Shown here in pieces: positions 1 to 64,000 of a stretch of 64,000 nucleotides of DNA; positions within the stretch are counted from its first letter, which is position 1; the number at the start of each line of letters is the position of its first letter. Made by a program: the position numbers and the translations under genes. The notes under the pieces were generated by a model that ran no database searches, had not been told where the DNA came from, and saw only the letters and a list, made by a program, of their open reading frames with translations. Origin of the DNA: Lophium mytilinum (taxonomy: Eukaryota); assembly GCA_010093605.1 (NCBI GenBank), contig MU004183.1:1240001-1304000 (forward strand), in the 5' to 3' direction.

Positions 1-24
1 TGATACAGATGCTAACAATCGTAG

Positions 25-105
25 GATCTTATCCACGTGTCCGAAGCAAAGGTTGGCAGGAGACTAGTGGACTGGTATCTCCGGAATCTGGCAAGAACCT
101 ACTAG
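25..105 (+). CDS. Last exon of eukaryotic translation initiation factor 3 subunit L (partial; gene starts before the window)
   Basis: An intron end (gctaac...gtag) at 11-24 is followed by DLIHVSEAKVGRRLVDWYLRNLARTY*, which matches my recollection of the fungal eIF3l C-terminus. It is not in the ORF track. Confidence 0.8.
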   Translation, partial: DLIHVSEAKVGRRLVDWYLRNLARTY

Positions 106-1037
106 GAACCTCCGTGCTTGTTCCCGATTTTATTACGTATTGCATGGTAAGGGATATTGCGCTACAGAGCAGGCAGTGTGACGGGGATTGGCGTTGGTGC
201 TGGCTAGCAATGGAATACACCAGAAACATGGGCGAGGCCTGCTGTCGGCCGATTGAGCCCTGGTACCATTAAGCAGGTGGTAACAAGTCTAAAGAGCCAA
301 CGAGATATCTTGTCGATTCATCCCCTTTGGCTTAGTATCATTGGATGAGATATTAACGCTCGTCGAAGTGAAATGGGAGCAGCCTTACGACACGATCAAA
401 AGCGGAAACTTGGAGAAGCGAGGGTGAATTGATTTGTTTCTTGGAAGCAAAAAAGAAGGATAAGAATCAAAGGATTGCTGCCTAAAAGTTAGACAATACC
501 CCTATCTATAGTTTATCTTCGATAAGGCCAGGCTGCTTTTCAGATGCGTGAAAATGAAGTGCTTCACGTTGATGGCGGCTAGACGAGGCGCAGGCCGTGA
601 GTGGACGAGCCTTGTTCTCACTCAACCTCCACGACAACGCAACAGGCTCCACACATGCTAGAAGGCGCTCAAACTGATACCTTGACCAGCTTCTGGCAAA
701 CAATAACAGCCACGTAACGCCGCCCTGGGTTTCCTTCTTCTGATCCCCCCGCCGATCTGCTCGACAAGCACGTCGTTTCACACCACCGGAGGTCCCTGCT
801 GTTGCTGGCGGACCAGATTCCAGATTGCGCGTCTGCCCCCCGCGAATCTGCATGTAAAGCAAGTCATCTGCAGGCCATCTGGAGCATTCCACCAAGCTCC
901 TGCCCTTACGCTCCAGTATCATCTGGGCATCTTGTCCGGGCGAGAAGAGCATTCGAGCGTGTCATCCCTACATCTAGAATACTCCCCCAACACGTTCCCT
1001 CCAGCTCACGCATTCACGATATCAAACACCTCAAGCC

Positions 1038-2078
1038 ATGGCTCCTGATTTGAATTCCGTTCCCGCTTCACCGCGTCCCGCTGCAAACTCAGTCTCAGCC
1101 CCACAGCAAAGCTCGCAGCAATCCTCCGCTACAACCTCTCGACGCGCATCGCAGATATTCCCAATGAGCCCACCACCACTGCCTCTGGCGTCCCCAGGCG
1201 GCACGATCCTCGCAGCTTCACAGCATGGTCATCAGCCGTTTCCCCCTCTGAGTCCGAGTCTCACGGGGCCGTTTCCCAGCGTCGATGCCAGCGGAGTGCC
1301 GATGAGACATCCCAGGCCTCTGACCGCAGCCGAACTACATATGGAATGCGAGAAAGAGCAGGAAGCCGTCGTATGTATAGAGTCTCTCTATATGCCAATT
1401 TCTTCACACTCATATACCGCCCTTACTATGAAAACAATACTTCTTTAACCCACTTTACCCCTCGCCAACCCCTCTTCTGTATATAACACTTATTGAAATA
1501 CGCGATATCAGGTCAACCGCCTCACTCGGGAGCTATCCAACCTCAGGGCGCACTCTGCGTCCGTCGCCTCCACCGCCAGCTCTACTTCCAACAACCCAGG
1601 CCTCCTCCTTGACACCTCGGACCCCGCAACCACTCACGGTCCGACCCACCCAACAGCCTCGCGCCGCCACCGCAGCTCGTCAAGTGTCAGCCGTACCTCT
1701 GCAGGTATCCCGCTCAACGCTACGACAGTGGGGATTCCACACCAGCACCGGTATTCGGGTGCGGCACAGCAGGAGCGGGATGCGAGAAGTGCGTCGGTTG
1801 TTTCCACGCCCAGGTATGAAGAGGTGGCGCATTACAAACTTGAGCTGGACGATGCAAAGCGGGAGAATGATATGCTGCGGAGGCGTATCAGAGAGTTGGA
1901 AGGGTTGGTGAGGGAGAGGAGGGGGAGCACGAGTGGAAGTGAGGTTAGTCGGAGGGGAAGGAGCGGTGCTGGAGAACGTGTGGCCGCTGATAGAGAGGCT
2001 GCCGTCAACAATGGAGATGGGAGTGCGAACGCACCGCAGGAGGAGGAGTCGAGCACGGTCATCCTGCCATTACGGTAA
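1038..2078 (+). CDS. Fungal hypothetical protein, Ser/Pro-rich with coiled-coil segments
   Basis: Exon 1 runs MAPDLNS...EKEQEAV. Intron about 1371-1511 (gtatgt...atcag). Exon 2 runs VNRLTRELSNLR...YKLELDDAKRENDMLRRRIRELE... to the stop at 2078. Confidence 0.75.
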
Positions 2079-2802
2079 GAAGATGCGGTTTAGGGTTGCG
2101 TTGTGGTCAACATCGGGGTGTTCTAATTGGTAGAAGATCAGACATCAACTGGTATGGTTGGTTTGCTAGAAGTGATGGGTTTCTGGCGTAGGATTCCTCT
2201 TATTCCCTTTTTCGGGTCAAAAGCCGGCCATGTGGAACTGGGTGGAAAAGCTATTGGGAATGGAATGGTGTTACGGGAACTGGCGATTAGGGCACAGCGA
2301 ACTATCAATGATCGTGCATTCGCCTGGCTATGAGGCACTTGGGCGCTGAGGTGAATTTACAGCACTACACAATACAAGATATCAGGCACATGTCTGCATG
2401 TACTTGCGTGTCACGGTCTGAAGTTTCCTAAGACATCTTCTGAACTCTGGACGAGATTTGAGTCAATCATCTTGAGCAATCTGTCAATTTGCCAGGCCTC
2501 TCCAGCTGGCAGTATACACCGGTACTTATACTTGCCTCCAGTTCCTGAAAGTGTGCGGAGGTCGATTGATTCGTAATAGTATGCAATCTTGTTCGTATCG
2601 TGCAGGATAAATGGTCCCATGATTGACCAGAGAATATCTGCCGCCAGGCAGCCATGTCGGAAGGACCACGCCAAATCCACACGATCTCCAAACGCCATCA
2701 AATGCAACAAGCCGCATGCCTCATGTCTGCCTGATTCTCGCCCTCACCCCAAACTCACCCCCCTTTCCCCGCTTCTACCCCCCTCCGTTCCCGGTTTCCA
2801 GC

Positions 2803-3373
2803 CTACTTTGCATACTGCTTCACCCACTCCTTGGCCGTCTTCTCAAACCCCTTCTTGTTGTCCTTGAACTCGCCCGCAATACTCGCCTCGATCGCGTCGT
2901 CGACGTTCGGCTCAATCAGCAGCGTGCGCACCAGATGCAGCACCGAGATGACCTTGTTCGGCGGCTTCCAGGCGTCTGGGCGCAGCATGCCCAGGCACAT
3001 GGAGCCCTTGTCGTCGTTGGAGATGTTGGGGTGGTAGATTTTGGTTTTGAAGGAGACGACCGGGGGCTTGAACGGGTATTCGTTGGGGAAGGTGAGGCGT
3101 AACTTGAAGTGGCCGCCCTGTTGTGGTGGGGTCAGTGAGCGGCGGTGGGGGTAGTTAGAAGAGGGGGATAGCGTACAGAGTACACTGATTGTTCCGGGCC
3201 GTCCATGAGGATCTCCCACTCGGTCATGTTCTGCTCGTCGAAGTTGATCTTCATGCCTGGTGGGGTGTCGTTGGAGCATTCGGTGTACTCCTACGCAGGG
3301 ATTAGTTTCTACGTCACTCGGAAAACGCGTGCGCAGAGCGTACCTTTAGGATTCGCTTCCGTGCGGCCGCCAT
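2803..3373 (-). CDS. Ubiquitin-conjugating enzyme E2 (UBE2L3/UbcH7-like)
   Basis: MAAARKRILK|EYTEC...WEILMDGPEQSVYS|GGHFKL..FPNEYPFKPP..TKIYHPN...MCL, with the HPN motif and catalytic Cys. Introns at 3291-3343 and 3118-3176. Confidence 0.93.
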
Positions 3374-4031
3374 GGTGAGGATAGAGGGTGGGAGGTGTGC
3401 GAGGTGTAGGCTGAGGTAGTGAGCGAGGTGGAGGTGGTGCAGGAGATATGTAGTGACGGGCGAGGAGAAAGGGCAGCAGGCAACGTCAGACTGATATGGG
3501 AATAAGGTTCGGTTGTGAAAAGCTAGTGGCTGGCGCCTGGATAAAGATACAGTCGCCCAAAGCTCAGGCGTGTGTCAGCCTTTAGAAAGCGAGTGTGTTT
3601 CCGACGTGTTTCTGGAGTCAAGGGCTGCGTTACTGCTGAAGCGCGGGTGACTCAGACGGGCGTGCTTTTACAGCTCGTCCAGATTTAGACTGCTCGAAGG
3701 AGGCTCGCGGCCAACAATAGCACTGAAAGCGCTCTTTGTGCTGTTTACTAATACAAAACTAGTTTTTCTAGACACAAAGGGGGTGTTACGCTCATAACAC
3801 ACGAATTATCTAGCCTCTTTTGTTGCAACATCGTAGCCGTTACATTAACCTCATCCCATAAGCCTGGAGTCAGGGATTGTGGCGTTGTGGCTAATGCCCA
3901 AATATATCGTGCCCACCTTGTGCCTGGATACATGGTACTGGTACAGCTGGTAAGTAGGTAACGGGGCGACGTCCCAAAGCGCCTGGCCCCTGGCTGTCCC
4001 TCTCTTTGCTGCCATGTTGGAGTTTTATGCG

Positions 4032-4066
4032 GTCACGTGGCTACATTCTCACGTTTAGTCACGTGA
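4032..4066. promoter_or_regulatory. Two GTCACGTG E-box (Cbf1/bHLH-type) motifs in the divergent E2/BTB intergenic region
   Basis: GTCACGTG at 4032-4039 and 4058-4065, with TCACGT between them. Function is inferred only. Confidence 0.35.
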
Positions 4067-5084
4067 ACGGTGTACGACGACAGCTCCACCTTCGAAGGAA
4101 AACTGTAACACAACCTCTGCCAAAAGAGTGAGAGCGCCTGAAACCCTATGATCATTTACAGTCCACAGGAAACTCACCATACATACGCTGCGACGAGGAA
4201 GCCAGACTCGCAGACGTGGTCCGTGACACCGCCACGCTGCGGCTGGACTCCAGGGCTGCACCTATCCGGACGCCAGGGCAAAGAGTACGAAAGGACACCC
4301 AGTTCCACTCCAAAGTACACACTCTTGTCCTGTGTGCACAGTACAGTTGCCCAGCTCTAGCTGAGGTCTTTGGTACATCATCGAATACTGTAAGCGGCGG
4401 CTCTGGCACACCTGATAGCTCTCCAAGCCACCGCAGGGGATGTTGAGGTCAAGTATACATCTTCATTGAGTTTCCTACCACCGCGTCTCTTCCCTATCCT
4501 TTCTCGTCACGCGTCTCTGCCATGCTGCTGGATCCCGTGCAGACGTCACACGACTTGGCAGCGCTGTGTTGAGCTGGCAACCACAGCCCTGTCGAGAGTG
4601 GCATTCTCCATCTGCATGGAAGATGTTCGAATCCTGTCTTTCTTTCAGTTGCTGCGAATCAGAGTACCGTGCTCGCGCGGCCTTGCTGCCTTGCAAACAC
4701 CAGCGTCCAGTCATGGCCGTCGAATATGCATTGACGAATCAAGCCGTCTGCCAGCACAGCCCTAGATTAACGCACGGGCAGGCTGCAGGGTTGCTTCCAA
4801 AACCTTGGCAGGGCGGTCGATCTATTTAAGAGGCAGCCTCCCCCACCTCATGCGCGGTACGCCTCTCCACGACAAGTCAGAGCCAGAGCCGCCGAACCCA
4901 GCGCCTGGAATCTCGCTTCTCTCAAGTGTAGATTTCTCGCAAAGTCTCTCAGTGCCTTCTTTTCCTAGGAAAGGAACGCCTCCTGAGTTTCTTCCGGAGC
5001 TCATGCAAAACGCGTCAACAAATTAACCTTTACACTCTTTCCACAGCCCTCCGTCGCTCGTTACGATCCCTCTCTTCGTCCACC

Positions 5085-6060
5085 ATGTTCAAACGCTCTT
5101 TTGCTCAAAAGGATCGAGCGGGCAAGATAACCAAACAAGCGAAGAGGTCGTTTCGCGATAATGCCAAACAGAAGATGATGTTTGAGAAGCTGGACAGTCC
5201 GCAGCTGGAGAGGTATGACTATTATGCCAGCCTTGGAGAACTTCTCGCTGATAGACTCTTCAGTGTCTCCCCCAACCTCACCAGCGCCATAGTCACCATC
5301 GTGATTGGCCCGGACCAGCGACTGTTCGCCGCTCACGAAGACGTACTGAGTCACTCGCCGTTCTTTGCAACGGCGCTGCGGGACCAGTTCTTTGAGAGCA
5401 ATTCTCGACGCATCACTGTTCCCGACGAAGAAGCCGAAGTATTCTCCTGTGTCCTCGAGTATCTCTACAAGGGGGATTACTATCCCCGCCTCATGCACGA
5501 CAAGAAGCGCAACACATGGATGCTCGAGGGTGCGGCCGATGAAGATCCCCACTCTAAACTAGGTGGTCGCGGGAGCGTGGAGCCGACAATCTTCCACTCC
5601 GGCCTGGGCGACGTTATCCTCCGTGACACGGCCGTGTACTGCGCGGCGGACCGCTACGGCCTCGAAGAGCTTAAACGGCTCTCCCTGCGCAAGCAAGGCC
5701 TGCAGAGCGGGATCGAGGTCGGCACCATCCTCCGCAGTGCCCGGTACGCCTACGAGAACACGCCGGACACCGACTCCCGCCTCCGCGCTCATTACCTTGC
5801 TCTAATTATCCGCAGCCGGCGGACGTTCAAGCGCAGCGGCACGATGCAGATGGAAATGGAGATGGGCGGCAAATTGTTCTTTGACCTATTCGTGGCTATG
5901 TGCAACCACATTGATGATATTGTGGATGTGACGCAAGTGCCCCATCTCTCTTAGAACTCTGCTTCCTCTCATGCCTCATTACTGCCCGGTTTTCATCTAA
6001 ACCAATAGCTCATTGAAATGTGGTGTGTACAGAAACAGTCGCTCCCCCAAGAGCATCTAA
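5085..6060 (+). CDS. BTB/POZ domain protein
   Basis: IVTIVIGPDQRLFAAHEDVLSHSPFF...PDEEAEVFSCVLEYLYKGDY is a typical fungal BTB domain. Probable in-frame intron 5213-5263, then a GC-AG intron 5933-6032 giving terminal TNSRSPKSI*. An acceptor-like site at 5046 suggests a further upstream exon, so the start is uncertain. Confidence 0.88.
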
Positions 6061-7077
6061 GTCGGTTCGCATAGACCATGGTAGGTTCAAACCACAAAGC
6101 TCGGAGTAACCAGATTGAGGATTTCACCAACGCGCAACCCTTGCAACCAAATCGATACCCCTACCGCAAGCGAGAGAGAGCAAAAAACTCCGAGCCGGAT
6201 TGACTCCCCTCCTGTCCTTTTATTCTTTTCGATTTGAGGTTCTGGCCGACGCTTTGGTTGCAGAACATAACCCCCCTGTTTTCGGAGTCTTGTGTCATTG
6301 CTTTGCGCGCTTATCCCCACTCCCGTTCGATTGCTTCCCCTCACACCCTCGTCCTTCCCCTTACTGCTCCCCCGCATCCTTCGTGTCTCTCCAAGCTTTC
6401 TCCCGGCCCTAGACGGGTGTCTGGATGTGGCGACCGAGGGCGCGACTGGTGTGAGGAGGGGTGGGAGGGCTTGAGACAGAACGTTTGCGACGTCTTCGCA
6501 AGGCCCGCTTTCCTTTGTTTCGATGGAAGATTGGTCATTCCTGTGGAGTGCATTTCGGGGATGAGCTGGTATGAGATTGTCTCCCGCTGTCCACTCTTTG
6601 ATCGTTGCCGCGATTGCAAGTTGCTCTTGAGTGGGGTTGGCGGTTGCGTGTGGATGAGCTAGTCTTGGTACGCGTTGCTGTTGATGCCTGTTTGAGGGTG
6701 GTTGTGGATACCGCTTGGGCGGTCTGAAGGCTGCATGAGGTAGTTGAGATGAGTAATGAGAGATTCGGCCACCTCTAAAGTTGCGCATGCTGTCGTGACT
6801 TGTTGGCGTTGTTGCGATTGCTCATGCACTAGAGAGTTTCGTACTTGGATGGTGTTCAGGGTGAAAGGTTTGACGGTACGTTTCTTACATTTTTCTCTGA
6901 AATGACATCTATGCACATGCTAACTAACCTATGCGAATGGCCACCTATCTACATGCATCATCCCGTATACTCGTGATGAACGAGACCGTAGCCGCCAAGA
7001 ACTCCGTGTACGCCATGCGACAACACGTCTCATGAATGCGAAGTTCCTTGAAGATTATGGCGACGAGCTCCTTACTT

Positions 7078-9375
7078 TCAAGACGATGGAGCAAAGCTCT
7101 CCTCAAACCGCCTCGCAATCTCCAGCACCGAAGCATCCATACGAGAACCACCCAAAAACGTCACACTGAAAGGGAGCACACCCGCCTCCTTCGTCCCCGC
7201 CAGCTCGGCCAAGGGATATGTGCCCGCAGGCACAGCGACGCCGCAAAGATCAAGCACGTTCCCGCAATGCGTAAATTCGCCTAGTATGCTATTCTTCCTG
7301 ATAGGATCCGCGAGCACTTCGTCGATCCGCCAATGATTCGGCGCGGTCGGTACTACAAGCACGTCGGTTCCCGCAGCGCTCTGCGCGAAAACCTTCTCCG
7401 CCTGCCTCGTATACAGCGCTTTAGCTTGTAAGTCTCGGTAGGCGTCCACAGCGGAGCTGTTCCGGGCGACGACTTTGTCCATCAGCTCGACGATGACGGG
7501 GTGCAAGAGCGCGCGGTTCTTCGCGAACCAGCCATCTGGGAGCGAAGCGAGGCGCTCGCTGACAAAGGTGCCGTCGTAGAGGAGCTCCCCGCCTCTCTGG
7601 AAGGGCGTCCAGTTGATAGGGGTAAGTGTGCCGCCGAGCGACTGGAGCCGCTTCACCGTCTCGTTGAACAGGCGGCGGTGGACGTGGGAGCATATGTCTA
7701 GAGCTTCAGCTGGCGGTATGCTGAATTTGAACGACTTAGCTTGTGGGCCGATGGAGTCGACGTGGCGCTCGTAGGCAATTTCGGGCTTGGCGTAGGCATC
7801 TTCTTCGTCGTGGCCTTCGGTCAGCTGCCAGATTGTTCGTGCGTCGCTGACGTTCTTGGCGGTGATGGCTATGCAGTCGAGGGAGATACACGCGGGTGTG
7901 ACGCCGCGGAAAGATATTAGTCCGCGCGTTGGCTTGTATCCGACGACGCCATTGAAGCCTGCAGGCACGCGACCGGATCCAGCGGTGTCAGTTGCGAGGG
8001 AGAAGGAGACTAGATTGGCGCCGACGCTGACAGCATTGCCGCTGCTGGAGCCGCCACTAATGTAGTCTTTGTTGAATACGGAATGTGTGATGCCGTAGGG
8101 ACTGCGGCAGCCGGTGAGGCCGGTGGCCAACTGATCCAAATTGGTTTTGCCAATGAAGAGAGCTCCCTCTGATATTACTTTGTTGTATACGACAGCGGAA
8201 GCAGAAGGTATATGCGCTAGAGGTGGACACGCTGTGGTGGTGGGCAATCCTGCTACATCGATACTGTCTTTCACGCTGAAGGGGACACCGAATAATGGAG
8301 GTAGTGCTGATCGATCTGAGTATTTTGCTGCAAGAGCTTTTGCTGCCTCCATAACGTTTTCTTTGGATTCGAGATGTATCCATACGGCTGGATCTACTTT
8401 CTGGTACGCTTCGATCTTGTTGTAAAGCGTTTCAGCCAGGGTGACTGGTGATAGGCCTTTCTTGTACGCTTTCTGGAGGCTCGTGATTGCAAGATCACCA
8501 TCGAAGTCCGGTGGCGTCTGTGGAGGGGTAGACGCAGACGAGCCTCTAGCATCGCCGAAAGGCTCCAAGGCATCCAAAAGGGGTTGCAAGCTTGCGATGA
8601 AACCAAATAGGCCTTGGGACCAGTGGATCATGTCAAGCGTTGCACACTTGAAGTTAGTGTCGTTGTACCCACTAGTTGCTTCTTCAATGCCGCCTTAGTC
8701 TTGTCAGCAGGTAAGCTATGTGCTCGTACATGCAATAGACTTACAGCACTCGAAGCCTCGATCGTTAGCCTCTCGTATGGAGGTAGCGAAACAACACTCT
8801 GTAGTCACTCCGGACACAATCAGATGGGTGATCGCTCGAGCTTTAAGCTTGTGAAGAATGGTAGTATTCCAGAACGTCCCTTTCCCAGGCTTGTCGATGA
8901 CGACCTCGCCCGGTAATGGTCTCAATTCGTCGATTATGTCGTGTCCATACTCTCCGCGAACGAGCAGACGGCCCAACTCGCCGCGCTCGCCGATTGTGAG
9001 CTTGTGTTGGGTATTGTCTGGTGCAGCGGCTTGTCGGACGAGCTTTGATATAGTCAGTTGGCCATCGTTCAAAACAGAGAGCAGGATGCGTACTTTGGAG
9101 GAAGGGCAGTCTGATAGATCAGGAACGTGCCCTTCACGAGTATGGACAACGGTCAATCCAGCCCCCCTGGAAGCTTCGAGGAGCTTTCTTGTGGGGGCAA
9201 TGGAGGCCTGCACATCTGCTAGATTCCCTCCTTGAATTTCTCCAAACCCTTTTGCTAAGAGGAAGTCTCGCTGCATATCAATTACGAGGAGAGCTGTATG
9301 CTTCAGTGGGAAAGAGAACGCGTACGGTTTCGCGTCAATTGACACCACCGGTGAAGCATCTTTCTTTATCGTCAT
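7078..9375 (-). CDS. Fusion protein: biuret/triuret-hydrolase-like cysteine hydrolase (isochorismatase fold) plus allophanate hydrolase (amidase signature)
   Basis: The N domain has IDMQRDF, HTREGH.PDLSDCP, DKPGKG, GVTTECC and REANDRGFEC (Asp-Lys-Cys triad). Removing introns 9043-9093 and 8694-8744 joins it in frame (ECC-GIEEATSGYNDTNFKCATLD-MIHWSQGLFG) to ORF 7078-8631. That ORF carries FSVKD, GKTNLDQ.ATGL.G.RSPYG, GGSSSG, TDTAGSGRVPA and LLY....VSER. Confidence 0.9.
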
Positions 9376-10135
9376 ATTGGAATTATGGGGATCGGAAACG
9401 ACGAGCTCGCAAGTAGAAAGATGAAAATAGAGGGGACAACCAGCGTCCAGGAATAAGACTGCAAGGGAACAAGTTTGCAGCTGATGCGAAAGAAGACATT
9501 ATGATAGTGATAGTGCTACAACAAGCATGTCCCGCTTACACCCCGCAACGCCCCTACGCTCAGGGCCGCCGGCCTGGGCTACCGCGCCGGAGGCGACCTT
9601 CGGCGACCGGCACGAAGGCTGGCGGACCTTATCGTCAAGCTAGCTAGTACTAAAGGGGTTACAGGCTGTGGTTGGCGAGTAGCCCCCAAGCCCAGCCCGC
9701 CAGTCCGCCAGCAGCTGACTTCACCACATCCAAACACCATACTTTTAGCTTTTGCGCCTTGCACGACTGGGAACGCTAGACCCCGCGAACCCGGAGCCAC
9801 CATGATTCTGGAACAGATTGGCATGGCTTTGGGCCTCCCACCGTCTGCCATATCAAACTCTGCGTAGCTCGCCGGAGGCACGACCTTCTCCTATCTCCTC
9901 TGCAAGATACTGATCCACAGGAGCCCTCTGAGTTAGGTAGAAGGGCGCCATGGGGGGCTCTTGTCCTCTCCAGAGCTTGAATATATCTATAGGCAGGGGA
10001 CCCAGGTGATCATAACTCATCTTTCTTTTCAAATAATCAAGTCTGCTGCTTTCCAAAGACTTCTTGTTCGCTGGCCGACTTGCTCTTCTGATATCTCTTG
10101 GATCATCACCATAAGCCTCGTCGATACAATCCATC

Positions 10136-12332
10136 ATGTCTATCCTCTCTCCCAGCCGCCTCAAGGCGAAAGTTGGTCCTCACCTGCACCTGAGAGTGCC
10201 CTTTGAAAGTGGAAAATATGCCTCGAGGTGGTCCAATAGGGGTAAGTAATCTTTACAATGTTCGAGCATCGAGTTGTGTGCACCTGTCTGGCATTGCTTG
10301 AAGTTTCTTGATTCACTGGGAGGACTCAGAGTTCAGGTCTGCTTTGAGACATTGATGAACTCGCTGAGCCGCCTCAAGCAGTGACTGCAAGGTGTACACA
10401 GTCCGGTGACAAGTTCCAACCATCAACGGAGTGCGAAACTAATAGGCTTTATAGATCTCGACCCAATTCCTCCTGAGAAGCGGACCTGGGGGGCCATCGA
10501 CTACTGGGCATATTGGACGTCAGACATGTTGGCACCGCCCCTTGCCTCTACCGTTTCTTCGGTCATGTCGCTTGGCTTTACAGCCCGGGAGACGATTCCC
10601 ATTGTCTTCTTCGGTTTCCTGATCTGCAGTGTTGTCATCACTCTCACTGGCAAAATGGGTGCTACTTATGCTGTCCCATTCCCTGTCATTGTGCGAAGCG
10701 TTTTCGGGATGTATGGGTCATTCCCAGCCATCTGCATTCGAGGTATGACACAAAACTAGAACTTCGTGTTGCATTTGCTAATGCATACCTAGCTTTTGTG
10801 GCTTTGATGTGGACTGCAATCCTGACCGTACAGGCCGGTGCTTATTTGCAGCTCTGCCTAGAGGCCATATGGCCAAGCTTCATCCACTTTCCCAATCACC
10901 TCGCCGCTAATGCTGGAGTCACCTGTAAGCGCACCTATATACCAGCTGCTACGATACTATTTACTAATGTCAACAAAGCTGCTGGGCTCCTATGTATCTT
11001 CTTGTACTGGTTTGCGCAGACCGCCCTCGCAATCATGCCCATTGAGAAATTGAGGGTCCTGTTTTGGGTTAAGGGCGTCATTGTAAGTTCCTAGAATGCG
11101 AGGGTCCCTCCAAGCCCACTGACAAATTATAGGTCCCTCCGACGTTCCTTGCGCTTTTCCTCTGGGCGGTTATTGTGACAAAAGGTGGAGGGGAGTTAGT
11201 CACCGGGAAGATGCATATTACATCGACATATATGAACACGGCCTACTCTGCGCTTACCGGGTTGAACGTCATCATCGGACTCTTCAGCTCTATGGCTGTG
11301 AATATGCCCGATTTCGGCAGGTTCTCTAAGAACAGACTGTCTGGGTACAACCAATACTTTGCTCTGCCTATTATCGGTATGGTTGCCGCTCGGGGATATT
11401 CGCTCTACACAACTAAATTCGCTCAGGAACTCTTGGTGCTCTCACTCCCATTTTTGTCACCTCAGCAAACTCGCATCTCTGGGGAACCTTCGAATGGTAC
11501 ATGCCTGCCATCATTGCAAACTTCGACTCTCGTGCCGCGAAGTTCTTCGTGTCGTTCAGCTTCATGCTTGCAACTATCGGTAACCAGGTTGCTGCAGGTA
11601 AGGAATACCGCAATATGCTCCGAGAATTTGAACTGACAATCATAGGCACATATCCTTTCTCGAACGATATCACTGGTATGGCCCCAAAATACATCAATAT
11701 CTTCCGTGCGACCATGTTCATCTCCATCTTCTGTATTGTCTCGACGCCATGGAACATTGTCAAGAATGCGGCAGGTCTGCTAGCATTCCTCTCTGGATAC
11801 TCATGCTTGATGGGACCTCGTACGTATCACCCAACTAGTTTCATCTTTCGATACTGATCGGTCATCCTAGTTGCTGGCACTATGGTTTGCGACTACTACA
11901 TCATCAAGAAGCGGAAGCTCGACATCGACCAGCTGTACACCGGTGAGTCTGGTCAGTTTTATCTCAAAATGAACGGAGCTAACGATGAAAGACCGCGGAA
12001 TCTACTGGTATTCGCACGGATTCAACTGGCGCGCGTTTGTCGCCTTCGTGGTTGGCTTTGCGCCTCTACTTCCCGGATTCGCCAAGAGCATTAAGCCAAC
12101 CCTCAACGTCGGAGGAGCATGGAAGATCTACACTTTTGCTTGGACTTTTGGATTCTTCATTTCGATGCTAGTCCACTATGTCATCTGTACATATGTCTCG
12201 GTTCCTAAGGAGTCTATTATCGAAGAGGCGGTCTACCCGCCACAGCTTGGCGATGTCTCCCCGCCGTCCGAGTTCATGGACTCTGGTAAGGAGGACTATG
12301 TCACGGGGGAGAAGGAAGTCAGCCCCGTTTAG
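10136..12332 (+). CDS. NCS1-family (Fur4/Dal4-like) nucleobase/allantoin permease, multi-exon
   Basis: The spliced N-terminus reads WSNR|DLDPIPPEKRTW. It also has PFPVIVRSVFGMYG, NMPDFGRF, PKYINIFR, TPWNIV, DYYIIKK and GFNWRA, plus many hydrophobic helices. First intron 10242-10453. Confidence 0.92.
10275..10400. mobile_element. Eroded MITE core (hairpin) inside intron 1 of the NCS1 permease
   Basis: tgtgtgcacctgtctggcattgcttgaag...gcctcaagcagtgactgcaaggtgtacaca resembles the internal inverted repeat of the MITE copies at 35631 and 57744. No TIRs or TSD are recognisable. Confidence 0.65.
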
Positions 12333-13375
12333 CGTGCAGGCGCAAACAGTTGTTTTGATGATCACGAACTTAAGTATTTATGATGATCTAAGTTGGAGTT
12401 TTGCTTTAGCGTCTAGTAATAGGGATCGAATCGATAGGGATCAATAGCAGTAAGCTCTTTCACTCTGGTGCATCTTAGGCTAGTAGCCACTCGAATTTGG
12501 CGATTGGCTTCATGGCGTCTGCTGGAAAAGGTCAAGAGCCTTGGCAGCTGGCGTCTGGCGTCTGGATGCGGGTGTGGCTTTGGAAGTCGCTAGTGTCCCG
12601 TGCCTTATCTCGAGAGCCCTCCACGCACGCTGGCTTTGCCAGAGGCCCGGTCGCCGTCGCCGAAGTGCTCAGAGCCTACGTTATCACCCTCAACCATCAT
12701 CGCAGCCCTATGCAGGCCCAGCGCCCGGGTTCTGGGGAACTCGTTAAGAGCACACGACACGCCCAGCCCTGTATATATCTGTATCTTGGAGTTTCACCAG
12801 GGGGCTACCTGGAAAGCAACACGAGAAGATCTACCAACCGGCATCATTCATCATATCATTACCAATCTGACTCCCTTTTCGCCGAAGGTTCCAGCTGATG
12901 AAGCGCTTGTCCTATTCAAGTTTAAAGGTCCCCGGAGTTTTCTGTCATTGGTGAGTACTACAAGGGTGCAACACTGAGCACGCTTATTTACATCCTGTCC
13001 TGCCGTTGATTATGAGTTTTCATGCCTCAGCATGAGCCTATGTAGAGCTAGCTGCCGCTGTGAAAAATTGGACATCGAGTTTACTAGCAGCTCGAGATGA
13101 TGGGCTTCCTTTTCGTTTGTTCTTTTGAAAAAGCGTTGAAGCATCTATGACAATGGCGAGTAGGTGTATCGGTACAGAACGTCAATTGCTTTCGTCAACT
13201 GGGTCTAGCCTACTCCATTATAACCGGCGTCGCGCTGTATCTCAGCTAGCACCCGCTCTCTTCTTTTCCACATCTCCTTCATCTATTCAACCTATCGAGC
13301 CGACTCTGAACCCCATAAAGGAGTGATGGACTTCGCTAATGATGCTCGTAGCTCCTCAGCATTCGGTATCGCGCA

Positions 13376-15724
13376 ATGAGTTACCGGGTGGACCAAGGAA
13401 TCTCCCCTACCGAGTCCTATTCTGGCCAGGGCGACACATCGTCTTCTAAGAATCGATCTCGCCGTCCGTGCGATTCATGTCGGCGCCGTAAGTCAAGATG
13501 TGAGTTGGTTGATGGCGCAACTCCTTGCGTTCTTTGTCGATTTCATCGTCAAGAGTGTACCTTCAAGGAGGAGCCCCAACCTAGAAAAAGGAAAGCTGCT
13601 TCCTTGAGCGAGGAGGAAACCAACAATACAAACTCTTCACGAGACTCTCTTCGCCGTCCGCCCCCGGTCTCTTCCGATAAAGCTTGGATTCCGAGGCATT
13701 CTTTCCATGACATAGCCCATAGGTCCTCGCATCCTATTCGGCAAGATCCACCTATTGACGACTATGCCAACTTGAAGGGACCCTCGCTACTCAAGAAGAC
13801 GCTGGGTTTGCAAAACCATCGGCATAGCAGGTTTATTGGCTCGACGTCCGAGTACGAACAGACCCTTCTAGAACTCGACGCGTACAACGACAAGGACGAG
13901 GTCCCAGTAGGTGCGTCTGCTCTCCGAAAGGTCAATGCCACGGACGCCTTCATCTTGAGCCCCGATGAAGGTACGAGGAATCATGAGGAAGAAATCGTTG
14001 ATTTGGATGCTATCGAGATGATAGTTGCACCGCACGGCCAGGCTTTGATCCATCTGTACTTCCGGATTGTTCACCCCAGCTTCCCCATCTTGCACAAGAA
14101 GGTCTTCCTCGAAAAGTACCAACGGACGCACCGCGAATTCTCTCCGCCGCTTCTAGCAGCTGTATATATCCTAGCTTTAAACTGGTGGTCCTACAGCAGT
14201 GACTTGGCGCTTCTGCCAAAGCCTGACGTACCTAACCTTGAGAAGTTGGCGTTCAAGACTGTGAACGATATTATTCATCGTCCAAAACTCTCCACTATTC
14301 AAGCCGGTCTGCTTTTGCTCCAAAGACCGGAAGGCGACTCTTGGGCGCTCACTAGCCAGCTTGTCGGACTCGGACAAGATCTCGGTCTTCATCTCGATTG
14401 CTCTACGTGGAGGGTACCGGCTTGGGAGCGAGGGCTGCGAAAGAGGTTGGCGTGGGCTCTATTCATGCAAGATAAATGGGGCTCTCTAGTCCATGGAAGG
14501 CCTTCTCATATAGCTACGACTGACTGGGAAGTACAGCCTCTGTCGGAGATTGATTTTCCCGAGAGCGCTGCCGATGAGGATGACGAGGACGGCAGTACCG
14601 AAGTCGAGAAGGGCCGCACGCTGTTTTGCGAGATGATCACCCTGACAGAGATTCTCGCTGTTATTCTCTCTAATTTCTACACTTTGAAAGCAGAGCAAGA
14701 TATACGGATGCACGCCCAGGATGGCGTCCGCTGGATATTAGAGAAAGCAAAGCCAAGTCAACTAGCCCTCAAAACGTGGTTTGCACAAATGCCTGCTATA
14801 CTAAAGATGGAGAATGTCGCAATGAGGAAACTGTCGTCTACAGGTAAGCCAATCATCCTTCAGCATGCTTCCTTACCAGAACTGCATTTCAGACGCTGAC
14901 CCCTATATGTAGGCTATCTCCACCTAGGCTACTACGCCGTAGAGATTACCCTCCACAGACGAATTATCCGGGCCCTGTCCTCGTTAGACGATCCCTCACT
15001 GGTCTCCATCTGTCGACATGCCGCTCGTGCACGGCTTGTGTCTGCAATGGATTTTGTACAAGGACTTCGACCCGAACATCTGCAGTCATTCTGGTATTCC
15101 GCGTCAAAGTACTGCTTCGCGCTAATCGGCTCATTCGTATCTCTACTATGGGTAACGGTGCAAGAGAAAGAAGAAGCGGAGTTCTACAAAGCGAAGCTAG
15201 AGGAGTACAGATGGACGTTGCGGCTCTCGTCGAAGAGTGCGGATTTCCTGGAGAGAGCCATCAGCATGCTAGCAATATCGACAGGCGTCCTCGTCAAAGC
15301 AATTCCGGACAGATCGAACGCAGAGTTTGCCGCTGCGAGGATTAGGAATCCTGCCAAACCTCAGGCTATTTCAGCGAGAGCACACTCTTTTCTAGATTCT
15401 AGGTCGCATACCCACTCGGCACCTATTAATGAGTACTCTGAGTCCGAGTCGTATGAGGGACAAACAACAGAGCACACTCCTGACATGGGCGAAACGCCGG
15501 AGGATTCTGCCACGAATGAAGACTTCATCCCGGATCACCTGTGGTTTGCAAATGCAGCTCAGTTGAACGATATCAGTGCGGTGTATGGAGAGAGTAATGC
15601 GACCGGAATGGATCATGATTTCATGAATATGCCGGGGATCGGACATGTTGGAGATGGATACGACTTTCAGGCCTTGCGGGGGCACGAGGGGCCTCCGGGC
15701 TCGGGCGATGTGGAACAGGGTTGA
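13376..15724 (+). CDS. Zn(II)2Cys6 transcription factor, Dal81/TamA-like
   Basis: Binuclear cluster CDSCRRRKSRC...CVLCRFHRQEC. Fungal TF middle homology region YFRIVHPSFPILHK...QDLGLHLDC..W.VP.WE..LRKRLAWALFMQDKW. Intron 14844-14912. The Dal81/TamA subfamily call is from recollection. Confidence 0.88.
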
Positions 15725-17548
15725 TTCTTAAGTTGTTGTCGATATCAAAAGTGCTAATTTGGCATCTCGAGGTACATTCTACTGTTGCTTTGCAAGGGTT
15801 GTACTGTATAATCGCATCATCGAGCGTTTGGCTATTAGATTTCGGTGCAGATGATATCCGCTATTTCAATCTTCTTCTTGCAAGGCCTCATTAAAAGGTC
15901 TATGTTGACCCTAATGTCACTACAGCTGGCGACCGAGTAAGGTTACGTGTCGAGATTCTAGCAGTACAAATCAGACTGCTTCTTAGCTCACTAGCTAGAA
16001 GTTCAGACATTTGGATATACCACTGCATCAGTGCTACTTTGGAAGCTAGTTAGCACTGTCTAGGGTGCCCCCGCTAGCAAGTAGCCAACAAATCAAGAAG
16101 CAGTCTGATTTAGACTGCTTAAAACTTGACATCACGCTTAGACTTTCGAGACTCATGGGGGTTACCCCAAGCAGCATGAGTAGGGAGTTTCTTTACTTTT
16201 CCAAAAGTCTGGGAGCGGACGACGGACTGACTACATAGGAGGTGTGGATTTGGGATAGAAGGTATAATATCAGGAAACGCTGTTTCCTCCAGTAAATGGC
16301 TGTGTATCGCTCCTACATATGTAGACGCACTTCGTCTTGAAATTGAGTTCACAGCAGAGAGAAATGCGACGGTGCCCTGGTACCTAATACTGGCTCCAGA
16401 TTTCATGCTATCGTCGAAATATGCATCAAAAGGTGAAGTTGCGTTTTATGACTGCACTGGTGGAAATGACCTACAATGTAGTACGGGGCCAACGCAATTG
16501 ATGGACACGAGGGATTTCAGCAACAAATATCTGACCCATTGGCCCGCGCAGCTCGGCCAACCTGACTCTTGTTTCAGGCTTACACACAGCGTCAGACTCC
16601 TTGGCTGGGGCCCTCGGGGGGCCTGTTCGTAGATACTGTTACCTACCTTCAGCGTTGGCCGGTGAACGTGCAGTGATACCAAGGCCCTCAGCGCTTAAGC
16701 AAGAACACATATGCAATCGAGCGCGCGGACGGGACCAATGCTCGCCACAGACCTCACGACTAGTGCTGGCAGATGCTTCGGCGTCCGCAATGGCAGGCCA
16801 TGTGCACGGCGGGAAGGGTGTTGAAGGATGGCTGGTCTGCGCTGCTGCTGGCGCCACGCATTGGCACACGTCGGGCACAGGAGGGCGCCATCAGGGCCGC
16901 AGACACTGTACTGTGCCGGAGCGCAGACCGAAGATCAGGCTGGACAGTGCTGTCGCCGGCGGCGTTCGTGTTATTTGGCTGGCGGCTGGGCACAAATTGG
17001 TGGTGCCTGACGGCGGTGGGCAGCTCTCCAGTCTCCCACAACGGCTTGTGGCTTTGTCGAGGTTGAGAACCGACCTACTCCAACGCATCCCTCCTCTACC
17101 TCCGTCCTCCCAACCTCTGCTGCTGCATTTTTTGCTCGCCCACCACCGCATCCAGCGTCCAGCTGTCCTCGGCCGCCCCAGGCCTTTGCCCGCCTCTCGC
17201 CGCCCCGGCCTCCAGCATCGTCGCCCGCTCGACGTCGTCGCAGGCTCACCCCTCCGCCGCACCGCCCGCCAGACTCTCCTCCGCCCAGTGATCGTGCCCG
17301 ACCTGCGCGAGGCTCGAACATCCCGACAACTCGGCGTCCTACACGTGTCTCGCCATCGCCGTCGCGCCCACCGGCTCTAGGTGAAGCTCGATACTGGCCG
17401 TTTGCCCAGCAGCCTGCCCCCACACGACGTTGGTGCGTTCCGGCATGCGCATCTCGAATTCGTCGGCGTAACCAGCTGAACCGGCTGCGTACCCCCCGAA
17501 CAACTTGCACCGCCTCTCCACCTCTCGCACGCCTCGCCCGCTATCGCT

Positions 17549-20558
<3,010 letters not shown>

Positions 20559-21642
20559 TAAGGATTATTTTGAACTTTACAATCTTGTTTCCTGACTCGC
20601 GTTCCATCAGGGCGGAATGCAAAAATTCTCACGGCGTAGAGGCTTCCGGATTTCCTCCGAGCGTCGGCCCACGCTCACCCAGACTGCATGACGGAGGCAG
20701 AGCACACCGTCGATCATATCATGTCGAGTCTACAAATGGCATCGGGACTGCCGCTTGGGGCATATACATCTCCAGGTCTAGAAGCCTAGGCAAAATAACT
20801 TAGGTCTGCAGTTCCGTTGCGTTTCACTTATACCAGCATTCTATGTTTGAGACGGTTATGGGCGCTTTAAACAGACAGCCCTTCGCACCTTACCCTGGCG
20901 TATCTCAGACTAGCGCAGCCGCCTGCGGTCAGGGTTTTTGGGTATGTCCAGATTGCGTTCAGAGAACAGTAACGGCCTCAGGATCTCGCGAAGGCTTTCG
21001 GAAACAGGGGCTGGGCGCCTGGAGGATGCACTGGAGAGCATGCCTAGCTTGTATTGTAGCTTGCATTATTATCATTTGTTCACCGCTGGAACTGAGTCAC
21101 TCGAGGCCTTGCTGAGCTCTAAGGTCCTAAAGTCTGCTTACCTAGACGGTGCGTCGGCCTTGAGAAGTGTCGTGAGAGTCGTGACTCTTGACTAGAGAAA
21201 TTGAAGAGTGCAGGTGTACTTACTCAAACGAGACTCTTAGCGAGCACAGGCGAGTGTCTTTGCTGATCGTACTAGAAGTCTGTCTGTAGTCATTTGTCAA
21301 TTCGTCTGTTGGGGGAGAGACATCAGTTTTATGCACTTGCTTGGGCGTTAATGGCCACAGCAAATCCCTTCTGAATGTATTCGGAACCTGTCGTATAAGG
21401 GAGGGTATGAGGTATTGCGGCAAGTTCGTAGATAAATCACGATGATTCACGCACAGCCTAGTCGTGCTCTTGAACTTGGTTGTAGGCGGAGGATTTGAAG
21501 TGTTCCCTGGTTCATAACGTGACTTGGCTTCCGCATCTGGTTAGACTCAACCCCCCGCCACACGCACCTGCCCACTGACTAGGAGCCGATAAATATCTAT
21601 CAAAGCCGCCCGCAGGCACCACCCACCACCAACACACCCGCC

Positions 21643-24366
21643 ATGTCTCGCTTTTTCACCGCTAGCGACAGCTCCAGCGAGAGCTCTTCTGAGGAAGAAC
21701 TCTACAGCGACCAGGAAGCAGCCGAGTCTGAAGAGGAATCATCCTCTGAGGACAGCGACGAGGATAGCGACGACTCGTCTAGTAGCGACGATGGAGGGAA
21801 GACCGGCGCCAACAAGTTTTTGCGCGAGGCGTCCGAAGAAGAGGACAGCTCTGACGACGAGCGGGTCAAAGTAGTGAAGAGTGCGAAGGACAAGCGGTTC
21901 GAGGAGTTGGAGGGCACAATACGGTTGATCGAGAACGCGGAAAAGATCAACGACTGGGCTGTTATTTCTGAACGCAAGTCACGCCAGGATCTATAGGTCT
22001 CCCACCTTTGCTAACTGATCCGGATAGAGTTCGAAAAGCTGAATCGCCAAGTCCCCGCCCTCATCAAGCAGAATGATGGCAAGCCCCCGAAGCTGTACAT
22101 CAAGGCGATCGCCGACCTCGAGACCGTCATGCTGGAGACTATCGAGAAGCAGAAGGTCTCGCCCAAGAAAATGAACGCGATCAACACCCGAGGCTTGAAT
22201 GCTGTCCGACAGCGTATTCGCAAGAACAATAAAGACTACGCCAAGGAGATCGATTCATTTCGCGAGAACAAAGAGGAGTTCATGCGCGAGGAGGTCGTCG
22301 AGGTCAGAGCCCCCACCAGGTCAAGGAGCACAATCCGGGAGGCTGGCGAGGCCCCTACTGGGGACGATGATGAGGGTTTCACCATGGTTGGTGCTGGTGG
22401 CAGGGCCATGCAATACACCCCCGAAAGCATTCTCAAGCACCTACGGACGATTGTCGAAGCCCGAGGCAGAAAAAACACCGACAGACTGGACCAAATCCGG
22501 ACTATGGAGAAGCTCCGCGAAGTGGCCGTCAACGACTATCAGAAGATTCGAGTGCTACTAACCCTGATTCCTACCCGGTTCGATCTTACTTCCGGAACTG
22601 GAAACCAGATGTCGCAAGAGCAATGGAAGCTGTAAGCGTCTTCAACCGTATATACTAATGGCCATACTAACTTTTCCATAGGGCCGAGAATGAATTTTCC
22701 CAGCTCCTCGAGATTCTAGAGTCCACCGAAGAGATCGTTGTGATCGAGAATGCCGAGGAATGGGAAGATGATGAAAAATTACCTCCCATCACAGAAGGAG
22801 AGATTTTCCGTATCCCCGGCAGCGTCGTTTCTTTCGTTGAGAGACTCGACGACGAGCTTACCCGGTCATTGCAACACATCGATCCTCACACTGCTGAATA
22901 CGTCGAACGACTCACGGACGAGGCTGCCCTTTACACCAGCATCGTTCGCGCGCTTGTCTACGTTGAGACGCTTAAGAAGAACGCCAAGCTCGACCAGAAC
23001 CAAGAAAGCTTGAACCGCGTTGTTTCGCGCCGCTTGGAACACGTTTACTTCAAGGTACGGATAAGCCCCTAAAAAACCCCTCCCTTTCTAACAGATTTTG
23101 TAGCCTTCCCAGGTCGTCACAATCCTTGAGTCCAACACTTGGAAAGCCATTCCCGCTTCGCTGGATTCATCCGTGACACCTCGCGCCATCTCTAACGACA
23201 CCGCATCCCTCGTCCAGACTCTTTGCACCTATCTGTTCCAGAACAGCGAGGGCATCATCCGAGCTCGTGCAATGCTGTGCCAAGTGTACTTCCTTGCTCT
23301 GCACGATCAATACTACAAAGCGCGTGATATGATGTTGATGTCCCATCTTCAGGAGACTATCAGCAACTTTGACGTCAATACCCAGATCCTCTTCAACCGC
23401 GCATTGGTCCAAGTTGGTCTTTGCGCCTTCCGGGCTGGTCTGGTTTACGAAGCACAGAACTCTCTCCAGGAGATTTGCGGTAGCAACAGGCAAAAAGAGC
23501 TTCTTGCCCAGGGTCTTCAAATGCAGCGGTACTCCCAAATATCTCCAGAACAGGAACGGTTGGAAAGGCAACGACAACTTCCCTTCCACATGCACATCAA
23601 CCTCGAGCTGCTAGAATGCGTCTACCTGACGTGCTCCATGCTTCTCGAAATCCCTCTCCTCGCACAGATTGGCTCGTCGCCCGACATCAAGAAGCGAGTC
23701 ATCAGCAAAACCTACCGCCGTCTCTTAGAGTACCATGAGCGTCAAATCTTCACCGGCCCGCCGGAAAACACCCGCGACCACGTCATGCAGGCATCCAAGG
23801 CTCTGGCTGCCGGCGAATGGAAAAAGTCGGCGGAGTTCATCAACTCGATCAAGATTTGGGAGCTGATGGCCAACTCGGAGAAGATCAAGGACATGCTGTC
23901 AGCCCAAATCCAAGAAGAAGGTCTACGAACCTATCTCTTCACTTACGCTCCATACTACGACACCCTCTCCATTTCCTCGCTAGCAGCCATGTTCGAGCTC
24001 GAGGAACGCAAGGTCTCGGCCGTCGTCAGCAAGATGATCTCTCACGAAGAGCTTGCTGCTGCCCTTGACCAAGTCAACAGCGCCATCATTTTCCGCAAGG
24101 GCGTTGAGCTGTCCAGACTGCAGAGCCTTGCTCTCAGCCTTAGCGACAAAGCCAGCGGCCTCATTGAGGCCAACGAGAAGACACTCGAGCAGCGGACACA
24201 GGGCACAGCGAACGCGTTTGAGCGTCAAGGTGGGCGTGGGCGTGGACGTGGCGGACGCGGTGGAGGTCGTGGTGGCGGACAGCAGGGAGGCGGTGGTGGA
24301 CGCGGTGGCGGGAACAGGAATCAACAATTCACTGGCGGTGCGTTGGGCAGGGCTATCCAGGCATAA
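21643..24366 (+). CDS. NIP1: Eukaryotic translation initiation factor 3 subunit C
   Basis: Acidic N-terminus MSRFF...[43 protein letters not shown], a PCI domain and an RGG tail. Three introns, the first GC-AG (21974-22027). Confidence 0.96.
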
Positions 24367-24884
24367 AGGGGGTGCGGCTTTTTGGGTTTATGGGAGTTCA
24401 GCATCTGTGTTTCTTCTAATCGAGTGGATGATGCATGAGATGGATCGTCTGCTTGTGTCGTCCTGAGGGAGGGTTCATAGGGGATGGTGATGCCGAAAAT
24501 AGAAATTTGAGTTCACAATCAGTCGTGGGTCTGCATTTTGTGTGCCTTGAACTTGATGATATAAGAATTTCGTACTGATTGAGCCAAGTTTTTGGTATTA
24601 TAAACGGGTTGTACTGGACCCTTAACAGAGCTAGAAGGGTGTCATAGAATGTTTCAAGAGCTAGTCCTGCTAGTCTAGTTCCCAATCGCAGAAACGTTAC
24701 ACCGGAATCCCCTAAATATGCTGACGAGCCACCTCATACGGTGCTAAAAGAGTTACGCGAGCCCGCCGAACCACTCCCTATACTTCCGTCGCAAGGACGA
24801 AAGTTTGTCGCCGTTGGTGTCTATGAAGTTCATCGCCGTGCCGTAGTGTTGCTCGATCCAGTTTAGGGAGTGCTTATCGAGCAG

Positions 24885-25856
24885 TCAATCGACCGCATAC
24901 CCTTCCGTGTCCTCGTCGGACTCTTCATCCTCATCTTCCTCGTCTGACTCTCCATCCTCATCTGACTCATCATCCTCGTCTGACTCTTCGGACTCTTCAT
25001 CCTCATCCCCCTCGTCCTGTGAATCGTTCTCCATGAAAGCACGAACAATCTCCCTCCCTTCTTCGCGATCTTCCTCTTTATAGATGCTCAACGCATACAT
25101 CCTGAGGAACTTGAATTCGTTGCCGAAGTGAGTCTTGAGCCAGGCTTTCTCGGCGGCGTTGTATCCGGGGCTAGTCTGGGTGTTCTGGGGAGTGTTGTTC
25201 GTTGGCGGTAATGCAATAGCAAGGCCAGCTGTGTGGATGGTGCGACTCTGGTTTCGCTTGTACGCCTCCCATCGCACGAGCTCTGACTGCTCCCAGCAGA
25301 CGTTCAAGCAATAAGCGGTATTTCTTGGCTCGTCGAAGATGCTTGGTCCAACAACAGGGCCAACTGGCGGTCCGCTCAGCTTGACCTGAAAGAGTGGTTT
25401 GCTCGGGTCTAGGTCGAAGTACGCTAGGGTTTGCCCTTGGGTGTCCTTGATAGTGCCGCGAGCCGTTTCGTCCCAACTGGTAGTGATACGGAGTTTTTGG
25501 TCATCCTCTTTGGTTAGGCCGATGATGTTGCATACGGCAGACGGGATGTAGAGTACGTCGTGGAGAACGAGCTGTCCATGGGCATCGGGGCCGCTGTGGC
25601 CAGGGGCTTTCTCAGTGGGGAGGGATACGGTGCCAACGCCGAGGACTGGCATGCGAGACTGGAAGTAGATGGAGCCGGCGAACGATTTGAAGGGGCTGTA
25701 GTCAGTGAACCAGCCGCGATTCTTGCAGGCACTGAATAACGGAAGTTAGTAAGGTCTCTCCATTGCCGCTAGTTCGTTCCAGACGTACTGAACGTTGGAG
25801 CCACTGGAGAATACCCAGTCCGGGCACAGAGGCTCGGACGAGAAACTCGGTGGCAT
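24885..25856 (-). CDS. Hypothetical protein with a Ty1/Copia aspartic-protease-like N-terminal domain and an acidic tract
   Basis: MPPSFSSEPLCPDWVFSSGSNVH|ACKNRGWFTDYSPF...VLGVGTVSL...LHDVLYIPSAVCNII after removing intron 25732-25788. D/E-rich low-complexity region near the C-terminus. The frame continues past the TGA to 24753. Confidence 0.75.
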
Positions 25857-26465
25857 CTTCGCTGCTCTGGATGTGGAGAATTGATGGTGGATGGTACAGT
25901 GGACCATGAGGAGGTTGCGTTGACGAGAAGGAATAGAGGTCGCGTGGACGCTACTTCTGGAAGAGACCAAACCTCTCGGTGCCAGTTACCTTCTGTAGCC
26001 TTGCGAGGGGTGAGTGACCGTTGCCTTGCCGCGTACAAACACCAAGAACAGAGGAAGTATAGTCACAGGATATAGAGGATTGAGGCGGACTGAGATACAA
26101 ATTTGAAATGAAGCTACTCTAGTACCTATCTATCATTAGCGAGTTTGATTTACGCGGAGTCACGTTCGCGGGCTAACCTTATACAAAGGATAGTAATAGA
26201 TGAAAAGATACTGACTCCGGTAACTCCAAGCGATTGTCGTACAATCAGGGGTTTCCGGAGATGCGGTAGCATTTGACCCACTTTTACTGTAACAGTAAGG
26301 CTAAAGCTAAGGGTGAAGTCTTCATAGCGCCTTATTTATAGGACCAAATTGAATGGCTGGAGGCATCTCTCACAAGTGCTTGGTACCCTGCGCCGAACAT
26401 GAAACGATAACAGCTCTGTGCTTCTAGGCTCCGTAAAGGCTCCGCTCCGGTGCTGAGCCATCTCC

Positions 26466-26942
26466 TCAGAACCCCAATATAAGCCCCCCATGCAAATGCG
26501 CACAGTAAGTTCCCCCAAACCTCCAATAAAGCTCATCCCTTTTGTTCACTCCCTGGCCATACTGCTTGCAATTATCCTCAACCCAGTTCAGCAAATCCTC
26601 GGGAAGCGGGCCAAGCAGGAACAAGTTTGCCCACTTTTGACTCTCCGATGCGGGAAAACCGAAAGAAAGCAAGCACCTTTTGTCTATAGTGTACCTCCTC
26701 ACATAGAGTACGTGCAACGTTCGCCCGCTGTCTTGCTCTGGCGTGTCGATGATGTGTTGGAACCCTGTGTAGTAGTCGTTTGGAGGGATGCTTAAAGACC
26801 TCCATACTTTTCGCAGGCTAGCCAGGTCGAGAGTTGTCCCAGGGTCACTTTGAAAGGCGTTGGCGAACCTCAAGAACCCGACAGGCCGCACATCGGTGGA
26901 GTATGGAATTTGTCGTAAGATGCGCTGGTCGGGTTGGGTCAT
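26466..26942 (-). CDS. Hypothetical protein, paralog of 27674-28264
   Basis: Intronless ORF from MTQPDQ that aligns by eye along its length with the divergent neighbour. Confidence 0.7.
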   Translation of the reverse strand: MTQPDQRILRQIPYSTDVRPVGFLRFANAFQSDPGTTLDLASLRKVWRSLSIPPNDYYTGFQHIIDTPEQDSGRTLHVLYVRRYTIDKRCLLSFGFPASESQKWANLFLLGPLPEDLLNWVEDNCKQYGQGVNKRDELYWRFGGTYCAHLHGGLILGF

Positions 26943-27673
26943 GGTGGGTATGTTGTTAAGGCGTCCAGCTTCCGTTAGACGACACTGATTATGCAGCTTC
27001 TTGATAGTAGCCTTTCGGATGTTCAGAATCGCATTTGCAACCGCTCGAGCAGCCTCCTTATATCGTAATCGCCAAAGTGTACTTGTCGTCGCTTGCTCGT
27101 CTAGTTCTCTAGTAAGATAGGGCCTCAAGCTTGCTCAAACACAGAGTGGCAGATACTGACCAATTGTACGCTCCGTTCTATCACGAGGATAAGAATAAGC
27201 TCAGAGACCCGACTTCCTGGTCGGCAGACAGGGAGATGCTCTAGGCAAGGTGGTTTCCCAAAAGGCATACAAAAGTGAAGGGGTCAACCCCTGAGAGATA
27301 CTTTCCTAAGTTGGCCGACTTATGAACTCTGCACTCACACTTTCCTTTCTAACCCAACCGCCTTCTGAACTCCGCACTCACGCTTTCCCTCAAAGAATGG
27401 TCCAAACCCCTAGAACCCTCTCGTCCAATTTATCATGTAACTGTCCTTCCGATCGAAAAAGGTTTGCGGTTTGCCATAATGTCATATACCAGACCTTCCG
27501 CCGTGAGCTTGAGCTAAGTTTGCGATCTAATTTTCTTGATTGCAAGCCATCAGACACAAACCTAGCATCGCAACGTAGATATAAAGAGTAGACGGTTAGG
27601 GCCACTACTCCCAGGAGATCAATCAGAAGTGAGCGAATGAAAAGAGCTACCTGCCAGCAACGTACTGCCCGCA

Positions 27674-28264
27674 ATGACCCCAGCATACCCGCCAAACCCG
27701 GCAAAGAAGTGGTCATTATGCGAAGTCCTCCCAGGAAACAACCTCATACGCCCCATCCCATACAAGGAATTCGCGCAACCCTTCACCGGCACCCCCGATG
27801 CCCGCGGTCTAGTCTCTCTCCGCCGCATCTGGAAATCCGAGCTAGACATCTGTACCGAGCAGCATGCACACCTTGCAGCATTCCAGCGTGTCATAGACAG
27901 GCCTGAAAAAGACCAAGAGCGCTCCCTGGTGGTGACTCATATCAAGCCGTTTACTTTAGACAGCCGGGACTTGGTTGAGTTCAGCTGGCGGTATGCAGGG
28001 GACGGATTCACTCCTACTATCCTGGATGATAGCTACGCGTCGCCCTGGGCGGTGGAGACGGCGTGGTACAAGTTCTATCTGCTGGGAAAGCTGTCCCCAC
28101 AGCTTGAGGCGTGGGTTAAGAGGACCGTAAGGCCGCCGGAGATAGACGGTGATGTAAGGGAATCTACCTATTGGGCTCTTGGAAAGTTCTATACGGCGGA
28201 TTTGCGGAAGGGGAAGGTAGCGGCGCTTTGGTTGAGGGATTCTGAGGAACCTGATGAAGGTTGA
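27674..28264 (+). CDS. Hypothetical protein, paralog of 26466-26942
   Basis: 196-aa intronless ORF sharing blocks L.SLR..W.S, FQ..ID.PE.D..R.L.V, LLG.L...L..WV and YW..G..Y.A.L..G with its neighbour. Confidence 0.75.
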   Translation: MTPAYPPNPAKKWSLCEVLPGNNLIRPIPYKEFAQPFTGTPDARGLVSLRRIWKSELDICTEQHAHLAAFQRVIDRPEKDQERSLVVTHIKPFTLDSRDLVEFSWRYAGDGFTPTILDDSYASPWAVETAWYKFYLLGKLSPQLEAWVKRTVRPPEIDGDVRESTYWALGKFYTADLRKGKVAALWLRDSEEPDEG

Positions 28265-29834
28265 AAGTGTCTTCGTTAGAGAGCGTGGCCTGGGGGTTGT
28301 CAGTCATGTTCATGATATGAAGTGGTTGCAGATCTTGACGCCGCTCCCAGAGAGTGTCTAGCTTAGGATACGCATGTTGCAAGTTGCCTGGAGGGCCATA
28401 GAATATCCAGAACTGGACTGATCATGAAAGCCTTGCTGGTGAGATAGTTCTTGGAAGCTATGTTTAGGATATGCCTATGTTAAGCCTTGCTAGATTTATC
28501 CATTCAAAAATATACCCGATCCTACTCACACAATCACTCCATGGCTATAAATTCTACTAACAGGTAGGAAAATGACATACGAAATCGAAATCTAGACAAT
28601 GCCCTTTCAAAGGTGCAGCGAGTAACCAGAACCTACAAGTACATATCGAGAAGATGCGAAGCGAGTAGCTGGTTGTTCAACGAGGCCTGCCAATGGTGGT
28701 TTCCATGAGTTTTGGGCAATGCGCTTAATGGGCGACTCTTGAAATGTGGATGATCTGCTTCTGGGCAATGAACAAGAAGCGTTCCAACGATCCCAAGGGG
28801 TAGAATTGCTTGCTAACGCTCTCATCCCGACGTCACATTCATGGTCAAAATAGAATCTTACGCCAGTAATCAAAGGCCGAGGACATCTCAGTCAGCCACA
28901 GCCCTAATCATCTGCTCTCCACCCGGCCATGACTGCAGTTTCTCCTCTCCTAATGTGAAACATGGAGTATTGCCGAATGTCCTCGGCGAAGAATATATTC
29001 CGGTAGAGACGAGGCCATGTCAGATCCCTCTGAACATAAAGTGGCAGGCTCAAATCCATGCGATGCCCTACTCTAATGCCCTTTTTCAAGGGGGCATACT
29101 TTCCTGGGCTCGTGTACACTTACCTAGCACCGCTTGACGTCCTCTGGAACATTACTAAAGGTTGTAAGCTGACGTTTTAGCTAGGCTGATAGCTCTCCAG
29201 GGCGCCTTAGATGGTGTTGGAGTGCCTGACTGCCACTTGACGTTCAGGGCGCTGAAGTCAATCCCGAGATCGGCCGCTTCAGCTTCGCGTCTAGCGGAAT
29301 AGGGTGAAGCGCCGATACGATTGCAAGGGTCTGGCGTGTGAGATGCCGCGGATTACATGGTGCCGGCGTCTACCGGCCTGCCGTGCTTTTCCCTGGCGAT
29401 AGCACTCAGCAAGGTACCCTGATGGTAAGTAAATATAAAGTCCTGTCAGACTTCGCGAAGAGCGTATGGTGCACGTATCATCTTCCAAGGCTTCCTATAT
29501 TGCATACAAATCCCCAATTACCATGTGAAATCCAGCCTGATCCTATATCTAACGACCCGTCGCACGTCAACCGTCGCGAGTCATCGGAGCATCACATCAC
29601 TATCCTATCTACCCGATTCGGTCCTTCAATCGTCACCGCTTTTCTTTGTTTTGTTGAGATCCCGGCGAGCCTCTTTCAAACACAAAGAAACCGACATCTC
29701 TTCAGTCTGCTTTCACACGGCCAATACAACGGCGAATAGAACATTTTAGTCCCTGACAACATCAATTGCTTCTCAAAGAGTCTATATCGGCGAACGTTAG
29801 CATTTATCAATTTGACGCTATCAACCTCACCAAT

Positions 29835-30770
29835 ATGGCGATCCCAACACCCTCACCATTCCTACGTCTCCCCGCCGAAATCCGGCTCATGATCTATGAG
29901 CTGCTCATTCTCCCCCATTCTACAAAAGCGCTCGAAGACGACGACCCATACACCCTCCCCATCACCACCATCAACCCCAGCAACACCGCCGCTCCCATCG
30001 CCCCCCGCCGAACAATCTACCACACGCACCCCCCTCGCCGCGGCTTCCTCCCCATACGATCCCTCCCCACCACCTGGACCATAAAGCCGCACCCCTCAGC
30101 CGCGCACCTCCGCGAAACCCTCCCCTCCCTCCTCCCCCTCAACCGCCAGATCTACACCGAAGCCGCCACCGTCCTACACACCGCCTACACCCTCTCCTTC
30201 GGCGCCAGCATCGACGCCATCGGCCCCTTCTTCCACGACCTCAGCCCCTTCGGCAAGCGCGCCGTGCGCAAGCTCTCCCTCACCAAGCAGGCACTGCCTT
30301 TTGTCAGCAGCAGCCGCGAGGACGACTGGCGCGCCGCATGCGCCTGCTTGACCGCCCTCACAAACCCCGCCGATGCCAGCGTCGACATAGACGGGAGCCC
30401 GCCTGCCGTGCAGGAGGAGCCGCTGCTGAACCTCACCCACTTCACGCTCGCGGTCGAGACGGCAGACCAGCCCAGCTACCCCTCGGCGTGGGACCTGATT
30501 GCGCCCGCGACGGCTGCCGAGTTCGCGCAGCTGGCGCAGATGCGCCGTGAGGACTGGGCGCTGGCCCCGCAGGCGGATATGCTGTGGGCGGAGGAGGTGA
30601 GGCGGATTAGGGTCGCGCGGGGCGGCGTGGTGAGGGTGGAGAGTGTGGGCGCGCAGTGTCCGATTGTGAGGGCGCAGAATATTAGGTTTTGGGTCAAGAT
30701 TTCGAAGAGTATTGAGGGGTTTGGGGATTGGATGAGGGAGGGGATGGTGATGGAGGGGGAGGTTGTTTGA
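29835..30770 (+). CDS. Fungal hypothetical protein with an F-box-like N-terminal motif
   Basis: SPFLRLPAEIRLMIYELL and LLPLNRQIYTEAATVL motifs. Strong coding-type codon bias. ATG at 29835. Confidence 0.75.
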   Translation: MAIPTPSPFLRLPAEIRLMIYELLILPHSTKALEDDDPYTLPITTINPSNTAAPIAPRRTIYHTHPPRRGFLPIRSLPTTWTIKPHPSAAHLRETLPSLLPLNRQIYTEAATVLHTAYTLSFGASIDAIGPFFHDLSPFGKRAVRKLSLTKQALPFVSSSREDDWRAACACLTALTNPADASVDIDGSPPAVQEEPLLNLTHFTLAVETADQPSYPSAWDLIAPATAAEFAQLAQMRREDWALAPQADMLWAEEVRRIRVARGGVVRVESVGAQCPIVRAQNIRFWVKISKSIEGFGDWMREGMVMEGEVV

Positions 30771-31242
30771 GGGTGTGGATTGAATGCTGGAATCATGATT
30801 AATGAGATCGCATTATGTGGCATATGAATGGGGATTGGAATGTTGCATATAGAGGCGTTATTTCGCGATTTAAGATGGCATATATTTCTAGCGCATTGGA
30901 ATACTAATATTGTTCCATCGCTGCTTGAGATGCTTCGAGGCCACTCCCGCACTCTGAATAAGTCTTGAACCTATATTCTGTCTGTGATGATACCTATGAT
31001 CCCAGAACCCTCCATTACATCGAAGCACTACACTATGCGATCATACAACCTTAATCGATAAAATCGCCGTATTGACATCGAGGTACTCAGACGCTATGAC
31101 CTCACTCGAACCAAGAGAAGCCTCGAAAGTAGCCTTTACCCCTCAAACACCCCGCTCATCTCCTAGGTATTCGAGTGTCTTCCGAGATTTCTTTCGCTCT
31201 GCCTCAATGATCCAAACAAATCAAGCGTACAAGTTTGGTATT

Positions 31243-33752
31243 CTATAATCGACCTCGGTCATAGTCATCACCGTAAGTACGCTGCATGATCCCGCACTTC
31301 CAGCACAAATCCTCATCTAATTCCGTTGAAGAAGTCGAGGCGGACGAAACGGGTGAGCTGGGATCGTGGACCTCCTCATCATCTCGTTCGCAGAGACCGG
31401 ATTGGGCTCCAGGTGTTGATGGAGCGTTATCGGTATTCATCCCTGTTTCACTTGCTTTGAGTTCATCGAGCAGCTCTTCCCACCATGTCTCGTCTTTATC
31501 AAACGTATGGTACACAACTCTACCACACTGTGTGCACAAGTCCGGCTCTATCTCTAAAGGCTCAAAGTCGAGCTCAAAAAGCTTAGAGAGGCTGCTGGCA
31601 GTCCAGCCACGAATCACCAGAGGTGCATGCTCCAGCTCGTCGGCTACAAACTTGTCAAGGTTTAGTCCCAAATCGCGAACTATCTGCCTCCATTTAAAGA
31701 ACGACGATGATCTCCGCATAGCAAGCGAAGTCGCAGTGTCGAGCCGCTCCGAATCATCACCTCCATACGAAGAAGAAGTGAAACCAACACAGTGAGGATC
31801 CGCACCTCTCCGAAGTAGTTCTTCGATTCCAGGGACCGCAGCGTCGGGGAAGTTCTCGGCAATTTTCATGTGCATGGGCGTGTATCCGCCCTCAACGACA
31901 CTTGCATGGACCATGTTTCCGCTGAGTTCGAGGATCCGCCGTAGTAGATTGGGACTTTCAAGGCAGAATATGATAAGCCAAGCAACAAGCTATAAGGAAT
32001 GGTTTGCTTGGAGTTCGCCTAGGAGCGTGTCGAGAACCCATTCGGATACTTCTGTGGTTGTGCAAAGGCCTGTTGATGCTCGCTCGCGTTCGAGAAGCAC
32101 AAGACCCATCTTTCAGGCTTGACCTTCGTGGTCTGAGAAGTCGGAATCATCTAGGAGGAGACGGAGTGCTTCGATTCTTCGTTGCGGTGAGACCTCTATT
32201 ACGCTCGTTATCGTGGCAGCAGTGACCAAGGGAGAGCTGCATTCACGTCAGTCGTCTATAAGAAGTTGGCACAGAAGGTGGCTATTTCGTACCAATGCTC
32301 ATAATTGCCGCTTGGGAAGTCAAAGGTGAGTGCTGTTCTATCCGCTCCAGCTCGTACCAACGTCTTCATGAGAGCTAGATCACAGTTCCAGGAGGCGAAC
32401 TGCTTGCGTAAGCCGAGTTCATCTGAAATCATTATCATGTGCAGCGGAAAGGACTCACATGGAGCGGCGTCCAGCCTTTCGAATTGGTATCCCACGGAGA
32501 CGCCTGCCCATTGACCAACAAGGAGTTCACTGCCATGAGGTTTCCTTGCTTACAAAACTCGAATATCAGCGCATTGTCCGGCACAGCATGGAAAGTTCGG
32601 TAGAGAATTCTTCCAAGATGTGCCCCCTCTAGAGAGAACAACGTGAACGCCATATTTAAGGCCCCACCACATCAACCAGCGGGCTGAATAAAACGTAAAA
32701 TGTGTCTCTATCTCTAAAGCAAGACTATTGGCACCCTCATCACTGTCGTCAGTGAATGTTGGGTCGTCAATATAAAACTTGTCGGTGCTGAGGTATATTG
32801 TTCCAAACACTGATGAAGTAATAGAGGAGTAGGATCCGTGGAAGGAGTCTGTCCCCAAGCGTCTGTTTCGTCGGTTTCTTGAATCACTCTCTAGCCGCGC
32901 CGAAGCATCTTGGCCGCTTTCAACGTCTGGATGAGAGCCACTATAGCCGCTAGGTGTTGCGGTTCTACCTCGCCGCGTATCAGAGCCACCTTGGTCTTTT
33001 GGCGGCACCGGGTCTTGAACATCAAGTTTATCTGCCATACCACGCACTGCGTTATCGAGTGCTACCTGCATGCCGGAGCGGATCCAAGACTGAGGAACAC
33101 TAGCGGTAACGTGTCGCATCTCCGCTTGGAGACTCGCTATATGGCCCTGCATATCCAGAGAGTCGTGGATCTCAGTCATGACTGTGCCAGATGCTCTATG
33201 AACACTGAGGCTTGCCAATCCATCAGTCAAGGCGGTCATTGTTTGCTCGGCAATGCGATAGTGTATTTTCCTAGCCTCTATGAGTATACCAACGGCGCTT
33301 ACAGTAGGATAGCCAACGTATTAAACCTACTCGGAAAGACTGAATCGGGCCAGTATCAGTGTTGACTTTGTCTCGCTCAGAGAAAGTCTGAATTGCATAA
33401 TCTGCCTGCCTTTGAGGGAGACCTTGAAGCTATTCCAGGTGCGTACTATGCGACTGCCAGACGAGAGTCCACCCTGGACTTTTGCCATGATTGCCATCAA
33501 CGAATCTACCTGCGTCGACACACTCTGTAGGATGGATGTAATTGCCGGATCCGTTCCATGTTCCTTCTCTTTCTAATGTATCTCTTCTATGATTACCCGC
33601 AACAGACGCAACTCTTGCACAAGTTCCTTGATGTACTTCGGTGCGCCTCGTACCTTCTCCCAGAACTCGCATAAGGTGTTGATATTATCCACAAGTTGAA
33701 TAGACAGCGAAACGACAGCGAAGGCGCTAGCGACCCCGGAGAGAGCCTCCAT
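31243..33752 (-). pseudogene. Disrupted gene: HeLo-like N-terminal domain plus ankyrin repeats
   Basis: N-terminus MEALSGVASAFAVVSLSIQLVDNI..L..FW..V.GAP. In-frame TAG at 33573-33575, after which the frame continues (KEKEHGTD...RTWNSFKVSLK). Frameshift near 32600 (WKNSL / RTFHAVPDNALIFEFCKQGN). Ankyrin-like GWTPLH, LVRAGAD and LLRRGADP. Confidence 0.75.
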
Positions 33753-34763
33753 AGTGGAGGCTGGCGGTACATGGAGGTACACCAGGGGCGACGAAGTTAA
33801 GACTGGGGGAGCGGCGATGTACCCCGCAGTTGGAATCCTAGTAATATTATCTCGCGTGTGTGGTTGCTTCTTCTTGGCCCCTCAAAATTACATGCAAGGC
33901 TGTGCTCTCGTCTCACTGCTTAGTTATCAGTAGGGTTTATTTGCAATCTACGTGACTTGGCGCTGGACGTTGGCATCCCAAGCAGGGAGGGTAAACGACC
34001 CGCTCTAGTCATACAGTTGTGAAGTGGCGATTATGTATGACCTCAGATAGTTGAATTGGTTGACTGGAAAGTTGAATTGCAAGGCTGGGGCTGACGTCCA
34101 AATGAGGTATAGCGCCAATATGAACATATCTTGAGTGCTTCCCACTTCGCCCAGGTCCGGTACCTCTCAGTACTTCATATAATTTACCATTGAGTCTTGA
34201 ACGCATCAAGATCAGTTGGACCCAGAATCCAGAGATATCAGTATCATAGGCTAGATTGGCAGGTTAGTATTGAAAGACTCGAAATTTGGACTCGGAAGTA
34301 CGATGTAAGCATCCGGAGGTTAGAACTCGGCGTTAATTTCTATAGCAGCTGGACTCTCGAAAGTGCTTCAGCTCGGTGAATATCTTACCAATGCTGCCGT
34401 AAAAAAACACGCTGAATCTGACCGCCCTTCTCGAAGCTCACTCGGTCAGACTGTAGATCGGACGAAGGTTCGGTAATAGCTATCCATCATTCAGAAATTC
34501 AGCTTTGCTCCCGTGTGTACTTTTCGAATCTTCTTCTTTCCTCTAGTATGATATAAGGCGGCACCAATAGAACATGCAAGAGTCAAGCGTGTGAGTGGGT
34601 CCCGTTTTGGAAACCCTTTTCCATAGTCCGCCTTGCAGTGCTGTCGATTGAAGTATGATATTCCAGATACCTTTTGAGTCTTTGGAGAACGAGGGCGCAA
34701 GTAGATAGATATCCCCTCAAACCTCTCTCCCTTCCATCCCATCAGCTGACCCGAACCGACTCC

Positions 34764-36179
34764 TCACGAATACAACGCCGCCATCCGCATCTGCACATAA
34801 CCCCATGCCGTCACTGGCTCAAACTTCTTCGGCCTATCCTCTCCCCAACACCCCGGCAGTGCCTCAATCACCGTCTCCATATCCGCCGTTGCAAAGAACG
34901 GAATCGAGTATCTCGGCTTACAGATCTCCTCCCCTCCACCCTCCCCACTCCCTGGAACCGCAGGCGGCGCCCCAACACGATGCACCGTACTCCGCCACCG
35001 CTCATTACTCCACCTCTCCATCAGATCCCCCACATTCACCAAAACAGCCCCCTCAATCGGCGGCGCCGGCCTGAACGTCCCCGGCACCGCTGGATCCTGC
35101 ACCTCCAAACCCCCCACGGCGTCTTGGAACAAGAGAGTCAGCGTCCCGAAATCAGAGTGCGCCGCGATGCGGCTCTTGCTCTGTTCCTCCAGCAACCGCT
35201 TCGGCAGCGCGGGGTAGTGCAGCAAGCGCAGCTGGAACAGGCTCTCCATGTGCGTGGGGCTCAGCCCGGGTTCCGGGACGTCGAGCGCCAGGCTCAGCGC
35301 GTCGAGCACGAGGTGCACGAGCCCCGCGCAGTCGGTGAAGAAGCTCTCCATGAAGGCGCGGAAGCCGGGGAGCGCGGGCTCGGGCAGCCAGATGTTGGGC
35401 TGCGAGGCATCGGTCGTGTTGCCGGATTCGAAGCTCTCTTTGACGTCGGGCACGGCGCGGAGGGCGGCGATTTCGGCGTCGGAGAAGACGTGTTGCGAGA
35501 CTTTTTCGACGCCGAGACCTGAGAATCCGCGGTGGTGGGAGCCGCCTGGGGGATGAGGGGCGAGGAGTTTGGTGGCGGTTGGGAGGGCGAAGAATTTGGA
35601 GGACTGGGGGTGGTTAGAGGGGTGGGTTGGCACGCGGGGCACGAAAAAGGTGGCACACTCAACCCGCATTTGCCTCTTGTACACTTGTCTGTCGCTGTTT
35701 GGAGTGCTTCAATACATTTTTTGAAATGTAAAAGACATAGAACCTTTTAGCTTTAGGCTATCTGGAAACCGGTCGAAGCACTCCAAGCAGTGGCAGACAT
35801 GTATACACACGACCGCAAAAGATAGGTCTTGGTGAGTGTGCCACTTTTTTCATGCCCGGCGTGGTTGGTTGAGTTGGGCGTGTGGTTATGAAAGGAGGTC
35901 TTGAGGGGTAGTGGATGATTACAATATATCAAGAAACAGAAAAGAAAGTTGAGATTGAGAAAGATATGTGAGAGATGGAAGGTATTTACATACCCATTCA
36001 AAGCATTCATCTACCCTTTTCTTGTCAACCCCATGGTTCTTGAGATACACGAAGCCGACATTGCGAAATGCTTCGTCGATCTCGGAAGCTACTTCTTTTT
36101 TCTCCTCCGCAGTACCTGTGAGGAACTTCCCGAAGTCTACGACCGGAATTGGAGATGATGGTGATGCTGTTTCAGCCAT
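34764..36179 (-). CDS. 2-oxoglutarate/Fe(II)-dependent dioxygenase (IPNS/DIOX_N family)
   Basis: IPVVDF...GFVYLKNHGV (DIOX_N), then intron 35604-35993, then LRLLHYP, HSDFGTLTLL (HxD), NVGDLMERWSN, STVHRV and RYS. Confidence 0.93.
35631..35863. mobile_element. MITE copy 1 (233 bp, internally deleted) inside the dioxygenase intron
   Basis: TIRs cacgcggggcacgaaaaaggtggcacactca ... tgagtgtgccacttttttcatgcccggcgtg. The 5-bp TSD gttgg is at 35626-35630 and 35864-35868. Confidence 0.9.
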
Positions 36180-36976
36180 GATGGAAGAGTGAGGTTGAAG
36201 CGAGTGCAGGAGAGGCGCGCTTGGCGGGGAAATAAAGCTGCGCCAATGAAACTGGAGACTGGACAACAAAAAGGCGGGGGCAAGCTTCTGAAACGTTGAG
36301 GTAGCCACAGAAAAGGGAGTTGAGGAATGTTGCTCTAGCAGAAGAGCAGTGCCTTGAAATAGTATATGTCCTGGCGAGGAACTCGCGATCTGCACAGGCT
36401 GCTTCCGCATCTGTCCTGCTTATTGTGCGCCCTCTAAATTCTGACGACGTCTCACAGATCTTCGCCTGCCGCAGTGTACTTTGTAAGCACCTCAATATTG
36501 AGAGCACACAGCAGCCGTGTCAGCAGACTTTGTGCGTGCCAAAAATCCCAACAATACGATAATATGCCTCGTAGAGCTAAGTCCAGTGCGTACAGCTTGG
36601 ATCTAATGCTAGATTAAGATTGTTTCAATGATTTATAGGTAGACGCCAGAAACTTGCATACCCTCCAGATTCATTTTTTGCGAGTGCCTTAGCAGTAGGC
36701 TTCTTGCCATACTACACTATTGTCAAGTCCACCAACGCCCAAAGAAGCCCAGGTATGACCGCCGAACAATGCCACTCCATGGTTTTCGCCTTCAGTAGAG
36801 ATATAGGGAATAATGCCAACCAAGACCGGTAATCGCCAACCGAGACGTGCGCCAGAGGCGAATGGAGCCACCGAACCATGTCAACCCGCTATGCATTTTA
36901 GGAACGCAAGAAGAAGGATCAAAGATGCGCCAATGTAAACCCGGCAGTTTCTCTCCTGTTCTCATTTTCACGTGCT

Positions 36977-39900
36977 TCAATCCTGGCCGAACATATCTGC
37001 AATACCAGCCAGTCCGGGCGAGGTGCCGCGGACAATGGTGGGTGTCGGATCAACCGTCATGTATTCCTCTTTGATTGTCGATTTTCGCGGCTTTGGTCGC
37101 TCAATCCTGCCTTGCTCTTGGATGCTCATGCCGCGAACGCTGGAGAGTAGATCTAGCACGATCGAGCGTTGGAGCGCTGTGTTTTGATTGGCTCCACGTA
37201 GCTGGCTGAGTTTCCGGTCTACTCGATACGTCTTGTCAGGCATTCCTGGTAACGACATGATGATGGATCTAGGGATGTCTTCGTCAAGAAGGATGATAGC
37301 CGCGATGAGAAGAGCGAGCTCCTTCTGGCAGTCGACGAAGTATGGCTCGTGGAGGGAGGTGATCGCAGCTTGGAGAATGTCGATGCAATAGAATTCTCTG
37401 ATCTGAGACTTCTCTCTGAACCAGGGGATCAATGATCGTAGTACCCGTACCACCAGAGTGACGCAGCGAGTGTCACGGACATGGATAGTGTTCTTGCAGA
37501 ACAAGAAGATCGGCTCCAGAACTTCGGGAGTAGCCATAATGAATTCCGACATGCTTTGGGACTTCGTTTTCTGGCCCTCTCTGGTAGGAGAGTCTATGAG
37601 CGTTAGTTAGAAACACATCACGAAACGGGCAACTTGACTTACCAGGTCGCTGGAAATTCATCAATGATGAGACCAGTGTGACAGCCGAATACGTAAGCTG
37701 GCGTAAGATGCTTTCCGTCTTCATCTCATCACTGAGATTGTCGTTCTGGCCCGACTCACTGATCACCTTGTTGATTGCATCCCATTCGGTAGTGACTTTG
37801 CGGTCAAGCTCCCTAAAAAGACCTGCGACCATTGGTGGCAAGAAGTGCGCCCTCAAATGTCCCGGACATCCTTCGATCAGCTGTGTTGATACGCTCAACA
37901 ACACCGAGAGATGGTGTGCTGATAGAGCATGAGCATTACCGAATAGCGATTGGCTGAGGGGTACCGGTAGATCTGGAATTCCGTAGAAGAAGTCGCGAAA
38001 GCGTGTGAGGGAGTAGAGGATATAGTACGAGCTTTCTCGGATTTGGCGGACGGTCCCCCTTACGGTAGACGCGAAGCCTTCGAAGGTAGATTTCGAACCA
38101 CTTACCCGAGCAAAGAAATCATCTCTGCTCTCTGTAGAGATGCCCGCCTGCCAAAAGCGATCCGTAAGAACCTTCTTGATAACGAACTGGAATTCTTCTG
38201 GTAAGTGTGCCCAATTCTCGATGTTATTGAAGGCTTGAGCGTGGCTTGATCATGTCAGTGGAGACTTGGACAGGGGAGACAAGGTGTTTACCTAATGAGC
38301 TGGAGGAGGTTGGGCAAAATGGATGGTATGGCTTCAGACCACAAGACAAGTGCTGTCTCATAATTCGGCGAGCCATCTCGTAGTTTTTCGGTTGATGCAG
38401 CTAACAGGGTCTTGGTAAGGCGTAGAGGGAGGTGCTGTATTCAAATTAATATCGTGTAATCTGGCCATGAATTGTGGGGGTTACCTGAGATCGTTCGAGG
38501 ATGCTGGCTTGCATCGCCTGACCTTCACCATCGAGTGATTGAGCCGACCAATCCTGGACTCGCTGGAAACTGTGAGCCGAGAAAAAGTCGGGCAACTGAC
38601 TCATTCCAAGCATTTCGCAAAACGAGCCAAAGGACGACAAAGACTGCGAAAACTCGTCGTTCTGCCAAGCTTCTTTGACTGTCCCTAACATTTGCCGCAA
38701 GCGAGCCTCACGTGTCTCCTGATCAATGATGGTACACCGATGTCTATCTGAGTCAGCGTAATACTATAGCTCGATTGAGAAGTTTGCACTCACACGATGA
38801 TGAATAGGAATCCAGAGAATGCCATTCGCTGTCGATCATCGTCTGTTTGTGCGGACAATATGCTGTTGATCTTGCGCTCCAATTCGTCGTACACGCCCTG
38901 TAAGGTTTAGTAAAACAACGTTTCGTACCAGTGTTATGAAAATAAACTCACCATGAACTCGTCGGCAAACATCATGGCAAGCTTGGACATTTCTTGACTG
39001 CATGTTCGCTCGAGGTCTTTGACCGCATCTGAGTAAGTAGGCGTGGCGGGATTATCTGGAAGGTGGGAGTTGAGTATGTACTCTAACAGACTTAGCGCAA
39101 AGGCAGAGCTCTCCGGCAGAGCTTTCGTAGAGAATGTGACCAGAAGCTGGACAACCTTTCTTGCAATCTCAGGATCCTACGCCATGTTAGCTATAGTCGT
39201 ATAATACAAAACGACAGAAGTACCTCGAATCTGCTATTCATCAGTTGCCTACACCATTGCTCGATAGCGTCTTGCATGGCGTTCCGGTCGTGGTCCTATG
39301 AGAAGATTAGAGCTTGTGCCCAACAGGGAAGGAGACTAGCATACGTCTTTTTGTGGATCTGACCCTTGTGTGGATAGCCATTTGAGATACCCTCGAAGGG
39401 CGGCATTGATCACCGTTACTTGTGCGTCGACGCGAAGAACCGGGGTGGAATGCTTGTGAAAGTACTGGGCTGATACATGTTAGCTGCAGATGTCTTGGAA
39501 AGTAACGCAACATTCGGCGAACCTTGAAAGGGCGGGTTTCCGTTGTACAGATTTTGGAACAGGGTATCAGCCTGCCCAAAAATGTGTTGCATTGCTTCGA
39601 TAGGAGTCCTCCGCACGGTGACCTCAACCACATCCTCGCAATATCGGCGATAATTACCAAGGAACGCGTGCCGCTCCGGGAAAGTGTCAATGTCTTCGTT
39701 AAGGAATAGCAGGGTAACATCATCTGAGTCCTCTGGCAAGGCCTCGTAGCGAACCAGCCGAGAGCAGCAGGTCTCTAGAAGGCCGCCGATCATCTGGTTC
39801 ACAACCTCAGACTCTCTGACTATGCGCGATCTCAAAAGTTTGGTCCAACAGTGCAGTACAGGAATGGAAACCACTAAGCTGGGGTTGCGGAGCATATCAA

Positions 39901-41176
39901 AAAACAAATTGAGCATCCCAGGGATATCACTGCCTTCGGGAATGAGCTGCGGTTTCTGTTCTATAAAGCTCCCTAGACTAGCAGCAAGCTTATCTGGTCA
40001 GCATCATTATCGTCCCCAGCTGTCGGAGAGGACGTACCTCAGCGAGTTTCTTGCAAAGTGAGTATTTCTGCTCATTGATGTCGTGAACATCCATGTCTGC
40101 TAGCGTCCAACTGTACACTTCCCGGAAGAGAGCAACGGTCCCGGGAGTGAACATGGGGCAGACGATGTCAACGAAAGCCTTGTCATCTTGAAGATGCGGT
40201 CTGCAAGAGATGGCATACAGCACTTCCACAGCGGCCTACGTATCATGTTAGTGTCTGATGACAGGGCTTCAAGTATGGGGCTCGTCACCTGTTGAATGGC
40301 GACCACGGGCACCGCAAGTGCTTTACACACGTGCTCGATGATTTGCGTCGCAGCGATTCCAGGTAGCATGACCCATGCTACAGCTGCTCTGAGGGTGTTC
40401 AGCGTCTTAACGGCGCAGGTAGTGATGCGTTCGTTGTTCTGGAAGTCGTTGGCCAAACACCAACTCAGGAGATCACATAGTCTCTTCAGCCATCCATCTT
40501 CACCAAATTTGACATTTAGATTGGTGTCCCGGTCAGGCAAGTGCTGCGCGAGCACGGCAGCCGGAAGGAATATATCGACGCACGCCCTGCCCAGATCCTT
40601 TCCTCGCAGGCCAGCGGTTGGATCTTCACGGGTGAAGATTTCTTCCGACAGCGTTTCGAGCACATAGAGCACCACCGCCTGGTGGTGGAGCGACGACTGC
40701 CACAGTCCCACAAGCCGCTCGTCCATGTCCATCCACTCGGCGCCCCAGGAGCGCTTCGCTACCTCTGTCCACAGCTGAGCGACCTTGTTCCGCAGATAGA
40801 CTGGGTCTTCTTCGGAGATAGCCTGCGCGAGTTGGATCACGTAGTCTCGCAACGCATCGCCCTGCTCAATGGAGTAGTCTTCCCAGCCATACTTTATCGA
40901 ATATTCGAGCATAGAGAGGCCATAGTGGCGGAGGGCGGGCGGTTGGGCCCTGTCGATCGCCAGCGTAAAGCCATGGGAGGGCGCCTCGGGCAGTTTCTTT
41001 GCCTGTTCGAGGTAGGCAGACGCTTTCTTGCGGGTGTCGTTGGAGGAGCGAGAGTCGTAGATAGCTTCCAGCGCCTGCAGGACCTGGGACAGATCATGCT
41101 GAGGCTCGCTCTGGGCGGCGCCACCACCGTTGGTGACGGGTTGCGGGGATGTTCTAGGACCGATGGAGTCCATCAT
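36977..41176 (-). CDS. MSN5: Exportin-5/Msn5 karyopherin, multi-exon
   Basis: Importin-beta N-terminal and Xpo1-type segments (ALEAIYDSRSSNDTRKKASAYLE, LRHYGLSMLE, YLRNKVAQLWTEVAKRSW, LETLSEEIF), plus PSLVVSIPVLHCW and LHEPYFVDCQKELA. Confidence 0.85.
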
Positions 41177-41700
41177 GGCTTCGGTGAGGGCAGCCAGAGG
41201 GTTTGTGTCTAGTCGGGCTGTCAGCGGGCTGGAGATGCAGAGTCCATGGGGTCAGTTCAGCGCAGTACCTAAGATTCGGATTCAGTGGTCAGGCCGCGTC
41301 CGGTGAGGACGGTGAAGGTAAGGACGCAAGTAGCGGGACGCATGTCCTTAAACAAAGCACGGTGTGGCAGCGTACACACGTGCAAAGAGTCATCTGAAGT
41401 GAGGTGAGTGGTGCAAAGGATTCACATCGACGTGGCCAGGCAGGCGGACGCAGGCAGACGATGGAGCCCCGGCGGCGCGTTCCAGAGTTGGAATTATTCT
41501 TAGAGGCGCACGGGGTCCAACACCGCAAGAGAAGCCTGACGTGAGGTTGATTTGTATCTACAATCTTCTGATATGTCCCCGCGTGAAGTTCTCCAGGACT
41601 CCCGTATGCGCCAATATCCATACAGGGCCGCCAAACAAACGCGTAGACGCCGACAGCGTGACTATCGAACCACCAAAGCCCCCCCATACCCTTGCAAAAT

Positions 41701-44173
41701 CTACATCACCATACACCCCTTGAACGTCTCCAAATAGTAGCCCTCCTCTGCGCCCGCTGCGCTGCTTTGCCGCCGCGAACCCTTGATTTTTATCGTCTGA
41801 TCCCCCTCCGCATGCCACCACCGCAGTATTTGAAGTAGCGCCCCATTTTCATCCTCGGTGCTAATCGTCCATTTTCCCCCGCTGACCTCCACGTTCGTGT
41901 CGTTGGGCGGAAAGTGGAAGTCGGGGAGGAACACCACCGTTGGTGCGTCTTCTTTTGTGGAGCTCGGTGCGGAGAGAGTCATGGAGAACGTGCAGTTTCG
42001 GAGATCGAATCCATATCGCGAGATATCCCCGTGCACGGTTATCGGAGTGGGCCTCACATATGCCTCTGCGGCGCGGAAGCTCTGCGAATCAGCGTCACTG
42101 GATTGCTCTCGAGCGCCTTGCAGGGTCATGTCTTCCGCCGAGAGGGTTTGCTTGAGGTTCGCAGGGGATACAGTCAGGGTTTCGGAGGACTGTGCTTGCG
42201 AATATGCGGGAGAGGTGGTGTCGAACGATGCACGAGAGTCGCTTGAAGGCTTTTGTATAGGAGGTAGTGTCCGATCGTTAGTAGAGAAGATCGAGAGGTC
42301 TTCGCCGTTCCATAGATCTCCCCATTCGTGGCTGTTCTGGTTCGGCTTAGCGAGCATCACCTGGTTGAGTCCGGGGGGTACTTACCGTGGCTACGTATGT
42401 CCAGAGTGCGAATCCGTTAGCTCTACTCTCCTCGAGGGCGAAGTGGTTTGCATCCATAGCTGCGATCTGGCTACTATAGTCGCCTGTCTTGTATGCATAC
42501 TTGTCATCCATGTCATAGGGGATGCCGATCTCAGTGAAGACACATGGATGGACGCCCATGTACTCGGTACCTTCCTCGCGAATCGCAGCAAGCTGGTGCG
42601 CAAGGCAGTTCCGGATCGCAGTCTCCCCGAATTTGATAGCAAATGCTGGAGTCAGATACTTGCCTCTTAGTACACCAAACACATCAACGTTCCAGACGCG
42701 ATTCCTGCGAAATTAATCAGAATCCTGAATATGTAGAACCGACTGGACCTACCATTTCTTTGTTAATAGCGTGATGCCGTCGTAATAATGTGGCGAGAAA
42801 ATCATGTTTGGATCGTCATCTTGTGTCCCCTTGATAGATGGTGGTATTTCTAAAACGGGCGGCTGGAAGAACATGAGAGAGTCAGGGAAGACAGACTTGA
42901 CCATCGCGCTATATTTTCGGTAGTGTTGCATGTAGTAATGGTTTGTGAAGTACTCGTAGTCGATTTTGTCACCATTTTGGGGGTTATTGCCAAAATAGTT
43001 CTTTTTCAGGATTGTATCCGTAGCTGGGTCCCAGACACCATGCTGGGCCCATATGCACTCTCCAAGCTTCCATCCCGGGTCACGTTTCCAGCCATAGCGA
43101 GAGTCGTCGTAGTCTGCGGGAAGCCAAGCCGAACGTCCTTTGGGGTCGATCAAAAGGGAGCCAGACTTGTAAGGCCCCATGCCACCGAAGTCCCATGTGT
43201 TTATCTCGCAAGCTCTACCGGATCCGGTAAGAATTGCCTGCCAAGCCGTTGGCGATGTGCCCTTTTGCAGCTTCTGCTCGGGTGGAATGACAGTCACATC
43301 CTGGTAGCTTATCAAGCCTCTGTTGGGCTCGTTGAGACTCTCCCAGCCAACAATGGGGTCGTATTCCAGGTCTCCGGCCTCGTGGATTCGTGTTGCGAGG
43401 TGCTTGCATGCTGCGACGTAATGGTCTGTCAGGTAGTCCTGGATATTCTTCCCGTCGATGATTGCTTTTGGCGCAAAGTCTCGGCCTCCGAAGAACAGCG
43501 TGAACATGACCTGACAAGCAAGTCGAGTATAGTTGGTTGCCCATATCATCTTGGGATATTCGGCCGGTTTGGGATAGGTATTGTGGACCAGAGCAGCCTC
43601 AGTGACATCGAACGCGCGCGGATCCAGCCCGCACGCATACAACGTCCACATGGGCGCTCCTGATCCGCCTGAAAATCTCGACCACTAGCAAATGTCAGAG
43701 AAAAGGTCGTGTATCACTCGAGTAAGCCACATACAACATCCTGATGAGGGTCCATGAAGACAAAGAATCCATAGCGTTTTGCGACACGAAGCACCGCAAT
43801 CGTGTGCTGTATCCAGTCTTCATCATATCGACCCGGGCCTGCCGCCTCTATAGCTTCCCATGTGAAGACGTATCGTATCGTGTTGTATCCCCATCGCCTC
43901 AATCGGGCGAAGTGGACGTTGGCTGAGTCTACTGTGAAAGGCCGGTCGATGAAGGAGACATTGTCTCCATCGAAGAACTGATCCGGCACATGCGACGGGA
44001 GGTTCGGCTTGGAAGGAAGCTTCGCGTCTGCTGCTGCGTTGATACCATGGCTTCAAATGCAGTACATATGTTAGCGGGCTTCACCGAGACGGGGTGGGGA
44101 CGTACAGGATAACCTCGCGATTATCAGCATCACGGAATGTGCGGCCGTCGATGCGGAGTCGAAGAGGCGCCAT
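41701..44173 (-). CDS. Glycoside hydrolase family 5, endoglycoceramidase-related (EGCrP/Egh1-like steryl-beta-glucosidase)
   Basis: MAPLRLRIDGRTFRD...GIN.AADAKLP, FTWEAIE..GPG.YD, MDPHQDVWSRFSGGSGAP, acid/base motif SLNEP, nucleophile motif FTEIGIP and WGDLWNGEDLSIFS. Confidence 0.92.
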
Positions 44174-44565
44174 GAGCGAGTCTAGAGAGGAGGGTAGACG
44201 TGGATGGCGCCTCAAGGGACAGTCTGTTTATACCAGGTATGGGGGACAGGCGGACCATGGATACAAGCAAGTCAGATAGCAGCGGAAGAGGGTCATTTAA
44301 TCGTCCATGCGCGTCATCCCCACAGTTCAGTTCGCATGGGGTCCTGGTCGGGTCGACGCATCGGATCGAAATGTGGCCTAAATCAAGGTGGCTTGGCTAT
44401 TGGTTCAGCCTCATAAAGAGATGCCAGAGTGGCCATTCAGGGCTCCATCGCTCTTGCATCCTTTCACTCTATATTTAATGTCGCCGGCAGAGGCCAGCTT
44501 TCTCCTCGCTCCTTAACCCATTTCTTCCTTTCGGGCTCATTTTCTTCCTCCTACACGTTGCCACC

Positions 44566-46181
44566 ATGATCTTGCCGCTCTCATCGCTCGCGCTCGGAGC
44601 TATCCTGCTCTCCTCGCCCCTCGTTGCCGCCCTCTCGCCCTCAGACATCCCCGCAGACACTCCCGTGGCCCAACTCCTCAAGAGCGCGACCGCGAATCTT
44701 GCCGCTGGAAACGCCCAAGATGCGCTCGTCTACTTCGATAAGGCTGTCACGCGCGACCCGAGAAACTACCTCACCCTTTTCAAGCGCGGCGCCGCATACC
44801 TCTCGTTAGGGAAGAACCAACAAGCTCAACATGACTTTGACAAAGTGCTGGAGCTGAAGCCGGGCTTCGAAGGTGCCCTGGTTCAGCGCGCAAAGATAAA
44901 GAGCCGAAGTGGAAACTGGGCTGCTGCGAGAAAGGACTATGAAGCTGCTGGCAAGCTTGGAGGCGAGGAGATCGCGACTTTGGAGGAGGCACAAGCGGCT
45001 GCTCTACTAGCTGTAGAGGCTGCAGAGCGTGGAGACTGGGAAGCGTGTGTTGCGCAGGCTGGTGTTGCCATTATAGTTGCTGGAACAGCATCCGATCTTC
45101 GACGACTGAGGTCGAGGTGTCGATTCGAGCGAGGTGAGGTCATGGAGGGCGTCAGCGACTTGCAGCACCTACTGCAGATCAACTCCGGGAGCACTGAGCC
45201 TTATTTGAAGATTTCCACTATGACTTTCTACGCATTGGGCGAGACTGAAAAGGGCCTACAAGAGATTCGGAAATGTTTCCAGTCGGACCCCGACTCCAAG
45301 GCTTGCATGAAGGTCATGAAGCGTGAGAAGGCTATCGAGAAGCAATTGAAGAAACTGAGGCAATTTATGGAAAGACGACAGTTCGTCAGCGCCACCAAAC
45401 TACTAGTGCCGAGCGGAGAGGATACTGGGCTCCTTGCAGATGTCAAGGAAGACATCAATTCTTACAAGGATCAAGACATCATTCACAAGAGCTCTCCAGA
45501 CGGACTGTATACTACGCTAGTAGAAATGACCTGCGAAGCATACGTGGAGGTAAATTGATGCGAGCCCCTTGGAAACTACGATGGCTGATGGTTCTTTAGA
45601 CGAACAACAACAAAAAAGCACAGCTATATTGCGTTGAAGCCTTGTCGCTGAGCCCGACTTCATTATTTGGACTGCTTTCTCAGGCACGAAAGCAGCTCGA
45701 TGCTGATGACTTCGAGGGCGCTATCCGTACCCTGAACGAGGCCAAAGAACACCATCAATCGAACGGCAAGGTCCAGGAGCAACTCCAGAAGGCTCACCTA
45801 GAGCTGAAGAAGTCAAAGCAGAAGGACTACTACAAGGTTCTTGGCGTTCCTCGAGATGCGGATGACCGAACGATCAAGCGTGCCTGGCGTGATCTCACGA
45901 AGAAGTTCCATCCCGACAAGGCTCCGGCGCACGGTATAGCCCCAGAAGAAGCGCAAATGAAGATGGCAGCCATCAACGAGGCCTATGAGATTCTGAGTGA
46001 TCCCGAGCTCAAGGCCAGGTTCGATAACGGAGACGATCCCAACAACCCAGAGCAGCAGCAAGGTCACCCATTCCACGGCTCGCCATTCGGCCAAGGCGGG
46101 CAGCAATTCATGTTTCGGCAAGGCGGCGGTGGATTCAAGTTTCAGCAGGGGGGCGGGTTCAACTTTCCAGGAGGGTTTTGA
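44566..46181 (+). CDS. ER-lumenal TPR plus J-domain co-chaperone (DNAJC3/P58IPK/Jem1-like)
   Basis: Signal peptide, TPR repeats, J domain KDYYKVLGV...HPDK...INEAYEILSDPE and a G/F-rich tail. Intron about 45550-45599. Confidence 0.93.
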
Positions 46182-46576
46182 GGCACATTTCTATTCATTA
46201 TCGGCGTTAGACAGGGGCATCAGTGCGGACCTGGAGGCATTCTGGCGTAATTATATCCGCATTCAATTGCTAGCGGCGACACATGAGCACTGGTGTGTCG
46301 TCTGTACTCTAGGTTCGGATGTCTCTCTGGCCAACATTCGAGTTATTAAAGCATTCACTCTGATATGTACAGCGTGCGACAGTGCGCGAAACAATTGTGA
46401 CATCCCTATCAACTCACTTCGTGACCTCATGTGACCCAAGCGCGCGACTCGCTTGAAGATGTTGCGGCTTCGAAACTCTTATGGGCTCCATCATCCACCC
46501 CACCTGCTCCCAGCGCTGTCAAGTGCCCGGCGCAACCCCAGGACAATGCAGCTGCTGTCTGTACGGCGACCTCAGC

Positions 46577-48208
46577 ATGGCCTTTGAGGGCGTGTCGTAC
46601 AACCTTGAGAATGAGCAGCAGTTCTGGGATGGTGGGCGCTGCTTCAACCCCGCGCATGCCCGTGCTAATCCTCCGCAGAGCTCGATGAGATTGTTTCCAC
46701 GCGCTGCAGCGACCACGAGAGAATAGACGATGCCCTACGCTCGTATCTCAGCTTCACTACCGAATTCAGAGGTACTATACTTCGCGAAGCCTAGCCGATA
46801 TTGGGGACAATGTTGATTTTGGGCAGCCGAGTACCTCTCCACCGAAGACGACATCACCAAGTGCAGTCGCCGTCTCATAGACGGCGACCTCTTTGCGAAC
46901 CACACAGACTATGTTCGACGGCAAATTGTGTATTGCATACTGCAGGTTAGACTCCATGCCCTTTACATCAATTCGAGGCGAGGCTGATCTTGAAACAGGA
47001 GGACGATAACCCAACTCTCCATTTGGTCGCAACATTCCTACTAGTGGATGGCAGCAATCACGATGCCACCTTCGAGATGATGCAAGCTGAGGGCGCCTTC
47101 TCGCGCATAGTGGAGCTCGTACAACGCCCGGAAGTTGAAGCGGATATGGCTCTGCACCAGCTTCTCTTAAAGCTTTTGTACGAGATGTCACGAATACAGA
47201 AGTTGAGCTGGGATGATCTGGGTGGGTTTCCCTAATGCACTTCTGACTGTTAAATGTGGTCGTATACGGCTCGTGCTGACAACAGGAATAGTGGCTGTAG
47301 ATGATGCCTTCGTTCTGCGTCTCTTTCAAATTATAGAAGGGGCTTCATACGACGTCGACGACCCTTATCACTACCCCGTAATTCGCGTTCTGGTACGTAC
47401 TTCGTGTATAGCGATACATGTTCCTCATTAATGTAACCCCTAGCTGGTTCTGAACGAGCAATACATGATTGCATCTACATCTTCGGTCACCATTTCTCCA
47501 CCACCAAGAGTAACCAACCGCGTAATAAAGGCCCTCTCCACCCACGGCTTAAGCTACAAGACCTTCGGAGAAAATATCATCCTCCTCTTAAACCGCGAGT
47601 CCGAGCTGTCCCTTCAGCTGCTAATCCTCAAGCTCCTCTTTCTCATATTCCAATCATCATCCACGGCCGAGTACTTTTATACCAACGACCTCCACGTGTT
47701 AATAGACGTCATTCTGCGCAACCTGCTAGACCTCCCCTACGACGAGCCCCGCGCAGAGTCCTTACGCCACACCTACCTTCGCGTCCTCCATCCACTACTA
47801 GCAAACAGTCAAGTCAGCCGGCCGCCTCACTACAAACGTACCGACATCCTCCGCCTCCTCCACATGCTAGCGACAAGCGGCACCCACTTCGCCCCCATCG
47901 ACGACACGACCCTCCGCCTCGTGAAGCGCTGCATCACCGTCCCCTGGCTCCAAGAAACCAGCACCCCCTCCCGCTCGAATTCCTACTCAGACGCCGAAGG
48001 CGGCGCGAGCGCCCCCGTGACCCCGCTCTCCGGATCCCAGGAAAACAACGCCATCGGCGAGGGCCAGCGGGAGCTCGCGAGACGCATGCTCGGCATGAGC
48101 GTGAAGGCCGGAAACGAGAGCGCGACTAGCGTTATTGAGGTAGCTGCGCATACGGCGAGGCCCGGGATCCAAACGCCTAGTAAAGTGCGGGATGCGCAGG
48201 ATGCCTAG
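46577..48208 (+). CDS. Ldb17/Dip1/SPIN90-like Arp2/3 regulator, multi-exon
   Basis: [61 protein letters not shown] and [22 protein letters not shown]. Confidence 0.85.
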
Positions 48209-49062
48209 TTTTGAGATTTCGCAACGACTTGAAGACACTGCACAAGGTCGGCATTATTGGCAGCATGACTGAGGCGTGTTATGTTGAGCTAGAGAGAGTG
48301 TGTGAGTGCATCGTGGGCGGCGTTTATCGATTACGTGGAGCGTTCTGCTGTCTGGGGTCTCGTCGGGAGTCTTTCGTGCTTTGGCATTTGATAGCTTCGA
48401 TAATTAACCCTTTTAGAGTATCGGCCGTGGGCTGTCGTGGGCTGAAGCGCTTCAACTTGAATGCCCTAAGGATCATGCGGATAGAAATTGGAATGGGGTA
48501 CTGTAATTAGACTAGCGGTTAACATTTTTAAATTTGGTACGAACTTGACCTGGTTCACATGCAGGATGTGATAGATAAAAGGTTAGAGCAGAGCCTTGAT
48601 CTATATAATAGGCTGCCGTCGGACGCGTCGTCCTATCCTGCTAGGGGGTCACTTCAATGCATGCCTTACTATGCACGACAAATCTACAGAGTACATATAT
48701 TCACGCCTATCTCTTCTTTGATCCGGTTTCTCCGAGCATTCATGTCTCAACGATAGCGGCACAAAGTATCAAATAACCAAGACTTCGATTCGTCTGCTCC
48801 ATATTCTACAGCATTCGGTAGAGTTGTACTATATATGTACGAGCTCGGTTGTAAAATAAAATCAAAGTCCGCCATCCAGATTGGTGTGGGCATCAAAGTC
48901 ACCAATATAATCCAGACTCCAGTCCAGTCCCCTCCATTGGTATCATGTTCTTTCCGTGAACCCCAAGAAAACATCGTTTGAAACGTAACGCCGGAGAAAG
49001 TCAGTTCATGCCCAACACCGCCAGATGCTCATGCAATGCAGATAAAATGACACCAGTCGACT

Positions 49063-50484
49063 CTACTCCTCGACTTCTCCTTCTTCGCTGACGTCGTCCT
49101 CTTCCTTCTGTGGAATGGCAATTGCTGTGGTCGAGTCCTTGGATTCGGGCTTGGAAGCGCCATTTGCCTCCGGCTGGACTCCATTCTTGCTTGCTTCAGG
49201 CTTCGATGCCACTCCGTTCTGAGCTGGTCCAGATTGCGAAGTCGACCCATTCTGGACAGGCGCAGGCTTCGGTGCCTCTCCGTTCTGGGGTTTCGACTCT
49301 CCGGGCTTCGAATTCCTACGCGAGGATATCCCGTTGGTGATTCCGTTTTCGGGCCCATCCTCTCTCCTCTTCTTTGTACTCTGCTCGCTTGCGCTGCGCT
49401 CCATGCCCACACCGTCGTCGCGCTTCCGCTTGAGGCTCTGGTCGCTAGCACTCCTCTCCATGCCTACAGAGCTAGCAGCTGGGCTGATCGGCGTCTGTGA
49501 TGGTCTTAGCCTAGTGATCGCGTAGAGAGGATCTTCGTCCTCAGGGGTACGAAGACCTACGTAGATACTATGGCCACCAACATCCTTGTCCGGCACATGC
49601 TCGTAGTTCTCTGCCATGTGGTTGCATGCGCGCCGGATATCCTTCAAGTTCACATACTGAATCTCCCACCATGGCTTGCCGTCCTCGTCGGGGAAAGCGA
49701 TGTTGCACATCTTTGCGCCTGCGAAGAGTGCTGCGGCGGCAATGGTTCGTGAGCTGAAGAGGAGGCAAAGTGATGTCAAAGCACTGTCGTTGAGGAAGGC
49801 CCAGGCGGCGTCACGTAGTCTCTTGTCGTGCTGGACACCAAGGTACACCAGCATATCGTACATGAGCTTGTGCGTTGGCTCGAGGGATAGGTCGAAGCAG
49901 AGGGTCTCAAGAAGGACGTCTTCGTTGTAAAGGATGGTGTCGCGCCACTTCCAATAATCCTTAGTCTGCTCATCGACAATGGCATTGGGGTTCTTCGTCG
50001 CGACTCGGACGCAGGCGACGATCAACTCCTTCATCTTGCGGCAGTTCTCCTCAACTTTTGTGGCCAGGAATAAGGAGGTCGCGGCAACTTGCTGGTAGAT
50101 GTGAGCATAGTTCTCGCGCGAAAGATGGCCGAGATCGCTTACATAGTGATGCATCGGCTTGAAGTTCTCCGCAGGCTTCGCCACGAGGGTCTGGCGCATG
50201 AGAAATCGATTGAAGAAGACACAGGCGGTCGAGAGGGTCATCTGAGGGAGCTTCAACAGTATGCCGATCTGCAGGATGAAGTTGGCTCCTTTCTTGCGGT
50301 TCCCTTTCTCCAATTCCAACGGCATGCCATCGATGATGGATGGTGTTCGGAGCAGCTCATCTTCAGTAAAGATCCACTGCTTCTCAGCTTCGGTGACGAC
50401 TGGATTGGGAGGTTTCGGTCGCTCTCGCACCGCAGCGCGCCGGCTTGGGTGAGGGGCTGATGAAGGCATCGCGAGTTTGGACAT
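49063..50484 (-). CDS. Transcriptional cyclin (cyclin K/T, Pch1-like)
   Basis: QWIFTEDEL.RTPSI.DG, QIGILLKLPQ.T..TA.VFF.RF, LFLATKVEENCRK and LLETLCFDL. One in-frame intron near 50093-50143. Confidence 0.92.
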   Translation of the reverse strand: MSKLAMPSSAPHPSRRAAVRERPKPPNPVVTEAEKQWIFTEDELLRTPSIIDGMPLELEKGNRKKGANFILQIGILLKLPQMTLSTACVFFNRFLMRQTLVAKPAENFKPMHHYVSDLGHLSRENYAHIYQQVAATSLFLATKVEENCRKMKELIVACVRVATKNPNAIVDEQTKDYWKWRDTILYNEDVLLETLCFDLSLEPTHKLMYDMLVYLGVQHDKRLRDAAWAFLNDSALTSLCLLFSSRTIAAAALFAGAKMCNIAFPDEDGKPWWEIQYVNLKDIRRACNHMAENYEHVPDKDVGGHSIYVGLRTPEDEDPLYAITRLRPSQTPISPAASSVGMERSASDQSLKRKRDDGVGMERSASEQSTKKRREDGPENGITNGISSRRNSKPGESKPQNGEAPKPAPVQNGSTSQSGPAQNGVASKPEASKNGVQPEANGASKPESKDSTTAIAIPQKEEDDVSEEGEVEE

Positions 50485-50808
50485 GAAGCGTCAAGGAGCG
50501 GAAGGAGGGTTACGACAATAGCGACGGCTGTCGAGGTTGGGGCGGTGGTCGAGTCTTGGACATGAGTAGAGGAGAGGAGGTGGAGGCGGCGAAGGAGTGT
50601 GAGAAGACGCTGGAGCGTCTATTATAGAGGTGCTTCCTATTGATGGACCAGAACAATAGCAGGCGGCGTCACAACCTTAAGCCTCGCAAACGCGCGGGCG
50701 CTTGGACCAACGCAATGCCAAGCTGGGCCATAAATCGACCTCACCAGCTATCACCGCGAAGGTCCTTCTGAATATCAAACGTCTCATCAAATTGGTAACG
50801 TCTTCAGA

Positions 50809-51419
50809 ATGCGGCTTTTGAACCTCCTCCTGCTCCCGGCTGCTCTCGCCTCCACAATAACGATATACACCAATCCTCTCCACCGAGACTCCGCCGCTAC
50901 AATTCCATCGCCAACCCCACTGGCAACAATCTCCTACGACCCGTCCACAGCATCAGCATCCCTCGCATCCTACCACCCTCCTACGGGCGCATATACACCG
51001 TCCCATCTGTTCCGCATCGGGCTCTTCGACCCAGCCACCAAGGAATGGAAGGGCGTCGTAACGTCCTCCGCTAGCTTTGCGGATGAGTACTTGAAGAAGT
51101 TCATCCTACACGTCGATGAGCGGGGAGAAGTGTACCACGTTGGATTCGGTACGGCAGGGAAGACTGCAGGGAGCGATGAGGTCGAGATTGAAGTGTCACC
51201 GAGGGCAAAGGGGCCGCAGCCAAGTCTAAATAAGCCGATAGTATTGAATGCGGAGGGAAAGCTGGAGGGGAAGGAGCCAGAGAAGACTTTTCTGCAAAAG
51301 TGAGTAGTTTTGTTCCCTCGAAAGCTCAGGACGATGCTAATGTGTGTTTAAACAGGTATTGGTGGGCATTGCTCCTGTTCTTAGCGGTGCAGCTTCTGGT
51401 AGGTGGAGGGAAGGAATGA
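50809..51419 (+). CDS. EMC10-like single-pass ER membrane protein
   Basis: Signal peptide and P.LNKPIVLN..GK....PEKTFLQK|YWWALLLFLAVQLL with a C-terminal TM segment. Intron 51300-51356. Confidence 0.8.
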
Positions 51420-51497
51420 GTGTAGAACCGGAGCCATGCATAGCTTTCCGTAATAGTTGACGAATGAGATATCCAGTCCTAGCGTCCACCATTCGCT

Positions 51498-51606
51498 TGC
51501 CACTGCTTGGATTGCATTGATATTGTTTTAGAGCTCTAACATGCATAGTCTTGAAGAGTCAGTAAGTTCCCTAAGCCACCTCAGACAGCAGGTCATAGGT
51601 GCACAA
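51498..51606. mobile_element. Eroded MITE core between convergent 3' ends
   Basis: tgccactgcttgga (14 nt identical to MITE copies 2 and 3), gccacctcagacagc (reverse complement of a copy 2 segment) and aggtgcaca. Confidence 0.5.
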
Positions 51607-51798
51607 AGGTGAAGTCCATCAATCTATCATTCAAAGATTACGTTTTCAATCCAACGCCCCCTGACCCGTCAACTCATGTATACAGCGATCCACCCATCAT
51701 GTCCCGAAACGCCCTCAATGCTGAGAGGAGGAATACATATTTTACAAAAGAAGAAGTCGTACGTGCAATGAGACGCGTGAATCGTCAGTGGTGGCGCC

Positions 51799-54012
51799 TT
51801 AGAAATTCGGCGACAGCCAGTCGTACTTCACACATCTCTCGACCTAAGAAACTCGCGTTAGTCAGAGGTAACGTATGCGGTGAATGCTCTCGGCAACTTA
51901 CGCTTTCGATGGAAGCCTGGAGGAAGCTACGTGCTTCTAGGCCTGCCCAAACCTTGAGCATAGAGAAGTCTCCGCCACGGATCATAGAAGAGCCACTCTG
52001 GGCGCCGAGTTTTCGAAGGATGGGTAGAGCACTGGAATAAGATATTAGATCAGGTACCCAGGCTACTCACGAGATATTCAGGGAGGCTTACCCTGCAAAG
52101 AGATCCAGGTCGGGTTCGAGGCTTCTCCCGATGCCTTCCAAGAGCAAAATGCTCAACACAACATTGACAAAATCGCCCTCAAGTCTAACGTGGTGCGATC
52201 TAACCATAGAAAGAACTTCATTCAAGATGTCACCAATCTTGATATTTCCCAGAGCGAAAGTTCGGCTCTTCACACCGAGCACGAGATGTTGCATCCGCAG
52301 TGCGAAAACTTCTGCATCGATGACCGCATCTGGTTGCCTACAACGCTCTACCATCAAATGGCCAGCTTTGTAACCATCGAACTCTGCAATCGATTTGAAG
52401 AGGTCGAGGAAATTGGCGCGATTCTTGGCATTGAGTTCTGTAACAAGTCCAGTATCAATGAATATGAGTTGGGGCCTGTACCCTTCGCGGTCGATCTGTT
52501 TAAGTTGAGCTGTCCACTCTTCCGGCTTCTTGCTGTACGGTCGAAGTCTCTCCAACACTTCTTCTGTGACATCCGGAGACTCTTGTGGGAGGGTATTTTG
52601 TTTTCGACTGAATGTTGGAACGTCGAGCTTTTCTGGCTTGTAGAATCTTACCATGATGTTACCTGGGTGGAGGTCGGCGTGAATGAAGTTGTCAATCAGC
52701 AGCATGTGCAGGAATGCATCGAGGCCCTCGTCGGCGAGGTCTTTCTGGAAGACACCACCTCCGTTCTGGAGGAAGTCTTCAAGCGGAATGCCTTGCGCGA
52801 ACTCTTCAATTAGCACCTCGCGTGTTGTGTAATCGGTGTACGGATAGGGAAACCATGCGGTGCCGCGGTTCTTGAAATGTTTCCGGAAGATAGACAAATT
52901 GGCAGACTCAATTCGCAAATCCAATTGGAGCCTCATCATCTCTCCGAACTGCTCCACTTCATCCGGGAATGAAAACCACTCCATGGTAGGGATCGCGTTG
53001 ATCAGTGCAGCAAAGAATGCCATGATCCGTATGTCTCTCTGAACAATCCTGTCCACCTTAGGGTGTAGAACCTTGACTGCGACATACGTGGAAGGAACTC
53101 GCTGCGGCATGCTTTTCAATGTCACATCCACATTCTTCCTGAATCGTTGCCGAAGATTCGGAGGCTCGTCTTCAAGATCCGTGTCACCCGGCGCAGCAAG
53201 ATCAGTCTTTAGCTTCGCTTTGTATACTTGAGCGATTGCGCCGACTCCAAGAGGTGCCTCTTGGAACTCTTCGAAGATGTCTTCGAATGCCCGTCCATCG
53301 AACGCCCTCTCGACTATTTTCTTCGTTTTAGAAAGGGGATGTGCTGGTGCATTCGAGTGCATAGATGACATGGTTCGACACATCTCCGTGGGGAATACGT
53401 CAGATCTTGAGGCTGCCCATTGACCAAGCTACGCAGATACCGTCAGCGGGTGTTTGCAAGGGTTTGATGCAGTATCACCTTAATGAAAGCGGCACCGGCT
53501 CGCTCCATTGATCTTGTCAAGAATCCGTACCACCAAAGGGTACCGCTTCTCTCGTTGTCTCGGCCAGGTTGACGCGCTCCAATCCATATGGCTGGCACTG
53601 TGACTAGCACAGGCACGAATATAAAGACCAGATGAAGAAACCTTAGACCAGTACATATTGGCTCGATAATGTACAGCTCCAAGAAGAAATATACCCCTCG
53701 CCGCACCTTCTTTGAGCCTTTCAAAGCTTTAGGGACATGTTCGGCCAATTCCTTCCGCGATGCCTCCAGCATAGCCGCCTCGTGAGTTTTATCCCCATTT
53801 TGTGTATCCTCTTCACTGATAGCGACAAAGGCGAGGGGGCTGAGCGCAGCAAGGTGTATGGGTCTCCCAGTAATTCGAGGAGGAGCGCTGAAGTACTTGC
53901 GGCCGAAGTTGCGCGCCGAGGGGAAGGGACGGGAGTGACGCGGGGCGAATTGAGCGGATTGGCGGATGCCTTGTCGAAGACATTGTCGGCCAAAGAGGAA
54001 GGCCGTCCGCAT
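51799..54012 (-). CDS. Mitochondrial ABC1/UbiB atypical kinase (ADCK2/Cqd1-like)
   Basis: Arg-rich presequence, AFIK|LGQWAASR.D.FP, PLGVGAIAQVY, VAVKVLHP, HADLHPGNI and IDTGL. The spliced end reads VERCVKYDWLSPNF* (stop at 51799). Confidence 0.92.
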
Positions 54013-54169
54013 AGTATGCTACCGGTGGAGGTTTGTGTATAAGTTCATTGGGGTTTATGGGGCAAGTTATGGCAAAATGGTCAAGTTGAGCCAGATGGAA
54101 CGCCGCTCGGCATGAACGTCATATCGCTATCACAAGCCAACTGCTTCCGTCTAGCTCCATCTACAACAC

Positions 54170-54585
54170 CACGCTAGGCATGAAGAAAGTGGCACACTGC
54201 AACAGTTCAACGCTGTCTGAGGTGGCTCGAAGAGCTATTACGCTTTCCAAAGCTGTCATTTTATGAGTAGTAATAGTGGACTAGAGGACCTCCAACGGTG
54301 CTAAACAAGTACAGAAGTGATGTATACTTCACAGATTTATAGACTACTAGTTTCTAATGCTACTTATCTTTCACGTGCTCTTGCTTTATATTTCTGTTCT
54401 ATCTAGTAGACGCAGTAGGCACTTAGGTCTGCCACTGCTTGGAGTACTTCAACAAGCCTTTAGATAGCTCAAAGCTAAGAGTTCTTATCTTGTTTATATT
54501 TTAAAAATGCGTTAAAGCACCGCATGCAGCGACGGACAGGGGTACAAAAGGCAGAATAGAGTGCCATTTTTTTATGCCTCGCGTG
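54170..54585. mobile_element. MITE copy 2 (416 bp)
   Basis: TIRs cacgctaggcatgaagaaagtggcacact ... agagtgccatttttttatgcctcgcgtg. The 5-bp TSD aacac is at 54165-54169 and 54586-54590. Confidence 0.9.
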
Positions 54586-54715
54586 AACACCACGACCTCC
54601 GCCATGCACGCATCACGACATTTTCAGACCTTCAAGATGCCGAAATACAGACTAGTATGACGAGATAACAATATCTACAGCACAACAATGCGCCATAGTC
54701 GATCTAACGGCCGCC

Positions 54716-56598
54716 CTATGCCGTGATGAAACCAGCGAACCCGTTGTCCAAAGACTCACGACACTCCTTGTTGTACAACGGAATACCTCCCGCATAGTTC
54801 AGCTGCTCTCGGGGCTTCCCAGGAATATTCGCCCCCATGTACCATGATGAGGTTCCAGGGAAGAGCGTTTTGTCAGAGAGCTCCGTAACGTTCTTCCTCC
54901 AGCTCTCCTCAGCCTCCTTCGTCGCGTCAATGTATGTAATGCCCTCCTTTCGGAGCTTGGCCATAGCATCGACTATCCAGTCACCCTGGCATTCAACACA
55001 GCTTGGTCCATTGCTGAACGCGGTAGGGCCCTGCGCGCCATATAGGAAGAACATATTCCTGTTACCGTTAGTGATCAAGATTGAACAAAGGGTATTCCGA
55101 CGTGCTTACGGGAAACCATTGCATGTCATGCCTAGGTAGGACCATGTTCCGTTCTTCCATTTCTCGCCGAGGTCGATCCCATCCACATCCTTCAAGCCCA
55201 TACCCTTCATACCTCCTGTTACACTATCGAAGCCAGTAGCCAGAGCGATTACGTCGAACTCCCGAAGCTTGCCATCTACTGTCTTGATACCTGTTTCGGT
55301 AATCTCCGTGATAGGCGTCTTGTTAACGTCGACCACGTCGTTCTCCGGCTTGTCAAGTTGCTCGTAGTAGTTCTGCTCCAACGACGGTCTCTTCGTGCCC
55401 CAGGCGTGAGGTGCGGTCAATGGAGCAAGGATATCGCGCTTGCGTGGGTCTTGGATCCGAGCTCTTGTCTTCTTCACCCAGAATTTGTAGGCCTGGTCAT
55501 TGGCTTCCTTATCGAATAGCAAGTCATCGTAGTTTGCCAGCCAGAATTCGAACCCGCCAGCCTCCCAGAGCTTTTCGTAGAACTTCTCTCTCTCCTCAGG
55601 CGTGTCGTCGAAGGTTTTCCGCTTCACGAAATCATACTGGAAGCCTGCGAAAGTCGTCATGCGGTTCGCGTAGACCTCGGGATAGTTTGGGTCCTTCCTT
55701 CTAGCTTCTTGTTCTGCCGCGTTTAAGCTGCCCTGTCGCATCGGCAGGGCTAGGTTCGGTGTTCGCTGAAAAACTGTGACCGATCCTGCAGTCTTCGAGG
55801 TTTCCTGTGCAAGTTGCACGCCAGTCGAGCCGGTACCTATAACAGCAACACGTTTGCCCTTAACATCAACTCCTTGCTCCGGCCAGAATGACGAATGATG
55901 CATCTCGCCCTTGTAAGAATCGAGGCCTTTCCAGTCCGGGAAATGTCGCTTAGCTGCGAAGCCTGTTGCTAACAGAAGGTATTTCGAGCGTGCGGTACGG
56001 CCGTCTTCTGTTTTCACGATCCACCTGCTGGAGGTTTTGTCGAATTTCGCCTCTACTACCCTCGTCTCAAAAGCGGTATCCTTCTTAATATCGAGCACCT
56101 TTTCGACGTGGACGAAGTATTCTCGCAGTTCTTCGTACCCCGGGTATTTCACAGACCAGTTCCAATCCTATCCAGAGTTAGTGCTTGAGTATAATGATCA
56201 GTTGCTTTCTTACCTTCCAGACTTTCTCGATCGAGTATTCATAAATCGGGACCATGGTGTCAACCTACAAATATATTAATTAAAATGAGTGAGCAATATA
56301 AAATTATAGAATACCCTAGCGCCTGGGTAGCAGTTCCAGTGCCAGATTCCGCCGAGTTCCTACTTGAAGCATCAGACCTACGTCACTAAGACCAAGTCAC
56401 AGCAGTATTCAGACTGACCTTGCCAGCCTCATAGATCTTGCACTTGAAGCCCAACTCCCGAAGCTTGTGCATCAAATAGATGCCTCCGAACCCAGCACCC
56501 ACAATCAACACCTCAGTCTCCAGCTCTTTCGCATAGCTGTCATTATCGGAATGCGCATTCTCGTTCGTAGCACCGATGTCTGTGCGCATATGAACCAT
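54716..56598 (-). CDS. Type I Baeyer-Villiger (flavin-containing) monooxygenase, multi-exon
   Basis: FAD Rossmann motif VLIVGAGFGG, GGIWHWNCYPG, BVMO fingerprint variant YKGEMHHSSFWP, NADPH motif VIGTGSTGVQ, FQRTP and ALATGF. Confidence 0.93.
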
Positions 56599-57170
56599 AT
56601 TGAACAGTTCAGTTCCTTGATACGGAACACTCAATCGCAACAGTCTCGTCAAGGTTCGACAAGGGAGGGAGGAACAGCCACAATATAACAATCCCTGGTG
56701 CGGGATATCTCGGTATTTGGGGTAGCACAGCACTCACACAACACCTTGCCCATCGTGTACCCCTCAGTATATATATACTTCCCCCCTCTAAAGCCGTCCA
56801 GGTCCGCATTCGGCCTTCCTGCCCATGTTCCCGAGCCCACATCGTCCCACCTTGCGCACATTCCCCCAGAGCAGCCGCTCACGTGGTGCCCTGTAGATCT
56901 ACCGTGAACCAAAACCCTTGCGTGATGCGTGTAGCTCCATGCACACTCAATTCCTGGGCTCCACCCGCCGCTGGACCGTCTCCAGTCCCTTCCATTCGCC
57001 CTTAAGCCATCCATGATTCATCATGCCGAACTGCTCGAGGAATACAGCCATGGGTCCAATCATGCGTGCCAAAAGTCGCGAGTTCCAACAGGCAGTGGAG
57101 GATTAGCGCCGGGAATACGTCGACTACAGTCCTAGGCCACAAGTCTGGGCACACGGATTCATTACAACTC

Positions 57171-57371
57171 TGCTCCAACTTATCCACTCAATACCACTGT
57201 GAGGGGTAGCCTGGTTGCTGAGCAGGCAATTAGTCAAAAGGCAGTCTAATCTATACTGCTCGAATCTCGACATCGATAGTACTGTGCCATAAGTCCGGAC
57301 ACCTAAAACTATTTCTGCCTTGCTCCAACTTTGCTTACTTAATACTACTGTTTGGGGTACCCTGGTTGCTG
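57171..57371 (+). repeat. Imperfect ~50-bp direct repeat, two copies 150 bp apart
   Basis: tgctccaactt...aatac.actgt...ggggta.cctggttgctg at 57171-57220 and 57321-57371. Confidence 0.75.
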
Positions 57372-57743
57372 CACATCTAATTGATCAAGAGAGACTCTAA
57401 CATGAACTGCTTGAAGCTTGACATCGCCCTCAGGTCCTGGAAACCCTGTGGGGGTACCCCAAGCAGTGGCGTACCAGTGTGCCCAGACTTCTGGCCTGTC
57501 ACTGTAAGCCACCCGAGATACTTCCCGAACGCCTTCGCCGCGGGTGGTTTCTTAGATTGCCGCCGCCGAGGTGCAGAGGCGTGAAGGAGACGTCATGGAT
57601 GAATGGGGTTGGGTGCGGGGTTGGCTGTGGGGTTGGTTTGCGGGGAAAGGGTGTCGTGGGGGAAGGTGTTGTGCATGAGGGGGTTGGTTTTGGGAAGGTT
57701 TGCCGATCGCAAGAGGATGGTTCGTTGCCTGCATCTACCGCAT

Positions 57744-58162
57744 CTCGCTAGGCATGAAAAAGGTGGCACACCCAGCAAGCACGCTGTCTTGTGCGGTCGG
57801 GTGTACACCTGTCTGCCACTGCTTGGAGTACTTCAATGCATTTTTAAAAATTAAAAACTCTCAGCTTTGGGCTATAAGGAAACATGTTAAGGCACTCCAA
57901 GCAGTGGTAGACCGGAGCACTTACTGTAACTACTACGTAGAATAGCCGTAAGAGAGTGTTGTAGGTAACTAGTAGTAGATATTATGTCTATAAATCTGTA
58001 AGATATTTCTAATACTTCTATGCCTGTTTAGTACCGTTAGAGGTCCTCCAGCATGCTATTACTACTCATGAAAAAACAGCTTTGGCAAACCTGATAGCTC
58101 TTCGAACCACCTCAGACAGTGTTGAACTGCTGTAGTGTGCCACTTTTTTCATGCCTAGCGTG
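57744..58162. mobile_element. MITE copy 3 (419 bp), inverted relative to copy 2
   Basis: TIRs ctcgctaggcatgaaaaaggtggcacac ... agtgtgccacttttttcatgcctagcgtg. Flanks are cgcat / cgcgt (a 4-of-5 TSD match). The reverse complement aligns with copy 2. Confidence 0.9.
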
Positions 58163-58688
58163 CGCGTCTAGAAGAGTAACCGTGATGTGCGGAAGGGATT
58201 GCGGATTTACTTCCGTGTGATCGTTTAAAAATTCGTGAAGTGTGGAAGAGGGGAGGCGGTTGGTCACAATGGCTTCACGCATGATTCAGGGAGCATAGGT
58301 TATCTGAAGAGGGTTCATTGATTCTTTTTAGTAGTACCTTTGTGAGCTTCGTGCATGGACCGTTCTGATTGTTCTCCAATGATCAGCCTGATTACCGTAA
58401 GAGTGTTGAACAGTTGTCTCGAAGGAGGCGAACGCCTTGAAGACATCCCCCAGTTCGTCACCAGTAAAGTAAAAGAGAAGAGAAACAAAGAAGTAAGGCA
58501 AAGGAACTAGCTCCAATACCACAAGCAAACCCCAGTCGTAGCCACAAACTTATCGAGAATCGTGTCATGTGAAGGAAACAAGAGGACTGTCGAAACCCAG
58601 CAAACACTGTGAGAGAACTCTTTCTGTGCCATGGGGTAGGTGGTGTACACTCGACTTCTCGCTCCAACACGAGTAGAGACACGCGAAC

Positions 58689-60519
58689 TTAGCCACTCCG
58701 GGTGCTTGGTCCAGCCTTGTCCTGGGCCGCGGCGTCCTTCTTGATGTTGTCGACCTCGCGCACGGCAAGCTGGTGGATCAGGTTCGTCTTGTTGGCAGAA
58801 GTGTTCAGGCCCTTGAGGGCGCTCATGCGCTTCAGCTCCGCGAGGGTGAGCTTCTGATCCATGGCCTTGAGACGCTCCACGAATTCAGCCTTAGATCTGC
58901 CTTCCTTGGACAACGACTTAGCAGCGCACAAGGCCTTGAGCTGTTGGAGGGACAAAGCAGCGCGAGGGTCCGGAGTCGCAGGAGTGATGGTGTCCAAGGT
59001 CTTGATAGAGAGGAGAGTAGCGCTCGATCGGCCCTTGGGATCCGACCCAGCTAGCTTCTTGTGCTCGGCTTTCTCATCTCGCTTCTTCCTAATCTCGTCG
59101 GCCTTCTTGAATCCGTGGAGTTTCTTCTCCGCCTTCTCTTGTTCCCGACGAGCCTTGTACTCCGCATTCAGTTGGCGCTTGCGAGCGGCCTCTGCAGCCT
59201 TCTCCGCGTGAACGAGCTTAGCCGCCTCCGCAGTCAGACGCTCGGCTGCGTCCTTTTCGGCCTTCTCCTTCTTGGCTAACTCGCGGGCTTTTTCACGGGA
59301 CTCCTGGTAAGCCTGCAGCTCTTCGCGACGCTTCTGTGGGTTGTCGTCGAGTTCAATTGGGATGGAAGCAGTGCCGTTCACGAGTCCAATGTAGCGTTCC
59401 TTACAGGCCTTCGAGGAGAAGATAGCCTCCGGGCTGAGTTTGTGCATGTAGTCCGAGACCTTGTCGAAACGCTTCAGACGAAGACGCTTGATCGTATCCT
59501 CAATTTCGGCATCTGCGAGGTCTTTAGCCTTCATAAGGAGGATGTCCTGTGCACAATTTAGTCTCCGAGTGCTACGATACATAGTGGGAAAAGCACTTAC
59601 GTCCTCATACTGCCACTCCTTGTAGCCTTCCAGCAACATATCATCCACGCGCTTAGCTTGAGCGAACCGAATACGCTGGAAGCGAGTGTTGATGGTCTTC
59701 CGGTTGTACTGGATGCGGCCCTCTGAACGCAGACGGTCCGAGACCTGGCCGTCGCTGTATCCCTGTTCTTTCATGGAGACAATAAGCTCATCGTCAGAGT
59801 CAAGCTCTGCCGTGACCTTCTTCGCATAGGCCAGCAAGCCGCCGGACACCTTGATTTTTCGGACGTTGGGATTGTTTACGATGTTGGGACGCAGTCCCAT
59901 GGCAGCAGACGGGATCTCAGGCTCGGCAGGGTCCTCCAGGAGGAACCAGGATGAACTATCGCTGTTCTGGTTGACTGCACCTTTGCGAGCAATTTTGCTA
60001 GTCCGATGATGCTGCGCAACTGCCATATCGAAATTGTCTTCCAGCTCTGGATGGTCATCTTCGCTGCTAGACTCGTCGGATTCGTCGGGGCCCACGATGA
60101 GGCCGGCCTCCATGTCTTCCTGGTCTAACTCGCCGACGTCTGCCATGGCGTTGAAGTCTTCGAGCTTGGAGAGATCAAAGTCATCCTCTTCGATAGCCGT
60201 GAAGTCCTCCAGCTTGGAGAGATCGAAGCCTATGTCGCTGCCGTTTGACTCGTAGCCCGCCATGTCATTGTCACTCAGCTGGTCATCGGCACTCATGTAG
60301 GGATCTACTTTTAGTGTTAGTAAACAGTCGATAGACCGAGGACAGGGTGACCTGACTTGACAACTCCGAGGACAACATAGCGATATCACTGGAGCCAGAT
60401 GCTTCATGCTCGTCGTTCGGGTTGTCGAAAACATTGGCGCTCTGAGTGTTCACACCATTGGAGGCGACCAGCTCGTGGGGAGGGCCGCTTCCAGTGTTGT
60501 GGACGGTGGGGTCAGACAT
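58689..60519 (-). CDS. Hypothetical nuclear protein: acidic N-terminus, Myb/HTH-like domain, charged coiled coil and two SAP-like motifs
   Basis: LDSDDELIVSMKEQGYSDGQVSDRL..EGRIQYNRKTINTRF, a K/E/A-rich helix, LSLQQLKALC..KSLSKEG.SKAEFVERL and LTLAELKRM...GLNTSANKTNLIHQL. Introns near 59547-59600 and about 60307-60358. The start is tentative. Confidence 0.75.
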
Positions 60520-63500
60520 GTTTGCGAGTGTCTGGTGGTGCTGAGTCCAGTCCGTGGAGTCAGAGGCGCGTCTAAAGAACAGTCAGAGCGAGCTCTAAAT
60601 GCGAGCGCAGGCGCGGGCAACGAGCGTAGCTATGGCGACGGTAGCGAGGTCGTTGGTGGAAGGAAAGGGCAGTTTAAATAAGCCCTGACACGTCTTCGGC
60701 AAATGACCTCACCAAGAATCAGGCAGACGTCGAACGTGGAGATGGAGTGCCGTGAAAATCACCTCACTTGCTTGTACTGGCTGCTAGATCGGAGTCGGAC
60801 TTGACTTACCTTTGGGGATGTTCGGGGATGCTTCGATATATCCAGGTCTCTCGCAAAGACTTAAGTTAGTAGGCGAGATGGATTAGAAAATCTGTCGAGG
60901 GTCCCTCGATGGGTGGAATGTATTTCCAAAAGATGGAGGCTGACGAATGAGTTGAAGTGGAAAGGGAGTGTGTTGACCTCTGAGCTTGCGAGGGAGCTTC
61001 GAATGGTCAAGATAGCTCCCGAAGATATAAGCTGATCCTAGTGGGTTAGAGTGGAAAGTGTACAGGTTGGCCCTCGAGCTTTTGAAGGAGCCTAGACTTA
61101 TATAGAACGCTCCCAAAGGATACAAAAAGATCGGGAGTGAGTAGAAGTAGATAGTGAGGAGAGTGCACCGAGATTGTTCACTTTGAACTCTTCGAGGGAG
61201 CTTCGAATTATGCAGAGTAGACTCAAGGGCAGAGCTCGACGAGAACGATTCAGGATATCTAGTGCCCGTAATGTTGTTTCAATATCACTTCGTCCAGGTT
61301 TAAGAGATGTGCCCAACTCAGCTAAAGTCACGGAGAGCCTCGATCTTAGGACGTAGCTTCTAAGGACGGAGACTAAGGAACCCAACTTAGAGCAGAAACT
61401 CTCTATGTGAACAGTATTGAAGATAGAAATAGTCGATGCAGGTACCGAGCCATGGCCAACCGCGATGGTGTTTCTCTCTTGTAAGAACTCTGGCCTAATG
61501 AACGGAGGAATCTCGAGAGCCGAATGACACGAACAGTGACTCGAAGAAAGTTAGATCCAAATACAAAAAGAATCCCGAGAGATATGTAAAGAAACGTTGC
61601 TCACTGACTATATGTAAAATCAGATATGCGATCAGAGACTTCATCCTAAATAGCATTTCTATGTTACGAGCACCTGCTTCTCTTTCTCTTTCTTTTTTTG
61701 AGCAGCAAAGCAGCCCCCCCAATGGAAATCTCGGCCTACATCGTTGATGAAAAGGGGCTCGTGACTCGAAGCTTCAACATATAATAACTCCATCTCCAGA
61801 TTCGTGCACCGTCATCCATCGAGGTTACCGAGACGCCAAGAGAAGTAAAGCAACAGCTCAACCCTAAAGGCATTGACGAAGGGCATCAGCTCTAAGTGAC
61901 CAAGACCATCTTTCAAAAGCAGGGCATAAATTTAAGGCCCTTGAGGAGATGGCATGCGGACGCAACAAGGAGAGTAGCGCATAGACAGCGGAAAAACAGC
62001 GGTAGAGCACACACACTCTCACCGCAAAAAAAGCAAGAATTACCTTCCATTGCAAAGTCTCACCCTACACAACCATGGAGCATCTTGACAGAACCCTAAG
62101 ACTAGTAACGGAGGTCAGTAGCAGAGCAGTCCACCCCGAAGTCAAGAAAAAGGCGGACCAAGCCCGCTAACCCCTCTCGATTCCCTCCCCAAAACCCCAC
62201 CCAATCACAAGCCCCCCATTTCACCCCCAGCCAACCAACCAACCACCCACTGCACCCCAATCCCAATCCCACCTTCCCCTTCCCTCCAAACAATCCTCCC
62301 AAATTCTCTAGCCTCCCACCGCAACCCACCCAATCCCCAAATTCCCTCACAGAAAAAACCCCGAAACCCCCGACTCCCGCCGATCGGTAACGGGCCCCGA
62401 AACGTGAAACACGCCGCACCCAGCGCCCCCAGACCGCTAATCTCCCCCAAACCCACGCGCACACTCATCAGCAGCCACCATTTCTGACAAGCCAAGAAGG
62501 CCCAAGAGTCCCCGCGGAACTTGGCCCTCGTACGGGTTTTCAGCTGAGGAGGATTAAAGTGATTTGCAAAACTTTCCTAAACCCCCCAAAACTCGTTAGG
62601 AACCGTGTTTTCAAGATGCAGGTTCGAAACCCCCCGGTGAATCTATCGGGTGCAGATGGTGTCAGGACCCGAGTTTCTTCGCTCGTGCCGTCTTAGCTTC
62701 GGTTTCTAGAAGCTACGAAGGAGGATCGGGGGTTTGAGAGGGGTGCGATCTAGACTGTGTAGTCTGCATAAGGCATCGCTAGTCTACCGAACTTTGGACG
62801 AGAAAATTTCTGTGTCTGTGTGCCGAGGGAAAATCGAGACGCGGTGGGGTGTTTGACATGTTAGTTTTGAGTATCAATTCTGTAGGAGGCGCGATGGTAA
62901 AGAAGCGATCGTGTCAGAATGGATGATTGGGAGTACTTCGTAGGCAAAGTCGCGCAGAAGAAAAGACTGGCTGATTAGGGATATCATGTAACGCTACTTG
63001 GCGGCTGTGAAGCGACGACAATGTTTATCCTTACTACGACTGGAGTACTCGAAACAGTCGGTTACGTGAGAGGACTGAGTGACGTAGAGAGTTTCGATGA
63101 ATTATCGCGAGGCAAGCACCACCAGCATCATATTCAGGGAAGCTTCTATTTTGAACTTTGCCGTCAATTACGAGCGACTATAAACCTATGTAAACAGAAA
63201 GGTATGCCCGCTTTTGCTTACACTGCTTGAGTCGAGTGTCCGAATAAAGACAACTAACTACAGTGATGCGACGAGGGTGATGGTGTGGGGTTGTGATGAT
63301 ACGGAGAGCCGGAATGAGAGAGCGGACGGACAGAACGTAGCAGTCCACTACAGACAGGATATGTCCGAGAAGAGAGATAGAGACAGAAGAAAATGAGTGA
63401 CAAAGACAGCTCCGTATAATCCCGCGCCCACATGAAGGATCCTCTTTAGCCCGATAACCCCATTCGCCTATAGACTATACAAACCGGATCAGTCATGAAG

Positions 63501-63835
63501 GAGAAAGTATCACTAAAACAAACATCTCGAAGCCAGCAAATCTATCCACGAAATATAGCTCTACAAAGGGGAGCAGAAGAGTATGGGGAGATTTGGCGAA
63601 CAGCTAGAAGCGTCCCGTAACTCTCGTCAAACATGACTGCACCCAAGATAACTCAAGGAAAAGATCCAATGCCAGGACATGATACAGGGGAGGTGGAGGA
63701 GAGGGACACGAGGATAGTGTCATCGATCGTTCGCGGGGATGAGTTGCAATCGTCGCTAGAATCCGGAGGAACAAAGGCGCTTCAGCAAGTGATAATGGCA
63801 GGACAGGAGAAAATCGTTATCGTCAAGTTGCCGCG

Positions 63836-64000
63836 CTAGTGTCCATCTGGATTTGTGACCTACAAGTGTGTTAGACAGGGTCCAGGTAACTAAGGTTGAA
63901 GGTGTGAACATACCTTCAATATCCGCCGCGAGTAGTCTTGGTTGTCCGCGATGCTGCCATCGCTCTGCCTCCTCATCATGACCTCGGGGTCGAGTCTTGA
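63836..64000 (-). CDS. 3' end of a WSC-type cell-wall stress sensor (partial)
   Basis: SRLDPEVMMRRQSDGSIADNQDYSRRILK|VTNPDGH* with intron 63860-63913. DYSRR.L.VTNPD is the characteristic Wsc cytoplasmic tail. Confidence 0.85.

Follow-up and report, generated by a model that had tools for sequence, protein, structure and literature searches.

A candidate three-gene module for ureide nitrogen scavenging in Lophium mytilinum and other Pezizomycotina

Three neighboring genes of Lophium mytilinum (Dothideomycetes) code for a fusion enzyme (G1), a Fur/Dal4-like NCS1 permease (G2) and a TamA/Dal81-family Zn2Cys6 factor (G3), and we think it rather probable that together they form a module, kept in many Pezizomycotina, that scavenges nitrogen from a small, linear triuret- or biuret-type ureide. 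Import and mineralization of such a ureide is the proposed function, and the module probably lets these fungi use urea-like compounds as a nitrogen source. This reading builds on gene structures, domain kinship, conserved residues, conserved linkage and a promoter element. The genes lie in a window of 64,000 nucleotides, the whole stretch of DNA analyzed, to which all coordinates refer; a first-pass annotation had recognized them there, and Pfam, the gene models and the deposited proteins P0001 and P0121 bear this out. A ureide route of this kind is so far unstudied in fungi, and our search found no published description of the three-gene module.

The fusion gene (7078..9375, minus strand) encodes 731 amino acids, and its coding sequence, join(9375..9094, 9042..8745, 8693..7078), contains two 51-nt introns; the product is identical in every residue to the deposited P0001, which is titled 'amidase signature enzyme [Lophium mytilinum]', with Pfam matches to Isochorismatase (5.8e-28) and Amidase (3.5e-72). 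An isochorismatase-like cysteine hydrolase domain of the TrtA/BiuH kind (residues ~8-237) is followed by a poorly conserved linker (~238-262) and an amidase domain of the kind found in allophanate hydrolase (AH) (~263-731). Residues 195-731 all come from exon 3, which thus holds the end of the hydrolase domain (its final ~40 residues) together with the amidase. Both domains are present in 87 of the 120 best database matches to G1, and at locus L065 residues 11-621 are matched by a single unbroken tblastn segment.

The N-terminal domain looks closer to the bacterial triuret hydrolase TrtA than to the biuret hydrolase BiuH. In a PDB sequence search the best match is TrtA (6xix, the wild-type protein, PMC7948467; 8.5e-60, 205.5 bits, with ~49% identity counted on that alignment), followed by the BiuH proteins of Rhodococcus (6xjm, 173.9 bits) and Rhizobium (6azo, 169.5 bits). 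The Asp-Lys-Cys triad (D33, K145, C178) and the cis-peptide V-T are invariant among 13 fungal fusions. At the positions described as discriminating TrtA from BiuH (PMC7948467), the fungal F44 (=F35), E176 (=E160) and Y203 (=Y187) are of TrtA type and L222 replaces TrtA I205, with none of the BiuH-type residues (Y, Y, D, T, V) found there in the fungal proteins. The motifs PDLSDCPSSK and FK are common to the fungal domains and the bacterial TrtA-type paralogs, and against the NCBIfam BiuH model (equivalog cut-off 370 bits) BiuH-type paralogs score 400-422, TrtA-type paralogs 246-267 and the fungal domain 218.8, below the cut-off. The fungi join the TrtA type in a maximum-likelihood tree of 39 rows (support 91/98), but this placement is not secure: an AU test leaves a grouping of fungi with BiuH unrejected (p 0.17), and in a quick analysis of 126 rows the likelihood of the tree constrained to that grouping exceeded that of the free tree. 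Of the label 'biuret/triuret-like' given earlier to the hydrolase, the TrtA-like kinship is what database scores, residues and tree favor, with the BiuH grouping left standing beside it. The substrate loop is remodeled and unlike that of either enzyme. The critical TrtA residue N41 aligns with the fungal G50, and the key glutamine falls one residue later (HWSQGLFG, compared with TAQGGIVG in TrtA) and is replaced by Glu in two lichen fungi. With two TrtA-critical positions changed, the substrate is not readable from sequence; biuret and/or triuret seems the likelier choice, another acyl-urea is conceivable, and something else is improbable.

The amidase domain is closest in the PDB to AtzF (4cp8, 1.4e-100), followed by Granulibacter AH (3.3e-95) and Kluyveromyces lactis AH (1.2e-72), and is nearer to bacterial AH than to the K. 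lactis enzyme (340 vs 248 bits). The catalytic triad is retained, S433 lines up with Ser177, the nucleophile of the K. lactis enzyme, and a motif LLYxGxxVxERL is present in which Y566 and R574 are invariant among the 13 fungal fusions. We take these two residues to be the AH-specific Tyr/Arg pair (Tyr299/Arg307); a literature search for the role of that pair returned nothing. On the allophanate hydrolase profile, which has 600 positions, the match covers just 7-449; the AH C-terminal domain is thus missing, and for that reason the amidase falls under both AH cut-offs (456.5 vs 487; 427.3 vs 511). The earlier description of G1 as an 'allophanate hydrolase' fusion thus holds for the amidase domain, with AtzF as best match and the motif kept, and fails for the C-terminal domain. 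AtzF trimmed to its amidase domain kept full activity (PMC3944691).

The permease gene (10136..12332, plus strand; PF02133) encodes 543 amino acids in nine exons (10136..10241, 10455..10742, 10793..10924, 10979..11082, 11133..11376, 11427..11597, 11646..11819, 11871..11942 and 11992..12332), and its product equals the deposited P0121. All eight introns are visible as GT..AG joints in RNA-derived contigs, and on the NCBIfam NCS1 subfamily model the protein scores 273 bits (cut-off 353).

G1 and G2 diverge from a promoter of 760 bp, measured from ATG to ATG (9376..10135), the length and arrangement given in the first-pass annotation. It carries GATA sites and three copies of GCCGNNGGC, an everted CCG/CGG pair, at 9565-9573, 9586-9594 and 9871-9879. 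Of 22 non-redundant orthologous promoters, 19 contain this element and three lack it; the 58 matches compare with 3.9 +/- 2.3 in shuffles, and the density in promoters is 14-fold that elsewhere in the same loci (2.24 vs 0.16 per kb). GAGATAG is found in 15 of the 22 promoters, and none of the four TF-fusion intergenic regions of the gene order labeled D below contains GCCGNNGGC.

The transcription factor gene (12655..15724, plus strand; coding sequence 13376..14843, 14913..15724) encodes 759 amino acids; its 5'UTR includes an exon (12655-12949) and an intron (12950-13350). Spliced transcripts of both the permease and the factor are present among the RNA contigs, those of G3 showing joints at 12949/13351 (the 5'UTR intron) and 14841/14911 (the coding intron). 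The product matches Zn_clus (24.8 bits; cysteines C32, C35, C42, C51, C54 and C61) and Fungal_trans (1.7e-28), the domains of the Aspergillus nidulans Zn2Cys6 AreA co-activator TamA, whose family it shares. Members of this family carry the names DAL81 or TamA, and G3 orthologs in five species are called 'nitrogen regulatory protein OTam' after OTam, the A. oryzae TamA homolog. A second L. mytilinum member of the family, P0488, is encoded on another contig and is closer to TamA-named proteins: bit scores of the TamA-named Coccidioides P0471 and of its Onygenales relatives are higher with P0488 than with G3 (345/299, 471/392 and 478/406), and these proteins group with P0488 in a tree. G3 is therefore not the single TamA ortholog, and the single-copy global TamA that would have undercut the first-pass annotation was not what was found.

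The linkage recurs in other fungi. Among 74 fungal metagenome loci, 51 have enough flank (at least 1.5 kb), and in 39 of these an NCS1 gene lies divergently upstream of the fusion gene; in the other 12 the upstream NCS1 is missing. In 33 loci the factor gene is linked as well, and four orders occur, labeled A (20 loci), B (4, plus 1 partial), C (4) and D (4), while the factor is missing in 7 of 22 loci with long flanks. The synteny search across Pezizomycotina that had been proposed as a check thus came out positive, and neighboring locus tags agree in a Pleosporales sp., Rusavskia, Neocucurbitaria, Trichoglossum and a mis-fused Pyrenula model. No fourth conserved gene was found across 25 loci plus the window. 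The earlier remark that the window contains no urea carboxylase agrees with a Pfam scan, which found no such domain in 52 of the 91 window ORFs of at least 130 aa, the remaining 39 being mostly overlapping or antisense frames.

In the proposed pathway, G2 would bring the ureide into the cell, and the cysteine hydrolase would strip a terminal amide nitrogen to yield an N-carboxylated ureide (allophanate from biuret, carboxybiuret from triuret). The fused amidase would then cleave allophanate using K335, the cis-Ser in GGSSSG and the nucleophile S433, with Y566 and R574 predicted to contact the carboxylate, and its products would break down to CO2 and ammonia without an AH C-terminal domain. G3, as a linked TamA/Dal81-family paralog, may activate the divergent promoter through the GCCGNNGGC sites, and the GATA sites may bring the G1/G2 pair under general nitrogen control; that allophanate induces the module is a guess. 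It counts against the module reading that the TrtA product, carboxybiuret, is not the AH substrate, and across 25 loci plus the window neither a BiuH nor a TrtB-like decarboxylase is a conserved part of the module.

Some readers may ask whether G1 is ever made as one fused protein, given that the sole RNA-derived contig over the gene retains both 51-nt introns and that intron 2 holds an in-frame stop, which would truncate the hydrolase domain at a silent or decaying locus. We regard this as very improbable. The contig continues through the intergenic promoter into G2 and may therefore represent antisense, read-through or DNA carry-over, and rarer transcript forms are dropped from such contigs; the splice model of G1 is accordingly based on comparative evidence. 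GT..AG ends and a CTGAC branch site are present in both introns, the spliced product is the conserved protein itself, intron 1 is absent from relatives, which are read through without a break, and L065 lacks intron 2; the mean column identity of 77% over 13 species, with all catalytic residues intact, argues for purifying selection. A less remote but still unlikely reading accepts the enzyme-permease pair and makes G3 a general nitrogen regulator, nearby by descent and without specific control of its neighbors. TamA co-activates AreA and Dal81 serves several pathways (PMC8399174, PMC10169451), the G3 orthologs are well conserved (60-96% identical over exon 1), the linked Trichoglossum factor falls on the TamA side of the tree, and, as noted, some long-flank loci lack the factor. 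Simple inherited synteny, however, does not predict a factor beside the pair in four gene orders, and L. mytilinum has the more TamA-like P0488. An AU test also rejects an exclusive clade of linked-type factors and TamA-named proteins (p 4.7e-5, for a group defined after the tree was seen), and the shared promoter bears an element of the CCG/CGG type bound by zinc-cluster proteins.

The same module might serve another substrate, a possibility that we rate below the triuret/biuret reading and above the two just discussed. The imported compound would be a cyclic or substituted ureide, for example oxalurate, formylurea or one derived from allantoin, hydantoin or a pyrimidine; the hydrolase would act on it or on what ring opening makes of it, and the amidase on the resulting N-carboxy-amide. 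The best curated permease matches are allantoin permeases, far under the cut-off (181 vs 620 bits), the sole relative of G2 with a solved structure is the hydantoin permease Mhp1, and no homolog of this NCS1 was seen at any of 80 bacterial TrtA-type loci, so there is no precedent here for such a protein carrying biuret or triuret. The remodeled substrate loop points the same way, and TrtA is measurably active on formylurea (PMC7948467, Table 2). Against this, ring-opening enzymes (allantoinase, hydantoinase, cyanuric acid hydrolase or barbiturase) are neither conserved beside the pair nor found among the scanned ORFs of the window, RutB-type (83 bits) and N-carbamoylsarcosine-amidase-type proteins (53 bits) are much more distant from the hydrolase domain than TrtA and BiuH, and the amidase retains the AH-type Tyr/Arg motif.

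The triuret/biuret module has parallels in known systems. Like the Saccharomyces DAL/DUR system, with Dal4 (an NCS1 allantoin permease), Dur1,2 (a urea amidolyase with an AH domain) and the zinc-cluster co-activator Dal81, it combines an NCS1 permease, an AH-type amidase and a Dal81-family factor, but the AH domain is joined here to a cysteine hydrolase and in yeast to urea carboxylase. The yeast genes form no such three-gene cluster; DAL81 presumably sits a few genes from DAL4, and a search on this proximity found nothing. DUR1,2 induction requires Dal81 (PMC10169451). Urea amidolyase (PMC5770610) likewise fuses AH to an allophanate-making enzyme, whereas the partner domain in G1 is hydrolytic and would need neither ATP nor biotin; as the K. 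lactis fusion works without allophanate channeling (PMC5770610), channeling is no safe assumption for G1.

A close parallel in the hydrolytic steps is the bacterial triuret/biuret pathway of TrtA, BiuH and AtzF in Herbaspirillum sp. BH-1 and Rhizobium leguminosarum (Tassoulas et al. 2020, PMC7948467); the passage on fungi in that paper notes trtA only as 'also present in some fungi'. Both systems have an isochorismatase-like D-K-C cysteine hydrolase and an amidase-signature allophanate hydrolase, but the fungal enzymes are fused in one polypeptide with a single cysteine hydrolase and no separate BiuH, the glutamine loop is remodeled, and the amidase lacks the AH C-terminal domain. Uptake and regulation also differ, with ABC transporter genes in place of NCS1 at bacterial loci L073 and L078, and a GntR-type gene at L073 where the fungi have a Zn2Cys6 factor. 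At L073, L123 and L132 the TrtA-type gene comes first and the AH gene immediately after it, the same order as that of the fungal domains.

The fusion enzyme gene (G1, 7078..9375; minus strand) consists of three exons separated by two 51-nt GT..AG introns; its 731 aa spliced product, with isochorismatase and amidase domains (Pfam), matches deposited P0001 at every residue. The NCS1 permease gene (G2, 10136..12332) is transcribed in the opposite direction on the plus strand from a start 760 bp from the G1 start codon, and codes for 543 aa in nine exons; it is followed on the same strand by the gene for a 759 aa Zn2Cys6 factor (G3, 12655..15724). RNA evidence is from contigs of one public run (X1) over the window, a run assigned as a guess; the contigs carry ten GT..AG joints and are therefore derived from RNA. 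The joints confirm all eight G2 introns and, in G3, the intron within the coding sequence as well as one of 401 nt in the 5'UTR (12950-13350), upstream of which is a separate 5'UTR exon (12655-12949). The ATGs preceding the G3 coding sequence (~13327 and ~13340) are inside this 5'UTR intron and are spliced out. An in-frame TGA near the start of the NCS1 gene was considered and rejected, as exon 1 is at 10136-10241 both in the deposited model and by the RNA joints.

An RNA contig of 5703 nt (window 6900-12455) has all of the G2 introns spliced, contains the promoter and the whole of G1 in unspliced form, and extends past 6900. Because it retains both G1 introns and runs through the promoter into G2, it provides no support for the G1 splice model, and it may represent antisense RNA, a read-through transcript or DNA carry-over. 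The predicted splicing of G1 is based on comparison with relatives, not on RNA: intron 1 is absent in relatives, where the frame is continuous and lacks the 17 additional codons, the position of intron 2 is shared by an intron of distant relatives, and in the metagenome locus L065 residues 11-621 are in one unbroken frame. The fusion is physical whatever the splicing, since exon 3 alone codes for the end of the hydrolase domain (~40 residues), the linker and the amidase in full.

Both domains are present in 87 of the best 120 database hits to the amidase exon (Dothideomycetes, Lecanoromycetes and Sordariomycetes), and two shorter hits that were inspected begin inside the hydrolase domain, indicating cut gene calls. 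Among annotated genomes, the fusion and permease have adjacent locus tags in a Pleosporales sp. and in Rusavskia, the permease and factor do so in Trichoglossum, the fusion and factor are two locus tags apart in Neocucurbitaria, and in Pyrenula a single gene model mistakenly merges permease and factor. Scanning of metagenome contigs yielded 79 loci (74 fungal-type), of which the 51 with at least 1.5 kb of flank are informative for permease linkage; the permease is divergent and upstream of the fusion in 39 of these, and 12 are without it. The factor is linked in 33 loci, in four gene orders: TF-NCS1-fusion (20 loci), NCS1-fusion-TF (four loci and one partial), inverted TF-NCS1-fusion (four) and TF-fusion (four); it is absent from seven long loci. 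Many of the metagenome loci are near-copies, and the 42 divergent promoters reduce to 22 groups. No fourth conserved gene recurs beside the three, the search for one having hit only frames that overlap them. The module is kept in several ascomycete classes, with lichen-forming and plant-associated fungi included. A diverged fusion lineage (L065-L068 and L077; 51-52% identical) joins its two domains without an intervening intron, and has the divergent permease with no factor within the flanks. A record of the plant Mikania micrantha includes a permease (P0165, R6Q59_010225; 81% identical over exon 1) and a factor (P0341, R6Q59_010224) under adjacent tags on a 96-Mb contig, which looks like fungal DNA in a plant assembly, through contamination or insertion.

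The hydrolase domain resembles bacterial triuret hydrolase (TrtA) more closely than biuret hydrolase (BiuH). Its best match among solved structures is wild-type TrtA (6xix, 205.5 bits), followed by biuret hydrolases (173.9 and 169.5 bits) and RutB (83 bits), with the TrtA and biuret hydrolase entries identified according to PMC7948467. By alignment, the catalytic triad is D33, K145 and C178 (TrtA D24, K129 and C162), and V173-T174 aligns at the sequence level with V157-T158, the Val-Thr of the TrtA active-site cis-peptide; the Asp-Lys-Cys triad and the Val-Thr do not vary among the fusions that extend over these positions. Six positions, together with the placement of Gln202, are described as distinguishing TrtA from BiuH (F35, N41, A134, E160, Y187 and I205; PMC7948467). 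The fungal proteins have TrtA-type residues at three of these (F44, E176 and Y203) and a conservative replacement at a fourth (L222 for I205); TrtA N41 is replaced by G50, the position of A134 is variable (T/S/A), and the key glutamine is one residue later than in the TrtA Q202 register, with a Glu in two of 13 fungal fusions. None of the five BiuH-type residues (Y, Y, D, T and V) at the discriminator positions is found in the fungal proteins, and the fungal signature FG[NS][STA]ECYS[QE]L compares with YYD[SA]DCTQGV in 32 BiuH-type sequences.

With the BiuH equivalog model NF050097 (NCBIfam) the fungal N-domain scores 218.8 bits, under the cut-off of 370, whereas bacterial paralogs of the BiuH type reach 400-422. 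In each of two bacterial-type metagenome loci a true BiuH (408 and 421 bits) is accompanied by a paralog of the TrtA type (233 and 256 bits), and the fungal domain is 46-54% identical to these TrtA-type copies versus 42-43% to the BiuH copies. In a careful tree of 39 sequences the fungi join the TrtA type with support of 91/98, nested among bacterial sequences on a long branch. We relied on this tree and set aside a quick tree of 126 rows, which was unstable and contradicted by its own AU run. An AU test does not reject a grouping of the fungi with BiuH (p 0.17), so we name the domain TrtA-like and not TrtA.

The amidase domain is of the allophanate hydrolase (AH) type, with the bacterial AH AtzF (1.4e-100) and Granulibacter AH (3.3e-95) as its closest solved relatives, and then the Kluyveromyces lactis enzyme (1.2e-72). 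Scores with the full-length AH models TIGR02713 and NF006043 (NCBIfam) are both below cut-off (427.3 against 511 and 456.5 against 487); the profile is covered only at positions 7-449 of 600, as the protein stops at the end of the amidase domain and the AH C-terminal domain is missing. AtzF without its C-terminal domain is described as fully active (PMC3944691). The amidase-signature triad (K335, GGSSSG with S409-S411, and S433) is invariant in 13 fusions, and S433 aligns with Ser177, the nucleophile of K. lactis AH (PMC5770610). Also invariant in the 13 fusions is a LLYxGxxVxERL motif with Y566 and R574, which correspond to positions 328 and 336 in the chain of Granulibacter AH (4gyr), eight residues apart and at an offset of 29 from Tyr299 and Arg307; AtzF and K. 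lactis AH have the same motif (LLYxGxWVAER). In work by Lin and St Maurice from 2013, Tyr299 and Arg307 of the Granulibacter enzyme are reportedly the residues that hold the allophanate carboxylate, a role for which our literature text search gave nothing, and we take the motif of the fusions to contain these allophanate-binding Tyr and Arg residues. An ESM Atlas search returned family-level rows only; the folds of the module's proteins are, judging from sequence, already set.

Among bacteria, an AH gene is within 6 kb of a TrtA-type gene in 21 of 80 cases and is directly downstream in L073, L123 and L132, where the order of TrtA-type gene and then AH is the domain order of the fungal fusion. 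The module was probably built from such a bacterial trtA-AH gene pair. The L073 locus (276-6214) has the order biuH, ABC ATPase, trtA-like, AH and GntR regulator; BiuH-type and TrtA-type cysteine hydrolases are likewise both present in L078 (4914-10690) and in L080-L082, the latter with AH, BiuH-type and TrtA-type genes consecutively.

A module for the import and hydrolysis of a triuret/biuret-type ureide, with its own regulation, is the simplest account of these genes. Its weak point is the chemistry, as a strict TrtA yields carboxybiuret and not allophanate. There are three ways out of this difficulty. The remodelled loop could turn the hydrolase domain into a biuret hydrolase or a generalist; carboxybiuret could decay to biuret, which the enzyme would take again; or another acyl-urea could be the true substrate.

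The permease is an NCS1 protein: the five G2 exon translations scanned all match successive parts of PF02133, from position 1 to 438 of the 440 in the profile. It scores 273 bits with TIGR00800, under the subfamily cut-off of 353, and falls below both cut-offs of the allantoin permease equivalogs PRK11375 (181 against 620) and NF047713 (160 against 800); these models assign it no substrate. Mhp1 was considered for a comparison of binding sites and is too distant (4e-10). A distant NCS1 paralog, 28-32% identical to G2, is directly downstream of the fusion gene in L046 (2955-4849), L047 (7508-9232) and L052 (6071-7850), a lineage with the factor directly upstream of the fusion, and may be a second, independent NCS1 pairing.

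The divergent promoters share sequence elements. The element GCCGNNGGC is present in 19 of the 22 non-redundant promoters with 58 occurrences (both strands counted), compared with 3.9 +/- 2.3 (maximum 12) expected from first-order shuffles; counted as distinct sites, its density in the promoters is 14 times that of the remaining sequence of these loci and of the window, with G+C being equal. There are three sites in the window, at 9565, 9586 and 9871. Many instances of the element have the form GCCGNCGGC, in which a single base separates an everted CCG/CGG pair, and everted CCG/CGG pairs are the kind of site that zinc-cluster dimers bind; G3 is a candidate for the protein that binds GCCGNNGGC. 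GAGATAG is present in 15 of the 22 promoters (at most 7 in shuffles) and HGATAR sites are at about twice their expected frequency, which points to GATA-factor nitrogen control. A 9-mer, TACATATAC, is found in seven of the 22 (L008, L015, L021, L032, L036, L037 and L054; at most one in shuffles), and is absent from the window's own promoter.

G3 codes for a Zn2Cys6 cluster and a fungal transcription factor domain (Pfam), and is homologous over its full length to proteins named TamA or DAL81; its identities are 53% to a Pyronema protein named 'similar to DAL81 P21657', 45% to a Plectosphaerella 'DAL81', 38% to a Coccidioides 'TamA', and 31% over 774 aa to a yeast family member from Tetrapisispora. 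By these similarities it is assigned to the TamA/Dal81 family; orthologs in five species bear the name OTam, and other relatives that of DAL81 or TamA. The first-pass annotation had named, among the results that would refute it, a G3 that is the single-copy global TamA ortholog and whose deletion leaves the two neighbours unaffected; G3 is not a single-copy TamA. There is a second family member in L. mytilinum, P0488 (BU16DRAFT_305746; 724 aa), which is on another contig (2.44 Mb) and is 50% identical to the linked type, and it is with P0488 that the Coccidioides protein named TamA and its relatives in Onygenales have their higher scores and are grouped in the tree. A clade made up exclusively of the linked type and these TamA-named proteins is rejected by an AU test, for a group that was chosen after the tree was seen. 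All 33 linked factors have their top score with the linked Dothideomycete or linked Trichoglossum type, and none with P0488 or TamA. The linked Trichoglossum factor, however, branches towards TamA, so that duplication may have come before or after linkage. A. nidulans is described as having two such genes, TamA and AN4489 (PMC8399174).

A speculative and, we judge, rather improbable extension is that the first member of the TamA/Dal81 family was a pathway-specific regulator for this ureide module, located next to the genes for the NCS1 permease and for the enzyme that produces and hydrolyses allophanate, and answering to allophanate or a related ureide, with the global co-activators (TamA and yeast Dal81) being later descendants off the cluster. 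Yeast Dal81 has a puzzling need of allophanate or oxalurate as an inducer signal. Three observations are consistent with an origin as the module's regulator: the linked factor of the early-branching Trichoglossum is on the TamA side of the tree (93/90 SH-aLRT), yeast-clade members have better scores with the linked type than with the TamA-like paralog, and the factor is kept beside the pair in four gene orders. A literature text search for the positions of the yeast DAL81 and DAL4 genes gave nothing.

To our knowledge, the breakdown of triuret and biuret is known only from bacteria. If the proposed function holds, the fungal module would perform the same chemistry in a eukaryotic form, with a single fused enzyme that has an importer and a regulator to itself. 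It would add a nitrogen source and catabolic pathway to fungal metabolism, and would bear on the fate in soil of biuret and triuret, which are impurities of urea fertiliser. It would also provide, for studying discrimination between triuret and biuret, a TrtA-type scaffold from nature in which the glutamine loop is shifted, and, for learning what TamA/Dal81-type factors sense, a simple system with a single promoter, a single candidate element and a single dedicated paralog. The triuret step was described in 2020, and a single sentence in the accessible text of that report refers to trtA in some fungi (PMC7948467). A full-text literature search found no description of the fungal fusion, of its link to the permease, of the regulator or of the promoter element; the fungal homologs may be treated more fully in Robinson 2018 and in the Tassoulas thesis.

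Among the 52 of 91 window ORFs that were scanned, no urea carboxylase, ring-opening amidohydrolase or further ureide enzyme was found, and the other ORFs are of housekeeping type, including those coding for UBC, BTB, kinase, eIF3c, exportin-5 and DnaJ/TPR proteins. A leftwards ORF at 24885-25745 has a retroelement Pol beta-barrel domain (PF22936, 2.1e-07) and is probably a transposon remnant. The stretch at 16500-18100 is G+C-rich (0.647 at 17-18 kb), with long open frames on both strands that are rich in Pro, Arg and Ser; it is located upstream of the kinase gene (kinase domain 18803-19742), and may code for its disordered N-terminal region.
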